This document shows positions 1-64,000 of a stretch of DNA of 64,000 nt, in pieces. The position numbers were made by a program, and so were the translations under genes. The notes beneath the pieces are model-generated. The model did no database searches. It worked only from the letters and a program-made list of their open reading frames with translations, and was not told the DNA's origin. The DNA lies in assembly GCA_963811085.1 (NCBI GenBank), contig CAWEPV010000003.1, positions 482,482 to 546,481 on the forward strand, in the 5' to 3' direction. Each line of letters begins with the position of its first letter. Within the stretch, counting starts at the first letter, position 1. This DNA is from an uncultured beta proteobacterium (GTDB lineage: Bacteria > Pseudomonadota > Gammaproteobacteria > Burkholderiales > SG8-39).

Positions 1-96
1 GAAACCGGGCGTCTGATCCGCGCGGGGTCGATCGCCGACAGCGAAGAGAGTCGCGCGCTCGCGTTCCAGCTCTGCTGGGACGGCATCCGCAGCTGA
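1..96 (+). CDS. 3' end of an upstream gene (last 31 codons, ...IADSEESRALAFQLCWDGIRS*), function unknown
   Basis: Frame 1 is open from the window edge to TGA at 94-96. Too short to assign. Confidence 0.3.
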   Translation, partial: ETGRLIRAGSIADSEESRALAFQLCWDGIRS

Positions 97-120
97 GTTT
101 CCTTTGTTCGACGTTCTTTC

Positions 121-801
121 GTGAAAGGGGCAATAGCCATGACTGGCCGAACCGTCATCATTGCAGGCGCCACCGGCCTGGTGGGCAGAGACATTCTTGA
201 GGGTCTGCTGGCCGACCGAACCGTGGTCGCGGTGCACAGCCTCGGACGCAGAGCGCCGCCGAATCAGCATCCCAAACTGGCGGTTCACGTCGTCGATTTC
301 GCCGCACTGCCTGTCCTGCCGGCCGCCGACGAGGTGTACCTGGCGCTCGGGACCACGATCAAGGTCGCCGGCAGTCAAGCTGCATTCCGTGCGGTCGACT
401 ACGACGCCAACCTTGCCGTGGCCACGGCGGCGCTCGCTGCCGGCGCCAGAAAGGCGGGCCTGGTGAGCGCCATGGGAGCCGACGCCAGCTCGAAGGTCTT
501 CTACAGCCGCGTGAAGGGAGAGCTCGAGGACGCGTTGGCGCAGATGCCATTCGAGGGGCTGGTGATCGCGCGCCCATCCATGCTGGTTGGGAACCGGGAA
601 GCCCTCGGGCAACCAACCCGGCGTGGGGAGGAGCTGGCGTTCGCCCTCGGGAAGGTGCTCGGCTTCCTGATTCCCGCGAACTACAAGCCCATCGAAGCGG
701 CAGCCGTCGCCAGGGCATTGCGGTCGGCAGTCCCGTCCGCGAAGGGCAAGAAGGTCTTGCTGTCCGGCGCGATGCAGCGAGAAGCGTCCCGTCCTCTTTA
801 G
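121..801 (+). CDS. NAD(P)-binding Rossmann-fold protein (atypical SDR / HTATIP2-like oxidoreductase)
   Basis: N-terminal VIIAGATGLVGRDIL glycine-rich dinucleotide-binding motif. 226-aa ORF. The start may be ATG 139 instead of GTG 121. Confidence 0.7.
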   Translation: MKGAIAMTGRTVIIAGATGLVGRDILEGLLADRTVVAVHSLGRRAPPNQHPKLAVHVVDFAALPVLPAADEVYLALGTTIKVAGSQAAFRAVDYDANLAVATAALAAGARKAGLVSAMGADASSKVFYSRVKGELEDALAQMPFEGLVIARPSMLVGNREALGQPTRRGEELAFALGKVLGFLIPANYKPIEAAAVARALRSAVPSAKGKKVLLSGAMQREASRPL

Positions 802-807
802 TTTCTC

Positions 808-836
808 AATGTGCCCGGCCGAGGGCCGGGCACATT
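808..836 (+). terminator. 13-bp stem hairpin (aatgtgcccggcc-gag-ggccgggcacatt) just after the stop of the 121-801 gene
   Basis: Perfect inverted repeat read directly. No clear T-tract follows, so intrinsic-terminator function is uncertain. Confidence 0.4.
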
Positions 837-924
837 GATGCGTTTGCTTGGCGGCGGGCCAATGGCAATGACGCCTGATGCAGCGCAGCCCCGGCGGTCC
901 GTCCGCAGCAGCAGCGGGTTAGCC
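834..924 (-). repeat. attC of cassette 5 (terminal attC, R' box degenerate)
   Basis: Minus strand reads GGCTAACCCGCTGCTGCTGCGGACGG...GGCCCGCCGCCAAGCAAACG. It is closely similar to the attC at 1673-1760, but the distal GTTATGC box is replaced by CATCAAT. Confidence 0.55.
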
Positions 925-965
925 GAATCCTTGATCTTGCGCTCGATCTTCTCGACCTTGCCCAT
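925..965 (-). pseudogene. Truncated antitoxin remnant (MGKVEKIERKIKD...), paralogue of the 2006-2206 antitoxin, fused directly to an attC
   Basis: The first 13 codons and about 40 nt of 5' leader match the start of cassette 3. The coding sequence then runs straight into the GGCTAAC R'' box. Confidence 0.6.
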
Positions 966-997
966 GTTGTCAATATAGCGCACCGAGGTTTTCTGAC

Positions 998-1084
998 GGC
1001 TAACGTGGAAGTGTGCGGCGGGCGAGCACGGCATAGAGCGACGGCGCTAGGCTTCCGCCCGTCCGCACCACTGCCATGTTATGC
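998..1084 (-). repeat. attC of cassette 4
   Basis: GCATAAC (minus, 1084-1078) ... GTTAGCC (minus, 1004-998). The arms ggctaacgtggaagtgtgcggcgggcg / cgcccgtccgcaccactgccatgttatgc pair imperfectly. Confidence 0.7.
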
Positions 1085-1342
1085 CGCAGACTCAACCTGC
1101 GATTCCCAGCCTGGAAACACGAGTACGGCTGGGTGGCACTTGAGCGCCTTCGCGAGCACCTTGGCGCGCTCTACACCAAGGCGCACGCGGTCATTTTCGA
1201 TCGCTGACAGCGTCGCTTGCGGAATACCCGTGCGCTGCGCGAGCTGAGTTTGGCTGAGGCCTTGCAGCTCTCGGATGATCCGCACCGACTCGCCGACGGA
1301 TACGTTGGCCCGCTTTTTAGCGCGGCGAAATTCACTCATCAA
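1079..1342 (-). CDS. XRE-family helix-turn-helix antitoxin (HigA-like)
   Basis: HTH segment LQGLSQTQLAQRTGIPQATLSAIENDR. ATGA overlap with the upstream toxin gene. The TAA stop lies inside the attC R'' box. Confidence 0.8.
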   Translation of the reverse strand: MMSEFRRAKKRANVSVGESVRIIRELQGLSQTQLAQRTGIPQATLSAIENDRVRLGVERAKVLAKALKCHPAVLVFPGWESQVESAA

Positions 1343-1620
1343 GGTCTCCGATAGTCATGGGCGGTAATTGAAATCACTTGAAATAACTGGAGCTCAGGGG
1401 CGGTTCGGTAGATCACGCGATACTGGTCTCCAAGACGCGAAGATCGGTGACCTTTCCACTCTCCGGACAGCGCTTCGTCGTGAAACCCCTTGATCAGACG
1501 AAGGCCGGGTGGTCCGGAAAGCATCGCGATGTCCTTCCACTTCTCATATCGCTTGAGGATATCTCGCGGAAGCGAAGATGCCTGCTTGTCGACCCGGCGA
1601 TGCTCCTCGATCCGCCACAT
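1339..1620 (-). CDS. RelE/ParE-superfamily toxin (HigB-like, toxin-first order)
   Basis: 93-aa basic protein with an RelE-like C-terminus (...GDQYRVIYRTAPELQLFQVISITAHDY), coupled to the XRE antitoxin. Confidence 0.7.
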   Translation of the reverse strand: MWRIEEHRRVDKQASSLPRDILKRYEKWKDIAMLSGPPGLRLIKGFHDEALSGEWKGHRSSRLGDQYRVIYRTAPELQLFQVISITAHDYRRP

Positions 1621-1671
1621 GCCATATTGTGCCTATACCATAAATAGCATGTCAAGGCGTCAAACCTTTGC
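1621..1671 (-). promoter_or_regulatory. Putative cassette-internal promoter for the HigBA-like module
   Basis: Minus strand reads TTGACGCCTTGACATGCTATTTATGGTATAGGCACAATATGGC-ATG. There are tandem -35-like TTGACG/TTGACA hexamers and several weak -10 candidates. Confidence 0.35.
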
Positions 1672-1672
1672 G

Positions 1673-1760
1673 GCATAACGTGTTGCTCTGCGGCGGGCCG
1701 GCAGGGACGGAGGATGAGGCGAGATGCTGTTGGCCCGTCCGCAGCAGCAAAGGGTTAGCC
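1673..1760 (-). repeat. attC of cassette 3
   Basis: GGCTAAC (minus, 1760-1754) ... GTTATGC (minus, 1679-1673). The arms gcataacgtgttgctctgcggcgggcc / ggcccgtccgcagcagcaaagggttagcc are complementary with bulges. Confidence 0.75.
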
Positions 1761-2009
1761 GATCAGCTTGTCGTACTCTGCGTGCGGCCCGATCCAGAAC
1801 CACACGATGCCGTCTGCCGTTTCCACGCCCACGGCGCGGTAACGGATTCCAACGCGCGCCGAGTAGAACCGGCCGACTTTCTTTAAGTGAAGCGAGGGAT
1901 GCCGAGAATCGCGTTTCAGCTGCTCGAAACAGCGATCGGCGAGACGTTGAATTGGTATCGGCAGCGACCGATAGCTTTGCCAGAACGCCGGCGAGGTGTG
2001 ATGATTCAA
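1755..2009 (-). CDS. ParE/RelE-like toxin
   Basis: 84-aa protein (...HLKKVGRFYSARVGIRYRAVGVETADGIVWFWIGPHAEYDKLIG) overlapping its antitoxin by 4 nt. The TAA stop is embedded in the attC R'' box. Confidence 0.7.
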   Translation of the reverse strand: MNHHTSPAFWQSYRSLPIPIQRLADRCFEQLKRDSRHPSLHLKKVGRFYSARVGIRYRAVGVETADGIVWFWIGPHAEYDKLIG

Positions 2010-2206
2010 AACTTCGTGGTTCTACCGGATTCATGGGCCTTTAGCGCCGTGTCGGCCAGCGCATCAAGTTTTCCGGCATGGACATCCGCTTCAAACTGGC
2101 GATCCCACGCTTCGGCATCAAACGCAGCGAACCATTCCCGCAGCTCCGTCATTTCGTCGGGAGACAGGTCCTGGATTTCGCGTTCAATCTTCTCAACCTT
2201 GCCCAT
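2006..2206 (-). CDS. Small addiction-module antitoxin component
   Basis: MGKVEKIEREIQDLSPDEMTELREWFAAFDAEAW... is typical of small helical antitoxins paired with ParE-like toxins. ATG 2206 is preferred over the GTG at 2224 used by the track. Confidence 0.65.
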   Translation of the reverse strand: MGKVEKIEREIQDLSPDEMTELREWFAAFDAEAWDRQFEADVHAGKLDALADTALKAHESGRTTKF

Positions 2207-2239
2207 TGCGTCAGTATACCGCACCGATATATTTCTGAC

Positions 2240-2336
2240 GGCTAACGTCCGCAGTCAGCGGCGCGCCGCGTGGCGCGGCCCGTGCCCTGCACGGGACGTG
2301 ACACGCGAGTGCGTCCGCTGCAACGCGTAGTTAGGC
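2240..2336 (-). repeat. attC of cassette 2
   Basis: GCCTAAC (minus, 2336-2330) ... GTTAGCC (minus, 2246-2240) with imperfectly pairing inner arms. Confidence 0.65.
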
Positions 2337-2748
2337 TGCACGCCTGATCCGCATGTGCTCTTCCGGTCCGAAGCGGTCGAACACGTAGTGAACGATGGAG
2401 ACTCCGGGAAGACGCCACTCGTGAAAAGGGAGAGCCCTCGTCGCCGGGCTTGGAGGATGACGGAGGACCGAAGGCTCGCTCGAAGTGCCGCTGGAACTGT
2501 TCGAACGACGCGCGCTGGTCGGGATACGCGGTCCGGAAGAACTCAAGCTCCGAGAGGCCACCGCTGGACCCGCGAAAGTGGAAGCCGAGCATGCAGTGCA
2601 GGCCATCGAGGACGGTGACCGGCCGCGTGCAATACGCGCGGGTGACGTGGTGGACGTCCGGAATGAGAGCCTTTAGTTCCGCTTCGGTGATGCCCCAGGG
2701 CACCGACACCGCAGGGTCCTCGATTGTGAACACTTCGCTGATCTCCAT
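2331..2748 (-). CDS. Cassette-encoded hypothetical protein (about 138 aa after correcting a 1-nt frame break near 2424-2430)
   Basis: The N-terminal 108 aa are in the frame of ORF 2242-2748. The C-terminus (HEWRLPGVSIVHYVFDRFGPEEHMRIRRAA*) is in the frame of ORF 2331-2606 and ends with TAA inside the attC R'' box. The switch occurs at a cccTTTT run. No recognisable family. Confidence 0.5.
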
Positions 2749-2763
2749 GCGTCGCTCCGTGCA

Positions 2764-2855
2764 GCCTAACGTCCGAACTCAGGGGCGCCGCTCAGCACGC
2801 CGCTTTGCGTACTTACGTTGCTCATCGCGGCGTCCCCTGGAGTGAGTCGTTCTCT
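2764..2855 (-). repeat. attC of cassette 1 (R'' box weak)
   Basis: GTTAGGC (minus, 2770-2764). Inner arms aacgtccgaactcagggg / cccctggagtgagtcgtt pair. The distal box AGAGAAC is a poor match to RYYYAAC. Confidence 0.5.
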
Positions 2856-2942
2856 CGCGAGACGGGCCACTTGGTTGACATAGGCTCGATCTGCGAACAG
2901 CTGTCAACGCGGTCCTCAGCACCCGCGTTCGAGTCCATTACG

Positions 2943-3006
2943 GCGTAGCGTTGAGAGCTGTTCGCCTCAAGAGCTTGCTCTTGTGCGACAGCTCTCAACG
3001 CTACGC
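2943..3006. repeat. Nested perfect palindrome: 19-bp arms (gcgtagcgttgagagctgt / acagctctcaacgctacgc) enclosing a 7-bp inner palindrome (caagagc tt gctcttg)
   Basis: Read directly from the sequence. Lies in the ORF-poor first cassette. Confidence 0.9.
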
Positions 3007-3152
3007 TGTCACCTCGGGCGCTTGTGCCTCGCACCGGGCTGCCCCCTTTCGTCCCTATCGCCTCTATCAGCACCGTGGCGCGTCTCGTCGACGGGAACGT
3101 TATATGGATACGAAAAAGGTCTAGATAGTATGGTCATCGTCGGATAGCGGGA

Positions 3153-3184
3153 CGTCAACGCCTCTTGAGATCAATGCGTTAGGT
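3153..3184 (-). other. Candidate attI recombination site
   Basis: Minus strand reads ACCTAAC-N18-GTTGACG, located 40-70 nt upstream of and divergent from intI. The exact crossover point is not verifiable here. Confidence 0.4.
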
Positions 3185-3223
3185 TGTGTTGGCGCAAATC
3201 GACAGCGGGATATCCGGCAAAAA

Positions 3224-4261
3224 ATGGGACAAGACACTGAATCTCCAGCGGATGTGGATTCGGGGGCGGACAAAGCGACAAAATCGCGCCTGATCGATCG
3301 GGTGCGCGAGGCGATCCGCTCGCGGCACTACAGCCGGCGCACGGAGAAGACGTACTGGTACTGGATACGGTTCTTCATCCGCTTTCACGGCATGCGTCAC
3401 CCTGCCGAGATGGGCGGCGCGGAGGTGCAGGCCTTCCTTTCCTGGCTCGCGACCGAGCGCGACGTGGCGGCGGCGACGCAGAACCAGGCGCTGTCGGCGC
3501 TGTTGTTCCTCTATCAGAAGGTGCTCGGCCAGGAGCTGCCGTGGCTCGATGGCATTTCGCGCGCGAAGCGCCCGGTACGCCTGCCCGCGGTGCTGACCGA
3601 GGCGGAGGTGCGGCGTCTGCTGTCGCAGCTGCGCGGCGTTAAGTGGTTGATGGCGAGCCTCCTGTATGGCTCCGGCCTGCGCCAGATCGAATGTCTATCG
3701 TTGCGCGTCAAGGACGTGAACTTCGCCTACCGGCAGATCCTTGTGCGAGACGCGAAGGGCGGCAAGGACCGGGTGACGATGCTGCCCGAAGGGGTGATCG
3801 AGCCGCTGCAGGAGCATCTCGGACGCGTGCGCGTGCTGCATCGGCGAGATCTCGCCGAGGGGTTCGGCGAGGTTTCCCTGCCCCACGCGCTCGCGCGCAA
3901 GTATCCGCGCGCCGGCTGCGAGTGGGGCTGGCAGTTCGTGTTCCCGTCGAAGAACCGCTCCGCCGACCCGGAGACCGGCGTCATCCGGCGCCATCACGTC
4001 TATCCCGACACATTGCACCGTGCCGTCAAGCAGGCCACGGCCGCCGCGGCGATCGTCAAGCCGGTGAGCTGCCACACGCTGCGCCATTCGTTCGCGACGC
4101 ATCTGCTCGAGCGCGGGCAGGACATCCGCACGGTGCAGGAGCTGCTGGGGCACTCGGACGTCTCGACCACCATGATCTACACCCACGTGCTCAACCGCGG
4201 CGCGCGCGGCGTGAAGAGTCCGCTCGACCGGCTGGAACAGCCGGCGGCGCGCTACGCGTGA
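3224..4261 (+). CDS. intI: Integron integrase
   Basis: Tyrosine recombinase boxes ([26 protein letters not shown]) plus the IntI-specific extra segment [24 protein letters not shown]...GVIRRHHV. N-terminus [23 protein letters not shown]. Confidence 0.95.
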
Positions 4262-4274
4262 ACCGGGGGCGCGC

Positions 4275-5441
4275 CTAGTACGACTTCGGCAGGCCGAGCA
4301 CACGCTCGGCGATGAAGCTCAGGATCAGCTGCGGCGTCACGGGCGCGATGCGCCCGACCAGCGACTCGCGCAGGTAGCGCTCGACGTGGTACTCCTTGGC
4401 GTAGCCGTAGCCGCCGTGGGTCATGATCGCCTGCTGGCAGGCGTCGAACGACGCTTCGCCGGCGAGGTACTTGGCCGCGTTGGCCTCCGCGCCGCAGGGC
4501 TTGCCCTGGTCGTAGAGCCAGGCGCCTTTGAACACCATCAGGTTGGCGGCCTCAAGGTTCATCCAGTTGCGCGCGAGCGGGTGCTGGATGCCCTGGTTCT
4601 TGCCGATCGGGCGGTCGAACACGATGCGCTCCTTGGCGTACGCGGCGGCGCGCTTGAGCGCGCAGCGGCCGAGCCCGACCGACTCGGCGCCGATCAGGAT
4701 GCGCTCGGGGTTCATGCCGTGCAGGATGTACTCGAAGCCGCGGCCTTCCTCGCCCAGGCGGTCTTCTTCCGGCACCGGCAGGCCGTCGAAGAAGACCTGG
4801 TTCGAGTCGACCGCTTTCCTGCCCATCTTCTCGATCTCGCGCACCTCGACGTATTTGCGGTCGAAGTCGGTGTAGAACAGGGTCAGCCCCTGGGTCGGCT
4901 TCTTCACCTCCTCCAGCGGCGTGGTGCGCGCCAGCAGCAGGATCTTCTCGGCCACCTGCGCGGTCGAGATCCAGACTTTCTGCCCGGTGATGTGGTACTT
5001 GCCGCCCTTCTTGTCGGCGCGGGTCTTGATCCGGGTCGTGTTCAGGCCCGTGTTCGGCTCGGTGACCGCGAAGCAGGCGCGCTCGCGTCCGGCGATCAGG
5101 CCGGGCAGCATGCGCTTCTTCTGCTCCGGGGTGCCGAACACCACCACCGGGTTCAAGCCGAAGATGTTCATGTGCACCGCCGACGCCCCGGAAAAGCCCG
5201 CACCCGACTCGGCGATGGCCTGCATCATCACCGCCGCCTCGGTGATGCCCAGCCCCGAGCCGCCGTACTCCTCCGGCATCGCGATGCCGAGCCAGCCGTC
5301 CTTGGCGAGCGCCTGGTGCAGCTCGGACGGAAAGCCGCCCTGCTTGTCTTTCTTCAGCCAGTACTCATCCGGGAAGCGCGCGCAGATCCTGTCGATCGCC
5401 TCGCGGATCGCGTCCTGCTCGGGGCTGAAGCCGAAGTCCAT
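4275..5441 (-). CDS. Acyl-CoA dehydrogenase
   Basis: 388 aa with typical ACAD blocks (CFAVTEPNTGLN, GQKVWISTA, YLRESLVGRIAPVTPQLI). Confidence 0.9.
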   Translation of the reverse strand: MDFGFSPEQDAIREAIDRICARFPDEYWLKKDKQGGFPSELHQALAKDGWLGIAMPEEYGGSGLGITEAAVMMQAIAESGAGFSGASAVHMNIFGLNPVVVFGTPEQKKRMLPGLIAGRERACFAVTEPNTGLNTTRIKTRADKKGGKYHITGQKVWISTAQVAEKILLLARTTPLEEVKKPTQGLTLFYTDFDRKYVEVREIEKMGRKAVDSNQVFFDGLPVPEEDRLGEEGRGFEYILHGMNPERILIGAESVGLGRCALKRAAAYAKERIVFDRPIGKNQGIQHPLARNWMNLEAANLMVFKGAWLYDQGKPCGAEANAAKYLAGEASFDACQQAIMTHGGYGYAKEYHVERYLRESLVGRIAPVTPQLILSFIAERVLGLPKSY

Positions 5442-5444
5442 TGT

Positions 5445-6594
5445 TCAGTGCGCCTTGACCGCGCCCGAGCGCACCAGGTCCGCGATCTCGGCGTCGTCGA
5501 AGCCGAGCTCGACCAGCACCTCGCGGCTGTGCTCGCCCGCGCGCGGCACGCCGCGCCGCAGGCTCGCGCCGCGGCGCCCGTCGGCCCAGCCCGGGAAAGG
5601 CGGCGAAGTCCTCGCCCTCGGCGCGCGCCACCGTGCCGCGCGCGCGGATCTGGGGCAGCGCGGCCGCCTCGGCCGGCGTCAGGCAGCGGTCGACCGGAAC
5701 GTCGTTCGCCTCGAGCAGCGCGATCCATTCTGCGGAGGGTTTGGATTTCATGGTGTCACTCAATTTTCTTGAAAGCACGTCCCCATTGGCGCGCCGCTTC
5801 GCGTCGCTCGAGTATTCCTCGCCCTCGAAGCCGGGCACGCAACGCGTGAACTTGCGCCAGAAGTGCTGCTCCAGGATGCCGAGCGTCAGGCGCGCGCCGT
5901 CGGCGCATTCGAACACGTCGTTGACCGGGAACAGGTGCGCGCGCGGATCGCCGCCCGGGGCGAGGCCGTGGCGCATCGCGGCCCAGAAGAAGCCGGCCTC
6001 GAACAGCGACAGGTCCAGCCGCGCGCCGCGCCCGCTGCGGTTGCGCTCGGCCAGCGCGGCGAGCAGCGCGATCGCCGCGCACGAACCGCCCGCCATGTCG
6101 GCGACCGGCAGCGACGAGCGCGTCGGGACGCCCAGCCACTGCCCGGGAAAGGCGAGCCCGCCGCCGGCGGCGAGGTAGTTCAGGTCGTGCCCGGGGCGTT
6201 CGCGCCACGGGCCGCTGCCGCCGTAGCCCGAGAGCGCGCAATAGATCAGGCGTGCGTTCGATTGCGCAAGCGTCTCGTAGTCGATTCCCAGGCGCTCGGC
6301 CACGCCGGGCCGGAAGCCCTCGATCACGATGTCGGCCTGCGCCGCGAGGCGCGCGACCACTTCTTTCGAGCCTTCCTGCTTGAGGTCGAGCGCGAGGCTG
6401 CGCTTGTTGCGGTTGCCGCTGCGGAACTGCAGCGGCAGGTAGCCGCGGCAGGGGTCGCCCGCGGGCGGCTCGACTTTCAGCACCTCGGCCCCCAGGTCGG
6501 CGAAGATCGCGGCCGCGAACGGGCCCGGCACGAACATCGAGAAATCGACCACCCTGACGCCGGCGAGCGGCTGCCAGGCCTGAGCCATGTTCAT
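5445..6594 (-). CDS. Family III CoA-transferase (CaiB/BaiF type), 1-nt frame break near 5589-5596
   Basis: N-terminus LAGVRVVDFSMFVPGPFAAAIFADLGAEVLKVEPP. After FPG at the cccggg run, the conserved C-terminus WADGRRGASLRRGVPRAGEHSREVLVELGFDDAEIADLVRSGAVKAH* continues in the +1 frame. Confidence 0.85.
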
Positions 6595-7151
6595 GCGCCG
6601 GATTCTACTTGAAGGGCGCGCATCGCCAGCCGCACCTGCGGCCCCTCCTCGCTCGGCCCGAGCTTGAACCCGAGCGCGTGCATCAGCTCGAGCATCTTGT
6701 GGTTGGCGGCGAGCACATAGCCGTCCATGTGCTCGAAGCCGGATCCACGCGCGAAGCCCATCAGGGTCTGCATCAGGCGGTAGCCGACGCCGCGCCCCTG
6801 CCAGCCGTCGGCCACCGCGAGCGCGAACTCGCAGCGCTGCGGCGGCTCGAGCGCGATGTAGCGCGCCACCGCGATCTCCTGCTCGCGCCCGCCTTGGTCG
6901 CAGGTGACGATCAGCGCCAGGTCGTGCGGATAGTTTATGCGGGTGAAGCGCGCCAGCATCTCGGGCGAGAGCTCGCGGATCTCCGCCATGAAGCGGTTGT
7001 GGCGCGACTCGGACGACAGCTCGCGCACGAACGCCTGCTCGATCACGGCGTCATCGGGACGGATCGGACGGCAGACAACGTGCGCGCCGTCGGCGAGCGT
7101 CCAGTCCTCGCGCCAGCGCTCGAGCTCGCGCGGGTCCAGAACCCGTTTCAG
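6591..7151 (-). CDS. GNAT-family N-acetyltransferase (start uncertain: CTG 7151 or GTG 7046)
   Basis: Core QGRGVGYRLM acetyl-CoA motif. The region upstream of the GTG start encodes a typical GNAT first strand (HVVCRPIRPDDA) in frame with no ATG/GTG/TTG. Confidence 0.75.
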   Translation of the reverse strand: MKRVLDPRELERWREDWTLADGAHVVCRPIRPDDAVIEQAFVRELSSESRHNRFMAEIRELSPEMLARFTRINYPHDLALIVTCDQGGREQEIAVARYIALEPPQRCEFALAVADGWQGRGVGYRLMQTLMGFARGSGFEHMDGYVLAANHKMLELMHALGFKLGPSEEGPQVRLAMRALQVESGA

Positions 7152-7354
7152 GGCGCCTTAAACCCCGCGCGCTCGACCGCGCGCTTGAAGTCCGCCAGGC
7201 TCGCGCGCGCGGGGTCGTAGCCCACGCTCGCCTTTCCTTCGGCGAGCGAGACCTCGACCTTGTCCACGCCCGCGACGCCGCTCAGCATGCGCGTCACGCT
7301 CTTGACGCAGCCGTCGCAGTCCATGCCTTGCACCTTGAATTCGATGGTTTCCAT
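7148..7354 (-). CDS. Heavy-metal-associated (HMA) domain metallochaperone, CopZ-like
   Basis: METIEFKVQGMDCDGCVKSV... has the MxCxxC-type metal-binding loop and a ferredoxin-like fold length of 68 aa. Confidence 0.8.
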   Translation of the reverse strand: METIEFKVQGMDCDGCVKSVTRMLSGVAGVDKVEVSLAEGKASVGYDPARASLADFKRAVERAGFKAP

Positions 7355-7392
7355 CGCTTCGCTTCCGGAACGGGTCGGGCCCATATTGTAGA

Positions 7393-7821
7393 TCAACGCG
7401 CCACCAGCACCGGCGCGCCCGCCAGGTGCAGCACCCGGGTCGCGGTCGACCCGAGCAGCATGTTGCGCGCGGCGCCCATGCCGCGGCTGCCGATGAAGAT
7501 CATGTCGCAGCGTTTCGCCTTCGCGTGCGCGACCAGGATCTCGGCCACCTGGCCGACCAGGATCCTGGCCTCGTAGTCGATGCCGGCGTCGTCGAGCATC
7601 CTCTTCGCCTCGGCCAGCCGCGCCTCGCCTTCCTCCCGGTAGTACTGCTTGAGCTGGTCCTTGCCCACGACCTTGGCCAGGCCGGGCAGGCGCGGCACCG
7701 GCAGGTGCACCGTGACCAGCTCGACGGTCGGCCTTTCGCGGTACCAGTCGGCGTGCGCGATGAGGCTGTCCACCGCGTGCAGCGAGCTCTTCGATCCGTC
7801 GACCGCGAGCAGGATCTTCAT
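7393..7821 (-). CDS. Universal stress protein (UspA family)
   Basis: MKILLAVDGS...IFIGSRGMGAARNMLLGSTATRVLHLAGAPVLVAR. Confidence 0.9.
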   Translation of the reverse strand: MKILLAVDGSKSSLHAVDSLIAHADWYRERPTVELVTVHLPVPRLPGLAKVVGKDQLKQYYREEGEARLAEAKRMLDDAGIDYEARILVGQVAEILVAHAKAKRCDMIFIGSRGMGAARNMLLGSTATRVLHLAGAPVLVAR

Positions 7822-8363
7822 TTCCTGCCTGCGCCGCGCCGCGCGGCCATGCGCGCGCCCAGATCGACGCGCTCGGCCGGGGTCAGCACCTCGGCCGCGA
7901 AGCCGAACGCGATCGCCTCCTCGCGCATGATGTGGCGCCGGTAGAGCCAGGCGAAGTGCGCCACCTGCTCGATGTCGAGCCGCGGCGAGCGCACCTCGGC
8001 GACCTCCGCCAGCCGCGCGCGGATAATGGCGTAGACCCCCTCCATCGCGCGGTGGTCGCGCGCGAGCTCGTCCAGCGCGGCGAGCACGTCGGCCCGGCCG
8101 CGCTCGCCGGCGTAGCGGCGCAGCGGCGGGAACAGGTCCTGCTCCTCGTCCTGGTGGTGCTGCGCCCCGGCGCTGTCGAAGTAGCGCAGCACCGCGCGCG
8201 CCGCTTCCTGCGCCGGCGCGTCGCAGCCCGCGCGCGCCAGGTGCGGCACCAGCTTCTCGAGCGTCGCGATCTGGTCCTGGATCCGGCCGTGGCAGGCATA
8301 GAGCATCTCGAGCGGCTCATCGAAGCCGGGCGCCGGCGCGCCGAATCCGGGCAGGCCCGCCAT
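7818..8363 (-). CDS. Hemerythrin (HHE cation-binding) domain protein
   Basis: His/Glu-rich motifs (YACHGRI, QHHQDEEQDLFP, RHIMREE). Start taken at MAGLPGF. Confidence 0.7.
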   Translation of the reverse strand: MAGLPGFGAPAPGFDEPLEMLYACHGRIQDQIATLEKLVPHLARAGCDAPAQEAARAVLRYFDSAGAQHHQDEEQDLFPPLRRYAGERGRADVLAALDELARDHRAMEGVYAIIRARLAEVAEVRSPRLDIEQVAHFAWLYRRHIMREEAIAFGFAAEVLTPAERVDLGARMAARRGAGRK

Positions 8364-8364
8364 C

Positions 8365-8766
8365 TCAGGCGCCCCCGAGCAGCGCGAGCGGCCCGCGCGC
8401 ATCGCGCGTCAGCGCGACCCATACGATGTAGCCGAACGCGGCCAGCGCCGCGACGAACGCCGCGGCGCGCACGCGCGGGGTGCGGCCGCGCTTGAGCGCG
8501 ATGGTGCCGAGCCCGATGTAGACCAGCAGTCCGAGCACTTTGGCGCTTAGCCAGCTGTCGGCGAACGGGTACTCGCGCAGCAGCCAGCACAGCCACAGCG
8601 CGCTCGCCAGCAGCACGGTGTCGACCACGTGCGGCGCGACGCGCACGAAGCGCGCCTCGAGCAGAGGCGAGCCGCGCAGCTTCAGCACGCCGCGCGCGAT
8701 GAAGCCCGCGATGCTCAGACCGACAGTGCCAACGTGGATCGACTTGATCCAGAAGAAGAGAGACAT
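8365..8766 (-). CDS. SirB2-family inner membrane protein
   Basis: 133-aa, 4-TM protein MSLFFWIKSIHVGTVGLSIAGFIARG..., typical of the SirB family. Confidence 0.7.
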   Translation of the reverse strand: MSLFFWIKSIHVGTVGLSIAGFIARGVLKLRGSPLLEARFVRVAPHVVDTVLLASALWLCWLLREYPFADSWLSAKVLGLLVYIGLGTIALKRGRTPRVRAAAFVAALAAFGYIVWVALTRDARGPLALLGGA

Positions 8767-9935
8767 GGGTCGATTTTCGCCGTTTGCGCCGTGCCTGCGT
8801 TGAGCTGAGTCAAGTCCGCGCGCCCGAGCAGGAGGTCGACCAGCTCGCGCACCGGGCGGATCGCACTGCCGAAGGGCACGCTCTCGGAGCCGCGAAAGAA
8901 CAGGCCGTGGTCGACGTCGCCGCTCAGCGCGGCGGCGAGGTGGTGGTCGATGCAGAACTGGCCCATGGCCGGAATGCCGTCGCGCAGCCCGCACTGCGCC
9001 AGGCACTCCCAGGCGAGGGTGCAGTTGCGCGCGTGCGCGCGCTGCTTCAGCCCCTCGAGCATTTTCAGGTAATTGGCCAGCCAGGGCGTGCGCACCGCGC
9101 GCGCTGGCAGGCCGGCGACGCTCATGAACACCACGATGTCCTGCGGCGTGGCCTCGGCCAGCACGCGCTTGAAGTTCGGGTGCGCGTCGCACTCCTCGGT
9201 GACCGCGAACGCGGTGCCGACCTGCACCGCATCGGCGCCGGCATCGAGCGCCGCGGCGACGCGCGCGGGCGAATTGACTCCGCCGGCGGCGATTAGCGGC
9301 ACGCGGTCGGCGTCCAGGCCCTGCGCGTGCAGCGCGGCGCGAATCTCGGGGATAACGCGCGCGAAGTCGAAGCGTTCTTCGGCGACCTGCTCCACCTTGG
9401 CGGCGCCGAGGTGGCCGCCGGCGTAGCGCGGATGCTCGATCACGATCGCGTCGGGCGCGCGCCGGTGCCTGAGCCAGCGGCGCACGATGAGCGACGCCGC
9501 GCGCGCCTCGGACACGATCGGCACCAGCGCGACGCGCGGGAAATCGCGCGCCAGCTCCGGCAGGTCCATCGCCAGCCCGGCGCCGACCACGATCGCGTCG
9601 GCGCCGCTCTCGCAGGACTGGCGCACGTAGCCGGCGTACTGCGATACCGCGCGCATGACGTTGACCGCGATCATGCCGCGCCCGCCCGAAACTTCGCGCG
9701 CGGCGCGGATTTCCCTGTCGAGCGCGGTCAGGTTGGCCTGCTCGATCGTGGCGCGGTCGCGCGAGCGGCCGGTGGCGCGCATCAGGTCCGGGTGGTGGCG
9801 GCGCAGGTCGACGCTCGAGATGGTGCCGACGCAGTCCTCGCGCGCCACCGCGCCCGCCAGGCGATGCGCCGAAACGCCCACCCCCATTCCACCTTGCACC
9901 AGAGGCAAAGCCTCGAGCGCGCCGATCTTCAGCAT
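8715..9935 (-). CDS. Nitronate monooxygenase / NAD(P)H-dependent flavin oxidoreductase (NMO family)
   Basis: PLVQGGMGVGVS and IAAGGVNSPARVAAALDAGADAVQVGTAF motifs. The 3' tail overlaps sirB2 by 52 nt, so the true stop is uncertain. Confidence 0.8.
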   Translation of the reverse strand: MLKIGALEALPLVQGGMGVGVSAHRLAGAVAREDCVGTISSVDLRRHHPDLMRATGRSRDRATIEQANLTALDREIRAAREVSGGRGMIAVNVMRAVSQYAGYVRQSCESGADAIVVGAGLAMDLPELARDFPRVALVPIVSEARAASLIVRRWLRHRRAPDAIVIEHPRYAGGHLGAAKVEQVAEERFDFARVIPEIRAALHAQGLDADRVPLIAAGGVNSPARVAAALDAGADAVQVGTAFAVTEECDAHPNFKRVLAEATPQDIVVFMSVAGLPARAVRTPWLANYLKMLEGLKQRAHARNCTLAWECLAQCGLRDGIPAMGQFCIDHHLAAALSGDVDHGLFFRGSESVPFGSAIRPVRELVDLLLGRADLTQLNAGTAQTAKIDPCLSSSGSSRSTLALSV

Positions 9936-9970
9936 AGGCGGCAGTGTGCGCGAGGCAAGGCGGCAATTGT

Positions 9971-9984
9971 TTGATCTGCCTCAA
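9971..9984. promoter_or_regulatory. FNR/Crp-family box TTGATCTGCCTCAA
   Basis: Matches TTGAT-N4-xTCAA. Lies between the divergent NMO operon and the crp/fnr-family gene, 22 nt from a weak -10 (CACACT) on the minus strand. Confidence 0.5.
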
Positions 9985-10001
9985 ATACACGGGTCAAAGG
10001 C

Positions 10002-10778
10002 ATGCCAGCATGCGCACAAAGGATGAATACGGCTATGAGTACACCGAACGGCAACCTGGTGGAAGGCGTCATCGCCAACCTGCCCCTGTTCAAGCATTCG
10101 AGCAAGCCGCACCTGGCGGAGCTCGCGCGCCACGCGCGCACCCAGCATGTGACGCGCGGCACGCTGATCGTGCACCGCGGCGACAAGCTGCAGGGGCTGC
10201 TCGCGGTCGCTTACGGAATGGTCAAGCTCTCGCTGCGTGGCGACGCGGGCGAGGAGAAAGTAATCCGGCTGGTCGGCCCGGGCGAGGTGTTCGGCGAGCC
10301 CGCGGCCTTCCTCGAGACGCCGATGCCGCTCGACGCGATCGCGCTCGGCGACACGCTGCTGGTGATCCTGCCCGCGCAATCGGTCAATGCGCTGATCGAG
10401 CGCGAGCCGCACTTCGCGCGCAGTATGATCGCGAGCCTGAGCGCGCGGATGAACGCGATGGTCGCCGACATGGAGGCCACCACGCTGCACGGCGCGCTTG
10501 AGCGCGTCGCCTCCTACCTCGAGTCGCTCGCCGACGCCGGCGCGCCTGGCCAGGTGACGGTGCGCCTGCCGGCGACCAAGACCGTGATCGCGGCGCGCCT
10601 GGGGGTGACCAAGGAGACCTTCTCGCGCCTGCTGCGCGAACTCGCCCAGCGCGGGCTGGTGAGCATCGCCAAGCGCGAGATCACCCTGCTCGATCGCGCC
10701 GAGCTGGCCCAAGTCGCGCACAGCGGACGCAAGGCCCATGCGGAGGCGGGCGCGCACGCGCATCGGCCGTCGGTATAG
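10002..10778 (+). CDS. Crp/Fnr-family transcriptional regulator without an N-terminal Cys cluster (Dnr/NnrR-like)
   Basis: cNMP-binding-like beta-roll (GEVFGEPAAF) and C-terminal HTH (TKETFSRLLRELAQRGLV). Alternative in-frame starts at 10023 and 10035. Confidence 0.85.
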   Translation: MPACAQRMNTAMSTPNGNLVEGVIANLPLFKHSSKPHLAELARHARTQHVTRGTLIVHRGDKLQGLLAVAYGMVKLSLRGDAGEEKVIRLVGPGEVFGEPAAFLETPMPLDAIALGDTLLVILPAQSVNALIEREPHFARSMIASLSARMNAMVADMEATTLHGALERVASYLESLADAGAPGQVTVRLPATKTVIAARLGVTKETFSRLLRELAQRGLVSIAKREITLLDRAELAQVAHSGRKAHAEAGAHAHRPSV

Positions 10779-10808
10779 CATTGCCAAAGAAGCCAACAAG
10801 GAGACGCC

Positions 10809-11255
10809 ATGTACAAGCACATCCTGGTCCCCACCGACGGCAGCAAGCTGTCGGCCAAGGCCGTCAAGACCGCCGCCAGGCTTGCCAAGCAGGTCGGCGC
10901 GCGCATCACCGGGGTGTACGTGATTCCGCCCTACGTGCCGCCGATGTACGGCGAGGCGGCGATCTACGTGCCCGAAATCACGCCCAAGCGCTACAAGGAG
11001 CTGTCCGAGAAGGAAGCGAAGAAAGCGCTCGCGGTGGTCGAGATCGAGGCCCGTACCGCCGGGGTGTCGTGCAAGGTCGGCTGGGTGACCGCCGACCAGG
11101 CCTGGGAAGGCATCGTGAAGCAGGCCAAGGCCAAGAAGGCCGACCTGGTCGTGATGGCCTCGCACGGCCGGCGCGGCCTGTCGGGGCTGCTGCTCGGGAG
11201 CGAGACCACCAAGGTGCTCACGCACTCGAAGATTCCGGTTCTGGTTTGCCGCTGA
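10809..11255 (+). CDS. Universal stress protein (UspA family)
   Basis: [12 protein letters not shown]...[35 protein letters not shown]. Confidence 0.9.
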
Positions 11256-11268
11256 GCACTGCGCCGGC

Positions 11269-12150
11269 TTGAAGTACAAGGACTACTACAAGATCCTCGG
11301 CGTCGAGCGGGGCGCCAGCGACGAGGAGATCAAGAAGGCGTACCGGCGCCTGGCGCGCAAGTACCACCCCGACGTGTCCAAAGAGGCCGACGCCAAGGAG
11401 CGCTTCCAGGAAGTGTCCGAGGCCTACGAGACGCTCAAGGACAAGGACAAGCGCACCGCCTACGACGGCCTGGGGAGCTTTCGCCCGGGGCAGGACTTCC
11501 GCCCGCCGCCGGACTGGTCCGAGCGCTTCCACGCCGGTGGCATGGACGACCTGGGCGGCATCGACCTGTCGGACCTGTTCGCCTCCTTTGGCGGCGCGCG
11601 CGCGCGCCAGGGCCCGCGCCGCGGCCGCGACTACGAAGTCGGGGTGCACATCGGCCTGCACGAGGCCGCGCACGGCGCCGAGGTAACGCTCGACCTCGGC
11701 GGCGGCAGGCGGGTGCAGGCGCGCATCCCCAAGGGCGTCACCGACGGCGAGCGGCTGCGCCTGCGCGGCAAGGGCGGCGCGGGCGCCAAGGGCGGCCCAC
11801 CGGGCGACCTGTATCTCGACATCGCGCTGCACCCGCATCCGCTGTTCAAGCCCAACGGCCACGACCTGTACCTGGACGTGCCGCTCGCGCCCTGGGAAGC
11901 GGCGCTCGGGGCCGAGGTGCGCATCCCGACGCTGGAAGGCCAGGTCACGATGAAGGTGCCCGCGGGCTCCAAGGGCGGCCAGCGCCTGCGCCTCGCGGGC
12001 AAGGGCCTGCCCAGGCCCCAGGCCGGCGCCGGCGACTTGTACGCGGTGCTCAGCGTCGCCGCGCCGAGCGTGCTCTCGGAGCGCGAGAAGGAGCTGTTCG
12101 AAGAGCTGCGCAAAGAGTCGAAATTCAATCCGCGCGGGCACTTCGAATGA
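11269..12150 (+). CDS. cbpA: Curved-DNA-binding DnaJ-like co-chaperone
   Basis: J-domain [32 protein letters not shown], with no Zn-finger region, followed by the cbpM-like gene. TTG start. Confidence 0.85.
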
Positions 12151-12431
12151 GCGGCGAGCTGATCGTGCTGCTCGAGTTCGAGTCCGCCTCGGGGCTCACG
12201 CGGGCCGAGATCATCGAGCTGGTCGAAGTCGGCGTGTTCGCGCCGCAGGGCGAGGGGCCCGAGGACTGGCGCTTTCCCGAGGACGCGCTCGCGCTCGCGC
12301 GCGAGGCGGCGCGCCTGATGGCCGGCTTCGACCTCTCGGCGCCGGGGCTCGCGCTGGTGCTTTCCTACCGCGACCGCCTGGCCGAGCTCGAGGAACGCAT
12401 CCGCGAGCTCGAGTGCCGGCTGCCGCGCTAA
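12147..12431 (+). CDS. cbpM: Chaperone-modulator protein CbpM-like
   Basis: 94-aa protein that overlaps the cbpA stop by 4 nt, in the conserved cbpA-cbpM arrangement. Confidence 0.7.
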
Positions 12432-12451
12432 GGCGCGGCTCCTCCAGGCGC

Positions 12452-13714
12452 CTAGGCTAGCGCGTAGAGCGCAGCCGCGCCGCCTGCGATCGCCGCCGCG
12501 AGCGGCAACAGGGCCTGGCCCGCGATCTTGCGTCCGCCGAGCCATGCCAGCACCCCGACCTTGAACAGCATGTTGGCGGCAACCGCGAGCGCGATCGCGG
12601 TCACCGCCTCGTGGGCGAGCGCCCGGCCGGCGTTGTGCAGGTTCAACGCCGAGAGCGTCGGCGGATCGATGTCGACCATGCCGGCGGCGAGCGCAGCGGC
12701 GTACAGGCCGCGGCTGCCCGCGACGCTAGACAGCCAGGCCGAAGCGACCAGCACCAGCGCATACAGCGCGCCGAACTTGATGGCGGTTCCAAGCTCGGTC
12801 GGGTTGTGCAGCTCCGGCGCCGGCAGCGCGCCGCTCCGCCCCAGGCTGCGCACCGACAGCGCGGTGATCACCAGGCCGCAGGCGAAGGCCGCACCCGCGG
12901 CGGGCGCCAGTGTCGCCAGCACCGCCGGCGCGAGCACCGCGGCCAGCACCACAACGCGCACGAGCGGTACCAGGTTCGCCAGCAGCACCACAACCAGGGC
13001 GATGCGCCGCATGGCCTCGGACTCGGCGCTGCGCCGCGCGTACAGCACGGTGGTCGCGGTCGAAGACACCAGCCCGCCGAGCACGCCGGCGAGCACCGCG
13101 CCGTGGCGCTCGCCGGCGATGCGCAGCGCAACGTAGCTCGCCAGCCCGAGGCCCGAGATGAGCACCACCATCAGCCAGAGGTGAAAGGGGTTGAGGACCC
13201 CGAACGGCCCGAAACCGCGGTCGGGCAGGATCGGCAGGACGATGAAGGTGACCACCAGGAACTGCAGCACCGACACCAGGTCCTGGCGCGACAGCGCGGT
13301 CGAGAAGCCTTCCAGCTCCGGCTTGAAGTACAGCAGCGCAGTGACGCCGATTGCGAGCGCACCGGCGAGCGAGGCCTCGCCCATCCCGGCGAGCGCGCCG
13401 AGCAGGTAGGCGACCGCCGCCGCGACCACGGTGGTCGTGCCCGGGTCGCCGGTCGGGGCGTCGCGCAGGTAGGCCGCAATCAGCATCCCGGCCACCGCCG
13501 CGAGCCCGGTCGGCAGCAGCCAGGGGCTGTCGAGGCGCTCGGCGACCAGTGCGGCGAGTGTGCCAAGCAGGGATACGAGTGCGAAGGTGCGCAGTCCCGC
13601 CTTGGCGGTCGGGTTGCGCTCGCGCTCAAGGCCGATCAGCAGCCCGATGCCGAGGCTCGCGCCGAAAGCCAGCCAGGTCTGCGGCTCGAGCAGCGCGCCC
13701 GGCGCTTCGAACAC
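12452..13714 (-). CDS. MgtC/SapB-family plus DUF4010 membrane protein
   Basis: N-terminus GIGLLIGLERE...GLRTFALVSLLG (MgtC motif), a 420-aa polytopic protein. GTG start. Confidence 0.8.
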   Translation of the reverse strand: MFEAPGALLEPQTWLAFGASLGIGLLIGLERERNPTAKAGLRTFALVSLLGTLAALVAERLDSPWLLPTGLAAVAGMLIAAYLRDAPTGDPGTTTVVAAAVAYLLGALAGMGEASLAGALAIGVTALLYFKPELEGFSTALSRQDLVSVLQFLVVTFIVLPILPDRGFGPFGVLNPFHLWLMVVLISGLGLASYVALRIAGERHGAVLAGVLGGLVSSTATTVLYARRSAESEAMRRIALVVVLLANLVPLVRVVVLAAVLAPAVLATLAPAAGAAFACGLVITALSVRSLGRSGALPAPELHNPTELGTAIKFGALYALVLVASAWLSSVAGSRGLYAAALAAGMVDIDPPTLSALNLHNAGRALAHEAVTAIALAVAANMLFKVGVLAWLGGRKIAGQALLPLAAAIAGGAAALYALA

Positions 13715-14311
13715 TCAGGCGCCGGCCTTCTTCCACGGCGCGCCGAGCCCGATCGGGTCTGGCGCCAGCTCGACGATGCGCGAGTACAACTTGCTGAAGT
13801 CGGTGTGGTACTGCGGGTCGGAGAACGGGTCGGTGTTGGCGGCGAAGGCCTGTTCGATTTCGTCCCAGTCCTCGGGCCTGAGCGCTTTTTCCGCCAGCGG
13901 CAGCACCTCGCGCTCTTCCTTGCGCATGTGCGCACGGTGAAAGCGCGCGTACTCGTCCACCACGGCGGCGAACACGTCCGCGCCGTTGGGCCAGCTCTGC
14001 TCGAACGCGAGCAACGCCTGCTCGAGGTCGCGAATCACCTTGGCGCTCTTGACGTGCTCGGCGTGCAGCTCGTCCAGCAACGGCCCGGTCTGCGGCGCGC
14101 GCGCGCGCAGGCGCGCGAACAGGTGCTCGTCCTCCTTGGGATGGTGCTGGCGCTCGGGGAAGGCGTCGATGTAGTAAATCATCGCGCGGAATACCTCGAA
14201 CTCGGGCCGCACCGAGCTGTCCTGCGCCGCGTGCGCGAGCTGCTCCAGCGCGTGCACCACCGCGCTGATCGAGCGGTGCTCCTCGCGCAACTTCCTGATC
14301 GCCTTGTTCAT
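13715..14311 (-). CDS. Hemerythrin (HHE) domain protein
   Basis: LREEHRSI, ERQHHPKEDEHLF, HAEH and RFHRAHMRKEE repeats of His/Glu ligands. Confidence 0.8.
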   Translation of the reverse strand: MNKAIRKLREEHRSISAVVHALEQLAHAAQDSSVRPEFEVFRAMIYYIDAFPERQHHPKEDEHLFARLRARAPQTGPLLDELHAEHVKSAKVIRDLEQALLAFEQSWPNGADVFAAVVDEYARFHRAHMRKEEREVLPLAEKALRPEDWDEIEQAFAANTDPFSDPQYHTDFSKLYSRIVELAPDPIGLGAPWKKAGA

Positions 14312-14328
14312 CGCCCTCTCCTCGCCCC

Positions 14329-15033
14329 TCACAGGCACAGCCAGCCGCGGCGGATCGCTTCGCCCACGCCCGCGGCGTGGGCCAGCCCGACCAGGCCGAA
14401 GCCGAATACCACGCTGCCGGCGGCGAGCCGCACCGCCCTGCGCGCGGCAAAGGCGCGCACGCGCCCGGCCGCGAGGCCCGCGGCGAGCAGGTTCGGCAGC
14501 GTTCCCAGCCCGAAGGCTAGCATTGCCAGCGCCCCCGCGGCGGGCGAGCCTGCGAACGCGGCCGCGGCGAGCGCGCCGTACACCAGGCCGCAGGGCAGCC
14601 AGCCCCAGGCCAGCCCCGCCGCATAGGCCTGCGCCGGAGTGCGCGCGGGCAGCAGGCGCGCGGCGAGCGGCTGCAGCCGCCGCCACAACGGCGCGCCGAG
14701 GGATTCGATTCTTGCCAGCCAGCCCCCGGCGCCGGCCAGATGCAATCCGACCAGCAGCAGCATGACATTGGCCAGCACGTAGAGCGCGGTCTGCGCCGGC
14801 AGCGCGCCGGCGACCCAGGCCCCGGCGCTGCCAAGCAGTCCCGCCCCGGCACCGGCCGCGGCGTAGCTCGAGATGCGCCCGAGGTTGAACGCGAGCTGAC
14901 GGCGCACGCCCCCGCCGTTGGAGGAGAACGCGCACACGATACCGCCGCACATGCCGACGCAGTGCACGCCCGAGGCGAAGCCGGTCGCGAGCAGCGCGAG
15001 CGGCAGGGCCCAGCCGTTGGCCGCGAACTCCAC
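14329..15033 (-). CDS. TauE/SafE- or DsbD_2-like membrane protein
   Basis: GVHCVGMCGG motif near TM1 and WLPCGLVY in a later TM. 234-aa hydrophobic protein immediately downstream of hemN. Confidence 0.7.
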   Translation of the reverse strand: MEFAANGWALPLALLATGFASGVHCVGMCGGIVCAFSSNGGGVRRQLAFNLGRISSYAAAGAGAGLLGSAGAWVAGALPAQTALYVLANVMLLLVGLHLAGAGGWLARIESLGAPLWRRLQPLAARLLPARTPAQAYAAGLAWGWLPCGLVYGALAAAAFAGSPAAGALAMLAFGLGTLPNLLAAGLAAGRVRAFAARRAVRLAAGSVVFGFGLVGLAHAAGVGEAIRRGWLCL

Positions 15034-15034
15034 G

Positions 15035-16429
15035 CTAGATCACTTTCGAGTAGCGCGCGTGCTCGCGGCTGGTGCGCAGGTAGCGGTCGAACGTCATCGC
15101 GACCACCCGCACCAGCAGCCGCCCCCTGGGCGTGACCGTGATCCAGTCCGGCTGCAGCTCGACCAGGCCCTCGTCGGCGAGCTTCTTCAGCTCGGCCAGC
15201 TCCTCGGCGAAGTAGCTGCGGAAGTCGATCAGGTAGGAGATCTCGATCGACTCGAGCGAGAGGCGGAAGTGGCAGGTCAGCGCCTGGATCACCGCGCGCC
15301 GCACCAGGTCGTCCTGGGTCAGCTCCAGCCCGCGCCACGCCGGCAGGCGGCTCTCGTCGAGCGCGCCGTAGTACTCCTCGAGGCTCTTGCGGTTCTGGTA
15401 GTAGGTCGGGCCGACGCGCCCGATCGAGGACACGCCCAGTCCCAGCATGTCGCTGTCGGGCTGGGTCGAATAGCCCTGGAAGTTGCGGTGCAGCCGTCCC
15501 TGGCGCTGCGCCACCGCGAGCTCGTCGTCCGGCTTGGCGAAGTGGTCCATGCCGATGTACAGGTACCCGGCGCGAGTCAGGCGCCCGATCGCGAGCGTCA
15601 TGATCTGCAGCTTGGTTTCGGCCGAAGGCAGCTCGGGCGCGTTGATGCGGCGCTGGGTCTTGAAGATCTGCGGCAGGTGGGCGTAGTTGTACAGCGCGAT
15701 GCGATCCGGGTCGAGCGCCAGGATCTTGTCGAGCGTGGTGTTGAAGCTGTCCAGGGTCTGCTTGGGCAGGCCGTAGATCAGGTCGAGGTTCACCGAACGG
15801 AAGCCGTTGGCGCGCGCTTCCTCGATCGCGCGCCGCGTCTCGGCCTCGCTCTGGATGCGGTGCACCGCCTGCTGCACCGCCGGGTCGAAGTCCTGCACCC
15901 CGATCGAGATGCGGTTGAAGCCGAGGCTGCCCAGGAAGGCCACCCGCCCGGGCTCGATGCGGCGCGGGTCGACTTCGATCGAGCACTCGCAGTCCGGCAG
16001 GCGCACGAAATTCGCGTCGAGCTTCGCCACCAGCTCGCGCGTCTCGTCGCGCGTGAGGAAGGTCGGCGTGCCGCCGCCCCAGTGCATCTGGCTGATGCGC
16101 CGTTCCTCGCCCAACGGCGCGGCGAGCAGCGAAAGTTCCTTGCCGATGTAGTTGATATACTTCGCCGACTTGCTATGGTCGCCCGTCACGACCTTGTTGC
16201 ACGCGCAGTAATAGCAGGCCGTGTCGCAGAACGGCAGGTGCACGTACACCGACAGCGGCTGGCTGATGCCGCCGATGTTGCGCTTCTCCAGCCAGCGGCG
16301 GAATTCCGCTTCGCCGAAGGCCTCGACGAACCTGTCCGCGGTCGGGTACGACGTGTAGCGCGGGCCACTGACGTCGTACTTGCGGATCAGGACCGGGTCG
16401 ATGACGAGTTCGGAAGATGGGTAAGACAT
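15035..16429 (-). CDS. hemN: Oxygen-independent coproporphyrinogen III oxidase (radical SAM)
   Basis: N-terminus RKYDVSGPRYTSYPTADRF and radical-SAM HLPFCDTACYYC. Start at MSYPS by comparison with the conserved HemN N-terminus. Confidence 0.95.
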   Translation of the reverse strand: MSYPSSELVIDPVLIRKYDVSGPRYTSYPTADRFVEAFGEAEFRRWLEKRNIGGISQPLSVYVHLPFCDTACYYCACNKVVTGDHSKSAKYINYIGKELSLLAAPLGEERRISQMHWGGGTPTFLTRDETRELVAKLDANFVRLPDCECSIEVDPRRIEPGRVAFLGSLGFNRISIGVQDFDPAVQQAVHRIQSEAETRRAIEEARANGFRSVNLDLIYGLPKQTLDSFNTTLDKILALDPDRIALYNYAHLPQIFKTQRRINAPELPSAETKLQIMTLAIGRLTRAGYLYIGMDHFAKPDDELAVAQRQGRLHRNFQGYSTQPDSDMLGLGVSSIGRVGPTYYQNRKSLEEYYGALDESRLPAWRGLELTQDDLVRRAVIQALTCHFRLSLESIEISYLIDFRSYFAEELAELKKLADEGLVELQPDWITVTPRGRLLVRVVAMTFDRYLRTSREHARYSKVI

Positions 16430-16467
16430 GGTTCCCCGCACTATGGCCCGCACCGCCACAGGGCACA

Positions 16468-16481
16468 TTGACTTTGGTCAA
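16468..16481. promoter_or_regulatory. FNR box TTGACTTTGGTCAA upstream of hemN
   Basis: Perfect palindrome, 22 nt from CATAGT (-10, minus strand), which lies 10 nt before the hemN ATG. Confidence 0.7.
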
Positions 16482-16501
16482 ATGCCCCTGACGCCCGCGC
16501 C

Positions 16502-17688
<1,187 letters not shown>

Positions 17689-17692
<4 letters not shown>

Positions 17693-18306
17693 TCCGCGTG
17701 CTCGTCGCCGACGACCACAAGCTGGTGCGCGAAGGGCTGAAGCAGATTCTCGGCGCCGCGGCCGACGTCCAGGTCGCGGGCGAGGCGGCCAACGGCGACG
17801 AGGCGCTCGCGCTGGCGAAGGCGAACGACTACGACCTCGCGCTGCTCGACATGTCGATGCCGGGCCTGGCCGGGATCGAACTGATCAAGCGCCTCAAGCT
17901 CGAGAAGCCGGCCCTGCGCCTGCTGGTGCTGTCGATGCACGGCGAGCAGCAGTACGCGGCGCGGGCGCTCAAGGCCGGCGCCTCGGGCTACCTGACCAAG
18001 GACAGCGCCGCCGAGCAGCTGCTGCGCGCGATCCGCAAGGTCGCCGCCGGCGGCGTGCACATCAGCGAGGCGGCGGCGGCGAGCCTGGTCGAAGGCGGCG
18101 GCGCGCACGGCGCGCTGTCGGACCGCGAGTTCCAGGTCCTGCGCATGCTCGCGGGGGGGCACGGGCCAACCGAGATCGCCGACCTGCTCAACCTGTCGGT
18201 CAAGACGGTCAGCACCCACAAGGCCCGCATCCTGCAGAAGCTCGGCCTGGGCAGCACCGCCGAGCTGGTGCGCTACGCGATCGAAAACGGCCTGCTCGAA
18301 GGCTGA
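17689..18306 (+). CDS. NarL/FixJ-family response regulator (REC plus LuxR HTH)
   Basis: IRVLVADDH...LLDMSMPG receiver and LSDREFQVLRMLAGG...STHKARILQKLG HTH. 4-nt overlap with the kinase gene. Confidence 0.9.
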
Positions 18307-18393
18307 TTCTGACGCCGGGGTAAGAAAGCGCCTACAAGCAGATTCAGCCTCCGCCGATAGTGGGCGGCGCCCGGCGCGGGCAGACTGCGAAGC

Positions 18394-18783
18394 ATGCAAG
18401 CCGCAACCTCCGCCCTCAAGGTCTACCTGGTCGAGGACTCGCCCGCGATCCTGGAGCGGCTCGAGGCGCTGCTCGCCACGGTCGAGGGAGCGCACACGAT
18501 CGGGCGCGCGAGCTGCGCCTCGGAGGCGATCGAAGGCATCCTCGCCGGGCAACCCGACCTGGTAGTGCTCGACCTCAAGCTGGCCGAGGGAAGCGGCTTC
18601 GACGTGCTGCGCGCGGTGCGCGGCGCCGCGCCCGGCATCGACGTCTACATGCTCACCAACTTCGCCTCCGAGCCGTACCGGCGCCTCGCCGAGCGGCTGG
18701 GAGCGCGCAATCTGTTCGACAAAACCACCGAATTCGAGCGCGTGCGCGAGGCGATCGTCGACCGCGCGGCTCAAGCGCACTGA
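18394..18783 (+). CDS. Stand-alone response-regulator receiver domain protein
   Basis: 129 aa, KVYLVEDSP...PDLVVLDLKLAEGSGF, with no output domain. Confidence 0.8.
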   Translation: MQAATSALKVYLVEDSPAILERLEALLATVEGAHTIGRASCASEAIEGILAGQPDLVVLDLKLAEGSGFDVLRAVRGAAPGIDVYMLTNFASEPYRRLAERLGARNLFDKTTEFERVREAIVDRAAQAH

Positions 18784-18800
18784 TAACCGGGGAAACCGTC

Positions 18801-19577
18801 ATGAACTTCGCCACCGACCGGATGTACACCGCGGAAGTGGTCTCGCTGCACGCCGACGCGTCGCTCGCGCCGCGCAAGTTCGAGACCACCTGCTCCAACT
18901 GCAACCTGCGCGAGTTGTGCCTGCCGCAGGGATTGAACGACGAAGACCTGCAGCGCGTCGAGCAGATCGTGTACGCGCGCCGGCGCATGAAGCGCGGCGA
19001 GTCGCTGTTCAACGCCGGCGACGATTTCAACGCCGTGTACGCGGTGCGCAGCGGCTTCTTCAAGACCAGCGTGATCGACAACGAGGGACGCGAGCAGGTC
19101 ACCGGCTTCTCGATGGGCGGCGAGCTGCTCGGCATGGACGGCATCGGCTCGGGGCACTATAACGGCACCACCACCGCGCTCGAGGACAGCGAAGTGTGCG
19201 TGATGCCCTTCTCGCTGATCGAGGAACTGTCCTGGCAGGTGCGCGCGCTGCAGCGCCACTTGCACGCGGTGCTCTCGCGCGAGATCGTGCGCGACCACGG
19301 CGTGATGATGCTGCTCGGCTCGATGCGCGCCGAGGAGCGGCTGGCGGCGTTCCTGCTCAACCTTTCCAAGCGCTTCACCAAGCGCGGCTTCTCGCGCACC
19401 GACTTCCATCTGCGCATGACGCGCGAAGAGATCGGCAGCTATCTCGGCCTCAAGCTCGAGACCGTGAGCCGGCTGTTCTCCAAGTTCCAGGAAGACGGCC
19501 TGATCGAGGTGCAGCAAAAGCACGTGCGCATCCTCGACTCCGAAGCCCTCGAGCGGCTGCTCGGGCCCAAGAACTGA
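18801..19577 (+). CDS. fnr: Oxygen-sensing transcriptional regulator FNR/Anr
   Basis: N-terminal Cys cluster CSNCNLRELC plus a central Cys (SEVCVM), and HTH REEIGSYLGLKLETVSRLFSKF. Confidence 0.9.
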   Translation: MNFATDRMYTAEVVSLHADASLAPRKFETTCSNCNLRELCLPQGLNDEDLQRVEQIVYARRRMKRGESLFNAGDDFNAVYAVRSGFFKTSVIDNEGREQVTGFSMGGELLGMDGIGSGHYNGTTTALEDSEVCVMPFSLIEELSWQVRALQRHLHAVLSREIVRDHGVMMLLGSMRAEERLAAFLLNLSKRFTKRGFSRTDFHLRMTREEIGSYLGLKLETVSRLFSKFQEDGLIEVQQKHVRILDSEALERLLGPKN

Positions 19578-19578
19578 T

Positions 19579-20935
19579 TCAGAGCTCGACCGTCTGGCGC
19601 GGCGCCGGCACCGCGGCGCGCCAGCCGTAGCGCCGCTCGATCTCGTCGCGCAGCGAGTGCGCCGCGAGCGGTTCGCCGTGCACCACCCAGCACTGGCGCG
19701 GAGCGGCGCGGAAGTTCCCCAGCCAGCCCAGCAGCGCGTCGCGGTCGGCGTGCGCCGACAGCCCGCCGATGGTGAACAGCTTGGCCCGCACCGGGTAGGG
19801 CTCGCGGTACAGGTTGATGCGCTTCGCGCCGTCGACAATGCGCCGCCCGAGCGAGCCCGCGGCCTGGAAACCGACGAACACGATCGCGCATTCGGGGTGC
19901 GAGATGTTGTACTTCAGGTGGTGCTTGATGCGCCCGCCGTCGCACATGCCGCTGGCGGAGATGATCACCGCGCCCGAGCGGATCGAGTTGATGCGCTTGG
20001 AGTCCTCGACGTCCTCGGTAAAGTGCACCCGCCCGCCGGCGCCGCCTTTGAGCCATTCGTTCATCTTCAGCGACTCGCTGTCCTGCAGCTCGGGGTGCGC
20101 GAGCGTGATGCGCGTGGCCGCGACCGCCATCGGCGAGTCGACGTAGACGTCGAACGCCGGCACCCGCTTCTGGCGCCGGAGCTCGGAGATGAAGAACAGG
20201 ATGTCCTGCGTGCGCCCGACCGCGAAGGCCGGGATCACCACGTTGCCGCGCCGGCTGGCGAGAGTGTCGTTGAGCGCGAAGGCGAACTCGTCCAGGGTCT
20301 GGGTCAGGCTCTTGTGCAGGCGGTTGCCGTAGGTGGACTCGATGAGCAGCACGTCGGCCGCCGCGATCGGCGCCGGGTCGCGCACGATCGGGTGCCCCGG
20401 CTGGCCGAGGTCGCCCGAGAACACGATCTTGCTGCCGCCCGCCTCGACCTCGACGATCGCCGAGCCGAGGATGTGGCCCGCGTCGCGGAAGGTGCAGCGC
20501 ACCGAGGTGTGCGGGCGCGCCTCGGCCTCGTACTCGACCGGCACCAGGTGACTTCAGGCTCGCGACCGCCTCGGCCGCGGTATACAGCGGCGCGCGCCCG
20601 CGGCGGTCGTATTTCGCCTCGCGCTCCTGCAGGTGGCCGCTGTCGGGCAGCATCACGCCCAGCAGCTCGCAGGTCGCGCGCGTGGCGTAGACCGCGCCGC
20701 GAAAGCCCTGCGCGACCAGGCGCGGGATCAGTCCCGAGTGGTCGATGTGCGCGTGCGACAGCAGCACGAACGCGATCTCGCGCGGGTCGCAGGCGAAGGC
20801 ACGCCGGTTCTTCGCCTCGGCCTCGCGCCCGCCCTGGAACATGCCGCAGTCGATCAGAAACTTCAGCTCGCCGGTCTCGACCAGGTAGGACGATCCGGTG
20901 ACCTCCCCCGCCGCACCGAGGAAGGTCAGTCTCAC
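19579..20935 (-). CDS. MBL-fold beta-CASP metallo-hydrolase (RNA-processing type), 1-nt frame break near 20545-20552
   Basis: HAHIDHSG motif in the N-terminal frame. The beta-CASP part (GHILGSA, ESTYG, SAHAD) is in the frame of ORF 19579-20544. Total length is 3n+1. Confidence 0.85.
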
Positions 20936-21219
20936 TTCGCGAAGTGGTAGTGCGACTGGTCGAGGTAGGCGACCACGTCCTCGATGTCCTCGCGCGTGAA
21001 ACGAATGCCGGTGAGTCCCGCTCGGAGCGTCGTTTCCTTTCTCAGTTCATTCAGGGAATGGACCTCGGAACGCTCCGGCGCGCGATCGTGCACGTGCTCG
21101 TAGTGGCAGCCGAGGCAGAGCGTCTCGTAGAGCTGGCGCCCGCGGCGCGCATCCTGCGCCTGCGCGGGCAGCGCGGCCGCAAGGACCACGAGCAGGGTTA
21201 TGACGCTAGCGCGCGGCAT
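20932..21219 (-). CDS. Small secreted c-type cytochrome
   Basis: Signal peptide MPRASVITLLVVLAAALPAQA and one CLGCH haem-binding motif. Confidence 0.7.
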   Translation of the reverse strand: MPRASVITLLVVLAAALPAQAQDARRGRQLYETLCLGCHYEHVHDRAPERSEVHSLNELRKETTLRAGLTGIRFTREDIEDVVAYLDQSHYHFAK

Positions 21220-21469
21220 ATGGGTTCTCCCGGGTACGGTTTATATCCTTCGCGCCGCGCTGCAGGAAGCAGGTGAACGCGCTCGAGGCCGCGGCGAGGA
21301 TCCAGAATAAAAGAAACCCGACCGAGTAAACGTCGAGCCGGCTCAAGCTCGCACCTTTCCAGGGTATGGGAAGCTCGATCGGGTCGAAGACGGTGAAGAA
21401 CAGCACCTCGGCCACGCCCGCAACGATGAACGAGGGCCAAAGGATCCAAATCAACCTTTTCGCGTCCAT
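21206..21469 (-). CDS. Small two-TM membrane protein, unknown function
   Basis: 87-aa hydrophobic ORF packed between ccoH and the cytochrome c gene. Confidence 0.5.
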   Translation of the reverse strand: MDAKRLIWILWPSFIVAGVAEVLFFTVFDPIELPIPWKGASLSRLDVYSVGFLLFWILAAASSAFTCFLQRGAKDINRTRENPYAAR

Positions 21470-21503
21470 GTTTCCTCCTAGCGACTGCTTCTCAGCTGGC
21501 CTC

Positions 21504-22013
21504 TCAGCGCCTTTGGTGTTCCGGGTCCAGGGTGAAAGGCGCCTGGGCCCCGCTCCAGATTCCCGCCACGCGCCATTCGCGCTTCGGGTCCTCGATCGAC
21601 ACGTGCCAATGCCCCGCCGGCAGTGCCGGCGGCAGCGCCGCGCGGTAGCTGCCGTCCGCCCCGCGCGCGAGGCGCAGCGTGACGTCGAACCCGGCGCGCG
21701 TGGCGTGCGCCAGGTGCACGAACAGCGCCGGCGGCGCGGCCCGCCCCGCCAGCAGCACGCGCAGCGCGCCGCGCGCGGGCTCCACCGTGGCGCTGAGGCC
21801 CAGGCGCTCGGCCGCGTCCTCGCGCGCGAACACGCGGTTCACCGCCAGGCCCTGCTTGTAGTAGTCCTCGGCCACCAGCCCGTCCGAGGTCGTCACCGCG
21901 AGCCACAGCGTGACGAAGCCCGCGACCACCACCACGGCGGGCCCGGACATCAGGATCCACGGCCAGGGCTCGCGGTACCAGGGGCGGGAGACGTCTTCGG
22001 GGAGGCTTGCCAT
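21504..22013 (-). CDS. ccoH: cbb3 oxidase assembly protein FixH/CcoH
   Basis: N-terminus PWYREPWPWILMSGPAVVVVAGFVTL and its position after ccoG. Confidence 0.85.
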   Translation of the reverse strand: MASLPEDVSRPWYREPWPWILMSGPAVVVVAGFVTLWLAVTTSDGLVAEDYYKQGLAVNRVFAREDAAERLGLSATVEPARGALRVLLAGRAAPPALFVHLAHATRAGFDVTLRLARGADGSYRAALPPALPAGHWHVSIEDPKREWRVAGIWSGAQAPFTLDPEHQRR

Positions 22014-22021
22014 AAGGGGTC

Positions 22022-23452
22022 CTAACGCACGATGAACACCGACTTCTCTTCGACCTTGACGCGCGGGTCGCCGATCGCGCGCACCTCGAACTCGATCCGG
22101 TAGGTGCCGGGAGTCAGATGCTCCCGCTCGGCGTGCACCCGCACCTTGAGCGGGTCGATAAGGCTGGAGCCGGCGCCGACCTCGATCTCCGCCGGTCCCG
22201 CCAGGTGGATGTCGTGCAGCCCGCTGACCATGATCTCGTAGCGCTGCGCCTTCTCGGTGGTGTTGATGATCTGCAGCCGGTACACGTTCTCGATCTCGCC
22301 GCCGGCGACCTCGCGCGCGATCGCCGCGCGATCGCGGATCACGTCCAACTTGAGCGGCACGCGCAGGTAAAGGCTCACCCCGGCGGCGATCACGATCCCG
22401 GCCAGGATCGCAAGATAGACCAGCGAGCGGAGGCGGAACACGCGGCGGAACATCTGCGCGCGGCTGAGCTTGCGCTCCAGGGCGTGCTCGGTCGAGTAGC
22501 GGATCAGGCCGCGCGGGGTGCCCATCTTGTCCATCACCTGGTTGCAGCCGTCGATGCACGCGGCGCAGCCGATGCACTCGTATTGCAGCCCGTTCCTGAT
22601 GTCGATTCCGGTCGGGCAGACCTGCACGCAGACGCCGCAGTCGACGCAGTCGCCCAGTCCCCTGGCACGGTAGTCGATGTTGCGCGCGCGCGGGCCCCTG
22701 GGCTCGCCGCGCTCAGGATCGTAGGTGATGATCAGCGTGTCGCGGTCGAACATCGCGCTCTGGAAGCGCGCGTAGGGGCACATGTACTTGCACACCTGCT
22801 CTCGCATCCAGCCGGCGTTGCCGTAGGTGGCGAAGCCGTAGAACAGGATCCAGAAGGTCGCCCAGGACCCGGTCGAGCCGTGCCACACCTCGTGCCACAG
22901 ATCGCGGATCGGCGTGAAGTAGCCGACGAAGGTGAACCCGGTCCAGAGCGCGAGCGCAATCCAGACGGCATGCTTGGCGCTCTTGCGCGTAACTTTTGCA
23001 GGGCTGAGCTCGCTGCGATCCAGGCGGATGCGCTTGCTGCGGTCGCCCTCGATCAGCTTCTCGATCCAGAGGAAGATCTCGGTGTACACCGTCTGCGGAC
23101 AGGCGTAGCCGCACCACAGCCTGCCGGCGATCGCGGTGAACAGGAAAAGACTGAGCGCCGAAATGACCAGCAGGACCGTGAGGTAGATGATGTCCTGCGG
23201 CCAGAACACCAGGCCGAAGATGTAGAACTTGCGCTGCGCGATGTCGAACAGCAGTGCCTGGCGATCGTTCCAGGTCAGCCAGGCGCTGCCGTAGAACACC
23301 AGCTGCGTGGCCCACACCAGCGCCCAGCGCCAGGCCGCGAACCAGCCGCGCACCGCGCGCGGGTAGATCTTCTGCCGGACCTCGTACAGCGCCTGCTCGG
23401 CGCTGTCGCCGGGTTCCTGTCTTGTAATCACTTTGAGAGAAGGTTGAGCCAT
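22022..23452 (-). CDS. ccoG: cbb3 oxidase accessory 4Fe-4S protein CcoG/FixG
   Basis: Two ferredoxin motifs (CVDCGVCVQVCP, CIGCAACIDGC), membrane segments, 476 aa. Confidence 0.95.
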   Translation of the reverse strand: MAQPSLKVITRQEPGDSAEQALYEVRQKIYPRAVRGWFAAWRWALVWATQLVFYGSAWLTWNDRQALLFDIAQRKFYIFGLVFWPQDIIYLTVLLVISALSLFLFTAIAGRLWCGYACPQTVYTEIFLWIEKLIEGDRSKRIRLDRSELSPAKVTRKSAKHAVWIALALWTGFTFVGYFTPIRDLWHEVWHGSTGSWATFWILFYGFATYGNAGWMREQVCKYMCPYARFQSAMFDRDTLIITYDPERGEPRGPRARNIDYRARGLGDCVDCGVCVQVCPTGIDIRNGLQYECIGCAACIDGCNQVMDKMGTPRGLIRYSTEHALERKLSRAQMFRRVFRLRSLVYLAILAGIVIAAGVSLYLRVPLKLDVIRDRAAIAREVAGGEIENVYRLQIINTTEKAQRYEIMVSGLHDIHLAGPAEIEVGAGSSLIDPLKVRVHAEREHLTPGTYRIEFEVRAIGDPRVKVEEKSVFIVR

Positions 23453-23465
23453 GCCTTCCCGCGCC

Positions 23466-24383
23466 TCATTGCCCGGGAGGCGCGGCTCCGTGCGAGAGCG
23501 AGTACACGTAGGCGGCTAGGAGGTGGATCTTCGCGGGACCGAGGATGTCCTTCCAGGTCGGCATGTGGCCGTTGCGGCCTTTGGTGATGGTTTCGATCAC
23601 GGTCGGTTCGCCGCCGCCGTAGAGCCAGGTCTTGTCGGTCAGGTTGGGCGCGCCGACCGCGTGCATGCCCTTGCCGTCCGCGCCGTGGCAAGCGAAGCAG
23701 GTCTTGGCGAAGATCTCCCGGCCGCGCGCGACGCGGATGCTGTCCGCGGCACCGCCCGAGAGCGAGATCACGTAGTTCGCGACGTCCTTCACCCCCTCGG
23801 CGCCGAGCACCGGACCCCAGGGCGGCATGACGCCGTTGCGGCCGTTGGTGATGGTCTGTTCGATGGTCTTCGGCTCCCCACCGTAGAGCCAGTCGTTGTC
23901 GGTCAGGTTGGGAAAGCCGCGGCTGCCGCCGCCATCCGACGCATGGCACTGGGCGCAGTTGTTGAGGAACAGCTTCTGACCGATCGCGAGCGCGTCGGGG
24001 TTCTTCGCCAGCGCCACGATGTCCTGCGCGGCGAACTTGTCGAAGATCGGCCCGTACATCGCCTCGGCCCGCGCGTTTTCCTGCTTCAGCTGCCCGACCT
24101 CGCTCCAGCCTAGCAGCCCCTTCCAGCTGCCCAGCCCCGGGTACAGCGCGAGGTAGACCAGCGCGAACACGATGGTGAGGTAGAACAGCCACATCCACCA
24201 GCGCGGCAGCGGATTGTTGTATTCGCCCAGGTCCTCGTCCCAGGTGTGGCCGGTGGTCTCGCTGCCGCTGCCGGCGACCCGGCGCACGCTCTGCATCTTG
24301 AGGAACACGCCGCAGGCGACGACCGACACCAGTGTGATGACCGCGATGTAGATGTCCCAGAAGCTGCTGCTGAACTGGCTCAT
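23466..24383 (-). CDS. ccoP: cbb3-type cytochrome c oxidase subunit III (dihaem)
   Basis: Two CxxCH motifs (CAQCH, CFACH) and an N-terminal TM. Start at MSQFSSSFWD. Confidence 0.95.
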   Translation of the reverse strand: MSQFSSSFWDIYIAVITLVSVVACGVFLKMQSVRRVAGSGSETTGHTWDEDLGEYNNPLPRWWMWLFYLTIVFALVYLALYPGLGSWKGLLGWSEVGQLKQENARAEAMYGPIFDKFAAQDIVALAKNPDALAIGQKLFLNNCAQCHASDGGGSRGFPNLTDNDWLYGGEPKTIEQTITNGRNGVMPPWGPVLGAEGVKDVANYVISLSGGAADSIRVARGREIFAKTCFACHGADGKGMHAVGAPNLTDKTWLYGGGEPTVIETITKGRNGHMPTWKDILGPAKIHLLAAYVYSLSHGAAPPGQ

Positions 24384-24550
24384 TGGCGCGCCCCCTTCTC
24401 GTCGTCCGGCCGCTCGGGCTCGTCGAACACCATTCGGCCGTCCCGTTCGAAACGCTCGCGGCGCGCGGGCGCGTAGGCCCACCAGACGATGCCGAGGAAG
24501 ACGGCGAGCGAGGCCACCGTCCAGATGCTGTGAATCAGGATTGTGTCCAT
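24380..24550 (-). CDS. ccoQ: cbb3-type oxidase small subunit CcoQ
   Basis: 56-aa single-TM protein MDTILIHSIWTVASLAVFLGIVWWAY between ccoO and ccoP. Confidence 0.85.
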   Translation of the reverse strand: MDTILIHSIWTVASLAVFLGIVWWAYAPARRERFERDGRMVFDEPERPDDEKGARQ

Positions 24551-24560
24551 GAGTCTCCCC

Positions 24561-25181
24561 TTACGGCCGCGCGGCGCCGCGTCCCGCGACCCCGAGGTTC
24601 TGCAGGTAGGCAATCAGCGCGTCGAGCTCGGTCTTGTCCTTGAGCTCCTCCGGCGCCTTGGCGATGTCTTCGTCGCTGTACGGCACACCGACCATGCGCA
24701 GCGCGCGCATCTTGGCCTCAATGTCGGCCGCGTCGGCCGGGTTGCGCGCGAGCCAGGGGTAATCCGGCATGTTCGACTCGGGCACCACGTCGCGCGGGTT
24801 GTTGAGGTGGATGCGATGCCAGTCGTCCGAATAGCGCCCGCCCACGCGCCCGAGGTCGGGCCCGGTGCGCTTGGAGCCCCACTGGAAGGGGTGGTCGTAG
24901 ACGAACTCGCCGGCCACCGAGTACGGGCCGTAGCGCTCGACCTCGGCGCGGAACGGCCGGATCATCTGCGAGTGGCAGTTGTAGCAGCCCTCGCGGATGT
25001 AGACGTCGCGCCCGGTGAGCTGCAGCGCGGTGTAGGGCTTGAGGCCCTCGACCGGCTGGGTCACCGATTTCTCGAACGACAGCGGGACGATCTCGACCAG
25101 CCCGCCAACGCTCACCACCAGGATGATCAGGATGATGAGCAGCGCGCTGTTGCGCTCGATCATGTCATGCGTGAGTTTCAT
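24561..25181 (-). CDS. ccoO: cbb3-type cytochrome c oxidase subunit II (monohaem)
   Basis: CYNCH haem motif, [16 protein letters not shown] block, 206 aa. Confidence 0.95.
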
Positions 25182-25197
25182 CGCCGGCTCCTCTCGC

Positions 25198-26625
25198 TCA
25201 GGCGTGGGCCGCGACGGGGGCCGGGATCGGCGCGTCGACCGCCCTCGCGCCGCCAACTGTCTTCGCCACGTTGTAGACCATGACCAGCATGCCGGCGAAG
25301 TAGAACAGCCCGCCCAGCAGGCGGATGCCGTAGAACGGATAGGTCGCCTTCACGCTCTCGACGAAGCTGTAGGTGAGCATCCCGTCCGAGCCCACCGCGC
25401 GCCACATCAGGCCCTGCATCACCCCGGCGATCCACATCGCCGCGATGTAGAGCACGATGCCGATGGTGGCGATCCAGAAGTGCACGTTGATCAGGCGCGT
25501 GCTGTACATCTCGGAACGGCCGAACAGGCGCGGGATCAGGTAGTACATCGAGCCCATGGTCACCAGCCCGACCCAGCCGAGCGCGCCGCTGTGCACGTGG
25601 CCGATGGTCCAGTCGGTGTAGTGCGACAGCGCATTCACGGTCTTGATCGACATCATCGGGCCTTCGAAAGTCGACATGCCGTAGAACGACAGCGAGACGA
25701 TGAGGAACTTGAGGATCGGGTCGTCGCGCAGCTTGTGCCAGGCGCCCGACAAAGTCATGATGCCGTTGATCATCCCGCCCCACGACGGCGCGAGCAGGAT
25801 GAGCGAGAAGATCATGCCGATCGACTGCGCCCAGTCCGGCAGCGCGGTGTAGTGCAGGTGGTGCGGGCCGGCCCACATGTAGGTGAAGATCAGGGCCCAG
25901 AAGTGCACCACCGACAGGCGGTAGGAATACACCGGGCGCCCGGCCTGCTTCGGGATGAAGTAGTACATCATGCCGAGGAAGCCCGCGGTGAGGAAGAAGC
26001 CCACCGCGTTGTGGCCGTACCACCACTGCACCATCGCGTCCTGCGCCCCGGCGTAGACCGGGTAGGACTTCCACAGCGTGACCGGGACCTCGGCGCTGTT
26101 GACGATGTGCAGGATCGCCACCGTCAGGATGAACGCGCCGAAGAACCAGTTCGCGACGTAGATGTGCTGCACCTTCCGCTTGGCGATGGTGCCGAAGAAC
26201 ACGATCGCGTAGGCGACCCACACCACCGCGATCAGGATGTCGATCGGCCACTCGAGCTCGGCGTATTCCTTGCCGGTGGTGTAGCCCAGCGGCAGGGTGA
26301 TCGCGGCGAGCACGATGATCAGCTGCCAGCCCCAGAAGGTGAACGCCGCCAGCCCGCCCGAGAACAGGCGCGCGTGGCAGGTGCGCTGCACCACGTAGTA
26401 GGAGGTGGCGAACAGCGCCGAGCCGCCGAAGGCGAAGATCACGGCGTTGGTGTGCAGCGGCCGCAGCCGGCTGTAGGTCAGCCACGGCGTGTCGAAGTTG
26501 AGCGCCGGCCAGATCAGCTGCGCGGCGATCAGCACGCCGACCAGCATCCCGACCACGCCCCATACCACGGTCATGATCGCGAATTGGCGTACGACCTTGT
26601 AGTTATACGTGTTTTCGGCTTGCAT
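25198..26625 (-). CDS. ccoN: cbb3-type cytochrome c oxidase subunit I
   Basis: 12-TM haem-copper oxidase with blocks [15 protein letters not shown] and [15 protein letters not shown]. Start at [10 protein letters not shown]. Confidence 0.95.
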
Positions 26626-26689
26626 GTGAGTGCACGTCTCCCTGAATGGGTGCCCCGGGAGAATCGTAAGGTCCACTACAGCGAACCGT

Positions 26690-26703
26690 TTGACCTACGT
26701 CAA
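26690..26703. promoter_or_regulatory. FNR box TTGACCTACGTCAA upstream of ccoN
   Basis: Perfect palindrome, 21 nt from TACGAT (-10, minus strand, plus coordinates 26663-26668). Confidence 0.75.
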
Positions 26704-26735
26704 ACCGTCGAAAGGCTGACGCGACGGAAAGCCGA

Positions 26736-27710
26736 CTAAGGCAGAAGCACCGCGGCGCCTTCGAGCCGGCCTTCGCGCAGGTCGGCGAGCGCCTCGTTCG
26801 CCTGCGCGAGCGGATAGGACTTCGTCTCGATGCGGATCGGCGTGTCGCCGGCGATGCGCATGAACGCCTCGCCGTCGGCGCGCGTGAGGTTGGCGACCGA
26901 CTGCACCCGGCGCTCGCCCCACAGCAGCGCGTAGGGAAACGACGGGATGTCGCTCATGTGGATGCCGCCGCACACCACGCGGCCGCCCTTTTTGACTGCC
27001 GCCAGCGCCTGCGGCACGAGCGCGCCGACCGGGGCGAAGATGATCGCCGCGTCGAGCGGCTCGGGCGGCGCCTGGTCCGAGCCGCCGGCCCAGTCCGCTC
27101 CGCAAGCATGGGCGAATTTCATTCCGGATTCGTCTCCCGGTCTAACGAAAGCAAACACTCTTTTCCCCTGCGCTTTCGCCAACTGCGCGAGCAGGTGCGC
27201 CGCGGCGCCGAAGCCGTACAGGCCTAGCGTGCGCGCATCGCCGGCGAAGGCGTAGGAACGGTATCCGATCAGCCCGGCGCACAGCAGCGGCGCGGCCTCG
27301 GCGTCGCTGTAGCGCTCGGGCAGCGCGAAGCAGAAGCGCTCGTCGGCGAGCGCGTACTCGGCGTAGCCGCCGTCGAGCGTGTAGCCGGTGAAGCGCGCCC
27401 GCGCGCACAGGTTTTCGCGCCCGCTCGCGCAGTACTCGCACTTGCCGCAGGTCCAGCCGAGCCACGGCACGCCGACCCGCGCGCCGGCAGCAAAGCGCGT
27501 CCCGCCGCGCGCGACGCGCCCGACGATCTCGTGCCCGGGAACGAGCGGGTAGCGGCCTTCGCGCAGGTCGCCGTCGACCACGTGCAGGTCGGTGCGGCAC
27601 ACGCCGCAGGCGGCGACCTCGATCAGCACCTGCCCCGACCCCGGCTGGGGCACCGGCACCCGCTCCGCGCGCAGCGCCTCGCGCGGCGCGTGCAGCCGCA
27701 TCGCCAGCAT
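26736..27710 (-). CDS. Zinc-dependent alcohol dehydrogenase family protein
   Basis: CGVCRTDLH and GHEIVG zinc motifs. Start at MLAMRLHAP. Confidence 0.9.
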   Translation of the reverse strand: MLAMRLHAPREALRAERVPVPQPGSGQVLIEVAACGVCRTDLHVVDGDLREGRYPLVPGHEIVGRVARGGTRFAAGARVGVPWLGWTCGKCEYCASGRENLCARARFTGYTLDGGYAEYALADERFCFALPERYSDAEAAPLLCAGLIGYRSYAFAGDARTLGLYGFGAAAHLLAQLAKAQGKRVFAFVRPGDESGMKFAHACGADWAGGSDQAPPEPLDAAIIFAPVGALVPQALAAVKKGGRVVCGGIHMSDIPSFPYALLWGERRVQSVANLTRADGEAFMRIAGDTPIRIETKSYPLAQANEALADLREGRLEGAAVLLP

Positions 27711-27717
27711 GGAACCC

Positions 27718-27781
27718 GAGAAATCGGGGTCAGAGTCCATTTTCAGGACTTCGGAAAATTAGACTCTGACCCCGATTTCTC
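27718..27781. repeat. 20-bp perfect inverted repeat (gagaaatcggggtcagagtc / gactctgaccccgatttctc) with a partly self-pairing 24-nt spacer
   Basis: Read directly. Spans the ccoS stop codon and fills the gap to the adh start. Confidence 0.9.
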
Positions 27782-27928
27782 CTGCGGCCGGTCGTCGTCG
27801 GCGAGCAGGTCCTGCGACGCACGGTCGAGGTCGTCGAACTGGCCGCTCTCGATCGCGCGCCAGAACGCCCAACCGATCACGAATACGAATACGAGCGAGA
27901 CCGGGACGAGGATGTAGAGGCTTTCCAT
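27743..27928 (-). CDS. ccoS: cbb3 oxidase maturation protein CcoS
   Basis: MESLYILVPVSLVFVFVIGWAFWRAIESGQFDDLD is a typical CcoS/FixS. The last ~12 codons are encoded by the palindromic element. Confidence 0.85.
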   Translation of the reverse strand: MESLYILVPVSLVFVFVIGWAFWRAIESGQFDDLDRASQDLLADDDRPQEKSGSESNFPKS

Positions 27929-30330
27929 AGCGGCGTGGCGAGCGGTCGCATTGCGTTGAGCACCACGATGAACGAGCTGGCGGACATGCCGAGCGCCGCT
28001 TCCCAGGGCCCGATCAGCCCCAGCGCGGCGAGCGGCAACGCCACCGCATTGTAGGCCAGCGCCCAGCCGAAGTTCTGCCGCACCACGCGCATCGCCGCGC
28101 GCGCCACGCCGAAGGCCTCGGCCACCGCGCCCAGGCGCGCGCCGAGCAGCACCAGGTCGGCCTGCAGCTTGGCGGCGTCGGCTCCGCCGCCCATCGCGAT
28201 CGAAACATCGGCGCGCGCCAGCACCGGCGCGTCGTTCAGACCGTCGCCGATCATCGCCACCACCCGGCCCTGGCGCTGCAGCCGCTCGGCGAAGGCGAAC
28301 TTGTCCTGCGGCGTGGCGCCGCCGGTGAAGGACTCGATTCCGAGACGGCGCGCGAGCGCCTCGACCAGCGCCGGATCGTCGCCGCTCACCAGGTGCAGCA
28401 CGAGGCCTCGCGCGGCAAGCGCCGCGACCAGCCCGGCGGCGTCCTCGCGCGGCTCGTCCTCGAGCAGGAACGCGGCCAGCCAGCCGCGCTCGTCGGCGAG
28501 CAAGACGCGCGTTTGCCCCGGCGAAGATTCGAACGCCGGCGGCTCGCTGCCGGCGAGCTCGGCGCAGAAGGCCGCCGAGCCGATGCGCAGGCGCCGGCTG
28601 CCGATGGTCGCCTCGACGCCGTGGCCGGGGAAATTCCTTAGCTGCGAGACGATCTCGGTCGCCCCTTCACCGAACGCGCGGGCGAGCGGGTGGCGGCTCG
28701 AGGCCTCGAGCGAGCGCGCGAGCTTGATGCATTGCGCCTGCTCCTGCGCGCCGAGCAGCGCGACTCGAGCGAGGGCGAAGCGCCCGTGCGTCAGGGTGCC
28801 GGTCTTGTCCAGCACCACGTCGGTGGCGCGCTCGAGTGCTTCGAGCGCGCGCGGGCGGGTCAGCGCGACGCCGCGCGCGAGCAGCAGGCTGCTCGCGCGG
28901 GTGAGCACGATCGGCGCCGCAAGCGCGAGCGCGCAGGGGCAGGTCGCCACCAGCACCGCGACCGCGACCCAGGGCGCGCGCCCGGGCGCGACGCCGAGCC
29001 ACCACAGGAAGGCGCCGGCCGCGACCGCGAGCACGACGAAGGTCAGGCGCCGCGCGAGCCGGTCGGCGCGCTCCACCAGCTTCGGCTTGCCGGCCGCGGC
29101 GCGCTCGACCAGGCGCGCGATCGCGGCGGCCTGGGTCTCGGCGCCGGCACGCGTGACGCGCATCACCAGCGGCTGCTCGAGGTTGGCCGAGCCGCCCACC
29201 AGCCGCGCGCCGGGACCCTTGGCCAGCGGGCGCGACTCGCCGCTGAGCAGCGATTCGTCGGCGCTCGAGTCGCCGCGCTCGACCACACCGTCGGCGGGGA
29301 CGCGCTCGCCGGCGGGCACCAGCACCCGGTCGCCCGCGGCGAGCCGGTGCGCGGGAACGCGCTCGACGCTCGCGGCGTCGGCCGGGTCGCGCAGGCGCAG
29401 CGCGAACGACGGCATCCAGCGCGAGAGATGATCCAGCTCGCGCGCGGCGCGCCGCCGCGCGGAGGCCTCGACGAAGCGCGCGCCGAGCAGCAGGAAGACG
29501 AGCATGGTGATCGAATCGAAGTACACCTCGCCCCGCCCCGCGAAAGTCGCCCAGGCGCTGGCGGCGAAGCCGGCGGCGAGGCCGAGCGCGATCGGCGTGT
29601 CGAGACCGATGCGCCGACGCCTGAGCTCGCCCCAGGCGGCGGCAAAGAACGGCCGGCACGAGAACAGCATCACCGGCGTGGTGAGCACGAGGCTCGCCCA
29701 GCGCATGAGCTGCTCGCTCGCCGCGCTGAGCGTTCCCGCGCCCGCGTCGAGGTAGGCCGGGAAGGCGTACATCATCACCTGCATCGCGCCGAACCCGGCC
29801 ACGAACAGTCCCCACAGCGCGCGTCGGCGCTCGCGCCGCTCGAGCTCGTCCTGGCGCCGCGGCTCGTAGGGGTAGGCGTCGTAGCCGATGGCGCGGATCG
29901 CCTGCAGGATCTCGGACAGCTTGACCCGCCGCGCGTCCCAAGCCACGTGCGCGCGGTGGGTGGCGTAGTTGATCTCGACCCGCAGCACGCCCGGAACTTG
30001 CCTCAGCCACTGTTCCGACAGCCACAGGCAGGCGGCGCAGCGGATGCGATCGAGGATCAGCGCCGCTTCGCGCAGGTTCTCGCCGCTCGCGGCGACGAAC
30101 TCCTTCTGCGCCAGCGGGTCGTCATAGGCCTCGAGCGGCGGCAGGTCCTGCGGCTGCGGCCCCGCCTCCGAGCGCGTCTCGTAGTAGCGCTCGAAGCCGG
30201 CCGCGACGATCGTGCGCGCGACCGCCTGGCAGCCGGCGCAGCACATCTCGCGCTCGGCGCCGAGCACCATTGCCCGGTAGCGCCCGGGCTCGGCGACCGC
30301 CTGCCCGCAGTGGTAGCAGGCCGGGGTCAG
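27877..30330 (-). CDS. ccoI: Copper-translocating P1B-type ATPase CcoI/FixI (start uncertain, possibly CTG 30330)
   Basis: CPC (ATCPCALA), DKTGTLT and GDGLNDAP motifs. The N-terminal CYHCG...MCCAGC metal-binding domain begins before the first ATG. Confidence 0.9.
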   Translation of the reverse strand: MTPACYHCGQAVAEPGRYRAMVLGAEREMCCAGCQAVARTIVAAGFERYYETRSEAGPQPQDLPPLEAYDDPLAQKEFVAASGENLREAALILDRIRCAACLWLSEQWLRQVPGVLRVEINYATHRAHVAWDARRVKLSEILQAIRAIGYDAYPYEPRRQDELERRERRRALWGLFVAGFGAMQVMMYAFPAYLDAGAGTLSAASEQLMRWASLVLTTPVMLFSCRPFFAAAWGELRRRRIGLDTPIALGLAAGFAASAWATFAGRGEVYFDSITMLVFLLLGARFVEASARRRAARELDHLSRWMPSFALRLRDPADAASVERVPAHRLAAGDRVLVPAGERVPADGVVERGDSSADESLLSGESRPLAKGPGARLVGGSANLEQPLVMRVTRAGAETQAAAIARLVERAAAGKPKLVERADRLARRLTFVVLAVAAGAFLWWLGVAPGRAPWVAVAVLVATCPCALALAAPIVLTRASSLLLARGVALTRPRALEALERATDVVLDKTGTLTHGRFALARVALLGAQEQAQCIKLARSLEASSRHPLARAFGEGATEIVSQLRNFPGHGVEATIGSRRLRIGSAAFCAELAGSEPPAFESSPGQTRVLLADERGWLAAFLLEDEPREDAAGLVAALAARGLVLHLVSGDDPALVEALARRLGIESFTGGATPQDKFAFAERLQRQGRVVAMIGDGLNDAPVLARADVSIAMGGGADAAKLQADLVLLGARLGAVAEAFGVARAAMRVVRQNFGWALAYNAVALPLAALGLIGPWEAALGMSASSFIVVLNAMRPLATPLWKASTSSSRSRSYSYS

Positions 30331-30752
30331 CTGATCGTGACGCGCTTGGCCTGCGCGCTCGCCTTCTTCGGCAGGACCAGGTTGAGCATCCCGTCCTTGT
30401 ACTCGGCCTTGACGCCCTGCGAATCGATCTCGGCCGGCAGCTGCATGCTGCGCGAGACCATGCCGTAGTAGCGCTCGCTGTGCAGGACCTTCTCGCCCTT
30501 CTTCTCTTCCTTCTCCTGCTTCACTTCGGCGCGGATCGAGACCTGGTTGCCGTTGACGTCGACCTGGATGTCTTCTTTCTTCACGCCGGGAATCTCGGCG
30601 TGCAGCGTGTAGGCCTTGTCGTCCTCCTTGACGTCGACCTTCATCTTCAGCTCGCCGTCGCCCGGCATCGCCACCGGCTTGAGCCAGAAGCCGCGCGTCA
30701 GGTCGCCGAACACGTCGTCGAACAGCCCGCCATACCGTTGGATGTTTGCCAT
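30327..30752 (-). CDS. Hsp20/alpha-crystallin small heat-shock protein
   Basis: Alpha-crystallin domain (DVKEDDKAYTLHAEIPGVKKEDIQVDV...GMLNLVLPK). Start at MANIQRYG, preceded by CAGGAGG. Confidence 0.9.
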   Translation of the reverse strand: MANIQRYGGLFDDVFGDLTRGFWLKPVAMPGDGELKMKVDVKEDDKAYTLHAEIPGVKKEDIQVDVNGNQVSIRAEVKQEKEEKKGEKVLHSERYYGMVSRSMQLPAEIDSQGVKAEYKDGMLNLVLPKKASAQAKRVTIS

Positions 30753-30811
30753 GATCGCCTCCTGAAAAATCCGGCAACGCAAAAATACTAGCCTTTCGGC
30801 GCGGAACGGTA

Positions 30812-30825
30812 TTGACGCAAATCAA
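30812..30825. promoter_or_regulatory. FNR box TTGACGCAAATCAA upstream of hsp20-ccoI-ccoS
   Basis: 21 nt from TAGTAT (-10, minus strand, plus coordinates 30785-30790). Divergent from the Fe-S/CCG gene. Confidence 0.7.
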
Positions 30826-30932
30826 CCCCACTCGCGGGCCGATAGCGGCGCCCAATCCGCGGAATTGCCAAAATCGATTTGATTCATCGCTCCGCGCTCG
30901 CTAACCTGACTGCGTCCACGAGGAACGAGACC

Positions 30933-32273
30933 ATGGCCGAACGCGAAGGCAACCTGGAAGCGCCCACCCGCCACCCGCTCGACTGGAAGAGCGAGTCCTT
31001 CTGGGACCCGGCGGCGCTCGACAAGGAGCTCGAGCGGGTCTACGAGATCTGCCACGGCTGCCGCCGCTGCGTGAGCCTGTGCACCGCGTTCCCGACCCTG
31101 TTCGACCTGATCGACGAAGGCAAGACGATGGAGGTCGACGGCGTCGCCAAGCAGGACTACTGGAAGGTGATCGACCAGTGCTACCTGTGCGACATGTGCT
31201 ACATGACCAAGTGCCCGTACGTCCCGCCGCACCCCTGGAACGTCGACTTCCCGCACCTGATGCTGCGCGCCAAGGCGCTCAAGTTCAGGAAGCAGGGGGC
31301 GAGCCTGCGCGACCGGCTGCTGTCCTCCACCGACGCGATCGGCAAGCTCGCCACCATCCCGGTGGTGGTGCAGACAGTCAACGCGCTGAACCACAACGGC
31401 GCCGCGCGCGGCCTGATGGAGAAGGCGCTCGGGGTGGCGAAGGCGCGCGAGCTGCCGCCCTACGCCGCGCGCAAATTCCGCCCCAACGCGGCGCGCTCGA
31501 AGGAGTTTCCGGTCAGGGACGGCAAGAACGCGCCGGGCAAGGTCGCGATCTACGCCACCTGCTACGTGAACTACAACGAGCCCGGGATCGGCGACGACCT
31601 GCTCGCGATCCTCGAGCACAACGAGATCCCCTACGTGCTGGTCGAGAAGGAATCCTGCTGCGGCATGCCCAAGCTCGAGCTGGGCGACCTCGAGACGGTG
31701 GCGAAGCACAAGCAGGCCAACATCCCGCCGCTGGCGAAGCTCGCGCGCGAAGGCTACGCGATCCTCGCCGCGGTGCCGTCCTGCGCGCTGATGTTCAAGC
31801 AGGAGCTGCCGCTGATGTTCCCCGGCGAGCCCGACGTCAAGGCGGTGCAGGAGGCGATGTTCGACCCGTTCGAGTACCTGGTGATGCGCAAGCGCGACGG
31901 CCTGCTCAAGACCGACTTCAGCGCGAAGCTGGGCAAGGTTTCGTATCACGTCCCCTGCCACGCGCGGGTGCAGAACATGGGCCAGAAGACGCGCGAGGTG
32001 CTCGAGCTGGTGCCGGGAACGGAGGTCAACACGGTCGAGCGCTGCGCCGGCCACGACGGCACCTGGGGCGTCAAGACCGAGTACTACGCCAACTCGATGA
32101 AGATCGGCCGTCCGGTGTTCCGCCAGATGGCGGACGGCGGGCCGGACTACGTGAGCTCGGACTGCCCGATCGCCGCGCGCCACATCCTGCAGGGCATGAA
32201 GGAGAGCGACGCCGCGGGCAAGGCCGAGCGGGCGCACCCCCTCACACTGATCCGCAAAGCCTACGGCCTATAA
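30933..32273 (+). CDS. (Fe-S)-binding protein with CCG domains (GlpC / heterodisulfide-reductase-like)
   Basis: Two 4Fe-4S-type motifs (CHGCRRCVSLC, CYLCDMCYMTKCP) and two CCG-type repeats (CCGMP, CPIA). Start at MAEREGN. Confidence 0.85.
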   Translation: MAEREGNLEAPTRHPLDWKSESFWDPAALDKELERVYEICHGCRRCVSLCTAFPTLFDLIDEGKTMEVDGVAKQDYWKVIDQCYLCDMCYMTKCPYVPPHPWNVDFPHLMLRAKALKFRKQGASLRDRLLSSTDAIGKLATIPVVVQTVNALNHNGAARGLMEKALGVAKARELPPYAARKFRPNAARSKEFPVRDGKNAPGKVAIYATCYVNYNEPGIGDDLLAILEHNEIPYVLVEKESCCGMPKLELGDLETVAKHKQANIPPLAKLAREGYAILAAVPSCALMFKQELPLMFPGEPDVKAVQEAMFDPFEYLVMRKRDGLLKTDFSAKLGKVSYHVPCHARVQNMGQKTREVLELVPGTEVNTVERCAGHDGTWGVKTEYYANSMKIGRPVFRQMADGGPDYVSSDCPIAARHILQGMKESDAAGKAERAHPLTLIRKAYGL

Positions 32274-32352
32274 GTTCGCCGCGCTGCTCCTGGTCCTGCT
32301 CGCCGGCTGCGCGACGCAGCCGCCGCCGGCGGGAGGAATCGCGTTCGGGCTC

Positions 32353-33105
32353 ATGGGCGACGCGCCCTACTCGCTGGCCGAGGCGCGCGCGCTCGACGGC
32401 CTGATCGCGCGCCTGAACGCCGAGCCGCTCGCCTTTGTCGCCCACGTGGGCGACATCGTCTCGGGCGCGGGCCCCTGCAGCGACGCCTGGCTCGAGGCGA
32501 GAAAGCGCCAGTTCGCGCGCATCCGCCATCCCTTCGTCCTGCTGCCTGGCGACAACGAGTGGACCGACTGCCATCGCACCGGCTTCGATCCGCTCGAGCG
32601 GCTGGCGAAGTGGCGCAGCCTGTTCTGCACGCCGGTGCCCGGCCTCGCCCTCGAGCGCCAGCCGGGCGAAACCTGCGAGAACGTGCGTTGGCAGGTCGGC
32701 GAGCTGACGTTCATCGGACTCAACGTCCCGGGCAGCCACAACGACCGGCGCGATCCCGCCGAGCACGCGCGGCGCATGGCGGCGGTGTTCGACTGGCTCG
32801 ACCGCAGCCTGTCGCTCGCGGAGCAGCGCGGCGCAAAGAAGATCTTCATCCTGATGCAGGCCGACCCGCAGTTCGAGCGCGGGCGCGAGGGCGACGGCTA
32901 CGCGCGCCTGCGCGCGGTGCTCGCCACCGACGCGCAGTGGTTCGCCGGGCGGCTGGTGCTGGTGCACGGCGACAGTCACACCTACCTCGACGACCGCCCG
33001 CTGCCGGGGCTGCGCCGGATCGAGGTCTTCGGCTCGCCGTGGGTCGAGTGGCTGCGCGCGCGCTGGGCCGGCGGCCGGCTGGAGCTCGAGCGCGGCGCGG
33101 ACTAG
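32353..33105 (+). CDS. Calcineurin-like metallophosphoesterase (probable lipoprotein, 5' end unresolved)
   Basis: GDAPY, HVGDIV, PGDNEW and VHGDSH motifs. The upstream in-frame sequence encodes a lipobox signal but has no start codon. Confidence 0.75.
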   Translation: MGDAPYSLAEARALDGLIARLNAEPLAFVAHVGDIVSGAGPCSDAWLEARKRQFARIRHPFVLLPGDNEWTDCHRTGFDPLERLAKWRSLFCTPVPGLALERQPGETCENVRWQVGELTFIGLNVPGSHNDRRDPAEHARRMAAVFDWLDRSLSLAEQRGAKKIFILMQADPQFERGREGDGYARLRAVLATDAQWFAGRLVLVHGDSHTYLDDRPLPGLRRIEVFGSPWVEWLRARWAGGRLELERGAD

Positions 33106-34010
33106 CCGCCGCGCCCGGGTTCCGTTTCCGAACGGTCGAGCCGCACCTGCAGCGTACCGGAGCGCACGTGCAGGTCGCGCTGCGGGAAGGGAATCTCGAT
33201 GCCCTCGGCGCGCAGCTCGTCCTCGATCGCCCACAAGTACCGCGCCAGAGTGAAGCCGGGGCGCGCGACGCTCTCCGGACCGACCCAGGTCACCAGCTCG
33301 AACATCAGGCTGCTGTCGCCGAAGCCGACCAGCCAGACGTCGGGCTCGCGCCCGCTGGGCGCGACGGCATCGTCGACCTTCCTGGCGGCACGCAGCCCCG
33401 CGGCCTTCACGCGCTCCTTGTCGCTGCCGTAGGCCACGCCGAAGGGAATGTGCACGCGGCGCTCGCGATTCTCGAGCGTCCAGTTGGTCACGCGGCCGTT
33501 GATGAACTCGGAGTTCGGCACGATGATGTCGACGTCGTCGGGGGTGGTCACTCGCGTATAGCGCAGACCGATCTCGCGCACGTTGCCCTGCACCCCGGAC
33601 TGCAGGTCGACGAAGTCGCCGACCTTCAAGGTGCGCTCGAGCAGGATGATGATGCCGGAGATGAAATTGCTGAAGATGTTCTGCAGGCCGAAGCCGATGC
33701 CGACCCCGACCGCGCCGCCCAGCAGCGCGAAGTTGGTGAGGTCCAGGCCGATGTAATTCATGCCGACCAGCGTGCCGATGATCCACACCGAGTAGCGCAC
33801 CACGCGCGACCAGGTGTAGATCGCCGGCGTGCTCTGCGCATGGACGTCGCCGCGCAACGCAATGCGGCGCACCCCGGACTCGACCAGCGAGGCCAGCCAC
33901 CAGACGGCGGCGACGATCACCACCAGGCCGATCAGCCGGCCCGCATTGACCGGCGTGCCGCCGAGGCTGAACCACGGGGCCTCGAGCCAGGTTCGAAGTT
34001 GTTCCGGCAT
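33102..34010 (-). CDS. MscS-family mechanosensitive channel
   Basis: Three N-terminal TMs and the conserved block FKVGDFVDLQSGVQGNVREIGLRYTRVTT. Confidence 0.9.
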   Translation of the reverse strand: MPEQLRTWLEAPWFSLGGTPVNAGRLIGLVVIVAAVWWLASLVESGVRRIALRGDVHAQSTPAIYTWSRVVRYSVWIIGTLVGMNYIGLDLTNFALLGGAVGVGIGFGLQNIFSNFISGIIILLERTLKVGDFVDLQSGVQGNVREIGLRYTRVTTPDDVDIIVPNSEFINGRVTNWTLENRERRVHIPFGVAYGSDKERVKAAGLRAARKVDDAVAPSGREPDVWLVGFGDSSLMFELVTWVGPESVARPGFTLARYLWAIEDELRAEGIEIPFPQRDLHVRSGTLQVRLDRSETEPGRGG

Positions 34011-34056
34011 GATCCTTGGCAGGTTAGCACGCGCCCGGGGACGCGACGTGCGGCCG

Positions 34057-35704
34057 CTAGCGCCCGAGGGTGTGGCGGCGCTCGATCGTGTCCGCGCTGC
34101 CAGCGCGCCGCGGCGGAGCCTCGCGCGCCTGCAGCGCCACGGCCAGGATCCCGGCCCGCGTCTCGGGGTCCTCGAGCGCGGCGGCGAGCGCCTGCGGCTC
34201 GGCCCAGGCCGTGCGGCCGGCCTCGATGCGCAGGTAGACGCGGCCGCTTTCGCGCGCGGCGAAATTGAGCGCCGGCAGGCGGCGCGCGCAGGCCGCCAGA
34301 AAGCCCGTGCTCGCCTCGGCGGCCATGGCGGCCGAATCGCGGTAGACCTCCTGCGGGCTCGCGGCGTCGACGTTGATGCGCGCGTAGCGCGCGATGTCGA
34401 GCATGCACTTCACGTCCAGCACGTTGAGCTCGCCGTCGGCGCCCGAAGGCCGCGCTCTTCGGGCGCTCGCCCGCGGGCACGCTGTTGTCGAGGAACTCGT
34501 AGTGCACGCGCTTGCCGCGCGCGAGCGCCCAGGTGAAGAACAGCTCCGGCATCCCGGCGAAGGCCTCGACGTTGTGCGCCAGCAGGTCGTCGACCGCCTT
34601 GTAGCGCCCGACCTCGAGGCCGCGCTTCCACGAGCGTTCGACGGTGGCGTCGGGCGGAGTGATCATGAAGAACAGGTACACGATGCGGCCGAAGCGCGTC
34701 AGCAGGTTGCTGCCGGCCTCGTCCGACTCGGGCGCGAAGCTGTCGAAGCGGAAGCGGTCGATCAGCAGGTGCGGAATGCCGCCGCGCTCGGCCTTGGCCG
34801 CCATGTAGCGGTCGAGCTTCTGGTCGATCATGCGCAGCTCCTGCCCGGTGAAGCTGCCGGCGTACTTGACCGCCTCGCCGAGCGAGCCGTAGTCGAGCAG
34901 CTGCTTTCTCCAGATGTCCGGGCTGATGAGCGCGAAGTCGCCCCAGGCGACGCCGATCTCGTCCGCGAGCTTCTTCTGCAGCGGGCGCATGGTGCTCTTG
35001 CCAGAGGCCGAGGCGCCCTTGATGTTCATCACCACCGGCTCGCGCTGCGCCGGAAGCAGCGCGTAGCCCTCGGCCCGCACCGCCTCGGCGATCGCCGGCT
35101 CGACCAGGCGCCCGATGGCGACGCTGCCGTGGTCGTTACAAGCCAGGCGCACGGCGACCGAGGTGAGCAGCGCCGGCTCGCCCCACAGCCGGCCGTGGCG
35201 TGCGCACACCGCCCCGGCCACCCGCGCCACGGCGCGCAGCGCGGCGCACGCCGTCGCGTCGCGCTCCCGGGCCGCGCGTCCTTCCCAGTCGGCCACAGCG
35301 CGCGCCGCAAAGGCGGCATCGAACTCGGCGCGGGCGAGCGCCGCGATTTCGCGCTCGAGCCGATGATAGGTCAGCTCGATGTCCTTCATGCGCGGCTCGA
35401 TATGGCGCTCCAGGATGACCGAAGTCATGGCGCGGAAGTTGATTCCCAGGTCCTCGACCCGCGGGCCGTCGGGCACCGACAGGTCGGCCGTCACGCGCAC
35501 CAGCAGCTCGTGCAGCGCCAGCCGCCGCGGCCGGAACGCGACCAGCTCTTCGGGCGGCAGGCCGGTCAGGTCCGCCAGCTCGAGCGCGTCCTCGAGCGAG
35601 CCGAACACGTTCTCGGGCCGGTACAGGGTCGCAAGCGGCAGCAGGCGCCGCGGCACGCTCGACTCGATGCCCGGGTGCCAGGGGCCGAAAGTCTCCTGCG
35701 TCAT
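34057..35704 (-). CDS. Zeta-toxin-like P-loop kinase domain protein with a ~270-aa unknown N-terminal region, 1-nt frame break near 34440
   Basis: Walker A NIKGASASGKST followed by LLIDRFRFDSF. Length is 3n+1. The C-terminus continues in the frame of ORF 34057-34422 (GADGELNVLDVKCMLDI...). Confidence 0.6.
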
Positions 35705-36366
35705 CGGCGCCGCAGCTGTCGCACCAGGTCCGCGAGCGGCACGCACATCAGCGCGAGCGCGAACGCAAAAAGCGGCCAGTCGAAGCGCGTCGGCAAGAGG
35801 CTGCCGAGCGCCTGCGCGCTCCAGCGCGGCGCGCGCAGCGCGTCGGCCATGAACGCATACAGCGCGAGCACGACGCCGGCCATTCCCGCCGCGAGCGGCC
35901 AGCCGCGCGGCCACGGCGCGCGGCCGCCGCGGGTGAACTGGCTCACCAGCGTGCCGCCGGCGATCATCAGAGCCGCGATCGACACCGGCGCCAGCACCGG
36001 CCCCCACCACGGCAGCGGGATCAGGAACAGCACGTCCCAGTCGAGCGGCGAGCGCGGCCAGCCGGTCATCGGCACCAGGAACACATAATAGAAGATGTCC
36101 CACACGCCGAACGCGAGCAGGAAGTAGCCCAGGCGCGAGTGCCGCTCGCGTCCCGCGAGCCAGGCTACCGCGCCGAGCATCACGAGCGTCGCCGCCTCGC
36201 GCGCGAGCTCGATGCGCATCAGCCAGACAGGCACCGGCAGCGGCACGGGGCGGAAGGGATCGATGCGCCCGATCAGGGTGCGCAGGTAGGCCACCACCGC
36301 CGCCTCGAGCAGCGCCATCGCGATCGCGTAGACCACGACGGCGCTCCAGCGGCGGGGATCGGTCAT
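35701..36366 (-). CDS. Polytopic membrane protein, unknown family
   Basis: 221-aa hydrophobic ORF. Its stop overlaps the start of the P-loop gene (ATGA). Confidence 0.6.
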   Translation of the reverse strand: MTDPRRWSAVVVYAIAMALLEAAVVAYLRTLIGRIDPFRPVPLPVPVWLMRIELAREAATLVMLGAVAWLAGRERHSRLGYFLLAFGVWDIFYYVFLVPMTGWPRSPLDWDVLFLIPLPWWGPVLAPVSIAALMIAGGTLVSQFTRGGRAPWPRGWPLAAGMAGVVLALYAFMADALRAPRWSAQALGSLLPTRFDWPLFAFALALMCVPLADLVRQLRRR

Positions 36367-36372
36367 GAGCCG

Positions 36373-36756
36373 CTAGTTGAGATCCAGCGCGTGCTGCTTG
36401 AGCGCGGCGAGCGGCACGAACTCGAGCGCCTTCTCGTGCGTCGCCTGCAGCACCACCTGGGGCGCGCAACCCGCCTTCCAGGCCTCGACGAAGCGCAGCA
36501 CGTGCAGGCACCAGCGGTCGCCGGGCTTGAGCCCCTTGAAGCGCATCTCCGGAATCGGCGTCACCAGGTCGTTGCCGCGCTCGACGCTGAAGGCGAGGAA
36601 CTCGGCCGTCGCGCGCACGCACACCAAGTGCGCCACGTCGCCGCCGCCGTAGGTGGCGCAGGAGCCGTCGCGGAAGTAGCCGGTCAGCGGCGCGAAGCTG
36701 CACGCGAGCAGCTCGCCGCCGAGCACGTTCTTTTCCTTCGCACCGGCCTCGCTCAT
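36373..36756 (-). CDS. DUF2237-family protein
   Basis: FRDGSC...HLVCVRATAEFLAFSVERGNDLVTPIPEMRFKGLKPGDRWCLHVLRFVEA matches the pattern I recall for this family. ATGA overlap with the thrC stop. Confidence 0.7.
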   Translation of the reverse strand: MSEAGAKEKNVLGGELLACSFAPLTGYFRDGSCATYGGGDVAHLVCVRATAEFLAFSVERGNDLVTPIPEMRFKGLKPGDRWCLHVLRFVEAWKAGCAPQVVLQATHEKALEFVPLAALKQHALDLN

Positions 36757-38153
36757 GCGGCGTGCGCGGCCAGGTATTGTTTGACCGCCTGCGCCTCGGC
36801 GGGCAGTTCCTCGAAACGCTGCGGCAGGCGCTCGATGCCCTCGTAGCCGCGCGGCCGCTCGGGCTCGCGCCCGAGCGCCTCGCGGATCGTCTCGGCGAAC
36901 TTGGCCGGCAGCGCGGTCTCCAGGCACAGCAGCGGCACGCCCGCCTCGCGGTATTCGAGCCCGACCTTGATGCCGTCCGCGGTGTGCGGGTCGACCATCG
37001 CGCCGTAGCGCTGCCAAACGCCGCGGATGGTGGCCAGGCGGTCGGCGTGCAGCGAGCGGCCCGAGACGAACCCGGTCTCGGCGACGTTGCGGTAGTAGGC
37101 CGAGTGCGACAGGTCGAACGCGCCGTCGTCGCCCAGCCGGCGCCACAGCTCGCGCACCCGCGCGCCGTCGCCGCCGACCAGGTCGTGCACGTAGCGCTCG
37201 AAGTTGGAGGCCTTGGAGATATCCATCGACGGGCTCGAGGTGGCCTTGACCTCTTTTGCCTTCCTCGGCCGGTAGCGCCCGCTGCGGAAGAACTCGTCCA
37301 ACACGTCGTTCTCGTTGCTCGCCAGGATCAGGCGCCGGATCGGCAGCCCCATCGAGCGCGCCACGTGGCCGGCGTAGATGTTGCCGAAGTTGCCCGAGGG
37401 CACCGCGAACGAGACCTGCTCGGCGTCCGACGCGGTGGCGGCGAAGTAGCCCTTGAAGTAGTACACCACCTGCGCCGCGACGCGCGCCCAGTTGATCGAG
37501 TTGACCGTGCCGATGCGGTGGCGGCGCTTGAACTCGGCGTCGGCGGCGACCGCCTTGACGATGTCCTGGCAGTCGTCGAACACGCCTTCGAGCGCGAGGT
37601 TGTGGATGTTGTCGTCCTGCAGGCTGTACATCTGCGCCGCCTGGAACGGGCTCATGCGCCCGCGCGGCGAGAGCATGAACACGCGCAGGTTCTTCTTGCC
37701 GCGCATCGCGTGCTCGGCCGCGGAGCCGGTGTCGCCCGAGGTGGCGCCAAGAATGTTGAGCCGCTCGCCGCGCTGCTCGAGCACGTACTCGAACAGGTTG
37801 CCGAGCAGCTGCAGCGCGAGGTCCTTGAACGCGAGCGTCGGCCCGTTCGACAGGCCGAGGATATGCAGCCCCGGCTCGAGCGTCTTGAGCGGCGTGATCT
37901 CGTCGCCGCCGAAAATCGAGCTGGTGTAGGTCTTGAAAATAATTTTTCTGAAGTCCTCTCGAGGAATGTCGTCGACGAAGAGCGAAAGGACTTCGAAGGC
38001 CAGTTCGGGATAGCCGAGCCCGCGCCAGGCCGCGAGGTCGGCGCGCGGGATCGACTCGGGAACGTACAGCCCGCCGTCGGGGGCGAGGCCCTCGAGCACG
38101 ATGTCGGTGAAACGCTGCGGCGCACCGACCCCGCGAGTCGATACGTAGCGCAC
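36753..38153 (-). CDS. thrC: Threonine synthase
   Basis: (M)RYVSTRG N-terminus, PLP-lysine block GPTLAFKD, 466 aa. GTG start sharing one base with the hom TAG. Confidence 0.95.
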   Translation of the reverse strand: MRYVSTRGVGAPQRFTDIVLEGLAPDGGLYVPESIPRADLAAWRGLGYPELAFEVLSLFVDDIPREDFRKIIFKTYTSSIFGGDEITPLKTLEPGLHILGLSNGPTLAFKDLALQLLGNLFEYVLEQRGERLNILGATSGDTGSAAEHAMRGKKNLRVFMLSPRGRMSPFQAAQMYSLQDDNIHNLALEGVFDDCQDIVKAVAADAEFKRRHRIGTVNSINWARVAAQVVYYFKGYFAATASDAEQVSFAVPSGNFGNIYAGHVARSMGLPIRRLILASNENDVLDEFFRSGRYRPRKAKEVKATSSPSMDISKASNFERYVHDLVGGDGARVRELWRRLGDDGAFDLSHSAYYRNVAETGFVSGRSLHADRLATIRGVWQRYGAMVDPHTADGIKVGLEYREAGVPLLCLETALPAKFAETIREALGREPERPRGYEGIERLPQRFEELPAEAQAVKQYLAAHAA

Positions 38154-39463
38154 TAAAGCAGCTCTTCGAGCCGAATCCGGGTCACCTTGCCGACCACGGT
38201 CCTGAGCTTTTCGATCTTCTTCAGCGCCGCGTCCACGTTCTTCTCCAGCGCGCGGTGCGTCAGCAGCACGATGTCGACCTGCTTCTGGCCCGCGCCGGGC
38301 TCCTTCTGCACCATGGCGTCGATCGAGATCGAGCCCTGCGCGAGGATCCTCGTGATGTCGGCGAGCACGCCGGGCCGGTCGAGCACCCGCAGGCGGAAGT
38401 AGTACGAGGTCTCGACCTCGCCGATCGGCAGCAGCTTGGTGTCCGAGAGCTGGTCGGGCTGGAACGCGAGATGCGGCACGCGGTGGCCGGGGTCGGCGGT
38501 GATCAGGCGCGTGACGTCGACCAGGTCGGCCACCACCGCGCTCGCGGTCGGCAGGCTGCCGGCGCCGGCGCCGTAGTACAGCGTCGGCCCGACCGCGTCG
38601 CCCTTGATCAGGATCGCGTTCATCACCCCTTCCACGTTGGCGATCAGGCGCCGCGCCGGCACCAGCGTGGGGTGGACCCGCAGCTCGATGCCCTTGGAGG
38701 TCCTTTTCGTTATGCCGAGCAGCTTGATGCGGTAGCCCAGCTCTTCGGCGTAGACGATGTCGGCGCGGGTGAGGCGGGTGATGCCCTCGGTGTAGGCCTT
38801 CTTGAACTGCATCGGGATGCCGAACGCGAGCGCCGAGAGGATGGTCAGCTTGTGCGCGGCGTCCACGCCCTCGACGTCGAAGGTCGGGTCGGCCTCGGCG
38901 TAGCCCAGGCGCTGCGCCTCGGCCAGCACGGTGGCGAAGTCGAGTCCCTTGTCGCGCATCTCCGACAGGATGAAGTTCGAGGTGCCGTTGATGATGCCGG
39001 CGATCCATTCGATCCGGTTCGCGCTCAGCCCCTCGCGCAGCGCCTTGATGATCGGGATGCCGCCCGCGACGGCGGCCTCGAACGCCACCATGACGCCCTT
39101 TTTCTGCGCCGCGGCGAAGATCTCGTTGCCATGATGGGCGAGCAACGCCTTGTTGGCGGTCACCACGTGCTTGCCGTGCGCGATCGCGTCCAGCACCAGT
39201 TCGCGCGCGATGCCGGTGCCGCCGATCAACTCGATCACGATGTCGATGTCCTTCGCGCGCGTCACCTCGCGCGCGTCGGCGGTGAGCTTCGCCTTGGCGC
39301 CGACGATGCCGCGCGCGCGCGCGAGCGCCTTGTCGGCCACGCGCGTGATGCGGATCGCCCGCCCCGCGCGGCGCTGGATCTCGTGCGCGTTACGCCTGAG
39401 CACCTCCCAGGTGCCGCCGCCGACCGTGCCGATGCCAAGCAGGCCGACGTTGATCGGCCTCAC
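38153..39463 (-). CDS. hom: Homoserine dehydrogenase
   Basis: [17 protein letters not shown] fold, catalytic-domain blocks and a C-terminal ACT domain. GTG start in a GTGA overlap. Confidence 0.95.
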
Positions 39464-40656
39464 GCTGCGCCTCTCAGCAGACCGTCCTTTTTGAACATCT
39501 CGCGCACCCCGCGCAGCGCCTGGCGCAGGCGGTGCTCGTTCTCGATCAGCGCGATGCGCACGTGGTCGTCGCCGTACTCGCCGAAGCCGATCCCGGGCGA
39601 GACCGCGACTCGCGCCTCGTCGATCATCTTCTTGGCGAACTCCAGGGACCCCATGGAGCGATACGGTTCCGGAATCTTGGCCCAGACGTACATCGAGGCC
39701 TTCGGATTGGTGACCATCCAGCCCAGCTCGTGCAGCCCCTTGACCATCACGTCGCGCCGCCGCTGGTAGGTGCGGCGAATTTCCTCGACGCAATCCTGTG
39801 GGCCGTCGAGCGCGACGATCGAGGCGACCTGGATCGGGGTGAAGGTGCCGTAGTCGTGATAGCTCTTGATGCGCGCCAGCGCGTGCACCAGGTCCCTGTT
39901 GCCGACCATGAAGCCGATGCGCCAGCCGGCCATGTTGTAGCTCTTGGACATGGTGAAGAACTCGACCGCCACGTCGCGCGCGCCCGGCACCTGCATGATC
40001 GAGGGCGCTTTCCAGCCGTCGAAGGTGATGTCGGCGTAGGCCAGGTCGTGCACCACCATGATGCCCTGCTCGCGCGCGAAAGCGATCACGCGCTCGAAGA
40101 AGTCGAGCTCGACGCACATCGCGGTCGGGTTGGACGGGAATCCGATCACCAGCATCTTGGGCTTGGGGATCAGCTCGGCGCAGGCGCGCTGCAGCTCGGC
40201 GAAGAAATCGACGCCTTCGGTCATGCGCACCGAGCGGATGTCGGCGCCGGCGATGATCGCGCCGTAGATGTGGATCGGGTAGGAGGGGTTGGGCACCAGC
40301 ACCGTGTCGCCGCGATCGAGCGTCGCGAGCATCAGGTGCGCCAGGCCCTCCTTCGAGCCGATGGTGACGATCGCCTCCGAATCGAGGTCGAACTCGACCC
40401 CGTAGCGCCGCAGGTACCAGTCGCAGATCGCCTTGCGCAGGCGCGGGATGCCCTTCGACACCGAGTAGCCGTGCGTGTCCTGGCGCTGCGCGGCCTCAAC
40501 CAGCTTGTCGACGATGTGCTTCGGCGTCGGGCCGTCGGGATTGCCCATCGACAGGTCGATCACGTCCTCGCCGCGGCGGCGCGCAGCCATCTTCCACTCG
40601 TGCGTCGTGTTGAAGACGTAAGGTGGTAAACGTTTAATGCGCGCGAATTCCCTCAT
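39460..40656 (-). CDS. Class I/II pyridoxal-phosphate aminotransferase (AlaC-like)
   Basis: 398 aa, PLP-lysine block [16 protein letters not shown], upstream of hom-thrC. Confidence 0.9.
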
Positions 40657-40695
40657 AGCGATACAATTTTACACGCGAGCGACCAACCCGCCTCA

Positions 40696-42324
40696 ATGAA
40701 AACAACAACCGCCGCCTTCCTGCTCATTTTCGCCTTCGCCTGGTTCGCCAACCTCGGGCAGCGCGACCTGTTCAACACCGACGAGGGACGCTACGCCGAG
40801 ATCTCGCGCGAGATGGTCGCCAGCGGCGACTGGCTCACCCCCCGCCTGGACGGGCTGAAGTACTTCGAGAAGCCGCCGCTACAGTACTGGGCCACCGCGG
40901 CCGCGTTCGAGGCCTTCGGCCAGAGCGCCTGGAGCGCGCGGCTTTGGACCGCGCTGACCGGATTCCTGGGCGTGCTGGCGGCGGCGTTCGCCGCCGCTCG
41001 CCTGTTCGGCGCCCCGGTCGGGCGCGCGACCGGCCTGATCCTAGGCGGCAGCATGATGTGGGCCGGCATGGGGCATATCGCCTCGCTCGACATGGGCGTT
41101 TCGTTCTTCCTCTCGCTCGCAGTAAGCGCCTTCGCGCTCGCGCAGCGCGACGGCGCCCCGCCCGGCGGCAGGCTGCGCTGGATGTTGGTCGGCTGGGCGG
41201 CGTGCGCGCTCGCGACGCTGTCCAAGGGCCTGATCGGCATCGTGCTGCCCGCGGGCGCGGTCGCGCTGTACGTGCTGTGGCAGCGCGACTGGCGCCTGCT
41301 CGCGCGGCTCGAGCTGGGCGCGGGCCTGGCGCTGTTCCTCGCCATTGCCGCGCCGTGGTTCATCGCGGTCTCGCTCGCCAACAAGGAGTTCGCGCACTTC
41401 TTCTTCATCCACGAGCACTTCGAGCGCTTCCTGACCAAGGACCACGGCCGCTACCAGCCGTGGTGGTACTTCCTGCCGGTGCTCGCGCTCGGCGCGGTGC
41501 CGTGGACGCTCGCTCTGCCCGGCGCGCTCGCGTCCGCCGCGAGCCGCCGCCCGCTGCTCGCGTTCCAGCCGCAGCGCTTCCTGCTCGCCTGGTGCGTGCT
41601 GGTGTTCGTTTTCTTCTCGATGTCGGACTCCAAGCTGCTGGCCTACATCCTGCCGATCTTCCCCGCGCTCGCGATTCTGCTCGCGGACTGGCTGCTGCGC
41701 CTCAGGCCGCGCACGCTGGCCTGGCTCGCCGCGACCGCGGCGCTGGGCGGGGCGGCGCTCGCCGCGCTGATGCCGCTCGCGACCGCGCGCCTGTCGGGCA
41801 ATCTGCCGCCGGGCATGGTCGCGGGCTTCGAGCGCTGGCTGGTGGTGGCCGGCGTCGCGGTGCTGGCGGCGGGCGCGATCGCGACCCTGGTCGCGCTGCG
41901 CGGGCGGCGCAGCGCGGCGCTCGCCTGGCTAGCGCTCGGCGGCTTCGCGCTGACGCAGCTCCTGCTGGTCGCGTACCAGTCGCTCGCGCCGGTATACTCG
42001 GCGCGCCAGATCGTGGAGCGCATCCGGCCCGAGCTCGATGCCGCGACGCGCGTCTACTACGTGCAGATGTTCGACCACAGCTTCCTGTTCTACGCCAGGC
42101 GCACTGCGATCATGGTCGGCTACAAGGACGAGCTGGACAATTCGCTCGCCTGGGAGCAGCGCAACTATCTCCCGACCGTGGAGGCGTTTTCGCGCGCCTG
42201 GCGCGGCCACGGTCCCGCGGTGGCGCTGATGCCGCCGGCCGAGTACGACCGCCTGGTGCAGGCCGGGCTGCCGATGCGGGTGCTGGCGCGCGATCCCCGG
42301 CGCGTCGCGGTGGCGACGCCGTGA
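40696..42324 (+). CDS. arnT: GT39/GT83-family lipid A 4-amino-4-deoxy-L-arabinose transferase
   Basis: N-terminal DEGRYAEISREM...YFEKPPLQYW motif, a 542-aa polytopic protein, in arn context. Confidence 0.85.
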   Translation: MKTTTAAFLLIFAFAWFANLGQRDLFNTDEGRYAEISREMVASGDWLTPRLDGLKYFEKPPLQYWATAAAFEAFGQSAWSARLWTALTGFLGVLAAAFAAARLFGAPVGRATGLILGGSMMWAGMGHIASLDMGVSFFLSLAVSAFALAQRDGAPPGGRLRWMLVGWAACALATLSKGLIGIVLPAGAVALYVLWQRDWRLLARLELGAGLALFLAIAAPWFIAVSLANKEFAHFFFIHEHFERFLTKDHGRYQPWWYFLPVLALGAVPWTLALPGALASAASRRPLLAFQPQRFLLAWCVLVFVFFSMSDSKLLAYILPIFPALAILLADWLLRLRPRTLAWLAATAALGGAALAALMPLATARLSGNLPPGMVAGFERWLVVAGVAVLAAGAIATLVALRGRRSAALAWLALGGFALTQLLLVAYQSLAPVYSARQIVERIRPELDAATRVYYVQMFDHSFLFYARRTAIMVGYKDELDNSLAWEQRNYLPTVEAFSRAWRGHGPAVALMPPAEYDRLVQAGLPMRVLARDPRRVAVATP

Positions 42325-43448
42325 GCGACTACCTGCCCTTCACCCGCCCGAGCATCGACCAGGCGACCATCGACGGCGTGGCCGAGGTGCTGCGCTCGGG
42401 CTGGATCACCACCGGGCCGCAGGCGAAAGAGTTCGAGTCGCGCCTGTCGCATTACTTCGGCGGCCGCCCGGTGCGCGCGCTCGCCTCGGGCACCGGGGCG
42501 CTCGAACTCGCGCTCGCGCTGGCGGACATCGGTCCGGGCGACGAGGTCGTCACCACGCCACTTTCGTGGGTGGCAACCGCGAACGTGGTGCTGCGCGCCG
42601 GCGCGCGGCCCGTGTTCGTCGACATCGACCCGGCGACGCGCAACATCGACCCGGCGAAGATCGAGCCCGCGCTCGGGCCGCGCACCAAGGCGCTGCTCCC
42701 GGTCGACATGGCGGGACTGCCGTTCGATCGCGACGCGGTGTACGCGATCGCGCGCCGCCGGTCCCTGCGCGTGATCGAGGACGCGGCGCAGAGCATGGGC
42801 GCGAGCTGGAAGGGAAGGCGGGTCGGCAGCTTCGGCGACCTGGCGTGCTTTTCGTTCCATGCCAACAAGAACATGACCACCGCCGAGGGCGGCTGCCTGG
42901 TGCTGAACGACGAAGACGAGGCCGCGCGTTGCGAGCGCCTGCGGCTGCAGGGCGTGGTGCGCCTGCCCGGCGGCGAAATCGAGGTCGAGGAAGCCGGCGC
43001 GAAGCTCAACCTGACCGACGTCGCGGCGCGCATCGGCCTGGGCCAGCTCGAGCGGGTGGAGGAATTCAACGCGCGCCGGCGCGGCCTCGCGCGGCGCTAC
43101 TTCGAGCGCCTCGACGCGTCGCTCGGCTGCGGCCTGCCGCCGGCGGACTTCGAGCAGTCGAACTGGCACATGTTCCAGGTCCTGCTGCCGCTCGAGCGCA
43201 TGACGATCGACCGCGCGCGCTTCATCGAGCTGATGCACGGGCGCGGCATCGGCGTCGGGGTGCACTATCCCGCGATGCACCTGTTCCGCCTCTACCGCGC
43301 GCAAGGCTGGAAGGCGGGCGATTTCCCGCACGCCGAGCGCGTGGGCGCGAGCATCGCCACCCTGCCGCTGTTCCCGGCCATGCGCGAGGACGACGTCGAC
43401 CGGGTCTGCGCGGTGCTCGGTGATATCCTTGCCGCTCACCGCCGCTAG
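42321..43448 (+). CDS. arnB: UDP-4-amino-4-deoxy-L-arabinose--oxoglutarate aminotransferase (DegT/DnrJ/EryC1 family)
   Basis: LPFTRPSID..., FSFHANKNMTTAEGG PLP-lysine block. GTGA overlap with arnT. Confidence 0.9.
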   Translation: MSDYLPFTRPSIDQATIDGVAEVLRSGWITTGPQAKEFESRLSHYFGGRPVRALASGTGALELALALADIGPGDEVVTTPLSWVATANVVLRAGARPVFVDIDPATRNIDPAKIEPALGPRTKALLPVDMAGLPFDRDAVYAIARRRSLRVIEDAAQSMGASWKGRRVGSFGDLACFSFHANKNMTTAEGGCLVLNDEDEAARCERLRLQGVVRLPGGEIEVEEAGAKLNLTDVAARIGLGQLERVEEFNARRRGLARRYFERLDASLGCGLPPADFEQSNWHMFQVLLPLERMTIDRARFIELMHGRGIGVGVHYPAMHLFRLYRAQGWKAGDFPHAERVGASIATLPLFPAMREDDVDRVCAVLGDILAAHRR

Positions 43449-43466
43449 AAGCGCGGCCCGACCCCG

Positions 43467-44417
43467 ATGCCGTCCCCCGATCTGTCCGTCGTCATTCCGG
43501 TCTACAACGAGGAAGAAGGCCTCGCGGCGCTGTTCGCGCGCCTTTATCCCGCGCTCGACGCACTCGGGCTCGGCTACGAGGTGATCTTCGTCGACGACGG
43601 CAGCCGCGACCGCTCGGCGGCGATCCTGCGCGAGCAGTTCGACAGGCGCCCCGAGGTCACGCGCGTGGTGCTGCTGGCGGGCAACTTCGGCCAGCACCCC
43701 GCGATCCTGGCCGGGTTCGCGCACTGCCGCGGCGAGCGCGTGGTGACGCTCGACGCCGACCTGCAGAACCCGCCCGAGGAAATCGGAAAGCTGCTGGCGC
43801 GGATGGACCAGGGCGCGGACTACGTCGGCGGGGTTCGGCGCCAGCGCCAGGACAGCTGGCTGCGGCGCGTGCCCTCGCGCCTGATGAACCGCCTGCGCGA
43901 GCGCATCACCAGCATCCGCATGACCGACCAGGGCTGCATGCTGCGCGCCTACAGCCGCGAGGTGATCGACGCGCTCAACAAGTGCCGCGAGACCAACACC
44001 TTCATTCCCGCGCTGGCCTACACCTTCGCCCGCCGCCCGGCCGAAATCGAGGTGGCGCACGAGGAGCGCGCGGCGGGCACCTCGAAGTACTCGCTGTTCA
44101 AGCTGATTGCGCTCAATTTCGACCTGATGACTGGCTTCTCGATCGCGCCGCTGCGGTTCTTCTCGGTGCTCGGCATGCTGATCGCCGCCGGCTCGGTGCT
44201 GCTTTACCTGGTGGTGATGGCCGAGCGCATGCTGCTCGCGGGCAGCCTGCGCGAGGCGCTCGCGGCGCTGTGGGATCGCGACATCCTGGCCTACTTCCTG
44301 ATCGGTCTGCAGCTGTTCGGTATCGGCCTGCTGGGCGAGTACATCGGCCGCATCTACGAGGAAGTGCGCCAGCGCCCGCGCTACGTGGTGGGCGCCGTCC
44401 TGCAGCGCGAGGAATGA
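43467..44417 (+). CDS. arnC: Undecaprenyl-phosphate 4-deoxy-4-formamido-L-arabinose transferase (GT2)
   Basis: LSVVIPVYNEEE...IFVDDGSRD, DADLQNPPEEI, two C-terminal TMs. Confidence 0.9.
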   Translation: MPSPDLSVVIPVYNEEEGLAALFARLYPALDALGLGYEVIFVDDGSRDRSAAILREQFDRRPEVTRVVLLAGNFGQHPAILAGFAHCRGERVVTLDADLQNPPEEIGKLLARMDQGADYVGGVRRQRQDSWLRRVPSRLMNRLRERITSIRMTDQGCMLRAYSREVIDALNKCRETNTFIPALAYTFARRPAEIEVAHEERAAGTSKYSLFKLIALNFDLMTGFSIAPLRFFSVLGMLIAAGSVLLYLVVMAERMLLAGSLREALAALWDRDILAYFLIGLQLFGIGLLGEYIGRIYEEVRQRPRYVVGAVLQREE

Positions 44418-45337
44418 CGCGCGCGGTCGTTTTCGCCTACCACAACGTCGGGGTGCGCTGCCTCGCGACCCTGCTCGCGCACGGGGTCGAGGTGCCGCTG
44501 GTGGTGACGCAGCACGACTCGCCGCGCGAGAACATCTGGTTCGCGAGCGTCGCCGGCTTCGCCGCCGAGCGCGAGCTCGAGACGGCATTCCCCGAGGACC
44601 CGAACGAGGCCGCCTTCGCCGCGCGGGTGGAGGCGCTGCAGCCGGACTTCCTGTTCTCGTTCTACTACCGCCAGATGCTCGGCCGGCGGCTGCTCGCGGC
44701 GGCGCGGCGCGGCGCGCTCAACATGCACGGCTCGCTGCTGCCGAAGTACCGCGGCCGCGCGCCGGTCAACTGGGCCGTGATCAAGGGCGAGACCGAGACC
44801 GGCGCGAGCCTGCACTACATGACCGAGAAGCCCGACGCGGGCGCGGTCGTGGGCCGCCAGCGGGTGCCGATCCTGCCCGACGACACGGCGCGCGAGGTGT
44901 TCGACAAGGTCACGCTCGCGGCCGAGCTGGTGCTCGACGCCGCGCTGCCCGGGCTGCTCGCCGGGCGCGCGCCGGGCGTGGCGCAGGACCTCGCCGCCGG
45001 CAGCTACTTCGGCGGCCGGCGCGCGGAGGACGGCCGCATCGACTGGTCCGCAAGCGCGCGCGAGATCCACGACTTGGTGCGCGGCGTGGCGCCGCCCTAC
45101 CCCGGCGCCTTCGCGAGCGCCAGCGGCGTGCCGCTCAGGATCCTGCGCACCCTCGTCGAGCCCGCACGCGCCGGCGCATCGGCCGTGCCGGCCCTATACT
45201 GGGAGGCGCAGCGCTGCTACATCGACTGCGCCTCCGGCGGCCGGCTGAGGCTACTGCAATTCGAGCTGGACGGCCGCGCAGCCGGCGCCGCCGAGCTGCA
45301 GGCGCGCTTTGGTTCAGAACCCGTAATTTTCGACTGA
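44414..45337 (+). CDS. arnA: UDP-4-amino-4-deoxy-L-arabinose formyltransferase (stand-alone ArnA N-terminal domain)
   Basis: Formyltransferase block NMHGSLLPKYRGRAPVNWA. ATGA overlap with arnC. Confidence 0.85.
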   Translation: MTRAVVFAYHNVGVRCLATLLAHGVEVPLVVTQHDSPRENIWFASVAGFAAERELETAFPEDPNEAAFAARVEALQPDFLFSFYYRQMLGRRLLAAARRGALNMHGSLLPKYRGRAPVNWAVIKGETETGASLHYMTEKPDAGAVVGRQRVPILPDDTAREVFDKVTLAAELVLDAALPGLLAGRAPGVAQDLAAGSYFGGRRAEDGRIDWSASAREIHDLVRGVAPPYPGAFASASGVPLRILRTLVEPARAGASAVPALYWEAQRCYIDCASGGRLRLLQFELDGRAAGAAELQARFGSEPVIFD

Positions 45338-45351
45338 CAAGCAAAGATCCC

Positions 45352-46395
45352 ATGAAAAAACTCCTGGTACTCGGCGTCAACGGCTTCATCGGCCACCACC
45401 TCTCGAAGCGCGTGCTCGAGACCACCGACTGGGACGTGTACGGCATGGACATGCAGTCCGAGCGCGTCGCGGACCTGCTCGCCAACCCGCGCTTTCATTT
45501 CTTCGAGGGCGACATCACGATCAACAAGGAGTGGATCGAGTACCACATCCGCAAGTGCGACACGGTGATCCCGCTGGTGGCGATCGCCACCCCGGCCACC
45601 TACGTGCGCGAGCCGCTGCGTGTGTTCGAGCTCGACTTCGAGGCCAACCTGCCGATCGTCCGCTCGTGCGTGAAGCACGGCAAGCGCCTGATCTTCCCCT
45701 CGACCTCGGAGGTCTACGGCATGAGCCGCGACCGCGAGTTCGACCCCGAGACCTCGGAGCTGGTGCTGGGGCCGATCCACAAGCAGCGCTGGATCTACTC
45801 CTGCTCCAAGCAGCTGATGGACCGCGTGATCTGGGCCTACGGCGCACAGCAGGGGTTCGATTTCACCCTGTTCCGGCCATTCAACTGGATTGGCGCCGGG
45901 CTCGACTCGCTCAGCGCCGCGAAGGAAGGCAGCTCGCGCGTGATCACCCAGTTCCTGGGACACATCGTGCGCGGCGAGCCGATCCAGCTGGTCGACGGCG
46001 GCAAGCAGAAGCGCGCCTTCACCTACATCGACGACGGCATCAACGCCCTGATGAAGATCATCGCCAACCCGCGCGGCGTGGCGAGCGGCAAGATCTACAA
46101 CATCGGCAACCCGCGCAACAACTACTCGATCGCGCAGCTAGCGACCATGATGAAGTCGATGGCGCTCAAGTACCCCGAGTACAAGGAAAGCGCGCGCAAG
46201 GTGAAGATCGTCAAGACCAGCGCCAACGCCTACTACGGCAAGGGCTACCAGGACGTGCAGAACCGGGTCCCGGCGATCGCCAACACGATGCGCGAGCTCA
46301 GGTGGCGCCCGCAGGTGGGAATGCGCGACGCGCTGCACTACATCTTCGAGGCCTACCGCGGCCACGTCGCGGAGGCGCGCAGCCTGGTCGAATGA
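45352..46395 (+). CDS. arnA: UDP-glucuronate decarboxylase/dehydrogenase (stand-alone ArnA C-terminal domain)
   Basis: LGVNGFIGHHL NAD fold, extended-SDR YSCSK catalytic motif, 347 aa. Confidence 0.85.
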   Translation: MKKLLVLGVNGFIGHHLSKRVLETTDWDVYGMDMQSERVADLLANPRFHFFEGDITINKEWIEYHIRKCDTVIPLVAIATPATYVREPLRVFELDFEANLPIVRSCVKHGKRLIFPSTSEVYGMSRDREFDPETSELVLGPIHKQRWIYSCSKQLMDRVIWAYGAQQGFDFTLFRPFNWIGAGLDSLSAAKEGSSRVITQFLGHIVRGEPIQLVDGGKQKRAFTYIDDGINALMKIIANPRGVASGKIYNIGNPRNNYSIAQLATMMKSMALKYPEYKESARKVKIVKTSANAYYGKGYQDVQNRVPAIANTMRELRWRPQVGMRDALHYIFEAYRGHVAEARSLVE

Positions 46396-47294
46396 GGCTG
46401 GCGCTCAAGCTCGACGTCGACACCTACCGCGGCACGCGCGAGGGCGTGCCGCGACTGATGCGGATCCTCGCCGGGCAGCGCGCGGGCGCGACCTTCCTCT
46501 TTTCCCTCGGCCCCGACCACACCGGGCGCGCCGTCAAGCGCGTCTTCCGCCGCGGCTTCGTCGGCAAGGTGGCACGCACCTCGGTGCTCGAGCACTACGG
46601 GATACGCACCCTGCTCTACGGCACCCTGCTGCCCGGGCCCGACATCGGCGCGCGCTGCGCGGCCGAGCTGCGCGCCGTGCTCGACGCCGGCTTCGAGACC
46701 GGGATCCACTGCTGGGACCACGTACGCTGGCAGGATGGCGTGGCGCGCGCCGGCGCGGACTGGACGCGCGCCGAGATGCGGCGCGCCTTGGAACGCTACG
46801 CCGAGGTGTTCGGCCGGCCGGCGCGGGTGCACGGCGCGGCCGGCTGGCAGATGAACGCGCACGCCTTCGCCGCCGAGCGCGAGCTCGGCTTGGACTACGC
46901 CTCCGACACCCGCGGCCGCGGGCCCTTCGTGCCGGCGCTCGAGGGCGGCGCGGCGGGGGTGCCGCAGCTGCCGACCACGCTGCCCACGCTGGACGAGCTG
47001 ATCGGGGTCGACGGCGCGACGGCTGACGACGCCGTGGCGCGGGTGCTCGAACTCTCGCGCGAGGCGCCGCCGCAGGGGCACGTCTACACCCTGCACGCCG
47101 AGCTCGAGGGCGGGCGGCTTGCGCCGCAGTTCGGGCGTCTGCTCGAGGGCTGGCGCGCGCTCGGCTACGAGCTGGTCGCGCTGCGCGAGCTGTACGCCGC
47201 GCTCGATACGGCAGCGCTGCCGCGCTGCCGCGTGCTCGAGGGGCCGATCCCCGGGCGCTCCGGCACCCTCGCGCTGCAAGGGAGCGCGGCGTGA
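46392..47294 (+). CDS. arnD: 4-deoxy-4-formamido-L-arabinose-phosphoundecaprenol deformylase (polysaccharide deacetylase family)
   Basis: LKLDVDTYRGT and HCWDH motifs. ATGA overlap with the preceding gene. Confidence 0.85.
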   Translation: MRLALKLDVDTYRGTREGVPRLMRILAGQRAGATFLFSLGPDHTGRAVKRVFRRGFVGKVARTSVLEHYGIRTLLYGTLLPGPDIGARCAAELRAVLDAGFETGIHCWDHVRWQDGVARAGADWTRAEMRRALERYAEVFGRPARVHGAAGWQMNAHAFAAERELGLDYASDTRGRGPFVPALEGGAAGVPQLPTTLPTLDELIGVDGATADDAVARVLELSREAPPQGHVYTLHAELEGGRLAPQFGRLLEGWRALGYELVALRELYAALDTAALPRCRVLEGPIPGRSGTLALQGSAA

Positions 47295-47659
47295 AGTTCG
47301 AGCGCGAGACGCGCGCCGGCGTGAACATGGTCACCGGCTACGGCGAGGGCTACGTGCTGATCAACGGCGAGCGCCACAGCAGCAGCCTGATCATCGCTCC
47401 GGACCGCGTCGTCGCGTGGGAGGCGGGAAGCTTCAATGCGCTGCGCGAGGAACACTTCGCGGGGCTGGCGGCGCTCGGGCCGGAAATCGTGCTGCTCGGC
47501 ACCGGGCCGCGGCTGCGCTTTCCGCACCCGCGCCTGACGTCGCCCCTGTCGGCCGCGCGCATCGGGCTCGAGGTCATGGACCTGAACGCGGCCTGCCGCA
47601 CCTACAATATCCTGGTGTCCGAGGACCGCCGCGTCACCGCGGCGCTGCTGTTCGAATGA
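47291..47659 (+). CDS. Mth938-like (DUF498) domain protein
   Basis: 122 aa, GPEIVLLGTGPRLRFPHP...GLEVMDLNAACRTYNILVSEDRRV pattern. GTG start overlaps the arnD stop. Confidence 0.65.
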   Translation: MKFERETRAGVNMVTGYGEGYVLINGERHSSSLIIAPDRVVAWEAGSFNALREEHFAGLAALGPEIVLLGTGPRLRFPHPRLTSPLSAARIGLEVMDLNAACRTYNILVSEDRRVTAALLFE

Positions 47660-47669
47660 GAGGAACGAG

Positions 47670-48041
47670 ATGAACGCGGTGAGCTTCGGCCTGATCGCAG
47701 CCGGCGTGCTGCTCAACACCTTCGCCCAGCTGCTGCTCAAGGCGGGCACCAACTCGATCGGGCACTTCGAATTCGCGCTCGGGCGCGCGTTCGAGATCGG
47801 CCTCAGGTTCGCCGCCAACCCGTACATCCTGGGCGGCATGGCCTGCTACGCGGTGAGCCTGGTGGTCTGGCTGATGGCGCTGTCGCGGGTCGAGGTGAGC
47901 GTGGCCTATCCCATGCTGTCGGTAGGCTTCGCCATCAACGCGGTGCTCGCCTGGTGGCTGCTCGGCGAGCCGGTCACGCTGCAGCGCATCGTCGGCATCG
48001 CGGTCATCATCGTCGGGGTCACCATCGTCGCGAGGTCCTAG
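47670..48041 (+). CDS. SMR/EamA-like small membrane protein, ArnE/ArnF-type flippase subunit
   Basis: 123-aa 4-TM protein at the end of the arn cluster. Confidence 0.7.
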   Translation: MNAVSFGLIAAGVLLNTFAQLLLKAGTNSIGHFEFALGRAFEIGLRFAANPYILGGMACYAVSLVVWLMALSRVEVSVAYPMLSVGFAINAVLAWWLLGEPVTLQRIVGIAVIIVGVTIVARS

Positions 48042-48932
48042 ATGTCGCTTTTCCCGGGTTTCAAAACGAAGAAGATCCGCACCAGCGGCGCCACGATCAA
48101 CCTCGTGACGGCGGGCGAAGGGCCCGGGCTGCTGCTGCTGCACGGCTATCCCGAGACCCACGCCATGTGGCACAAGGTCGCGCCCGCGCTCGCGCGCAGC
48201 CACACGGTGGTCTGCCCCGATCTGCGCGGCTACGGCGACTCGTCCAAACCGAAGGGGCTCGCCGACCACTCGAACTATTCCAAGCGCGCCATGGCGCAGG
48301 ACATGGTCGAGGTGATGGTGAAGCTCGGCCACCCGGACTTCCACCTGGTCGGGCACGACCGCGGCGCGCGCGTCGCGCACCGCCTCGCGCGCGACCACGG
48401 CAGGCGCGTGCGCACGCTCAGCGTGATGGACATCTCGCCCACGCTCAGGATGTACCAGAAGACCGACATGGCCTTCGCGCGCGCCTACTATCACTGGTTC
48501 TTCCTGATCCAGCCCGCGCCGCTGCCGGAGAAGATGCTGCGCGCGGTCGGGCCGGATTACGTGCTGGGGCGCGTCGGGCGCGGCCTTTCCGGCCTGAAGC
48601 CGTTCTCGAAGGCGGCGCTGCGCGAGTACGCGCGCTGCTTTCGCGATCCGCGCACGATTCACGCCACCTGCGAGGACTACCGCGCCGCGGCCGGCATCGA
48701 CCTGGTACACGATCGAAAAGACCTGAAGAAGAAGCTCTCCATGCCGGTGCTGGCGCTGTGGGGCAAACAGGGCGTGGTCGAGGCGCAGTTCGACTGCCTC
48801 GCGGACTGGCGCGCAGTGGCGAAAAACGTGACCGGGCGCGCACTCGACTGCGGCCACTTCCTGCCCGAGGAGCGTCCGGCCGAGGTGCTGCGCGAGGTCG
48901 AGCGCTTCGTTGCGCGTTGCGAGACGCGGTAA
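48042..48932 (+). CDS. Alpha/beta-fold hydrolase (haloacetate dehalogenase / epoxide hydrolase-like)
   Basis: LLLLHGYPETHAMW, nucleophile elbow VGHDRGARV, C-terminal CGHFLPEE. Confidence 0.8.
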   Translation: MSLFPGFKTKKIRTSGATINLVTAGEGPGLLLLHGYPETHAMWHKVAPALARSHTVVCPDLRGYGDSSKPKGLADHSNYSKRAMAQDMVEVMVKLGHPDFHLVGHDRGARVAHRLARDHGRRVRTLSVMDISPTLRMYQKTDMAFARAYYHWFFLIQPAPLPEKMLRAVGPDYVLGRVGRGLSGLKPFSKAALREYARCFRDPRTIHATCEDYRAAAGIDLVHDRKDLKKKLSMPVLALWGKQGVVEAQFDCLADWRAVAKNVTGRALDCGHFLPEERPAEVLREVERFVARCETR

Positions 48933-48950
48933 CTGATCCTCAGGCTGTGC

Positions 48951-50956
48951 GTGAAGATCGCGTCAACAGGCCACTCGTTGCGTTGGTATCGCCCGGAGAT
49001 TGATGGACTCCGCGCCGTAGCCATTATCCCCATAGTGCTGTTTCACGTCGGGTATAAAAGGCTGTCCGGAGGATATGTCGGCGTCGATGTCTTCTTCGTC
49101 ATTTCGGGATACTTGATTACCTCGATAATCCTTCAGCAACTGGACCAGAACAGGTTTTCTTTCAAGGATTTCTACCTCAGAAGGGCCAAACGGATTCTCC
49201 CGGCGCTGTTTATAGTTCTGCTGTTTTCCATTCCGTTTGCAGTTGCCCTGATGCTCCCGTCCGCCCTGAAGGAATTCGGGCGAAGCCTGATCTATGTTTC
49301 AACCTATTCCGCGAACTTCTATTTCCGCAACTCGACCGACTATTTCGCGCCATCCTCCAATCAGATCCCGCTCCTGCACACATGGAGCCTGGCGGTTGAA
49401 GAGCAGTTCTATTTGCTCTACCCGGCGGCACTGTATTTGCTGTGGCGGAAAAACCGGGAACGCGCCCTACTAATAATAGGCATTGCTGCAATAGTTTCGT
49501 TCGCGCTCTCCCTGCTGGGCAGCAGGAACTTTCCAACCAGTAATTTCTATCTGCTTCCGACGCGAGCGTGGGAACTGCTTTTGGGCGCCATCGCCGCTTT
49601 TCTCCAGCGGGAATCGTCCTCGGCAAGTCTCAACAAGAGGCTCGTGGCGAACGCCCTTAGCCTCGCCGGACTGGGCTTGATCGTCTATTCCGTATTTGCG
49701 CTGAATGACCAGATCGCCTTTCCCGGCGCATACGCATTGATTCCTGTCGTGGGGGCCTTCCTCTTCATCCTTTACTCGAGAAGCAACTCCCTATCCCGTG
49801 CGCTGCTATCGGCAAGGCCGGTGGTATACATCGGCAAGCTGTCTTACAGCCTGTATCTCTGGCATTTTCCGGTGATCGTGTTTGCCAGATTCCTTCAAAT
49901 AGGCAAGGACATCTATGTCGGACCCGTCTCGTTGATCCTGTTGACGGGCGCCTTATCCATTGCCAGCTTCCGCCTCATAGAAAATCCAATCCGGTATTCG
50001 AAACTGAACAGGCGAATGCTGGTAGCCGCGCTCGCAACGGCATCGTGCGTCTTTCTGGCGCTCGGCTTTAGCATCTCCGACGATACCGATTTCTATAAAA
50101 CATATAACGCGCGCCAGATTAATTCCTGGCGAGTCTGCACGAACCCCAGTACGAGCAGAACTGGAGCAAATGCTCGAATGCGGCAATAGACGAGCCGTGC
50201 GTGGGCGGCGACAAGAGCGCAAAGGACGAAGTCGTATTGTTTGGCGATTCGCACGCGTTTACGCTGTTTCACACGCTGAGCGACGAATTAGCGGGAAGAA
50301 ACAAGAAGCTGATCCTGTACACCGACGGCAACTGTCCTCCGATGCTCGCGGGCGAGAATCAACACTACGCGGACGATTGCCTGGCTCGCAATCGCAGGAT
50401 CTTCGAGGCGATTGCGCAAGACAGGAATGTCCAGGCTGTTGTGCTTGTCGCGAGATGGAGTTGGTACATCGAGGGAAAGCCGTTCAACAACCAGCGCGGC
50501 GGAATTGGGGATAAATCGAGCGAATTCCTCGGAAAATTCGAATCAGGTTCGGAAAGAGAAACGTTGGTATCGGAGCTGTTCGCCGAAACTTTCGACAAAT
50601 TGAGCGAGATCGGTAAGAAACTGGTCATAGTGGATTCCATTCCCGAGGCGGGCTGGAACGTTCCGAGAAAAATACTCACCGTATTGGAAGATAGCGGCAA
50701 GCAACGGGTCGACCTGTCCTATGACTACCAGACATACCTGAAGAGAGATCAGCGGTTTGCTTTATTGCTCGAGAGGTACAGGATGAACCGGAACGTGGAC
50801 ATCGTCGAGCCGGCTGCCGTGCTGTGCCGGACTTTTGCCGAAGACAAGTGCTCCCAGACCTTGAACGGCGCTCCCTTGTATATGGACGACAACCACGTGA
50901 ACGAGGTCGGCGCCGCACTGATATCCAGGCAAATTGTCGATTCGCTCATGAAGTAA
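48951..50956 (+). pseudogene. AT3-SGNH O-acyltransferase (OafA/YrhL-like) interrupted by a frame break near 50117-50125
   Basis: The AT3 membrane domain (EIDGLRAVAIIPIVLFH...) is ORF 48951-50189. The SGNH domain (VVLFGDSHA...DDNHVN) is open from 50123 in another frame. Total length is 3n+2. Markedly lower GC than the flanks. Confidence 0.75.
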
Positions 50957-51070
50957 GCTGCGGCGAAAATTGTCTTCGAATCAGCCGCCTGAGTGTGAAG
51001 GTTGGGGGGCCGCACCCCGGACACTTGCGATAAAGGCCAAAAACGTGTTCAATGAAAGCGTTGCATCGCA

Positions 51071-51556
51071 TTGCTAAAAAAGGTTTTGAAAAAACCAGGC
51101 ATGCCCGGCAAGGCCGTCAAGGACTTCACCCTGCCCTCGACCGGCGGCACCACGTTCAGGCTCTCGAGCACCCGCGGCAAGATAGTGGTGCTCTACTTCT
51201 ACCCCAAGGACAACACCCCCGGCTGCACCACGGAAGGCGCGGACTTCCGCGACCGCCAGCGCGAGTTCGCGCGCGCCGGGTGCGAGGTCTACGGCGTCTC
51301 GCGCGACTCGGTGAAGTCGCACGAGTCGTTCAAGGCCAAGATGATGTTCCCTTTCGATCTCCTGTCCGACGCCGAGGAGACCGTTTGCGCGCAGTTCGGC
51401 GTCATCAAGCTGAAAAACATGTACGGCAGGCAGGTACGCGGCATCGAGCGCAGCACCTTCGTTCTCGACCGGAACGGGGTGATCGCGCGCGAATGGCGCG
51501 GAGTCAAGGTCCCAGGCCACGCAGAGGAGGTACTGAACTTTGTTAAAGCTCTATGA
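51071..51556 (+). CDS. bcp: Thiol peroxidase Bcp (peroxiredoxin)
   Basis: VVLYFYPKDNTPGCTTE catalytic motif. The start may be ATG 51101 rather than TTG 51071. Confidence 0.9.
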   Translation: MLKKVLKKPGMPGKAVKDFTLPSTGGTTFRLSSTRGKIVVLYFYPKDNTPGCTTEGADFRDRQREFARAGCEVYGVSRDSVKSHESFKAKMMFPFDLLSDAEETVCAQFGVIKLKNMYGRQVRGIERSTFVLDRNGVIAREWRGVKVPGHAEEVLNFVKAL

Positions 51557-53018
51557 TGTCGAACCGGCCGAGGCGGCCGAATCCTCCGTTACCGAAGCAA
51601 TGCCGAAGCGCTCCCGCAAACCCCGCAAACCCAAGATCAAGAAGCTGTTCGTGCTGGACACCAACGTCCTGATGCACGACCCGGCCAGCCTGTTCCGCTT
51701 CGAGGAGCACGACATCTACCTGCCGATGGGCACGCTCGAGGAGCTCGACAGCCACAAGAAGGGGCTGTCGGACGTGGCGCGCAACGCGCGCCAGGCAAGC
51801 CGCTTCCTCGACGACGTGGTCTCGCACGCAAAGGGCGATATCAAGGCCGGTCTGCCTATCCGCACGCCCGAGGGCGCGCCGACCGGCGGGCGCCTGTTCC
51901 TGCAGACCGAGGCGATCAATGCCGAGCTTCCGGCGACGCTGCCGATCGGCAAGACCGACAACCAGATCCTGTCGGTGGTGCGCCACCTGCACGCCCGCGA
52001 GCCGCAGCGCGACGTGGTGCTGGTGTCGAAAGACATCAACATGCGCATCAAGGCGCGCGCGCTCGGCCTCGCCGCGGAGGACTACTTCAACGACAAGGTG
52101 CTGGAGGACGCCGACCTCCTCTACACCGGCGTGCGCAAGCTTCCGGGCAATTTCTGGGACAGCCACGGCCGCGACATGGAGTCGTGGAAGAAAGAAGGCC
52201 ACACCTACTACCGCATCCGTGGCCCGCTGGTGCCGCAGCTCGAGCTGAACGAGTTCGTCTACGACGAATCGGGCGAGCGGCCGCTGTACGCGCTGGTGAA
52301 GGAGAAGTCCGGCCGCGGCGCGGTGCTCGAGACGCTGCGCGACTACACCCACGCCAAGAACTCGGTCTGGGGCATCACCGCGCGCAACCGGGAGCAGAAC
52401 TTCGCCCTCAACTTGCTGATGAACCCGACGATCGACTTCGTCTCGCTGCTCGGCCAGGCCGGCACCGGCAAGACGCTGCTCGCGCTCGCCGCGGGCCTGA
52501 CCCAGGCGCTGGACGACAAGCGCTACACCGAGATAATCATGACGCGCGTCACCGTGCCGCTGGGCGACGACATCGGCTTCCTGCCCGGCACCGAAGAGGA
52601 GAAGATGCAGCCCTGGATGGGCGCGCTGGAGGACAACCTCGACGTGCTGAACGCCTCTGACGAGCCGGGCAGCGAATGGGGACGCGCCGCGACGCGCGAC
52701 CTGGTGCGCTCGCGCATCAAGGTCAAGTCGCTCAATTTCATGCGCGGGCGCACTTTCATCAAGAAGTGGCTCATCATCGACGAGGCGCAGAACCTCACGC
52801 CCAAGCAGATGAAGACCCTCGTGACGCGCGCCGGCCCCGGCACCAAGGTGGTGCTGCTCGGCAACATCGCGCAGATCGACACGCCCTACCTTACCGAGGG
52901 CAGCTCGGGCCTGACCTTCGTCGTCGACCGGATGAAGGGCTGGGCGCACGCCGGGCAGGTCACGCTCGCGCGCGGCGAGCGCTCGCGCCTGGCCGACCAC
53001 GCGGCCGAGGTGCTGTAG
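51540..53018 (+). CDS. PhoH-like ATPase with N-terminal PIN domain (YlaK type)
   Basis: PIN FVLDTNVLMHDP and Walker A GQAGTGKT. The start may be ATG 51600. Confidence 0.9.
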   Translation: MLKLYDVEPAEAAESSVTEAMPKRSRKPRKPKIKKLFVLDTNVLMHDPASLFRFEEHDIYLPMGTLEELDSHKKGLSDVARNARQASRFLDDVVSHAKGDIKAGLPIRTPEGAPTGGRLFLQTEAINAELPATLPIGKTDNQILSVVRHLHAREPQRDVVLVSKDINMRIKARALGLAAEDYFNDKVLEDADLLYTGVRKLPGNFWDSHGRDMESWKKEGHTYYRIRGPLVPQLELNEFVYDESGERPLYALVKEKSGRGAVLETLRDYTHAKNSVWGITARNREQNFALNLLMNPTIDFVSLLGQAGTGKTLLALAAGLTQALDDKRYTEIIMTRVTVPLGDDIGFLPGTEEEKMQPWMGALEDNLDVLNASDEPGSEWGRAATRDLVRSRIKVKSLNFMRGRTFIKKWLIIDEAQNLTPKQMKTLVTRAGPGTKVVLLGNIAQIDTPYLTEGSSGLTFVVDRMKGWAHAGQVTLARGERSRLADHAAEVL

Positions 53019-53037
53019 CGGTCGCGGGCCGCCGGCG

Positions 53038-53274
53038 CTAGAGCTTGGAGTGGGTGCCGTCGCAGAACGGCTTGCCGCCGCTGTGCTTGCAGCCGCAAAG
53101 CCAGACCTTCTGCGCCTCGGTGACGGTGAATTTGAGCGGCGTGAACTCGGAGCCCTTGTGCGAGCCGTCGCAGAACGGCTGCCGCTTCGAGCGCCCGCAG
53201 GCGCACCACCAGTAGTCGCCGGGCGCCAGCTCGACGGCATAGGGCGATTTCTGCGCGATCACCGGCTCGGCCAT
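53038..53274 (-). CDS. CDGSH iron-sulfur domain protein (two CDGSH motifs)
   Basis: CACGRSKRQPFCDGSH and CGCKHSGGKPFCDGTH. Confidence 0.9.
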   Translation of the reverse strand: MAEPVIAQKSPYAVELAPGDYWWCACGRSKRQPFCDGSHKGSEFTPLKFTVTEAQKVWLCGCKHSGGKPFCDGTHSKL

Positions 53275-53296
53275 GAACTCCCCCTCGAGGCAGACG

Positions 53297-54707
53297 TCAG
53301 AACGATCCAGGCGCGGCGAAATTCTCGAAGCGCGTGAACTGGCCAAGGAAGGTCAGCTCGACCTTGCCGATCGGGCCGTTGCGCTGCTTGCCGATGATGA
53401 TCTCGGCACGCCCCTTGACCTCCGGCTTGTCGGGCGAGTAGACCTCGTCGCGGTAGATGAACAGGATCACGTCGGCGTCCTGCTCGATGGCGCCCGATTC
53501 GCGCAGGTCCGACATCATCGGCCGCCGGTCGTTGCGCTGCTCGACCGCGCGCGAGAGCTGCGACAGCGCGATCACCGGCACCTTGAGCTCCTTGGCGAGC
53601 GCTTTGAGCGAGCGCGACATCTCGGAGATCTCGGTGGCGCGGTTTTCGACGCCCCGGGAATTGGACGACGACATCAGCTGCAGGTAGTCGACCACCACCA
53701 GCCCGAGCTTGCCGCCGAACTGGCGCCACAGGCGGCGCGCCCGGGTGCGAATCTCGAGCGAGTTGAGCGCCGCGGTTTCGTCGATGAAGATCGGTGCGTC
53801 GTGCAGCCGGCCCATGGCCTCGGACAGGTCGTGCCACTCCTGGTCCGACAGCCTGCCGGTGCGCATCTTGTGCTGGTCCACGCGCGCGATCGAGCCAAGC
53901 ATCCTGGTGGCGAGCTGCGTGCCGCTCATCTCCATGCTGAACACCGCCACCGGCAGCAGGGTGTTGAGCGCTACGTTTTCCGCGATGTTGAGCGCGAAGC
54001 GCCGTTTTGCCCATCGACGGGCGCCCGGCGACGATGATCAGGTCTCCCGGCTGCAGGCCCGCGGTCTTGGTGTCCAGGTCATGGAATCCCGTGGGCACGC
54101 CCGTCACGTCGGACGGATTGTCGCGGTGATACAGGTGGTCGATGCGCTCGAGCACCCGCGCCAGCACCGGCTTGATCTCCTCCAGCCCCGCGGTGTGGCG
54201 CGAGCCCGCCTCGCCGATTTCGAGGATGCGCGACTCGGCCTCGTCGAGTAGCTGCCCGACCTCCTTGCCGCTCGGGTTGAGCGCGTTCTCCGCGATGTCG
54301 GTCGCGACCTGCGCCAGGCGCCGCTGCACCGCGCGCTCGCGCACCAGCTCGGCGTAGCGGCGAATGTTGAGCGCGCTCGGCGTGTTCTGCGACAGCGCGC
54401 CCAGGTAGGCGGGGCCGCCGGTCTTGTCCTTGTCCTCGCTCGCCTCGATCGATTCCGACACCGTCACGACGTCGGCCGGCTTGGCGGCCTCCACCAGCTT
54501 GACGATGTGGCGGTAGATGCGACGGTGGTCGTCGCGGTAGAAGTCTTGCGCCGAGACCAGGTCGGCGATGCGGTCGAAGGCCTGGTTGTCCAGCAGCAGC
54601 CCGCCAAGCAGCGATTGCTCGGCCTCGACCGAGTGCGGCGGCACCTTCAGCGCCAGTAGCTGGGCGTCCGAGCTGTCGCTGCGCAGCGTCTGAGGCGTCT
54701 GGGCCAT
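53297..54707 (-). CDS. dnaB: Replicative DNA helicase, 1-nt frame break near 53999-54002
   Basis: N-terminal PPHSVEAEQSLLGGLL, Walker A GRPSMGKTA, then FALNIAENVALNTLLPVAVFSMEMS continues in the frame of ORF 53297-53950. Length is 3n+1. Confidence 0.95.
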
Positions 54708-54721
54708 GAGGAGTCGATGCT

Positions 54722-54752
54722 ACAAAAAGAAAAGGGCTGTTGCCAGCCCTTT
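54722..54752 (-). terminator. Rho-independent terminator after rplI
   Basis: Minus strand reads AAAGGGCTG-GCAA-CAGCCCTTT followed by TCTTTTTGT. Confidence 0.7.
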
Positions 54753-54780
54753 CGTCACGCGACCAGCGCGTGCGCGCAAA

Positions 54781-55230
54781 TCACGCTTCGCCGAGCACCG
54801 AAATCGTAATCGTACTCACCACGTCGGTGTAGAGCTCGATCTCGAGCGGGAAGTCGCCCACCTGCTTGAGCGGTCCCTGAGGCATGCGCACCTGGCGCCG
54901 CTCGATCTCGACGCCCTGCTTCTGCAGCGCCTCGACGATGTCGTAGTTGGTGACCGAGCCGAACAGCCTTCCGTCGACGCCCGCCTTCTGGGTGATCTGC
55001 ACCGTCAGGCCCTCAAGCTTGGCGCCGTGCGCCTGCGCCTCGGCCAGCGCCGCGGCATGCGACTTCTCGAGCTCGGCCCGGCGGGCCTCGAACGCCTTCA
55101 GGTTGTCGGGCGTCGCTCGTTTGGCCTTGCCGTGCGGAATCAGATAGTTGCGGGCATAGCCGTCCTTTACCTTGACGACGTCGCCGAGGTTGCCGAGGTG
55201 GCCCACCTTCTCCATCAGGATCACTTGCAT
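54781..55230 (-). CDS. rplI: 50S ribosomal protein L9
   Basis: [32 protein letters not shown]. Confidence 0.97.
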
Positions 55231-55240
55231 GGCGCGCCCC

Positions 55241-55534
55241 TCAGTGCAGGTCGGTGTACGGCAGCAGCGCGAGGAAGCGCGCGCGCTTGATCGCGGTCGA
55301 GAGCTGGCGCTGGTAGCCGGCCGAGGTTCCCGTGATGCGCGCCGGGATGATCTTGCCGTTCTCGTTCACGAAATCCTTGAGGATGTCGATGTCCTTGTAG
55401 TCGATCCACTCGATCTTCTCGGCCGTGAAGCGGCAGAACTTGCGGCGCCGGAACAGCGCCTTCTGCCCGCGGTCCTTCTTGTCCTTGCTGAACTTTCCTT
55501 TACCTTTGCCTTTTCCTCTGCGCGGCGGGGGCAT
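55241..55534 (-). CDS. rpsR: 30S ribosomal protein S18
   Basis: [21 protein letters not shown]...[17 protein letters not shown] 55534 with a GAAGGAG RBS is preferred over TTG 55540. Confidence 0.95.
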
Positions 55535-55536
55535 GC

Positions 55537-55845
55537 TCAAACTCCTTCAGTAAATTCGATCTTGGTCAGGTGCAGAACCAGCTTCTTCGATCGCCGGCTC
55601 TTTGCGCACAAAAATCCTTCTGCTCTCAGCGGGCTGCCGGGCGCGGCGGCGGCCAGCAGCCGGGCGTCGGTCTGGAACGCAATCGCGTCGACTTCCGCTT
55701 CCACCTTGCGCCTGGACCCTGCTTCGACGGCTTCCGACTCGTGGCGGATGCGGCAATCGATCACCGGAATTCCCGCAGGCGTGTGGCGCAGCGCGCCGAG
55801 CTCCGCAAGCGTTCCCGACAGTTCGACCCGGTTCGCCTGGTCCAA
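55537..55845 (-). CDS. priB: Primosomal replication protein N
   Basis: 102-aa OB-fold protein in the conserved rpsF-priB-rpsR-rplI position. Confidence 0.85.
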
Positions 55846-55852
55846 ACGGCGC

Positions 55853-56233
55853 TCAGGCGGCCTCGGTCTCGGCGGGCTTCGCTTCCGCGCCGCGCTCCAT
55901 CAGCGACTTGGATTTCTCCTCCTTCATCATCGGGGAGGGATCGGTGACCGGCTTGGTCATCTTGACGATCAGGTGGCGCAGCACGGCGTCGCTGAACTTG
56001 AACGAGTTGTTGAGCTCGTCGACCGTTTCCTGGTCGCACTCGATGTTCATGAGTACGTAGTGCGCCTTGTGCACCTTCTGCAGCGGGTAGGTGAGCTGGC
56101 GCCGGCCCCAGTCCTCGAGGCGGTGCACGATGCCGCTGCGCGCGCTGATGACGCCTTTGTAGCGCTCGACCATTGCGGGCACCTGCTCGCTCTGGTCCGG
56201 ATGGACGATGAATACGATCTCGTAATGCCGCAC
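55853..56233 (-). CDS. rpsF: 30S ribosomal protein S6
   Basis: (M)[27 protein letters not shown] start 5 nt after AAGGAGA. Confidence 0.95.
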
Positions 56234-56310
56234 GTTTTCTCCTTGTGGGTTTAAGCCGCCCGTCATGCGTCGCGGTGCGGCAAGGAAGGGCGCGAATTAT
56301 ATAGGAATAT

Positions 56311-57070
56311 CTAGGGCTTGAGCAAGGTTCGGCGCCGCACCGACTCGAACAGGGCGACCCCCGCGGCGACCGAGACGTTGAGGCTTTCGACCTCGCCCCG
56401 CATCGGGATGCGAACCAGCAGGTCGCAGCGCTCGCGCGTCAGGCGCCGCATGCCCTCGCCTTCGGCGCCCAGCACCCAGGCGATCGCCTCGGGCAGGTCG
56501 GCCTGGTACAGGCTCTGATCCGCGCTGCCGTCGGTGCCGACCACCCAGATTCCACGCTCCTTCAGCTCGTCGATGGTGCGCGCCAGGTTGGTGACCATGA
56601 GGTAGGGCGTGGATTCGGCCGCGCCGCTGGCGACCTTCGAGACCGCGGCGCTGATGCCGGCGGCGCGGTCCTTCGGCGCGACGACCGCGTGCGCCCCGGC
56701 CGCGTTCGCCACCCGCAGGCAGGCGCCGAGGTTGTGCGGATCGGTCACGCCGTCGAGCAGCAGCACAAGCGGCGGCTCCCTGCACCTGGTCCAGGATATC
56801 GTCCAGGCTGTGGCTCAGGCTCTTCACCTCCACCCGCGCGACCACGCCCTGGTGCCGGCCGCCGCCATAGAAGCCGTCCAGGCGCTTGGCCGGAACCTTC
56901 ATCACTTTCACGCCCGCGCGCTCGGCCGTCGCCGCGACGTCCTTGATGCGCGCATCGTGGCGCGACTCGTCGACGTACAGCTCGAGCACCGAGGAAGGAT
57001 CGGCGCGCAGGCGCGCGAGCACGGCGTGGAAGCCGACCACCACCCGGGGCTCGCGCGGCGGCCTGTTCAT
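56311..57070 (-). CDS. rlmB: 23S rRNA (guanosine-2'-O)-methyltransferase RlmB (SpoU/TrmH), 1-nt frame break near 56774-56782
   Basis: The N-terminal L30e-like part is in the frame of ORF 56297-57340. The SpoU part ([17 protein letters not shown]...ESLNVSVA) is in ORF 56311-56766. Length is 3n+1. ATGA overlap with rnr. Confidence 0.9.
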
Positions 57071-59199
57071 GCGGGCACGAAGTCGATCTTGCGCGTCTCC
57101 AGGTCGACGCGTACCAGCTTGACCTTCATCCGGTCGGCAAGGCGGAAACGCTGGCCGCTGCGCTCGCCGAGCAGCATGTGGCGCGCGGCATCGAACTGGA
57201 AGTAGTCGCGCCCCAGCTCCGAGATGTGCACCAGCCCGTCGACGAAGTAGTCGTCCAGGGTGACGAACAGGCCGAACGAGGTCACCCCCGTCACCGCGCC
57301 GGTGAACACGCCGCCAACGTGCTCCTTCATGTAGAAGCACTTGAGCCAGTTCTCGACGTCGCGGCTCGCCTCGTCGGCGCGGCGCTCGGTTTCCGAGCAG
57401 TGCCGCCCGAGCGCGTCCCAGTCAACGCCTTCGTAGCGCCGCCCCTTGAGGCAGGCCTTGATCGCTCGGTGCACCAGCAGGTCGGGGTAGCGCCTGATCG
57501 GCGAGGTGAAGTGCACGTAGGCCTCGAACGCCAGGCCGAAGTGGCCCGCGTTGTCCGGGCTGTAGACCGCCTGCTTGAGCGAGCGCAGCAGGATCGTCTG
57601 CAGCAGCGTGAAATCGGGGCGGCTGCGGATCTTGTCCAGCAGCTCCGCATAGTCCTTGGGCCGCGGCACCTCGCCGCCGGGCAGCTGCAGCCCGAGTTCG
57701 GCCAGGAAATCGCGCAGCGCCGAGACCTTCTCCGGCGCCGGCACGTCGTGCACCCGGTACAGCACCGGCTGGCTGCGCTCCGAGAGCAGGTTGCCGGCGG
57801 AGACGTTGGCCGCCAACATGCACTCTTCGATCACGCGGTGCGCGTCGTTGCGCGCCTCGGGAATGATCTTCTCGATCTTGCCCTGCGCGTCGAACACCAT
57901 CCTGGTCTCGAGCGTCTCGAAATCGATCGCGCCGCGCCGACGCCGCTCCTCGGCCAGCCTGCCGTACACCTCATACAGGGTCTGCAGGTACGCCGGCGCC
58001 TTGCCCGAGGACAGCCCCTCCCATACCTGGTTGTACGTCAGGCGCGCGCGCGAACGGATCACCGCCGGGTAGAACGCGTAGCGTGCCACCACGCCCTTGG
58101 GGGTAATCATCATCTCGCACACCATCGCCAGGCGGTCGACCTCGGGGTTGAGCGAGCACAGGCCGTTGGAGATCTTCTCCGGCAGCATCGGGATCACGCG
58201 CCGCGGGAAATAGACCGAGGTGCCGCGCTCGAGCGCATCGGCGTCGAGCGGCTCGCCGTGGCGCACGTAGTGGCTGACGTCGGCGATCGCGACCCAGAGG
58301 CGATAGCCTCGACCGTCGCGCACCGCGTGCACCGCGTCGTCGAAGTCCTTCGCCGTCTCGCCGTCGATGGTGACAAAGCCGAGCTCGCGCAGGTCGCGCC
58401 GGTCCGCGAGGTCCTCCTCGCGCACCACCTCGGGCAGCGCGCGCGCCGCCACCATCGCCTTCTTCGAGAACTCGTGCGGCAAGTCGAACTTGCGCAGCGC
58501 GATCTCGATCTCCATCCCGGGATCGGTGTAGTTGCCCAGCACCTCGGCCACGCGCCCGATCGGCTGCGCGTGCTTGGACGGCTGCGCCACGAGCTCGACG
58601 GTCACCACCTCGCCCGCCTTCGCCCGTCCGGCCTCTTTCGGCGGAACCACGATGTCCTGCGCGATGCGGCGGTCCTCGGGCACCAGGAACAGCACGCCGT
58701 GCTCGGCGTGCAGCCTGCCGACGATGCGCCGCGTGGCGCGCTCGAGCACCTCGACGATCTCGCCCGAGGGCCGGCCGCGCTGGTCTCGCCCGCTGATGCG
58801 CACCGCGGCGCGGTCGCCGTGCAGCGCCTGGCGCATCTCGGCTGGCGGCAGGAACACCTGTGGGCCGCCGTCGTCGGGCACCAGGAAGCCGTGTCCGTCG
58901 CGATGGCCTTCGATGCGGCCGGCGAGCAGAGCGAGCCGGGTGGCCACCAGCAGGCTGCCGGCGCGGTTCTTGACCACCGCGCCCGCCCGCTCCAGGGCCG
59001 CGACGGCGTCGTCGAAGCTGCGCCGTTCGCGGCCGCGAATCTCGAGCCGGCCGGCGAGCTCGTCGGGCGTGAGCGGCGCGCCGGCGCCGTTCAGCGCCGC
59101 AAGGATTTCCTTCGCGTAGGTATCCGTCGGCACCGGCTGCGGCCGCTCGGCGCGTCCGCGCCGGCGTAACGATGTTTTGCTAGGCTTCTTCTTTGACAC
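57067..59199 (-). CDS. rnr: Ribonuclease R
   Basis: RNB domain (FVTIDGETAKDFDDAV, HFTSPIRRYPDL) and C-terminal S1 domain. GTG start. Confidence 0.95.
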   Translation of the reverse strand: MSKKKPSKTSLRRRGRAERPQPVPTDTYAKEILAALNGAGAPLTPDELAGRLEIRGRERRSFDDAVAALERAGAVVKNRAGSLLVATRLALLAGRIEGHRDGHGFLVPDDGGPQVFLPPAEMRQALHGDRAAVRISGRDQRGRPSGEIVEVLERATRRIVGRLHAEHGVLFLVPEDRRIAQDIVVPPKEAGRAKAGEVVTVELVAQPSKHAQPIGRVAEVLGNYTDPGMEIEIALRKFDLPHEFSKKAMVAARALPEVVREEDLADRRDLRELGFVTIDGETAKDFDDAVHAVRDGRGYRLWVAIADVSHYVRHGEPLDADALERGTSVYFPRRVIPMLPEKISNGLCSLNPEVDRLAMVCEMMITPKGVVARYAFYPAVIRSRARLTYNQVWEGLSSGKAPAYLQTLYEVYGRLAEERRRRGAIDFETLETRMVFDAQGKIEKIIPEARNDAHRVIEECMLAANVSAGNLLSERSQPVLYRVHDVPAPEKVSALRDFLAELGLQLPGGEVPRPKDYAELLDKIRSRPDFTLLQTILLRSLKQAVYSPDNAGHFGLAFEAYVHFTSPIRRYPDLLVHRAIKACLKGRRYEGVDWDALGRHCSETERRADEASRDVENWLKCFYMKEHVGGVFTGAVTGVTSFGLFVTLDDYFVDGLVHISELGRDYFQFDAARHMLLGERSGQRFRLADRMKVKLVRVDLETRKIDFVPA

Positions 59200-59221
59200 G
59201 ATCGGGTCCTGCCACTAAAAT
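59193..59221 (+). promoter_or_regulatory. Sigma-70 promoter for tRNA-Leu: TTGACA-17 nt-TAAAAT with a GC-rich discriminator
   Basis: Hexamers read directly at 59193-59198 and 59216-59221. The tRNA begins 10 nt downstream. Confidence 0.6.
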
Positions 59222-59230
59222 GCGCTCCCC

Positions 59231-59318
<88 letters not shown>

Positions 59319-59392
59319 GACTCGGCAAAGCAGGATTCTATCGCGCTTCGCCGTCTTCCGCCGCACCGCGTAGGTGGCTCGTTGAGGTCGAC

Positions 59393-60610
59393 ATGAGAAC
59401 GCTCCTCGAACCGGCGCTGCGGCAGCTTGCCGACATGTCCGGCACCCCCTTCGCCGCGCGCTTCGCCGACGGCAGCGAGTTGCGCTGCGGCGCGGGCGAG
59501 CCGGCGTTCACGCTCGTACTGAAGACCGCGGGCGCCGAGCGCCGCATCGCGCTTTTTCGGCACGTCGGCCTGCTCGAGTCCTATTTCGACGGCGAGCTCG
59601 TGCTGGAAGGCAGCCTTCGCCAGGCGCTCGCCACCGGCATGTTCGGCAACATGACCCGGCCGAACGGGCCGGTCGCGCTGCGCAACCGCTGGCACGAGCT
59701 GCGCTACTCGAACTCGACCTGGGAGCAGGCCAAGGCCAACGCGCGCTTTCACTACGCGCTCGGCACCGAGTTCTATCGCCTCTGGCTCGACGACCCGCTA
59801 ATGATGTACACCTGCGCCTACTGGAAGGAAGGCACGCGCACGCTGGAACAGGCGCAGCAGAACAAGATCGATCACGTCTGCGCCAAGCTGCGGCTCGCCC
59901 CCGGCGAGGAGGTGGTCGACATCGGCAGCGGCTTCGGCGGCTTCATGTTCCGCGCCCAGGAGCGCCACGGCGTGCGCGTGACCGGCATCAACACCACCAC
60001 CGAGCAGGTCGCCATGGTGCGCGACGAAATCGCCCGCCGCGGGCTGGGTGAGGCGCTCGAGGTGATCGACACCGACTTCCGCGACGCCCGGCGCGAGTAC
60101 GACAAGGTGGTCTCGATCGGCACGCTCGAGCACGCCGGGCGCGACCAGCTGGCCGAGGTCGTGCGGGCGCACGCCAAGTTCCTCAAGCCGGGCGGACTGG
60201 GGATGCTGCACTTCATCGGCCATGTCGGGCGCTACGAGACCGACTTCTTCATCCGCGACAAGGTCTTCCCCGGGGGCTGGATCCCGAGCCTCGCCGACGT
60301 GATCGTGGCCATGGAGCAGGCCGGGCTCGAGGTGGTGGACATCGAGAATCTGCGCCGCCACTACGCGCTCACGCTCGACGCCTGGGCCGAGCGCTTCGAC
60401 CGCAACTGGGACGCGATCCATGCGCTCGACCCGAAGAAGTTCGACGAGCGCTTCCGCCGCATCTGGCGCGTCTACCTCTACGGCTGCGCCGAGATGTTCC
60501 GCTCGCCTGCCGGCTACACGCACCTGTTCCAGATCGTGTTCAGCCGCGGCAACCTCGCCGCCGACAACTACCCGATGTCGCGCGCCCACCTCTACCGCGA
60601 ACGGGCGTGA
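59393..60610 (+). CDS. Cyclopropane-fatty-acyl-phospholipid synthase family SAM-dependent methyltransferase
   Basis: VVDIGSGFGG SAM motif and HYALTLDAW C-terminal block. Confidence 0.85.
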   Translation: MRTLLEPALRQLADMSGTPFAARFADGSELRCGAGEPAFTLVLKTAGAERRIALFRHVGLLESYFDGELVLEGSLRQALATGMFGNMTRPNGPVALRNRWHELRYSNSTWEQAKANARFHYALGTEFYRLWLDDPLMMYTCAYWKEGTRTLEQAQQNKIDHVCAKLRLAPGEEVVDIGSGFGGFMFRAQERHGVRVTGINTTTEQVAMVRDEIARRGLGEALEVIDTDFRDARREYDKVVSIGTLEHAGRDQLAEVVRAHAKFLKPGGLGMLHFIGHVGRYETDFFIRDKVFPGGWIPSLADVIVAMEQAGLEVVDIENLRRHYALTLDAWAERFDRNWDAIHALDPKKFDERFRRIWRVYLYGCAEMFRSPAGYTHLFQIVFSRGNLAADNYPMSRAHLYRERA

Positions 60611-61950
60611 GCGACGCGCTCGAGCGCCACGCCGCGCGCCGCGACCGGCTCGCAAAGCGGCTGCGCGAGGGCGGCGGCCAGGTCGGCCTGGCCAAGGAAA
60701 CCTCCAACCTGTTCCGCGACCGCGCGGGCCCGGAGCGGCGCCGGCTCGACGTGCGCGAGTTCCGCGAGGTGCTGCGCGTCGACCCCGCGGCCGGAATCGT
60801 CGAAGCCGAGGGCATGGCGAGCTACGAAACGCTGGTCGCGGCCTGCCTGCCGCAGGGCGTGATGCCCGCGGTGGTGCCGCAGCTCAAGACCATCACGCTC
60901 GGCGGCGCGGTCGCCGGCGTCGGCATCGAGGCTTCTTCGCACCGCTACGGGCTGGTGCACGAGTCGGTGCTCGAGCTCGAGGTGCTGACCGGCGACGGCC
61001 GGATCGTCGTCTGCACGCCCGACAACGAGCACGCCGACCTGTTCCACGCCTTGCCGAACTCCTACGGCACGCTCGGCTACGCGTTGCGCGTGGTGGCGCG
61101 CACCGCGCCGGTGAAGCGCTTCGTGCGGCTCGAGCACCGCGCCTTCGGCCGCGGCGCGGACTGCTTCGCGGCGATGCAGGACGCCATGCGAGCGGGCGAG
61201 GCCGATTTCATCGACGGAACGGTGTTCGCGCCCGACCGGATGTTTCTCACGCTCGGGCGCTTCGTCGACGAGGCGCCGTACACGAGCGACTACACCTACC
61301 GCGACATCTACTACCGCTCGATCGGCGCGAAGCGCGAGGACTATCTCTCGGCGCACAACTTCATCTGGCGCTGGGACACCGACTGGTTCTGGTGCTCGAA
61401 GAACCTGCTGGCGCAGAACCCGCTGGTGCGCCGCCTGTACGGCCGCGCGCGCCTCAATTCGCACACCTACACCCGCATCATGCGCTGGAACAGCCGCGTG
61501 GGCCTCACGCGCTGGCTCGACCGCCTGCAGGGCCTGCACGGCGAATCGGTGATCCAGGACGTGGACGTGCCGCTTTCGCGCGCAGCCGAATTCCTCGATT
61601 TCTTCGCGCGCGAGATCGGCATTTGGCCGGCGTGGCTGTGCCCGATCGCGCCGCAGGCGGACGCCGCGCGCTTCACGCTCTACCCAATGCAGCGCGAGCC
61701 CTACGTCAACTTCGGCTTCTGGGACGTGATCCGCACCCGCAAGGGCCACGAGCCCGGGCACTTCAACCGCCTGATCGAGAAAAAAGTGAGCGCGCTTGGC
61801 GGCATCAAGTCGCTCTACTCGGACAGCTACTTCGGACGCGAAGAATTCAACCGCATCTACGGCGGCGATGCCTATCGCGCGTTGAAGGAAAAGTACGATC
61901 CGTCCGCTGCGTTTCCCGAACTCTACGACAAGTGCGTCCTCAATCACTAG
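60607..61950 (+). CDS. FAD-binding (PCMH-type) oxidoreductase, DHCR24/DIMINUTO-like
   Basis: TLGGAVAGVGIEASSHRYG FAD block. 4-nt overlap with the methyltransferase gene. Confidence 0.75.
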   Translation: MSDALERHAARRDRLAKRLREGGGQVGLAKETSNLFRDRAGPERRRLDVREFREVLRVDPAAGIVEAEGMASYETLVAACLPQGVMPAVVPQLKTITLGGAVAGVGIEASSHRYGLVHESVLELEVLTGDGRIVVCTPDNEHADLFHALPNSYGTLGYALRVVARTAPVKRFVRLEHRAFGRGADCFAAMQDAMRAGEADFIDGTVFAPDRMFLTLGRFVDEAPYTSDYTYRDIYYRSIGAKREDYLSAHNFIWRWDTDWFWCSKNLLAQNPLVRRLYGRARLNSHTYTRIMRWNSRVGLTRWLDRLQGLHGESVIQDVDVPLSRAAEFLDFFAREIGIWPAWLCPIAPQADAARFTLYPMQREPYVNFGFWDVIRTRKGHEPGHFNRLIEKKVSALGGIKSLYSDSYFGREEFNRIYGGDAYRALKEKYDPSAAFPELYDKCVLNH

Positions 61951-61976
61951 GGCGTAGACGTCCGCTCGCGGTTGAT

Positions 61977-62612
61977 TTGCTGATACTGGATTGTGACGGG
62001 GTCGTTGTCGACAGCGAGCCGATCACGATCCGCGTCCTCACCGAGATGCTCAATGAGCTTGGCGTTCGAATCGACGCCGAAGAAGCCGCTCACCGCTTCA
62101 CTGGCCATACGTTCGCGCGCACGCTCGATCTCATCGTGGCGATGCTCGGGGCGCCGTTGCCGCAGAATTTCGTGTCCGAGTATCGAACCCGGACCTACGC
62201 TGCCATGGAGCTTGAGCTCAAACCCGTCGAAGGTATCGCGGGCGCACTAGACAGTATCCCGGTTCCCTACTGCATCGCGTCGAACGGGCCGCACGAGAAG
62301 ATGCGCAAGACACTAACCATAACTTCCCTGCTTTCGCGCTTCGAGGGCCGGATGTTCAGTTCGGCCGACGTGTCGCGCGGAAAGCCGTTTCCCGATCTCT
62401 TTCTCTTTGCGGCCCGTCACTTCGGCGTGCCAGCCGCTTCGTGTCTCGTCATCGAAGACAGCGCAAGCGGGATTGCCGCCGCGCTCGCCGCAGGCATGTT
62501 CGTCTATGGATATGCTGGATGTGAAGTGGAAGAGAAACTGCTGGCTGCCGGAGCCCACGGGATCCTGCGCCACATGTCGGAACTGCCGGCCCTGGTGACC
62601 GGTGATCGCTAA
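61977..62612 (+). CDS. HAD-superfamily hydrolase (phosphatase/phosphomutase-like)
   Basis: LILDCDGVVVDSE (DxDx motif I), ASNG (motif II), KPFPDLF and EDSASG (motifs III/IV). TTG start inferred. Confidence 0.8.
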   Translation: MLILDCDGVVVDSEPITIRVLTEMLNELGVRIDAEEAAHRFTGHTFARTLDLIVAMLGAPLPQNFVSEYRTRTYAAMELELKPVEGIAGALDSIPVPYCIASNGPHEKMRKTLTITSLLSRFEGRMFSSADVSRGKPFPDLFLFAARHFGVPAASCLVIEDSASGIAAALAAGMFVYGYAGCEVEEKLLAAGAHGILRHMSELPALVTGDR

Positions 62613-62628
62613 CCGCGGCGTCGAAAGC

Positions 62629-62913
62629 TCAGTGGTCTTCGATGCGCGGTACCGACTCTTCGGCGGGCTCGCCGGTGTCGGGATCGATCCAGTCGGCAAC
62701 GCCGATCTCGGATTCGGCTTCCTCGAGCGTCTCGCCCGGCTCGAAGTCTCCACCCTCGGCAGCCTGCAGCTCGGCGACCGCCTCGTCCAGCGTCGGGAAC
62801 GGGCCCGACTCCTCGCCGCTTGCTGTGTCTTTCCAGTAGAAACCGTCGGGCCGCTCGATGATGCGAGTGCGGTCGTCGACCTCGGGTGGACGCTGCGGGA
62901 TCTTGCGTGCCAT
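62629..62913 (-). CDS. Small acidic hypothetical protein
   Basis: 94-aa ORF with a very acidic C-terminal half, 77 nt downstream of purA on the same strand. Confidence 0.5.
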   Translation of the reverse strand: MARKIPQRPPEVDDRTRIIERPDGFYWKDTASGEESGPFPTLDEAVAELQAAEGGDFEPGETLEEAESEIGVADWIDPDTGEPAEESVPRIEDH

Positions 62914-62990
62914 TGCCTTGCCTCTTCGCTCTAGTTCGCTCTTTTCACTCTGGCTCAATCCTACGCCCAGGTGCGCGCTTCGCAAAGAGC

Positions 62991-64000
62991 TTATTCGGTC
63001 ACATCGAAGGGGTGGCGCAGGACGATGGTCTCGTCGCGGTCGGCGCCGGTCGAAATCAGGTCGATCGGCACGCCGGTCAGCGCCTCGATGCGCGCAAGGT
63101 AGTCGCGCGCGGCCTTGGGTAGCCCGTCGTAGCGCTTGACGCCGACGGTGCTCTCCATCCAGCCCGCCATTTCCTCGTACACCGGCACGCAGCGCGCCAG
63201 CTCTTCGGCGCCCACCGGCAATATATCGCTCATTTCGCCGTCGATCTGGTAGCCGACGCAGATCTTCACCGCCTCGACGCCGTCGAGCACATCGAGCTTG
63301 GTGATGCACAGCCCCGACACGCCGTTGATCTGGATCGAGCGCTTGAGCGCCGCGGCGTCGAACCAGCCCGTGCGGCGCGGGCGGCCGGTGGTCGCGCCGA
63401 ACTCCTGCCCGCGCTGGCGCAGCTGCTCGCCGACGTCGTCCGACAGCTCGGTGGGAAACGGCCCGCTGCCGACGCGCGTGGTGTAGGCCTTGGTGATGCC
63501 GAGCACGTAATGCAGGTGGTGCGGGCCGATGCCGGCGCCAGCAGCCGCCGCCCCCGACACGCAGTTGGACGAGGTCACGAACGGATAGGTGCCGTGGTCG
63601 ATATCGAGCAGCGAGCCCTGCGCACCCTCGAACAGGAGATTCTTGCCCGCGCGGTTCGCGTGGTAGAGCGCGCGCGGCACGTCGGCCACCAGCGGCGCGA
63701 GGCGCGGCGCGAGCGCAAGCGCCTCGTCGAGCGTCTGCTGGAAGTCCACCGCGGGCTGGCCGTGGAACTGGGTCAGGACGAAGTTGTGGTACTCGAGGAG
63801 CTCCTTGAGCTTCTCGGCGAAGCGCACCGGCTTGAACAGGTCCTGCAGGCGGATCGCGCGCCGCGCGACCTTGTCCTCGTACGCCGGGCCGATGCCGCGT
63901 CCGGTGGTGCCGATCTTGTTCGTGCCCTTGCTCGCTTCGCGCGCGGCGTCGAGCGCCGCGTGGTAGGGCAGGATGAGGGGACAGGCCTCCGAGATGCAGA
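62991..64000 (-). CDS. purA: Adenylosuccinate synthetase (5' end beyond window)
   Basis: [32 protein letters not shown] and [14 protein letters not shown] blocks. The open frame continues to the window edge. Confidence 0.95.

Follow-up and report, generated by a model that had tools for sequence, protein, structure and literature searches.

Evidence for a small five-cassette chromosomal integron with a protein-less first cassette in an uncultured betaproteobacterium

Introduction

A stretch of DNA from an uncultured, high-GC betaproteobacterium, probably a member of the Burkholderiales (64,000 nucleotides, hereafter the window), encodes a tyrosine recombinase and, diverging from it, a row of small genes separated by imperfect palindromes. 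The question raised by this locus is whether it represents a complete chromosomal integron, as a first-pass annotation of the sequence had proposed, and whether any part of it sets it apart from integrons that have been described. We conclude that the locus is very probably a small chromosomal integron with five cassettes. The divergent intI, the attI and the five minus-strand cassettes, arranged head to tail, were all recovered. The integron is genuine yet ordinary, and its sole unusual part is the first cassette, which encodes no protein and forms a long hairpin. The locus adds one more well-delimited integron from an uncultured lineage, with an attI boundary that is experimentally usable and with natural cassette-swap variants.

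Integron integrase

The intI gene (3224-4261, plus strand) is intact and encodes a protein of 345 aa. In a profile search the protein scores 477.1 bits against the TIGR02249 model for "integron integrase" (cutoff 265), and it also matches PF13495 and PF00589. Its full-length alignment to Vibrio cholerae IntI4/VchIntIA (PDB 2A3V) is unbroken over residues 23-337 (E 2e-88). The tyrosine-recombinase boxes reported earlier, including MIYTHV, are present, and GSGLR, KGGK, HTLRH, LGH and IYTHV line up with the same motifs of VchIntIA; the catalytic residues of the family are R-K-H-R-H-Y. Xer proteins align only at about residues 15-199 and 265-328. Thus, residues ~200-264 (including RRHHV), which Xer proteins leave uncovered and which align to 2A3V without a gap, represent the IntI-specific segment, in agreement with the first-pass annotation, which had recognized a segment of this kind ending in RRHHV. 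The start context of the gene, AAAAATGGG, is kept in orthologs. A second intI, or a remnant of one, was not identified in the 64-kb window or in the sister contig L081.

attC sites

An earlier scan that combined a regular expression with folding was insufficiently specific, and covariance models were used instead. Model R1 was trained on the window's own sites and model R2 on 112 sites beside other intI genes; those sites were gathered with R1, so the independence of R2 is partial. Five hairpins had been described, and all lie on the plus strand (the bottom strand of the cassettes). R2 recovers four of them at exactly the expected coordinates, with E-values of 1e-9 to 5e-8: attC1 (2764-2855; 54.5 bits, E 1.3e-9; top-strand R'' AGAGAAC), attC2 (2240-2336; 47.6 bits), attC3 (1673-1760; 54.9 bits) and attC4 (998-1084; 53.9 bits). 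The fifth, the degenerate attC5 (834-924), is matched weakly at 833-924 (19.8 bits, E 0.09); its 62 bits under R1 are obtained by construction. On both strands of the 64 kb, R2 returned nothing beyond these five sites at E<=1.

When DNA folding was compared with shuffled sequences, three sites folded far better (z -4.5 to -5.3), namely attC2 (-42.2 kcal/mol, z -5.3), attC3 (z -4.7) and attC4 (z -4.5), and 2764-2855 and 834-924 did not. Folded alone, attC1 is weak (z -1.0), and its R-box pairing is poor in the present context. No stable fold was obtained for attC5, whose inner stem, T902 and C909 included, is kept and whose outer RYYYAAC box is lost. The plus strand folds more stably than the minus strand. 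On the arm opposite AAC, every site leaves a T and one further base unpaired (G2840 and T2833 in attC1, C2321 and T2314 in attC2, C1745 and T1738 in attC3, C1069 and T1062 in attC4). A search for extrahelical bases had been suggested in the first-pass annotation, and in 5/5 sites they are found at positions 16 and 23 from the 3' end of the plus strand (the T at 23), with a 6-bp stem between. In the published geometry of attC, extrahelical bases likewise lie opposite AAC, and a 6-bp stem separates the first from the last (PMC5027507).

Covariation is consistent with these structures: 85% of cells in the attC alignment are paired, compared with 34-48% when the partners are slid, and 11 of the 17 inner-stem pairs are altered on both sides. 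Applied to 1.19 Mb of other intI loci, R1 detected about 150 sites. The plus-strand matches are all upstream of intI and the minus-strand matches downstream (L015, L027, L041 and L065), the sole exceptions being minus-strand matches in L057. Pairwise identity among the five sites of the window is 37-67%, and the inner motif that they share (GCGGCG... / ...CGTCCGC) is the R2 consensus, i.e., that of attC sites beside many unrelated intI genes. The earlier description of one homogeneous attC family in a sedentary integron is not supported in view of this identity range, the small number of cassettes and an array that is not static (see below). As had been noticed, three TAA stops do lie in GTTRRRY boxes (1079-1081, 1755-1757 and 2331-2333); the last of these terminates a gene with a frameshift, in its C-terminal frame.

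attI platform

The platform between intI and the cassettes, comprising attI and the presumed promoter region, spans 3099-3223 and was delimited by homology with orthologous loci. A candidate attI had been listed previously without coordinates. Comparison of the orthologous loci places the crossover at the junction of 3098, a top-strand G, with 3097. Homology with L085, L086/87 and L088 (IntI identities of 97%, 93% and 89%, respectively) begins exactly where AAC meets GTTATATGGATACGAAA, and leftward of this junction all sequences are different. The boundary between conserved and variable sequence, 3098/3099, is found in four ortholog platforms, and it coincides, in ten contexts, with the left edge of cassette 1. 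A LexA box (CTGT-N8-ACAG with up to one mismatch) was not identified within 3099-3223, nor was a consensus sigma-70 promoter (Pc) on the minus strand at 3099-3400, and the promoter/terminator scan gave no PintI. Metagenomes scanned with the 30-nt attI-proximal sequence yielded only a contig that was already known.

We predict that IntI, as a tyrosine recombinase, recognizes the single-stranded hairpins into which the bottom strand of each attC (here the plus strand) folds, and recombines them with double-stranded attI beside its own gene. New cassettes would be inserted directly after G3098, ahead of the TT at 3097-3096, and cassettes would be excised by recombination between two attC sites.

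Cassette 1

Cassette 1 (2770-3097, minus strand) is 328 bp long and lacks an ORF; its homologs in L091-L099 have the same two boundaries. The body (2856-3098) is a single long hairpin (RNA fold -127.5 kcal/mol, z -6.9) that contains three GCGTTGA(C/G)AGCTGT repeats. With about 330 nt, almost entirely self-paired, the cassette is rod-like as a circle. Among its homologs pairing is retained in 97.8% of cells, with six compensated pairs, and the sequence is 78-98% conserved over at least eight diverged integron platforms, among which this mobile cassette has spread. Structure and position, not protein, appear to be under selection.

A coding reading of the cassette, based on an 83-aa ORF at 2825-3073, was rejected. 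The supposed homologs of this protein range from 57 to 121 aa and have differing starts, some of them outside the cassette, and in L092 the frame is disrupted by 1-nt indels with the DNA pairing retained. ORF calls on the cassette 1 homologs vary in length and frame. The cassette body shares with the attI platform only GCGTTGAC(A), a match of 8-9 nt that is not significant.

ORF-less integron cassettes are known, some with promoter activity (PMC6557892; PMC11014356), and are seldom reported in first position (PMC6557892). Cassette 1 resembles them in having no credible ORF and a normal attC. It differs in its body, a single long conserved hairpin, in that a search of the cassette for a consensus promoter found none, and in that it adjoins attI in 10/10 of the contexts found. 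We offer tentatively, as the less favored possibility, that it is a functional non-coding element rather than junk. Its start, the non-canonical TTCCCG, would take the place of TTAGGC, which usually forms that half of the attI R box, and may weaken further insertion at attI. Newcomers would then be inserted at the attC of cassette 1 itself, an arrangement that could account for a fixed position 1 and a variable position 2. The hairpin could additionally insulate the array from a platform promoter, or bind IntI. Cassette 1 could matter more than the rest of the locus, as a concrete, testable case for the role of ORF-less cassettes.

Cassettes 2 to 5 and the end of the array

Cassette 2 (2246-2769, minus strand) carries a gene of unknown function (2331-2748) that is frameshifted near 2434 in the window by one extra base relative to L081, whose copy encodes an intact protein of 138 aa. 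The 117 homologs of this protein, of about 138-150 aa, are all annotated as "hypothetical". The AF2 model has a pLDDT of 95, and its best PDB match (Foldseek, borderline) is the DUF4309 protein YjgB (E 1.5e-3, TM 0.49). Searches for a function gave only a weak DUF6301 match in Pfam and nothing in PADLOC.

Cassettes 3 and 4 each encode a toxin-antitoxin pair. In cassette 3 (1679-2245, minus strand) a ParE-like toxin (1755-2009) scores 24.0 bits against PF24732 (ParE_like), just under the cutoff of 24.4, and shares a 4-bp overlap with a putative antitoxin (2006-2224) assigned by position only. In cassette 4 (1004-1678, minus strand) the toxin (1339-1620) is RelE/YafQ-like, with 25.5 bits against TIGR02385 (cutoff 27.9), and the antitoxin (1079-1342) is of the XRE type with an HTH domain (58 bits against PF01381, HTH_3; cutoff 23). 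The only promoter from the consensus promoter/terminator scan is a promoter-like TTGACA-18-CACAAT at 1655-1626 in this cassette. The toxin-antitoxin cassettes most likely stabilize the array.

Cassette 5 (840-1003, minus strand) is a remnant in which an attC is fused to the initial ~76 bp of an antitoxin cassette resembling cassette 3. Positions 925-1003 are 82% identical to 2169-2245, and attC5 is closest to attC3 (67%). Beyond it lies the gene for an NAD(P)-binding protein (139-801, plus strand; weak PF13460), which is on the opposite strand and is not a cassette; here the GC content is back up to 65-68%. A perfect 15-bp inverted repeat (806-838) follows this gene and overlaps the outer end of attC5. 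The last attC is indeed damaged beside a hairpin, as the first-pass annotation had it: the outer AAC/GTT triplet is absent and the site overlaps the palindrome. The further claim that the array ends here is correct inside the window and fails in the sister contigs L081 and L082, where more attC sites and cassettes occur ~5 kb past the window start. Rfam searches of 1-6000 with permissive settings and of the whole window at gathering thresholds returned nothing relevant; the only hits were a miRNA match to the palindrome, attributed to chance, and a single tRNA (59232-59315).

Cassette turnover and chromosomal setting

The GC content of the cassettes (57-64%) is below that of the flanks (68-75%) and points to a foreign origin of the cassettes. 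The platform occupies a conserved chromosomal place, with synteny at 85-91% nucleotide identity on contigs of 0.29-1.7 Mb. The neighbors of intI are genes for an acyl-CoA dehydrogenase and a CoA-transferase, and the same genes are found in orthologs down to 89% identity. In L082, whose flanks are 99.6-99.9% identical to the window, cassette 2 is replaced precisely between core sites. L083 is identical from 3099 onward; at the same G/TT it carries another first cassette, with an IS at the junction. Thus, the array is not static. The orthologs L085 and L088 carry unrelated arrays, that of L085 with at least 11 attC matches. The platform is passed on vertically at a fixed chromosomal site, with cassettes that turn over even among near-identical strains.

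These comparisons bear on whether the locus is a decaying relic, with a platform that is intact in sequence but inactive and an array that deletion and point mutation, not IntI, are eroding. The frameshift in cassette 2, the deletion remnant that forms cassette 5, the missing outer box of attC5, the poor R-box pairing of attC1, the change of AAC to AAT in attC3 of L081 and L082 (C1679 in the window is T in both) and the failure to find an SOS box in 3099-3223 are all in line with such decay. However, the intI ORF is complete with all catalytic motifs, and the clean cassette swap in L082 and the other first cassette of L083 both respect the core sites. We consider decay unlikely, and IntI is presumably active at present in this copy as well.

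Still less probable is a mobile, plasmid- or transposon-borne integron that has ended up in this contig by chance. Related arrays do have IS elements nearby (IS3 in L081, IS110/IS1111 types in L083 and L088), but the conserved neighbors of intI argue for a resident platform, the integrase scores 398.7 bits against the class-1-type equivalog NF011946 (cutoff 435), tni/Tn402 genes are absent from the called genes around intI, and a plasmid search with 2764-3098 gave no match. The notion that there is no integron at all, and that a Xer-like recombinase lies beside unrelated REP-like intergenic palindromes, draws on the general likeness of tyrosine recombinases and carries next to no weight. The XerC and XerD models score the protein at 139-143 bits (cutoffs above 329) in a two-piece alignment that skips the IntI-specific segment, and the palindromes match models of intI-adjacent sites, have a fixed orientation and delimit units of a single gene or a gene pair. 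The TIGR02249 and Xer scores, the 2A3V alignment and the R2 matches together refute it.

Comparison with known systems

The integron of the window shares with VchIntIA/IntI4 of V. cholerae (2A3V) and with chromosomal integrons of environmental Proteobacteria the IntI-specific insert and an intI divergent from the array. It also has the bottom-strand attC hairpins, toxin-antitoxin cassettes, fixed chromosomal site and vertical platform of these integrons, and differs from them in that no LexA box was found in 3099-3223. The attC repeats of Vibrio superintegrons are highly uniform, unlike the 37-67% identical sites found here, and classical sedentary integrons have tens to hundreds of cassettes, compared with five. 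Thus, the chromosomal, vertical platform of a strict Vibrio-type sedentary integron is present, and its large array and highly similar attC sites are not. Class 1 integrons (IntI1, attI1) have the same G/TT crossover, and the attC geometry is that of attCaadA7 (16/23, 6-bp stem; PMC5027507); the locus differs from them in an integrase below the equivalog cutoff, an unrelated attI, and the lack of a transposon context and of resistance cassettes.

The IS of the sister contig L083, which is absent from the window, differs from the IS1111-attC group (ISKpn4, ISPst6; PMC11187229) in that it interrupts the junction of attI and cassette rather than an attC. A search for guide-RNA-like matches between its non-coding region and the target gave only two 6-mers, not above chance. 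It resembles that group in its DEDD transposase, its subterminal inverted repeats and the long non-coding stretch that lies downstream of tnp, and in being placed at one edge of a core site (GCCTAAC^GTT).

Integrase and attI platform

The locus belongs to a known kind of system: it is a genuine and complete chromosomal integron of small size. The first-pass annotation had called it a complete chromosomal integron, and this is borne out by the integrase profile match and alignment, by attC matches to a covariance model (R2) and by the attI boundary. The ORF at 3224-4261 (+ strand) matches NCBIfam TIGR02249 in a profile search (477 bits, cutoff 265), along with Pfam PF13495 and PF00589. Its product aligns without a break, over residues 23-337, with the solved structure of V. 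cholerae IntI4/VchIntIA (2A3V; E 2e-88), and the catalytic-residue motifs GSGLR, KGGK, HTLRH, LGH and IYTHV are kept in that alignment. Based on this homology we identify the protein as an integron integrase, in agreement with the original call. Xer structures span only residues ~15-199 and 265-328, and because they leave ~200-264 uncovered, we assign these residues to the IntI-specific insert; the stretch quoted earlier as separating IntI from XerC/D falls within it. The exact protein is present on three other contigs.

Orthologous loci with IntI 97, 93 and 89% identical (L085, L086/87 and L088, respectively) carry the same flanking acyl-CoA dehydrogenase and CoA-transferase genes as the window intI. 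In an alignment of the regions upstream of intI, homology starts exactly at AAC/GTTATATGGATACGAAA (slash at window 3098/3099; BLAST places the same break at 3096), and to the left the sequence differs locus by locus, usually ending ...CCTAAC. The attI junction on the cassette (minus) strand reads ...CCATATAACG/TT. Within the platform, a core-site-like inverted pair (CGTCAAC-N18-GTTAGGT, 3154-3185) is kept in all orthologs, as is a palindrome, GGATATCC (3209-3216), just 5' of the intI start; GCGTTGAC is also found in three repeats of cassette 1.

attC sites

A covariance model, R1, was derived from the five window attC sites and one sister-contig site. Covariation backs its structure (85% of cells paired vs 34-48% with partners slid), and 11 of 17 inner-stem pairs are altered on both sides. 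R1 gave 170 matches at E<=0.1 in 1.19 Mb comprising the window and loci carrying other intI genes, with only the five sites matched in the window. Plus-strand matches in the other loci all lie upstream of intI, and minus-strand matches lie downstream of it in four (L015, L027, L041 and L065). In these four the attC matches are on the other strand, 3' of intI, so that the array is co-oriented with intI, which is a known arrangement. Minus-strand matches in L057 are exceptions to the pattern.

For a second model, R2, the training set was limited to 112 of the foreign sites matched by R1; the independence of R2 is partial, as R1 gathered these sites, yet they adjoin unrelated integrases. R2 recovers to the base four of the sites first proposed by eye (1673-1760, 2764-2855, 998-1084 and 2240-2336, at 48-55 bits) and, weakly, the fifth (833-924, just 19.8 bits), with no further match at E<=1 in the window.

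For attC2-4 (sites numbered from intI outward), the fold of the + strand, the attC bottom strand, is the more stable of the two. Extrahelical bases on the bottom strand, proposed earlier as a check, number two in all five sites: the arm opposite AAC carries one unpaired T and one further unpaired base, with a 6-bp stem between them, at positions 23 and 16 counted back from the 3' end of GTTRRRY. On the + strand they are T2833/G2840 in attC1, T2314/C2321 in attC2, T1738/C1745 in attC3, T1062/C1069 in attC4 and T902/C909 in attC5, the second base being G in attC1 and C in the other four. The window geometry matches that set out by Nivina et al. 2016 (PMC5027507), in which the base at position 16 is most often G, T is conserved at 23 or 24, and the 6-bp stem separating these bases is required; the origin of numbering in that paper may differ. 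The sister contigs L081 and L082 have T in place of the C at window 1679, part of the attC3 cleavage triplet (AAC).

Cassettes 2-5 and the array end

The cassettes, all on the minus strand, have a GC content of 57-64% (68-75% in the flanks). Cassette 2 (2769 to 2246) encodes a 138-aa protein of unknown function with 117 homologs in several phyla, all annotated "hypothetical". Its predicted fold is confident (pLDDT 95), and among solved structures the closest is a DUF4309 protein, at no better than E 1.5e-3. The gene is intact in L081 and frameshifted in the window by one extra base near 2434; this base sets the window apart from L081 and all 117 homologs, and is either real decay or an assembly error. 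Cassette 3 (2245 to 1679) encodes a putative ParE-like toxin with a small partner upstream. Cassette 4 (1678 to 1004) encodes a putative RelE/YafQ-like toxin, then an XRE-type HTH antitoxin, with a predicted promoter (TTGACA-18-CACAAT) at 1655-1626.

Cassette 5 (1003 to ~840) joins ~76 bp from the beginning of a cassette-3-like unit to an attC that has lost its outer box. Window 925-1003 is 82% identical to the start of cassette 3 (2169-2245), and attC5 is most similar to the attC of cassette 3. By these similarities we identify cassette 5 as a deletion remnant of a cassette-3 paralog. Directly after the NAD-binding gene lies an inverted repeat (806-838) whose 15-bp arms match perfectly around a 3-nt loop; no T run is present, and the repeat extends into the outer end of the last attC.

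Cassette turnover

The first-pass annotation had described one homogeneous attC family in a sedentary array. This reading fails because the five sites are pairwise only 37-67% identical, the inner motif that they share is the general R2 consensus, and cassettes differ among closely related loci. In L082, whose flanks on both sides match the window at 99.6-99.9% identity, a different cassette with a 65-nt attC of its own stands where the window has cassette 2; GCCTAAC and GGCTAAC bound the exchanged segment, and the swap lies exactly between core sites (L082 8891-9547 vs window 2240-2770). The first cassette also differs in L083 (TTAGGCTGCTTG...), although from 3099 on this contig and the window are identical. 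The arrays of the orthologs L085 (at least 11 attC matches) and L088 (at least four) are unrelated.

A 1315-bp IS1111-type element also interrupts L083 (116-1430), at GCCTAAC^GTTATATGG and a single base away from the attI crossover; it has a transposase (206-1210), a downstream non-coding region and subterminal repeats AAGGGACTTCCCC and GGGGAAGTCCTT. The non-coding region holds CTAACG and GTTATA, but such matches are not above chance.

More attC sites and cassettes occur in L081 and L082 ~5 kb beyond the window start. In L081 (1-2540) they form a second cluster without an integrase, including an attC at 2042-2131, a RelE/MqsA-type pair and one attC split by an IS3-family element. Genes for TetR, NAD-binding, ferredoxin and molybdopterin-oxidoreductase proteins lie between this cluster and the array. 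No second intI was found in the window or L081.

A mobile hairpin in first position

Cassette 1 (3097 to 2770), which is without a credible ORF, is the sole feature of the integron that deserves follow-up. Its 243-nt body is a single long hairpin (-127.5 kcal/mol as RNA, z -6.9), the two DNA strands being about equal in folding, and includes three GCGTTGA(C/G)AGCTGT repeats. All nine further contigs compared (L091-L099) hold the unit (~335 nt) at 78-98.5% identity. The left edge is AC/GTTCCCGTC in every one of these, and the attI-type platform before it is of one of two sequence types; the right edge is ...GAACG/TT, and ten different sequences come after it, with a second, tandem copy in L091. 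Given the constant edges, two platform types and varied right-hand sequences, we conclude from comparative evidence that cassette 1 is a real cassette that has spread horizontally. The platforms are otherwise diverged, with IntI N-termini there 66-82% identical to that of the window, and at least eight diverged integron platforms carry the cassette. In 80 other integron loci, with ~170 cassette sites, it was absent.

The homologs keep the structure: pairing holds in 97.8% of cells (32-41% with partners slid), and both partners have changed in six pairs, of which three belong to the central 30-pair stem. The outer stem of 20 pairs (GTTCCCGTCGACGAGACGCGCCACGGTGCTG) is invariant, and the GTTC at the start of the cassette pairs with the GAAC of R''. 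Could the cassette instead be coding? An 83-aa ORF has matches in protein collections, but these are only ORF calls on homologous DNA. We reject the coding reading because the calls vary in length and start, and the L092 frame is broken by single-base indels.

Cassette 1 adjoins attI in 10 of 10 contexts, a position rarely reported for ORF-less cassettes (PMC6557892). Our preferred idea is that the non-canonical TTCCCG at its start would spoil the attI R box, and later cassettes would then enter at attC1. In L098 (1797-1862; NCBI MAG GCA_027317055.1), intI is reduced to its first 22 codons beside a platform that still holds cassette 1.
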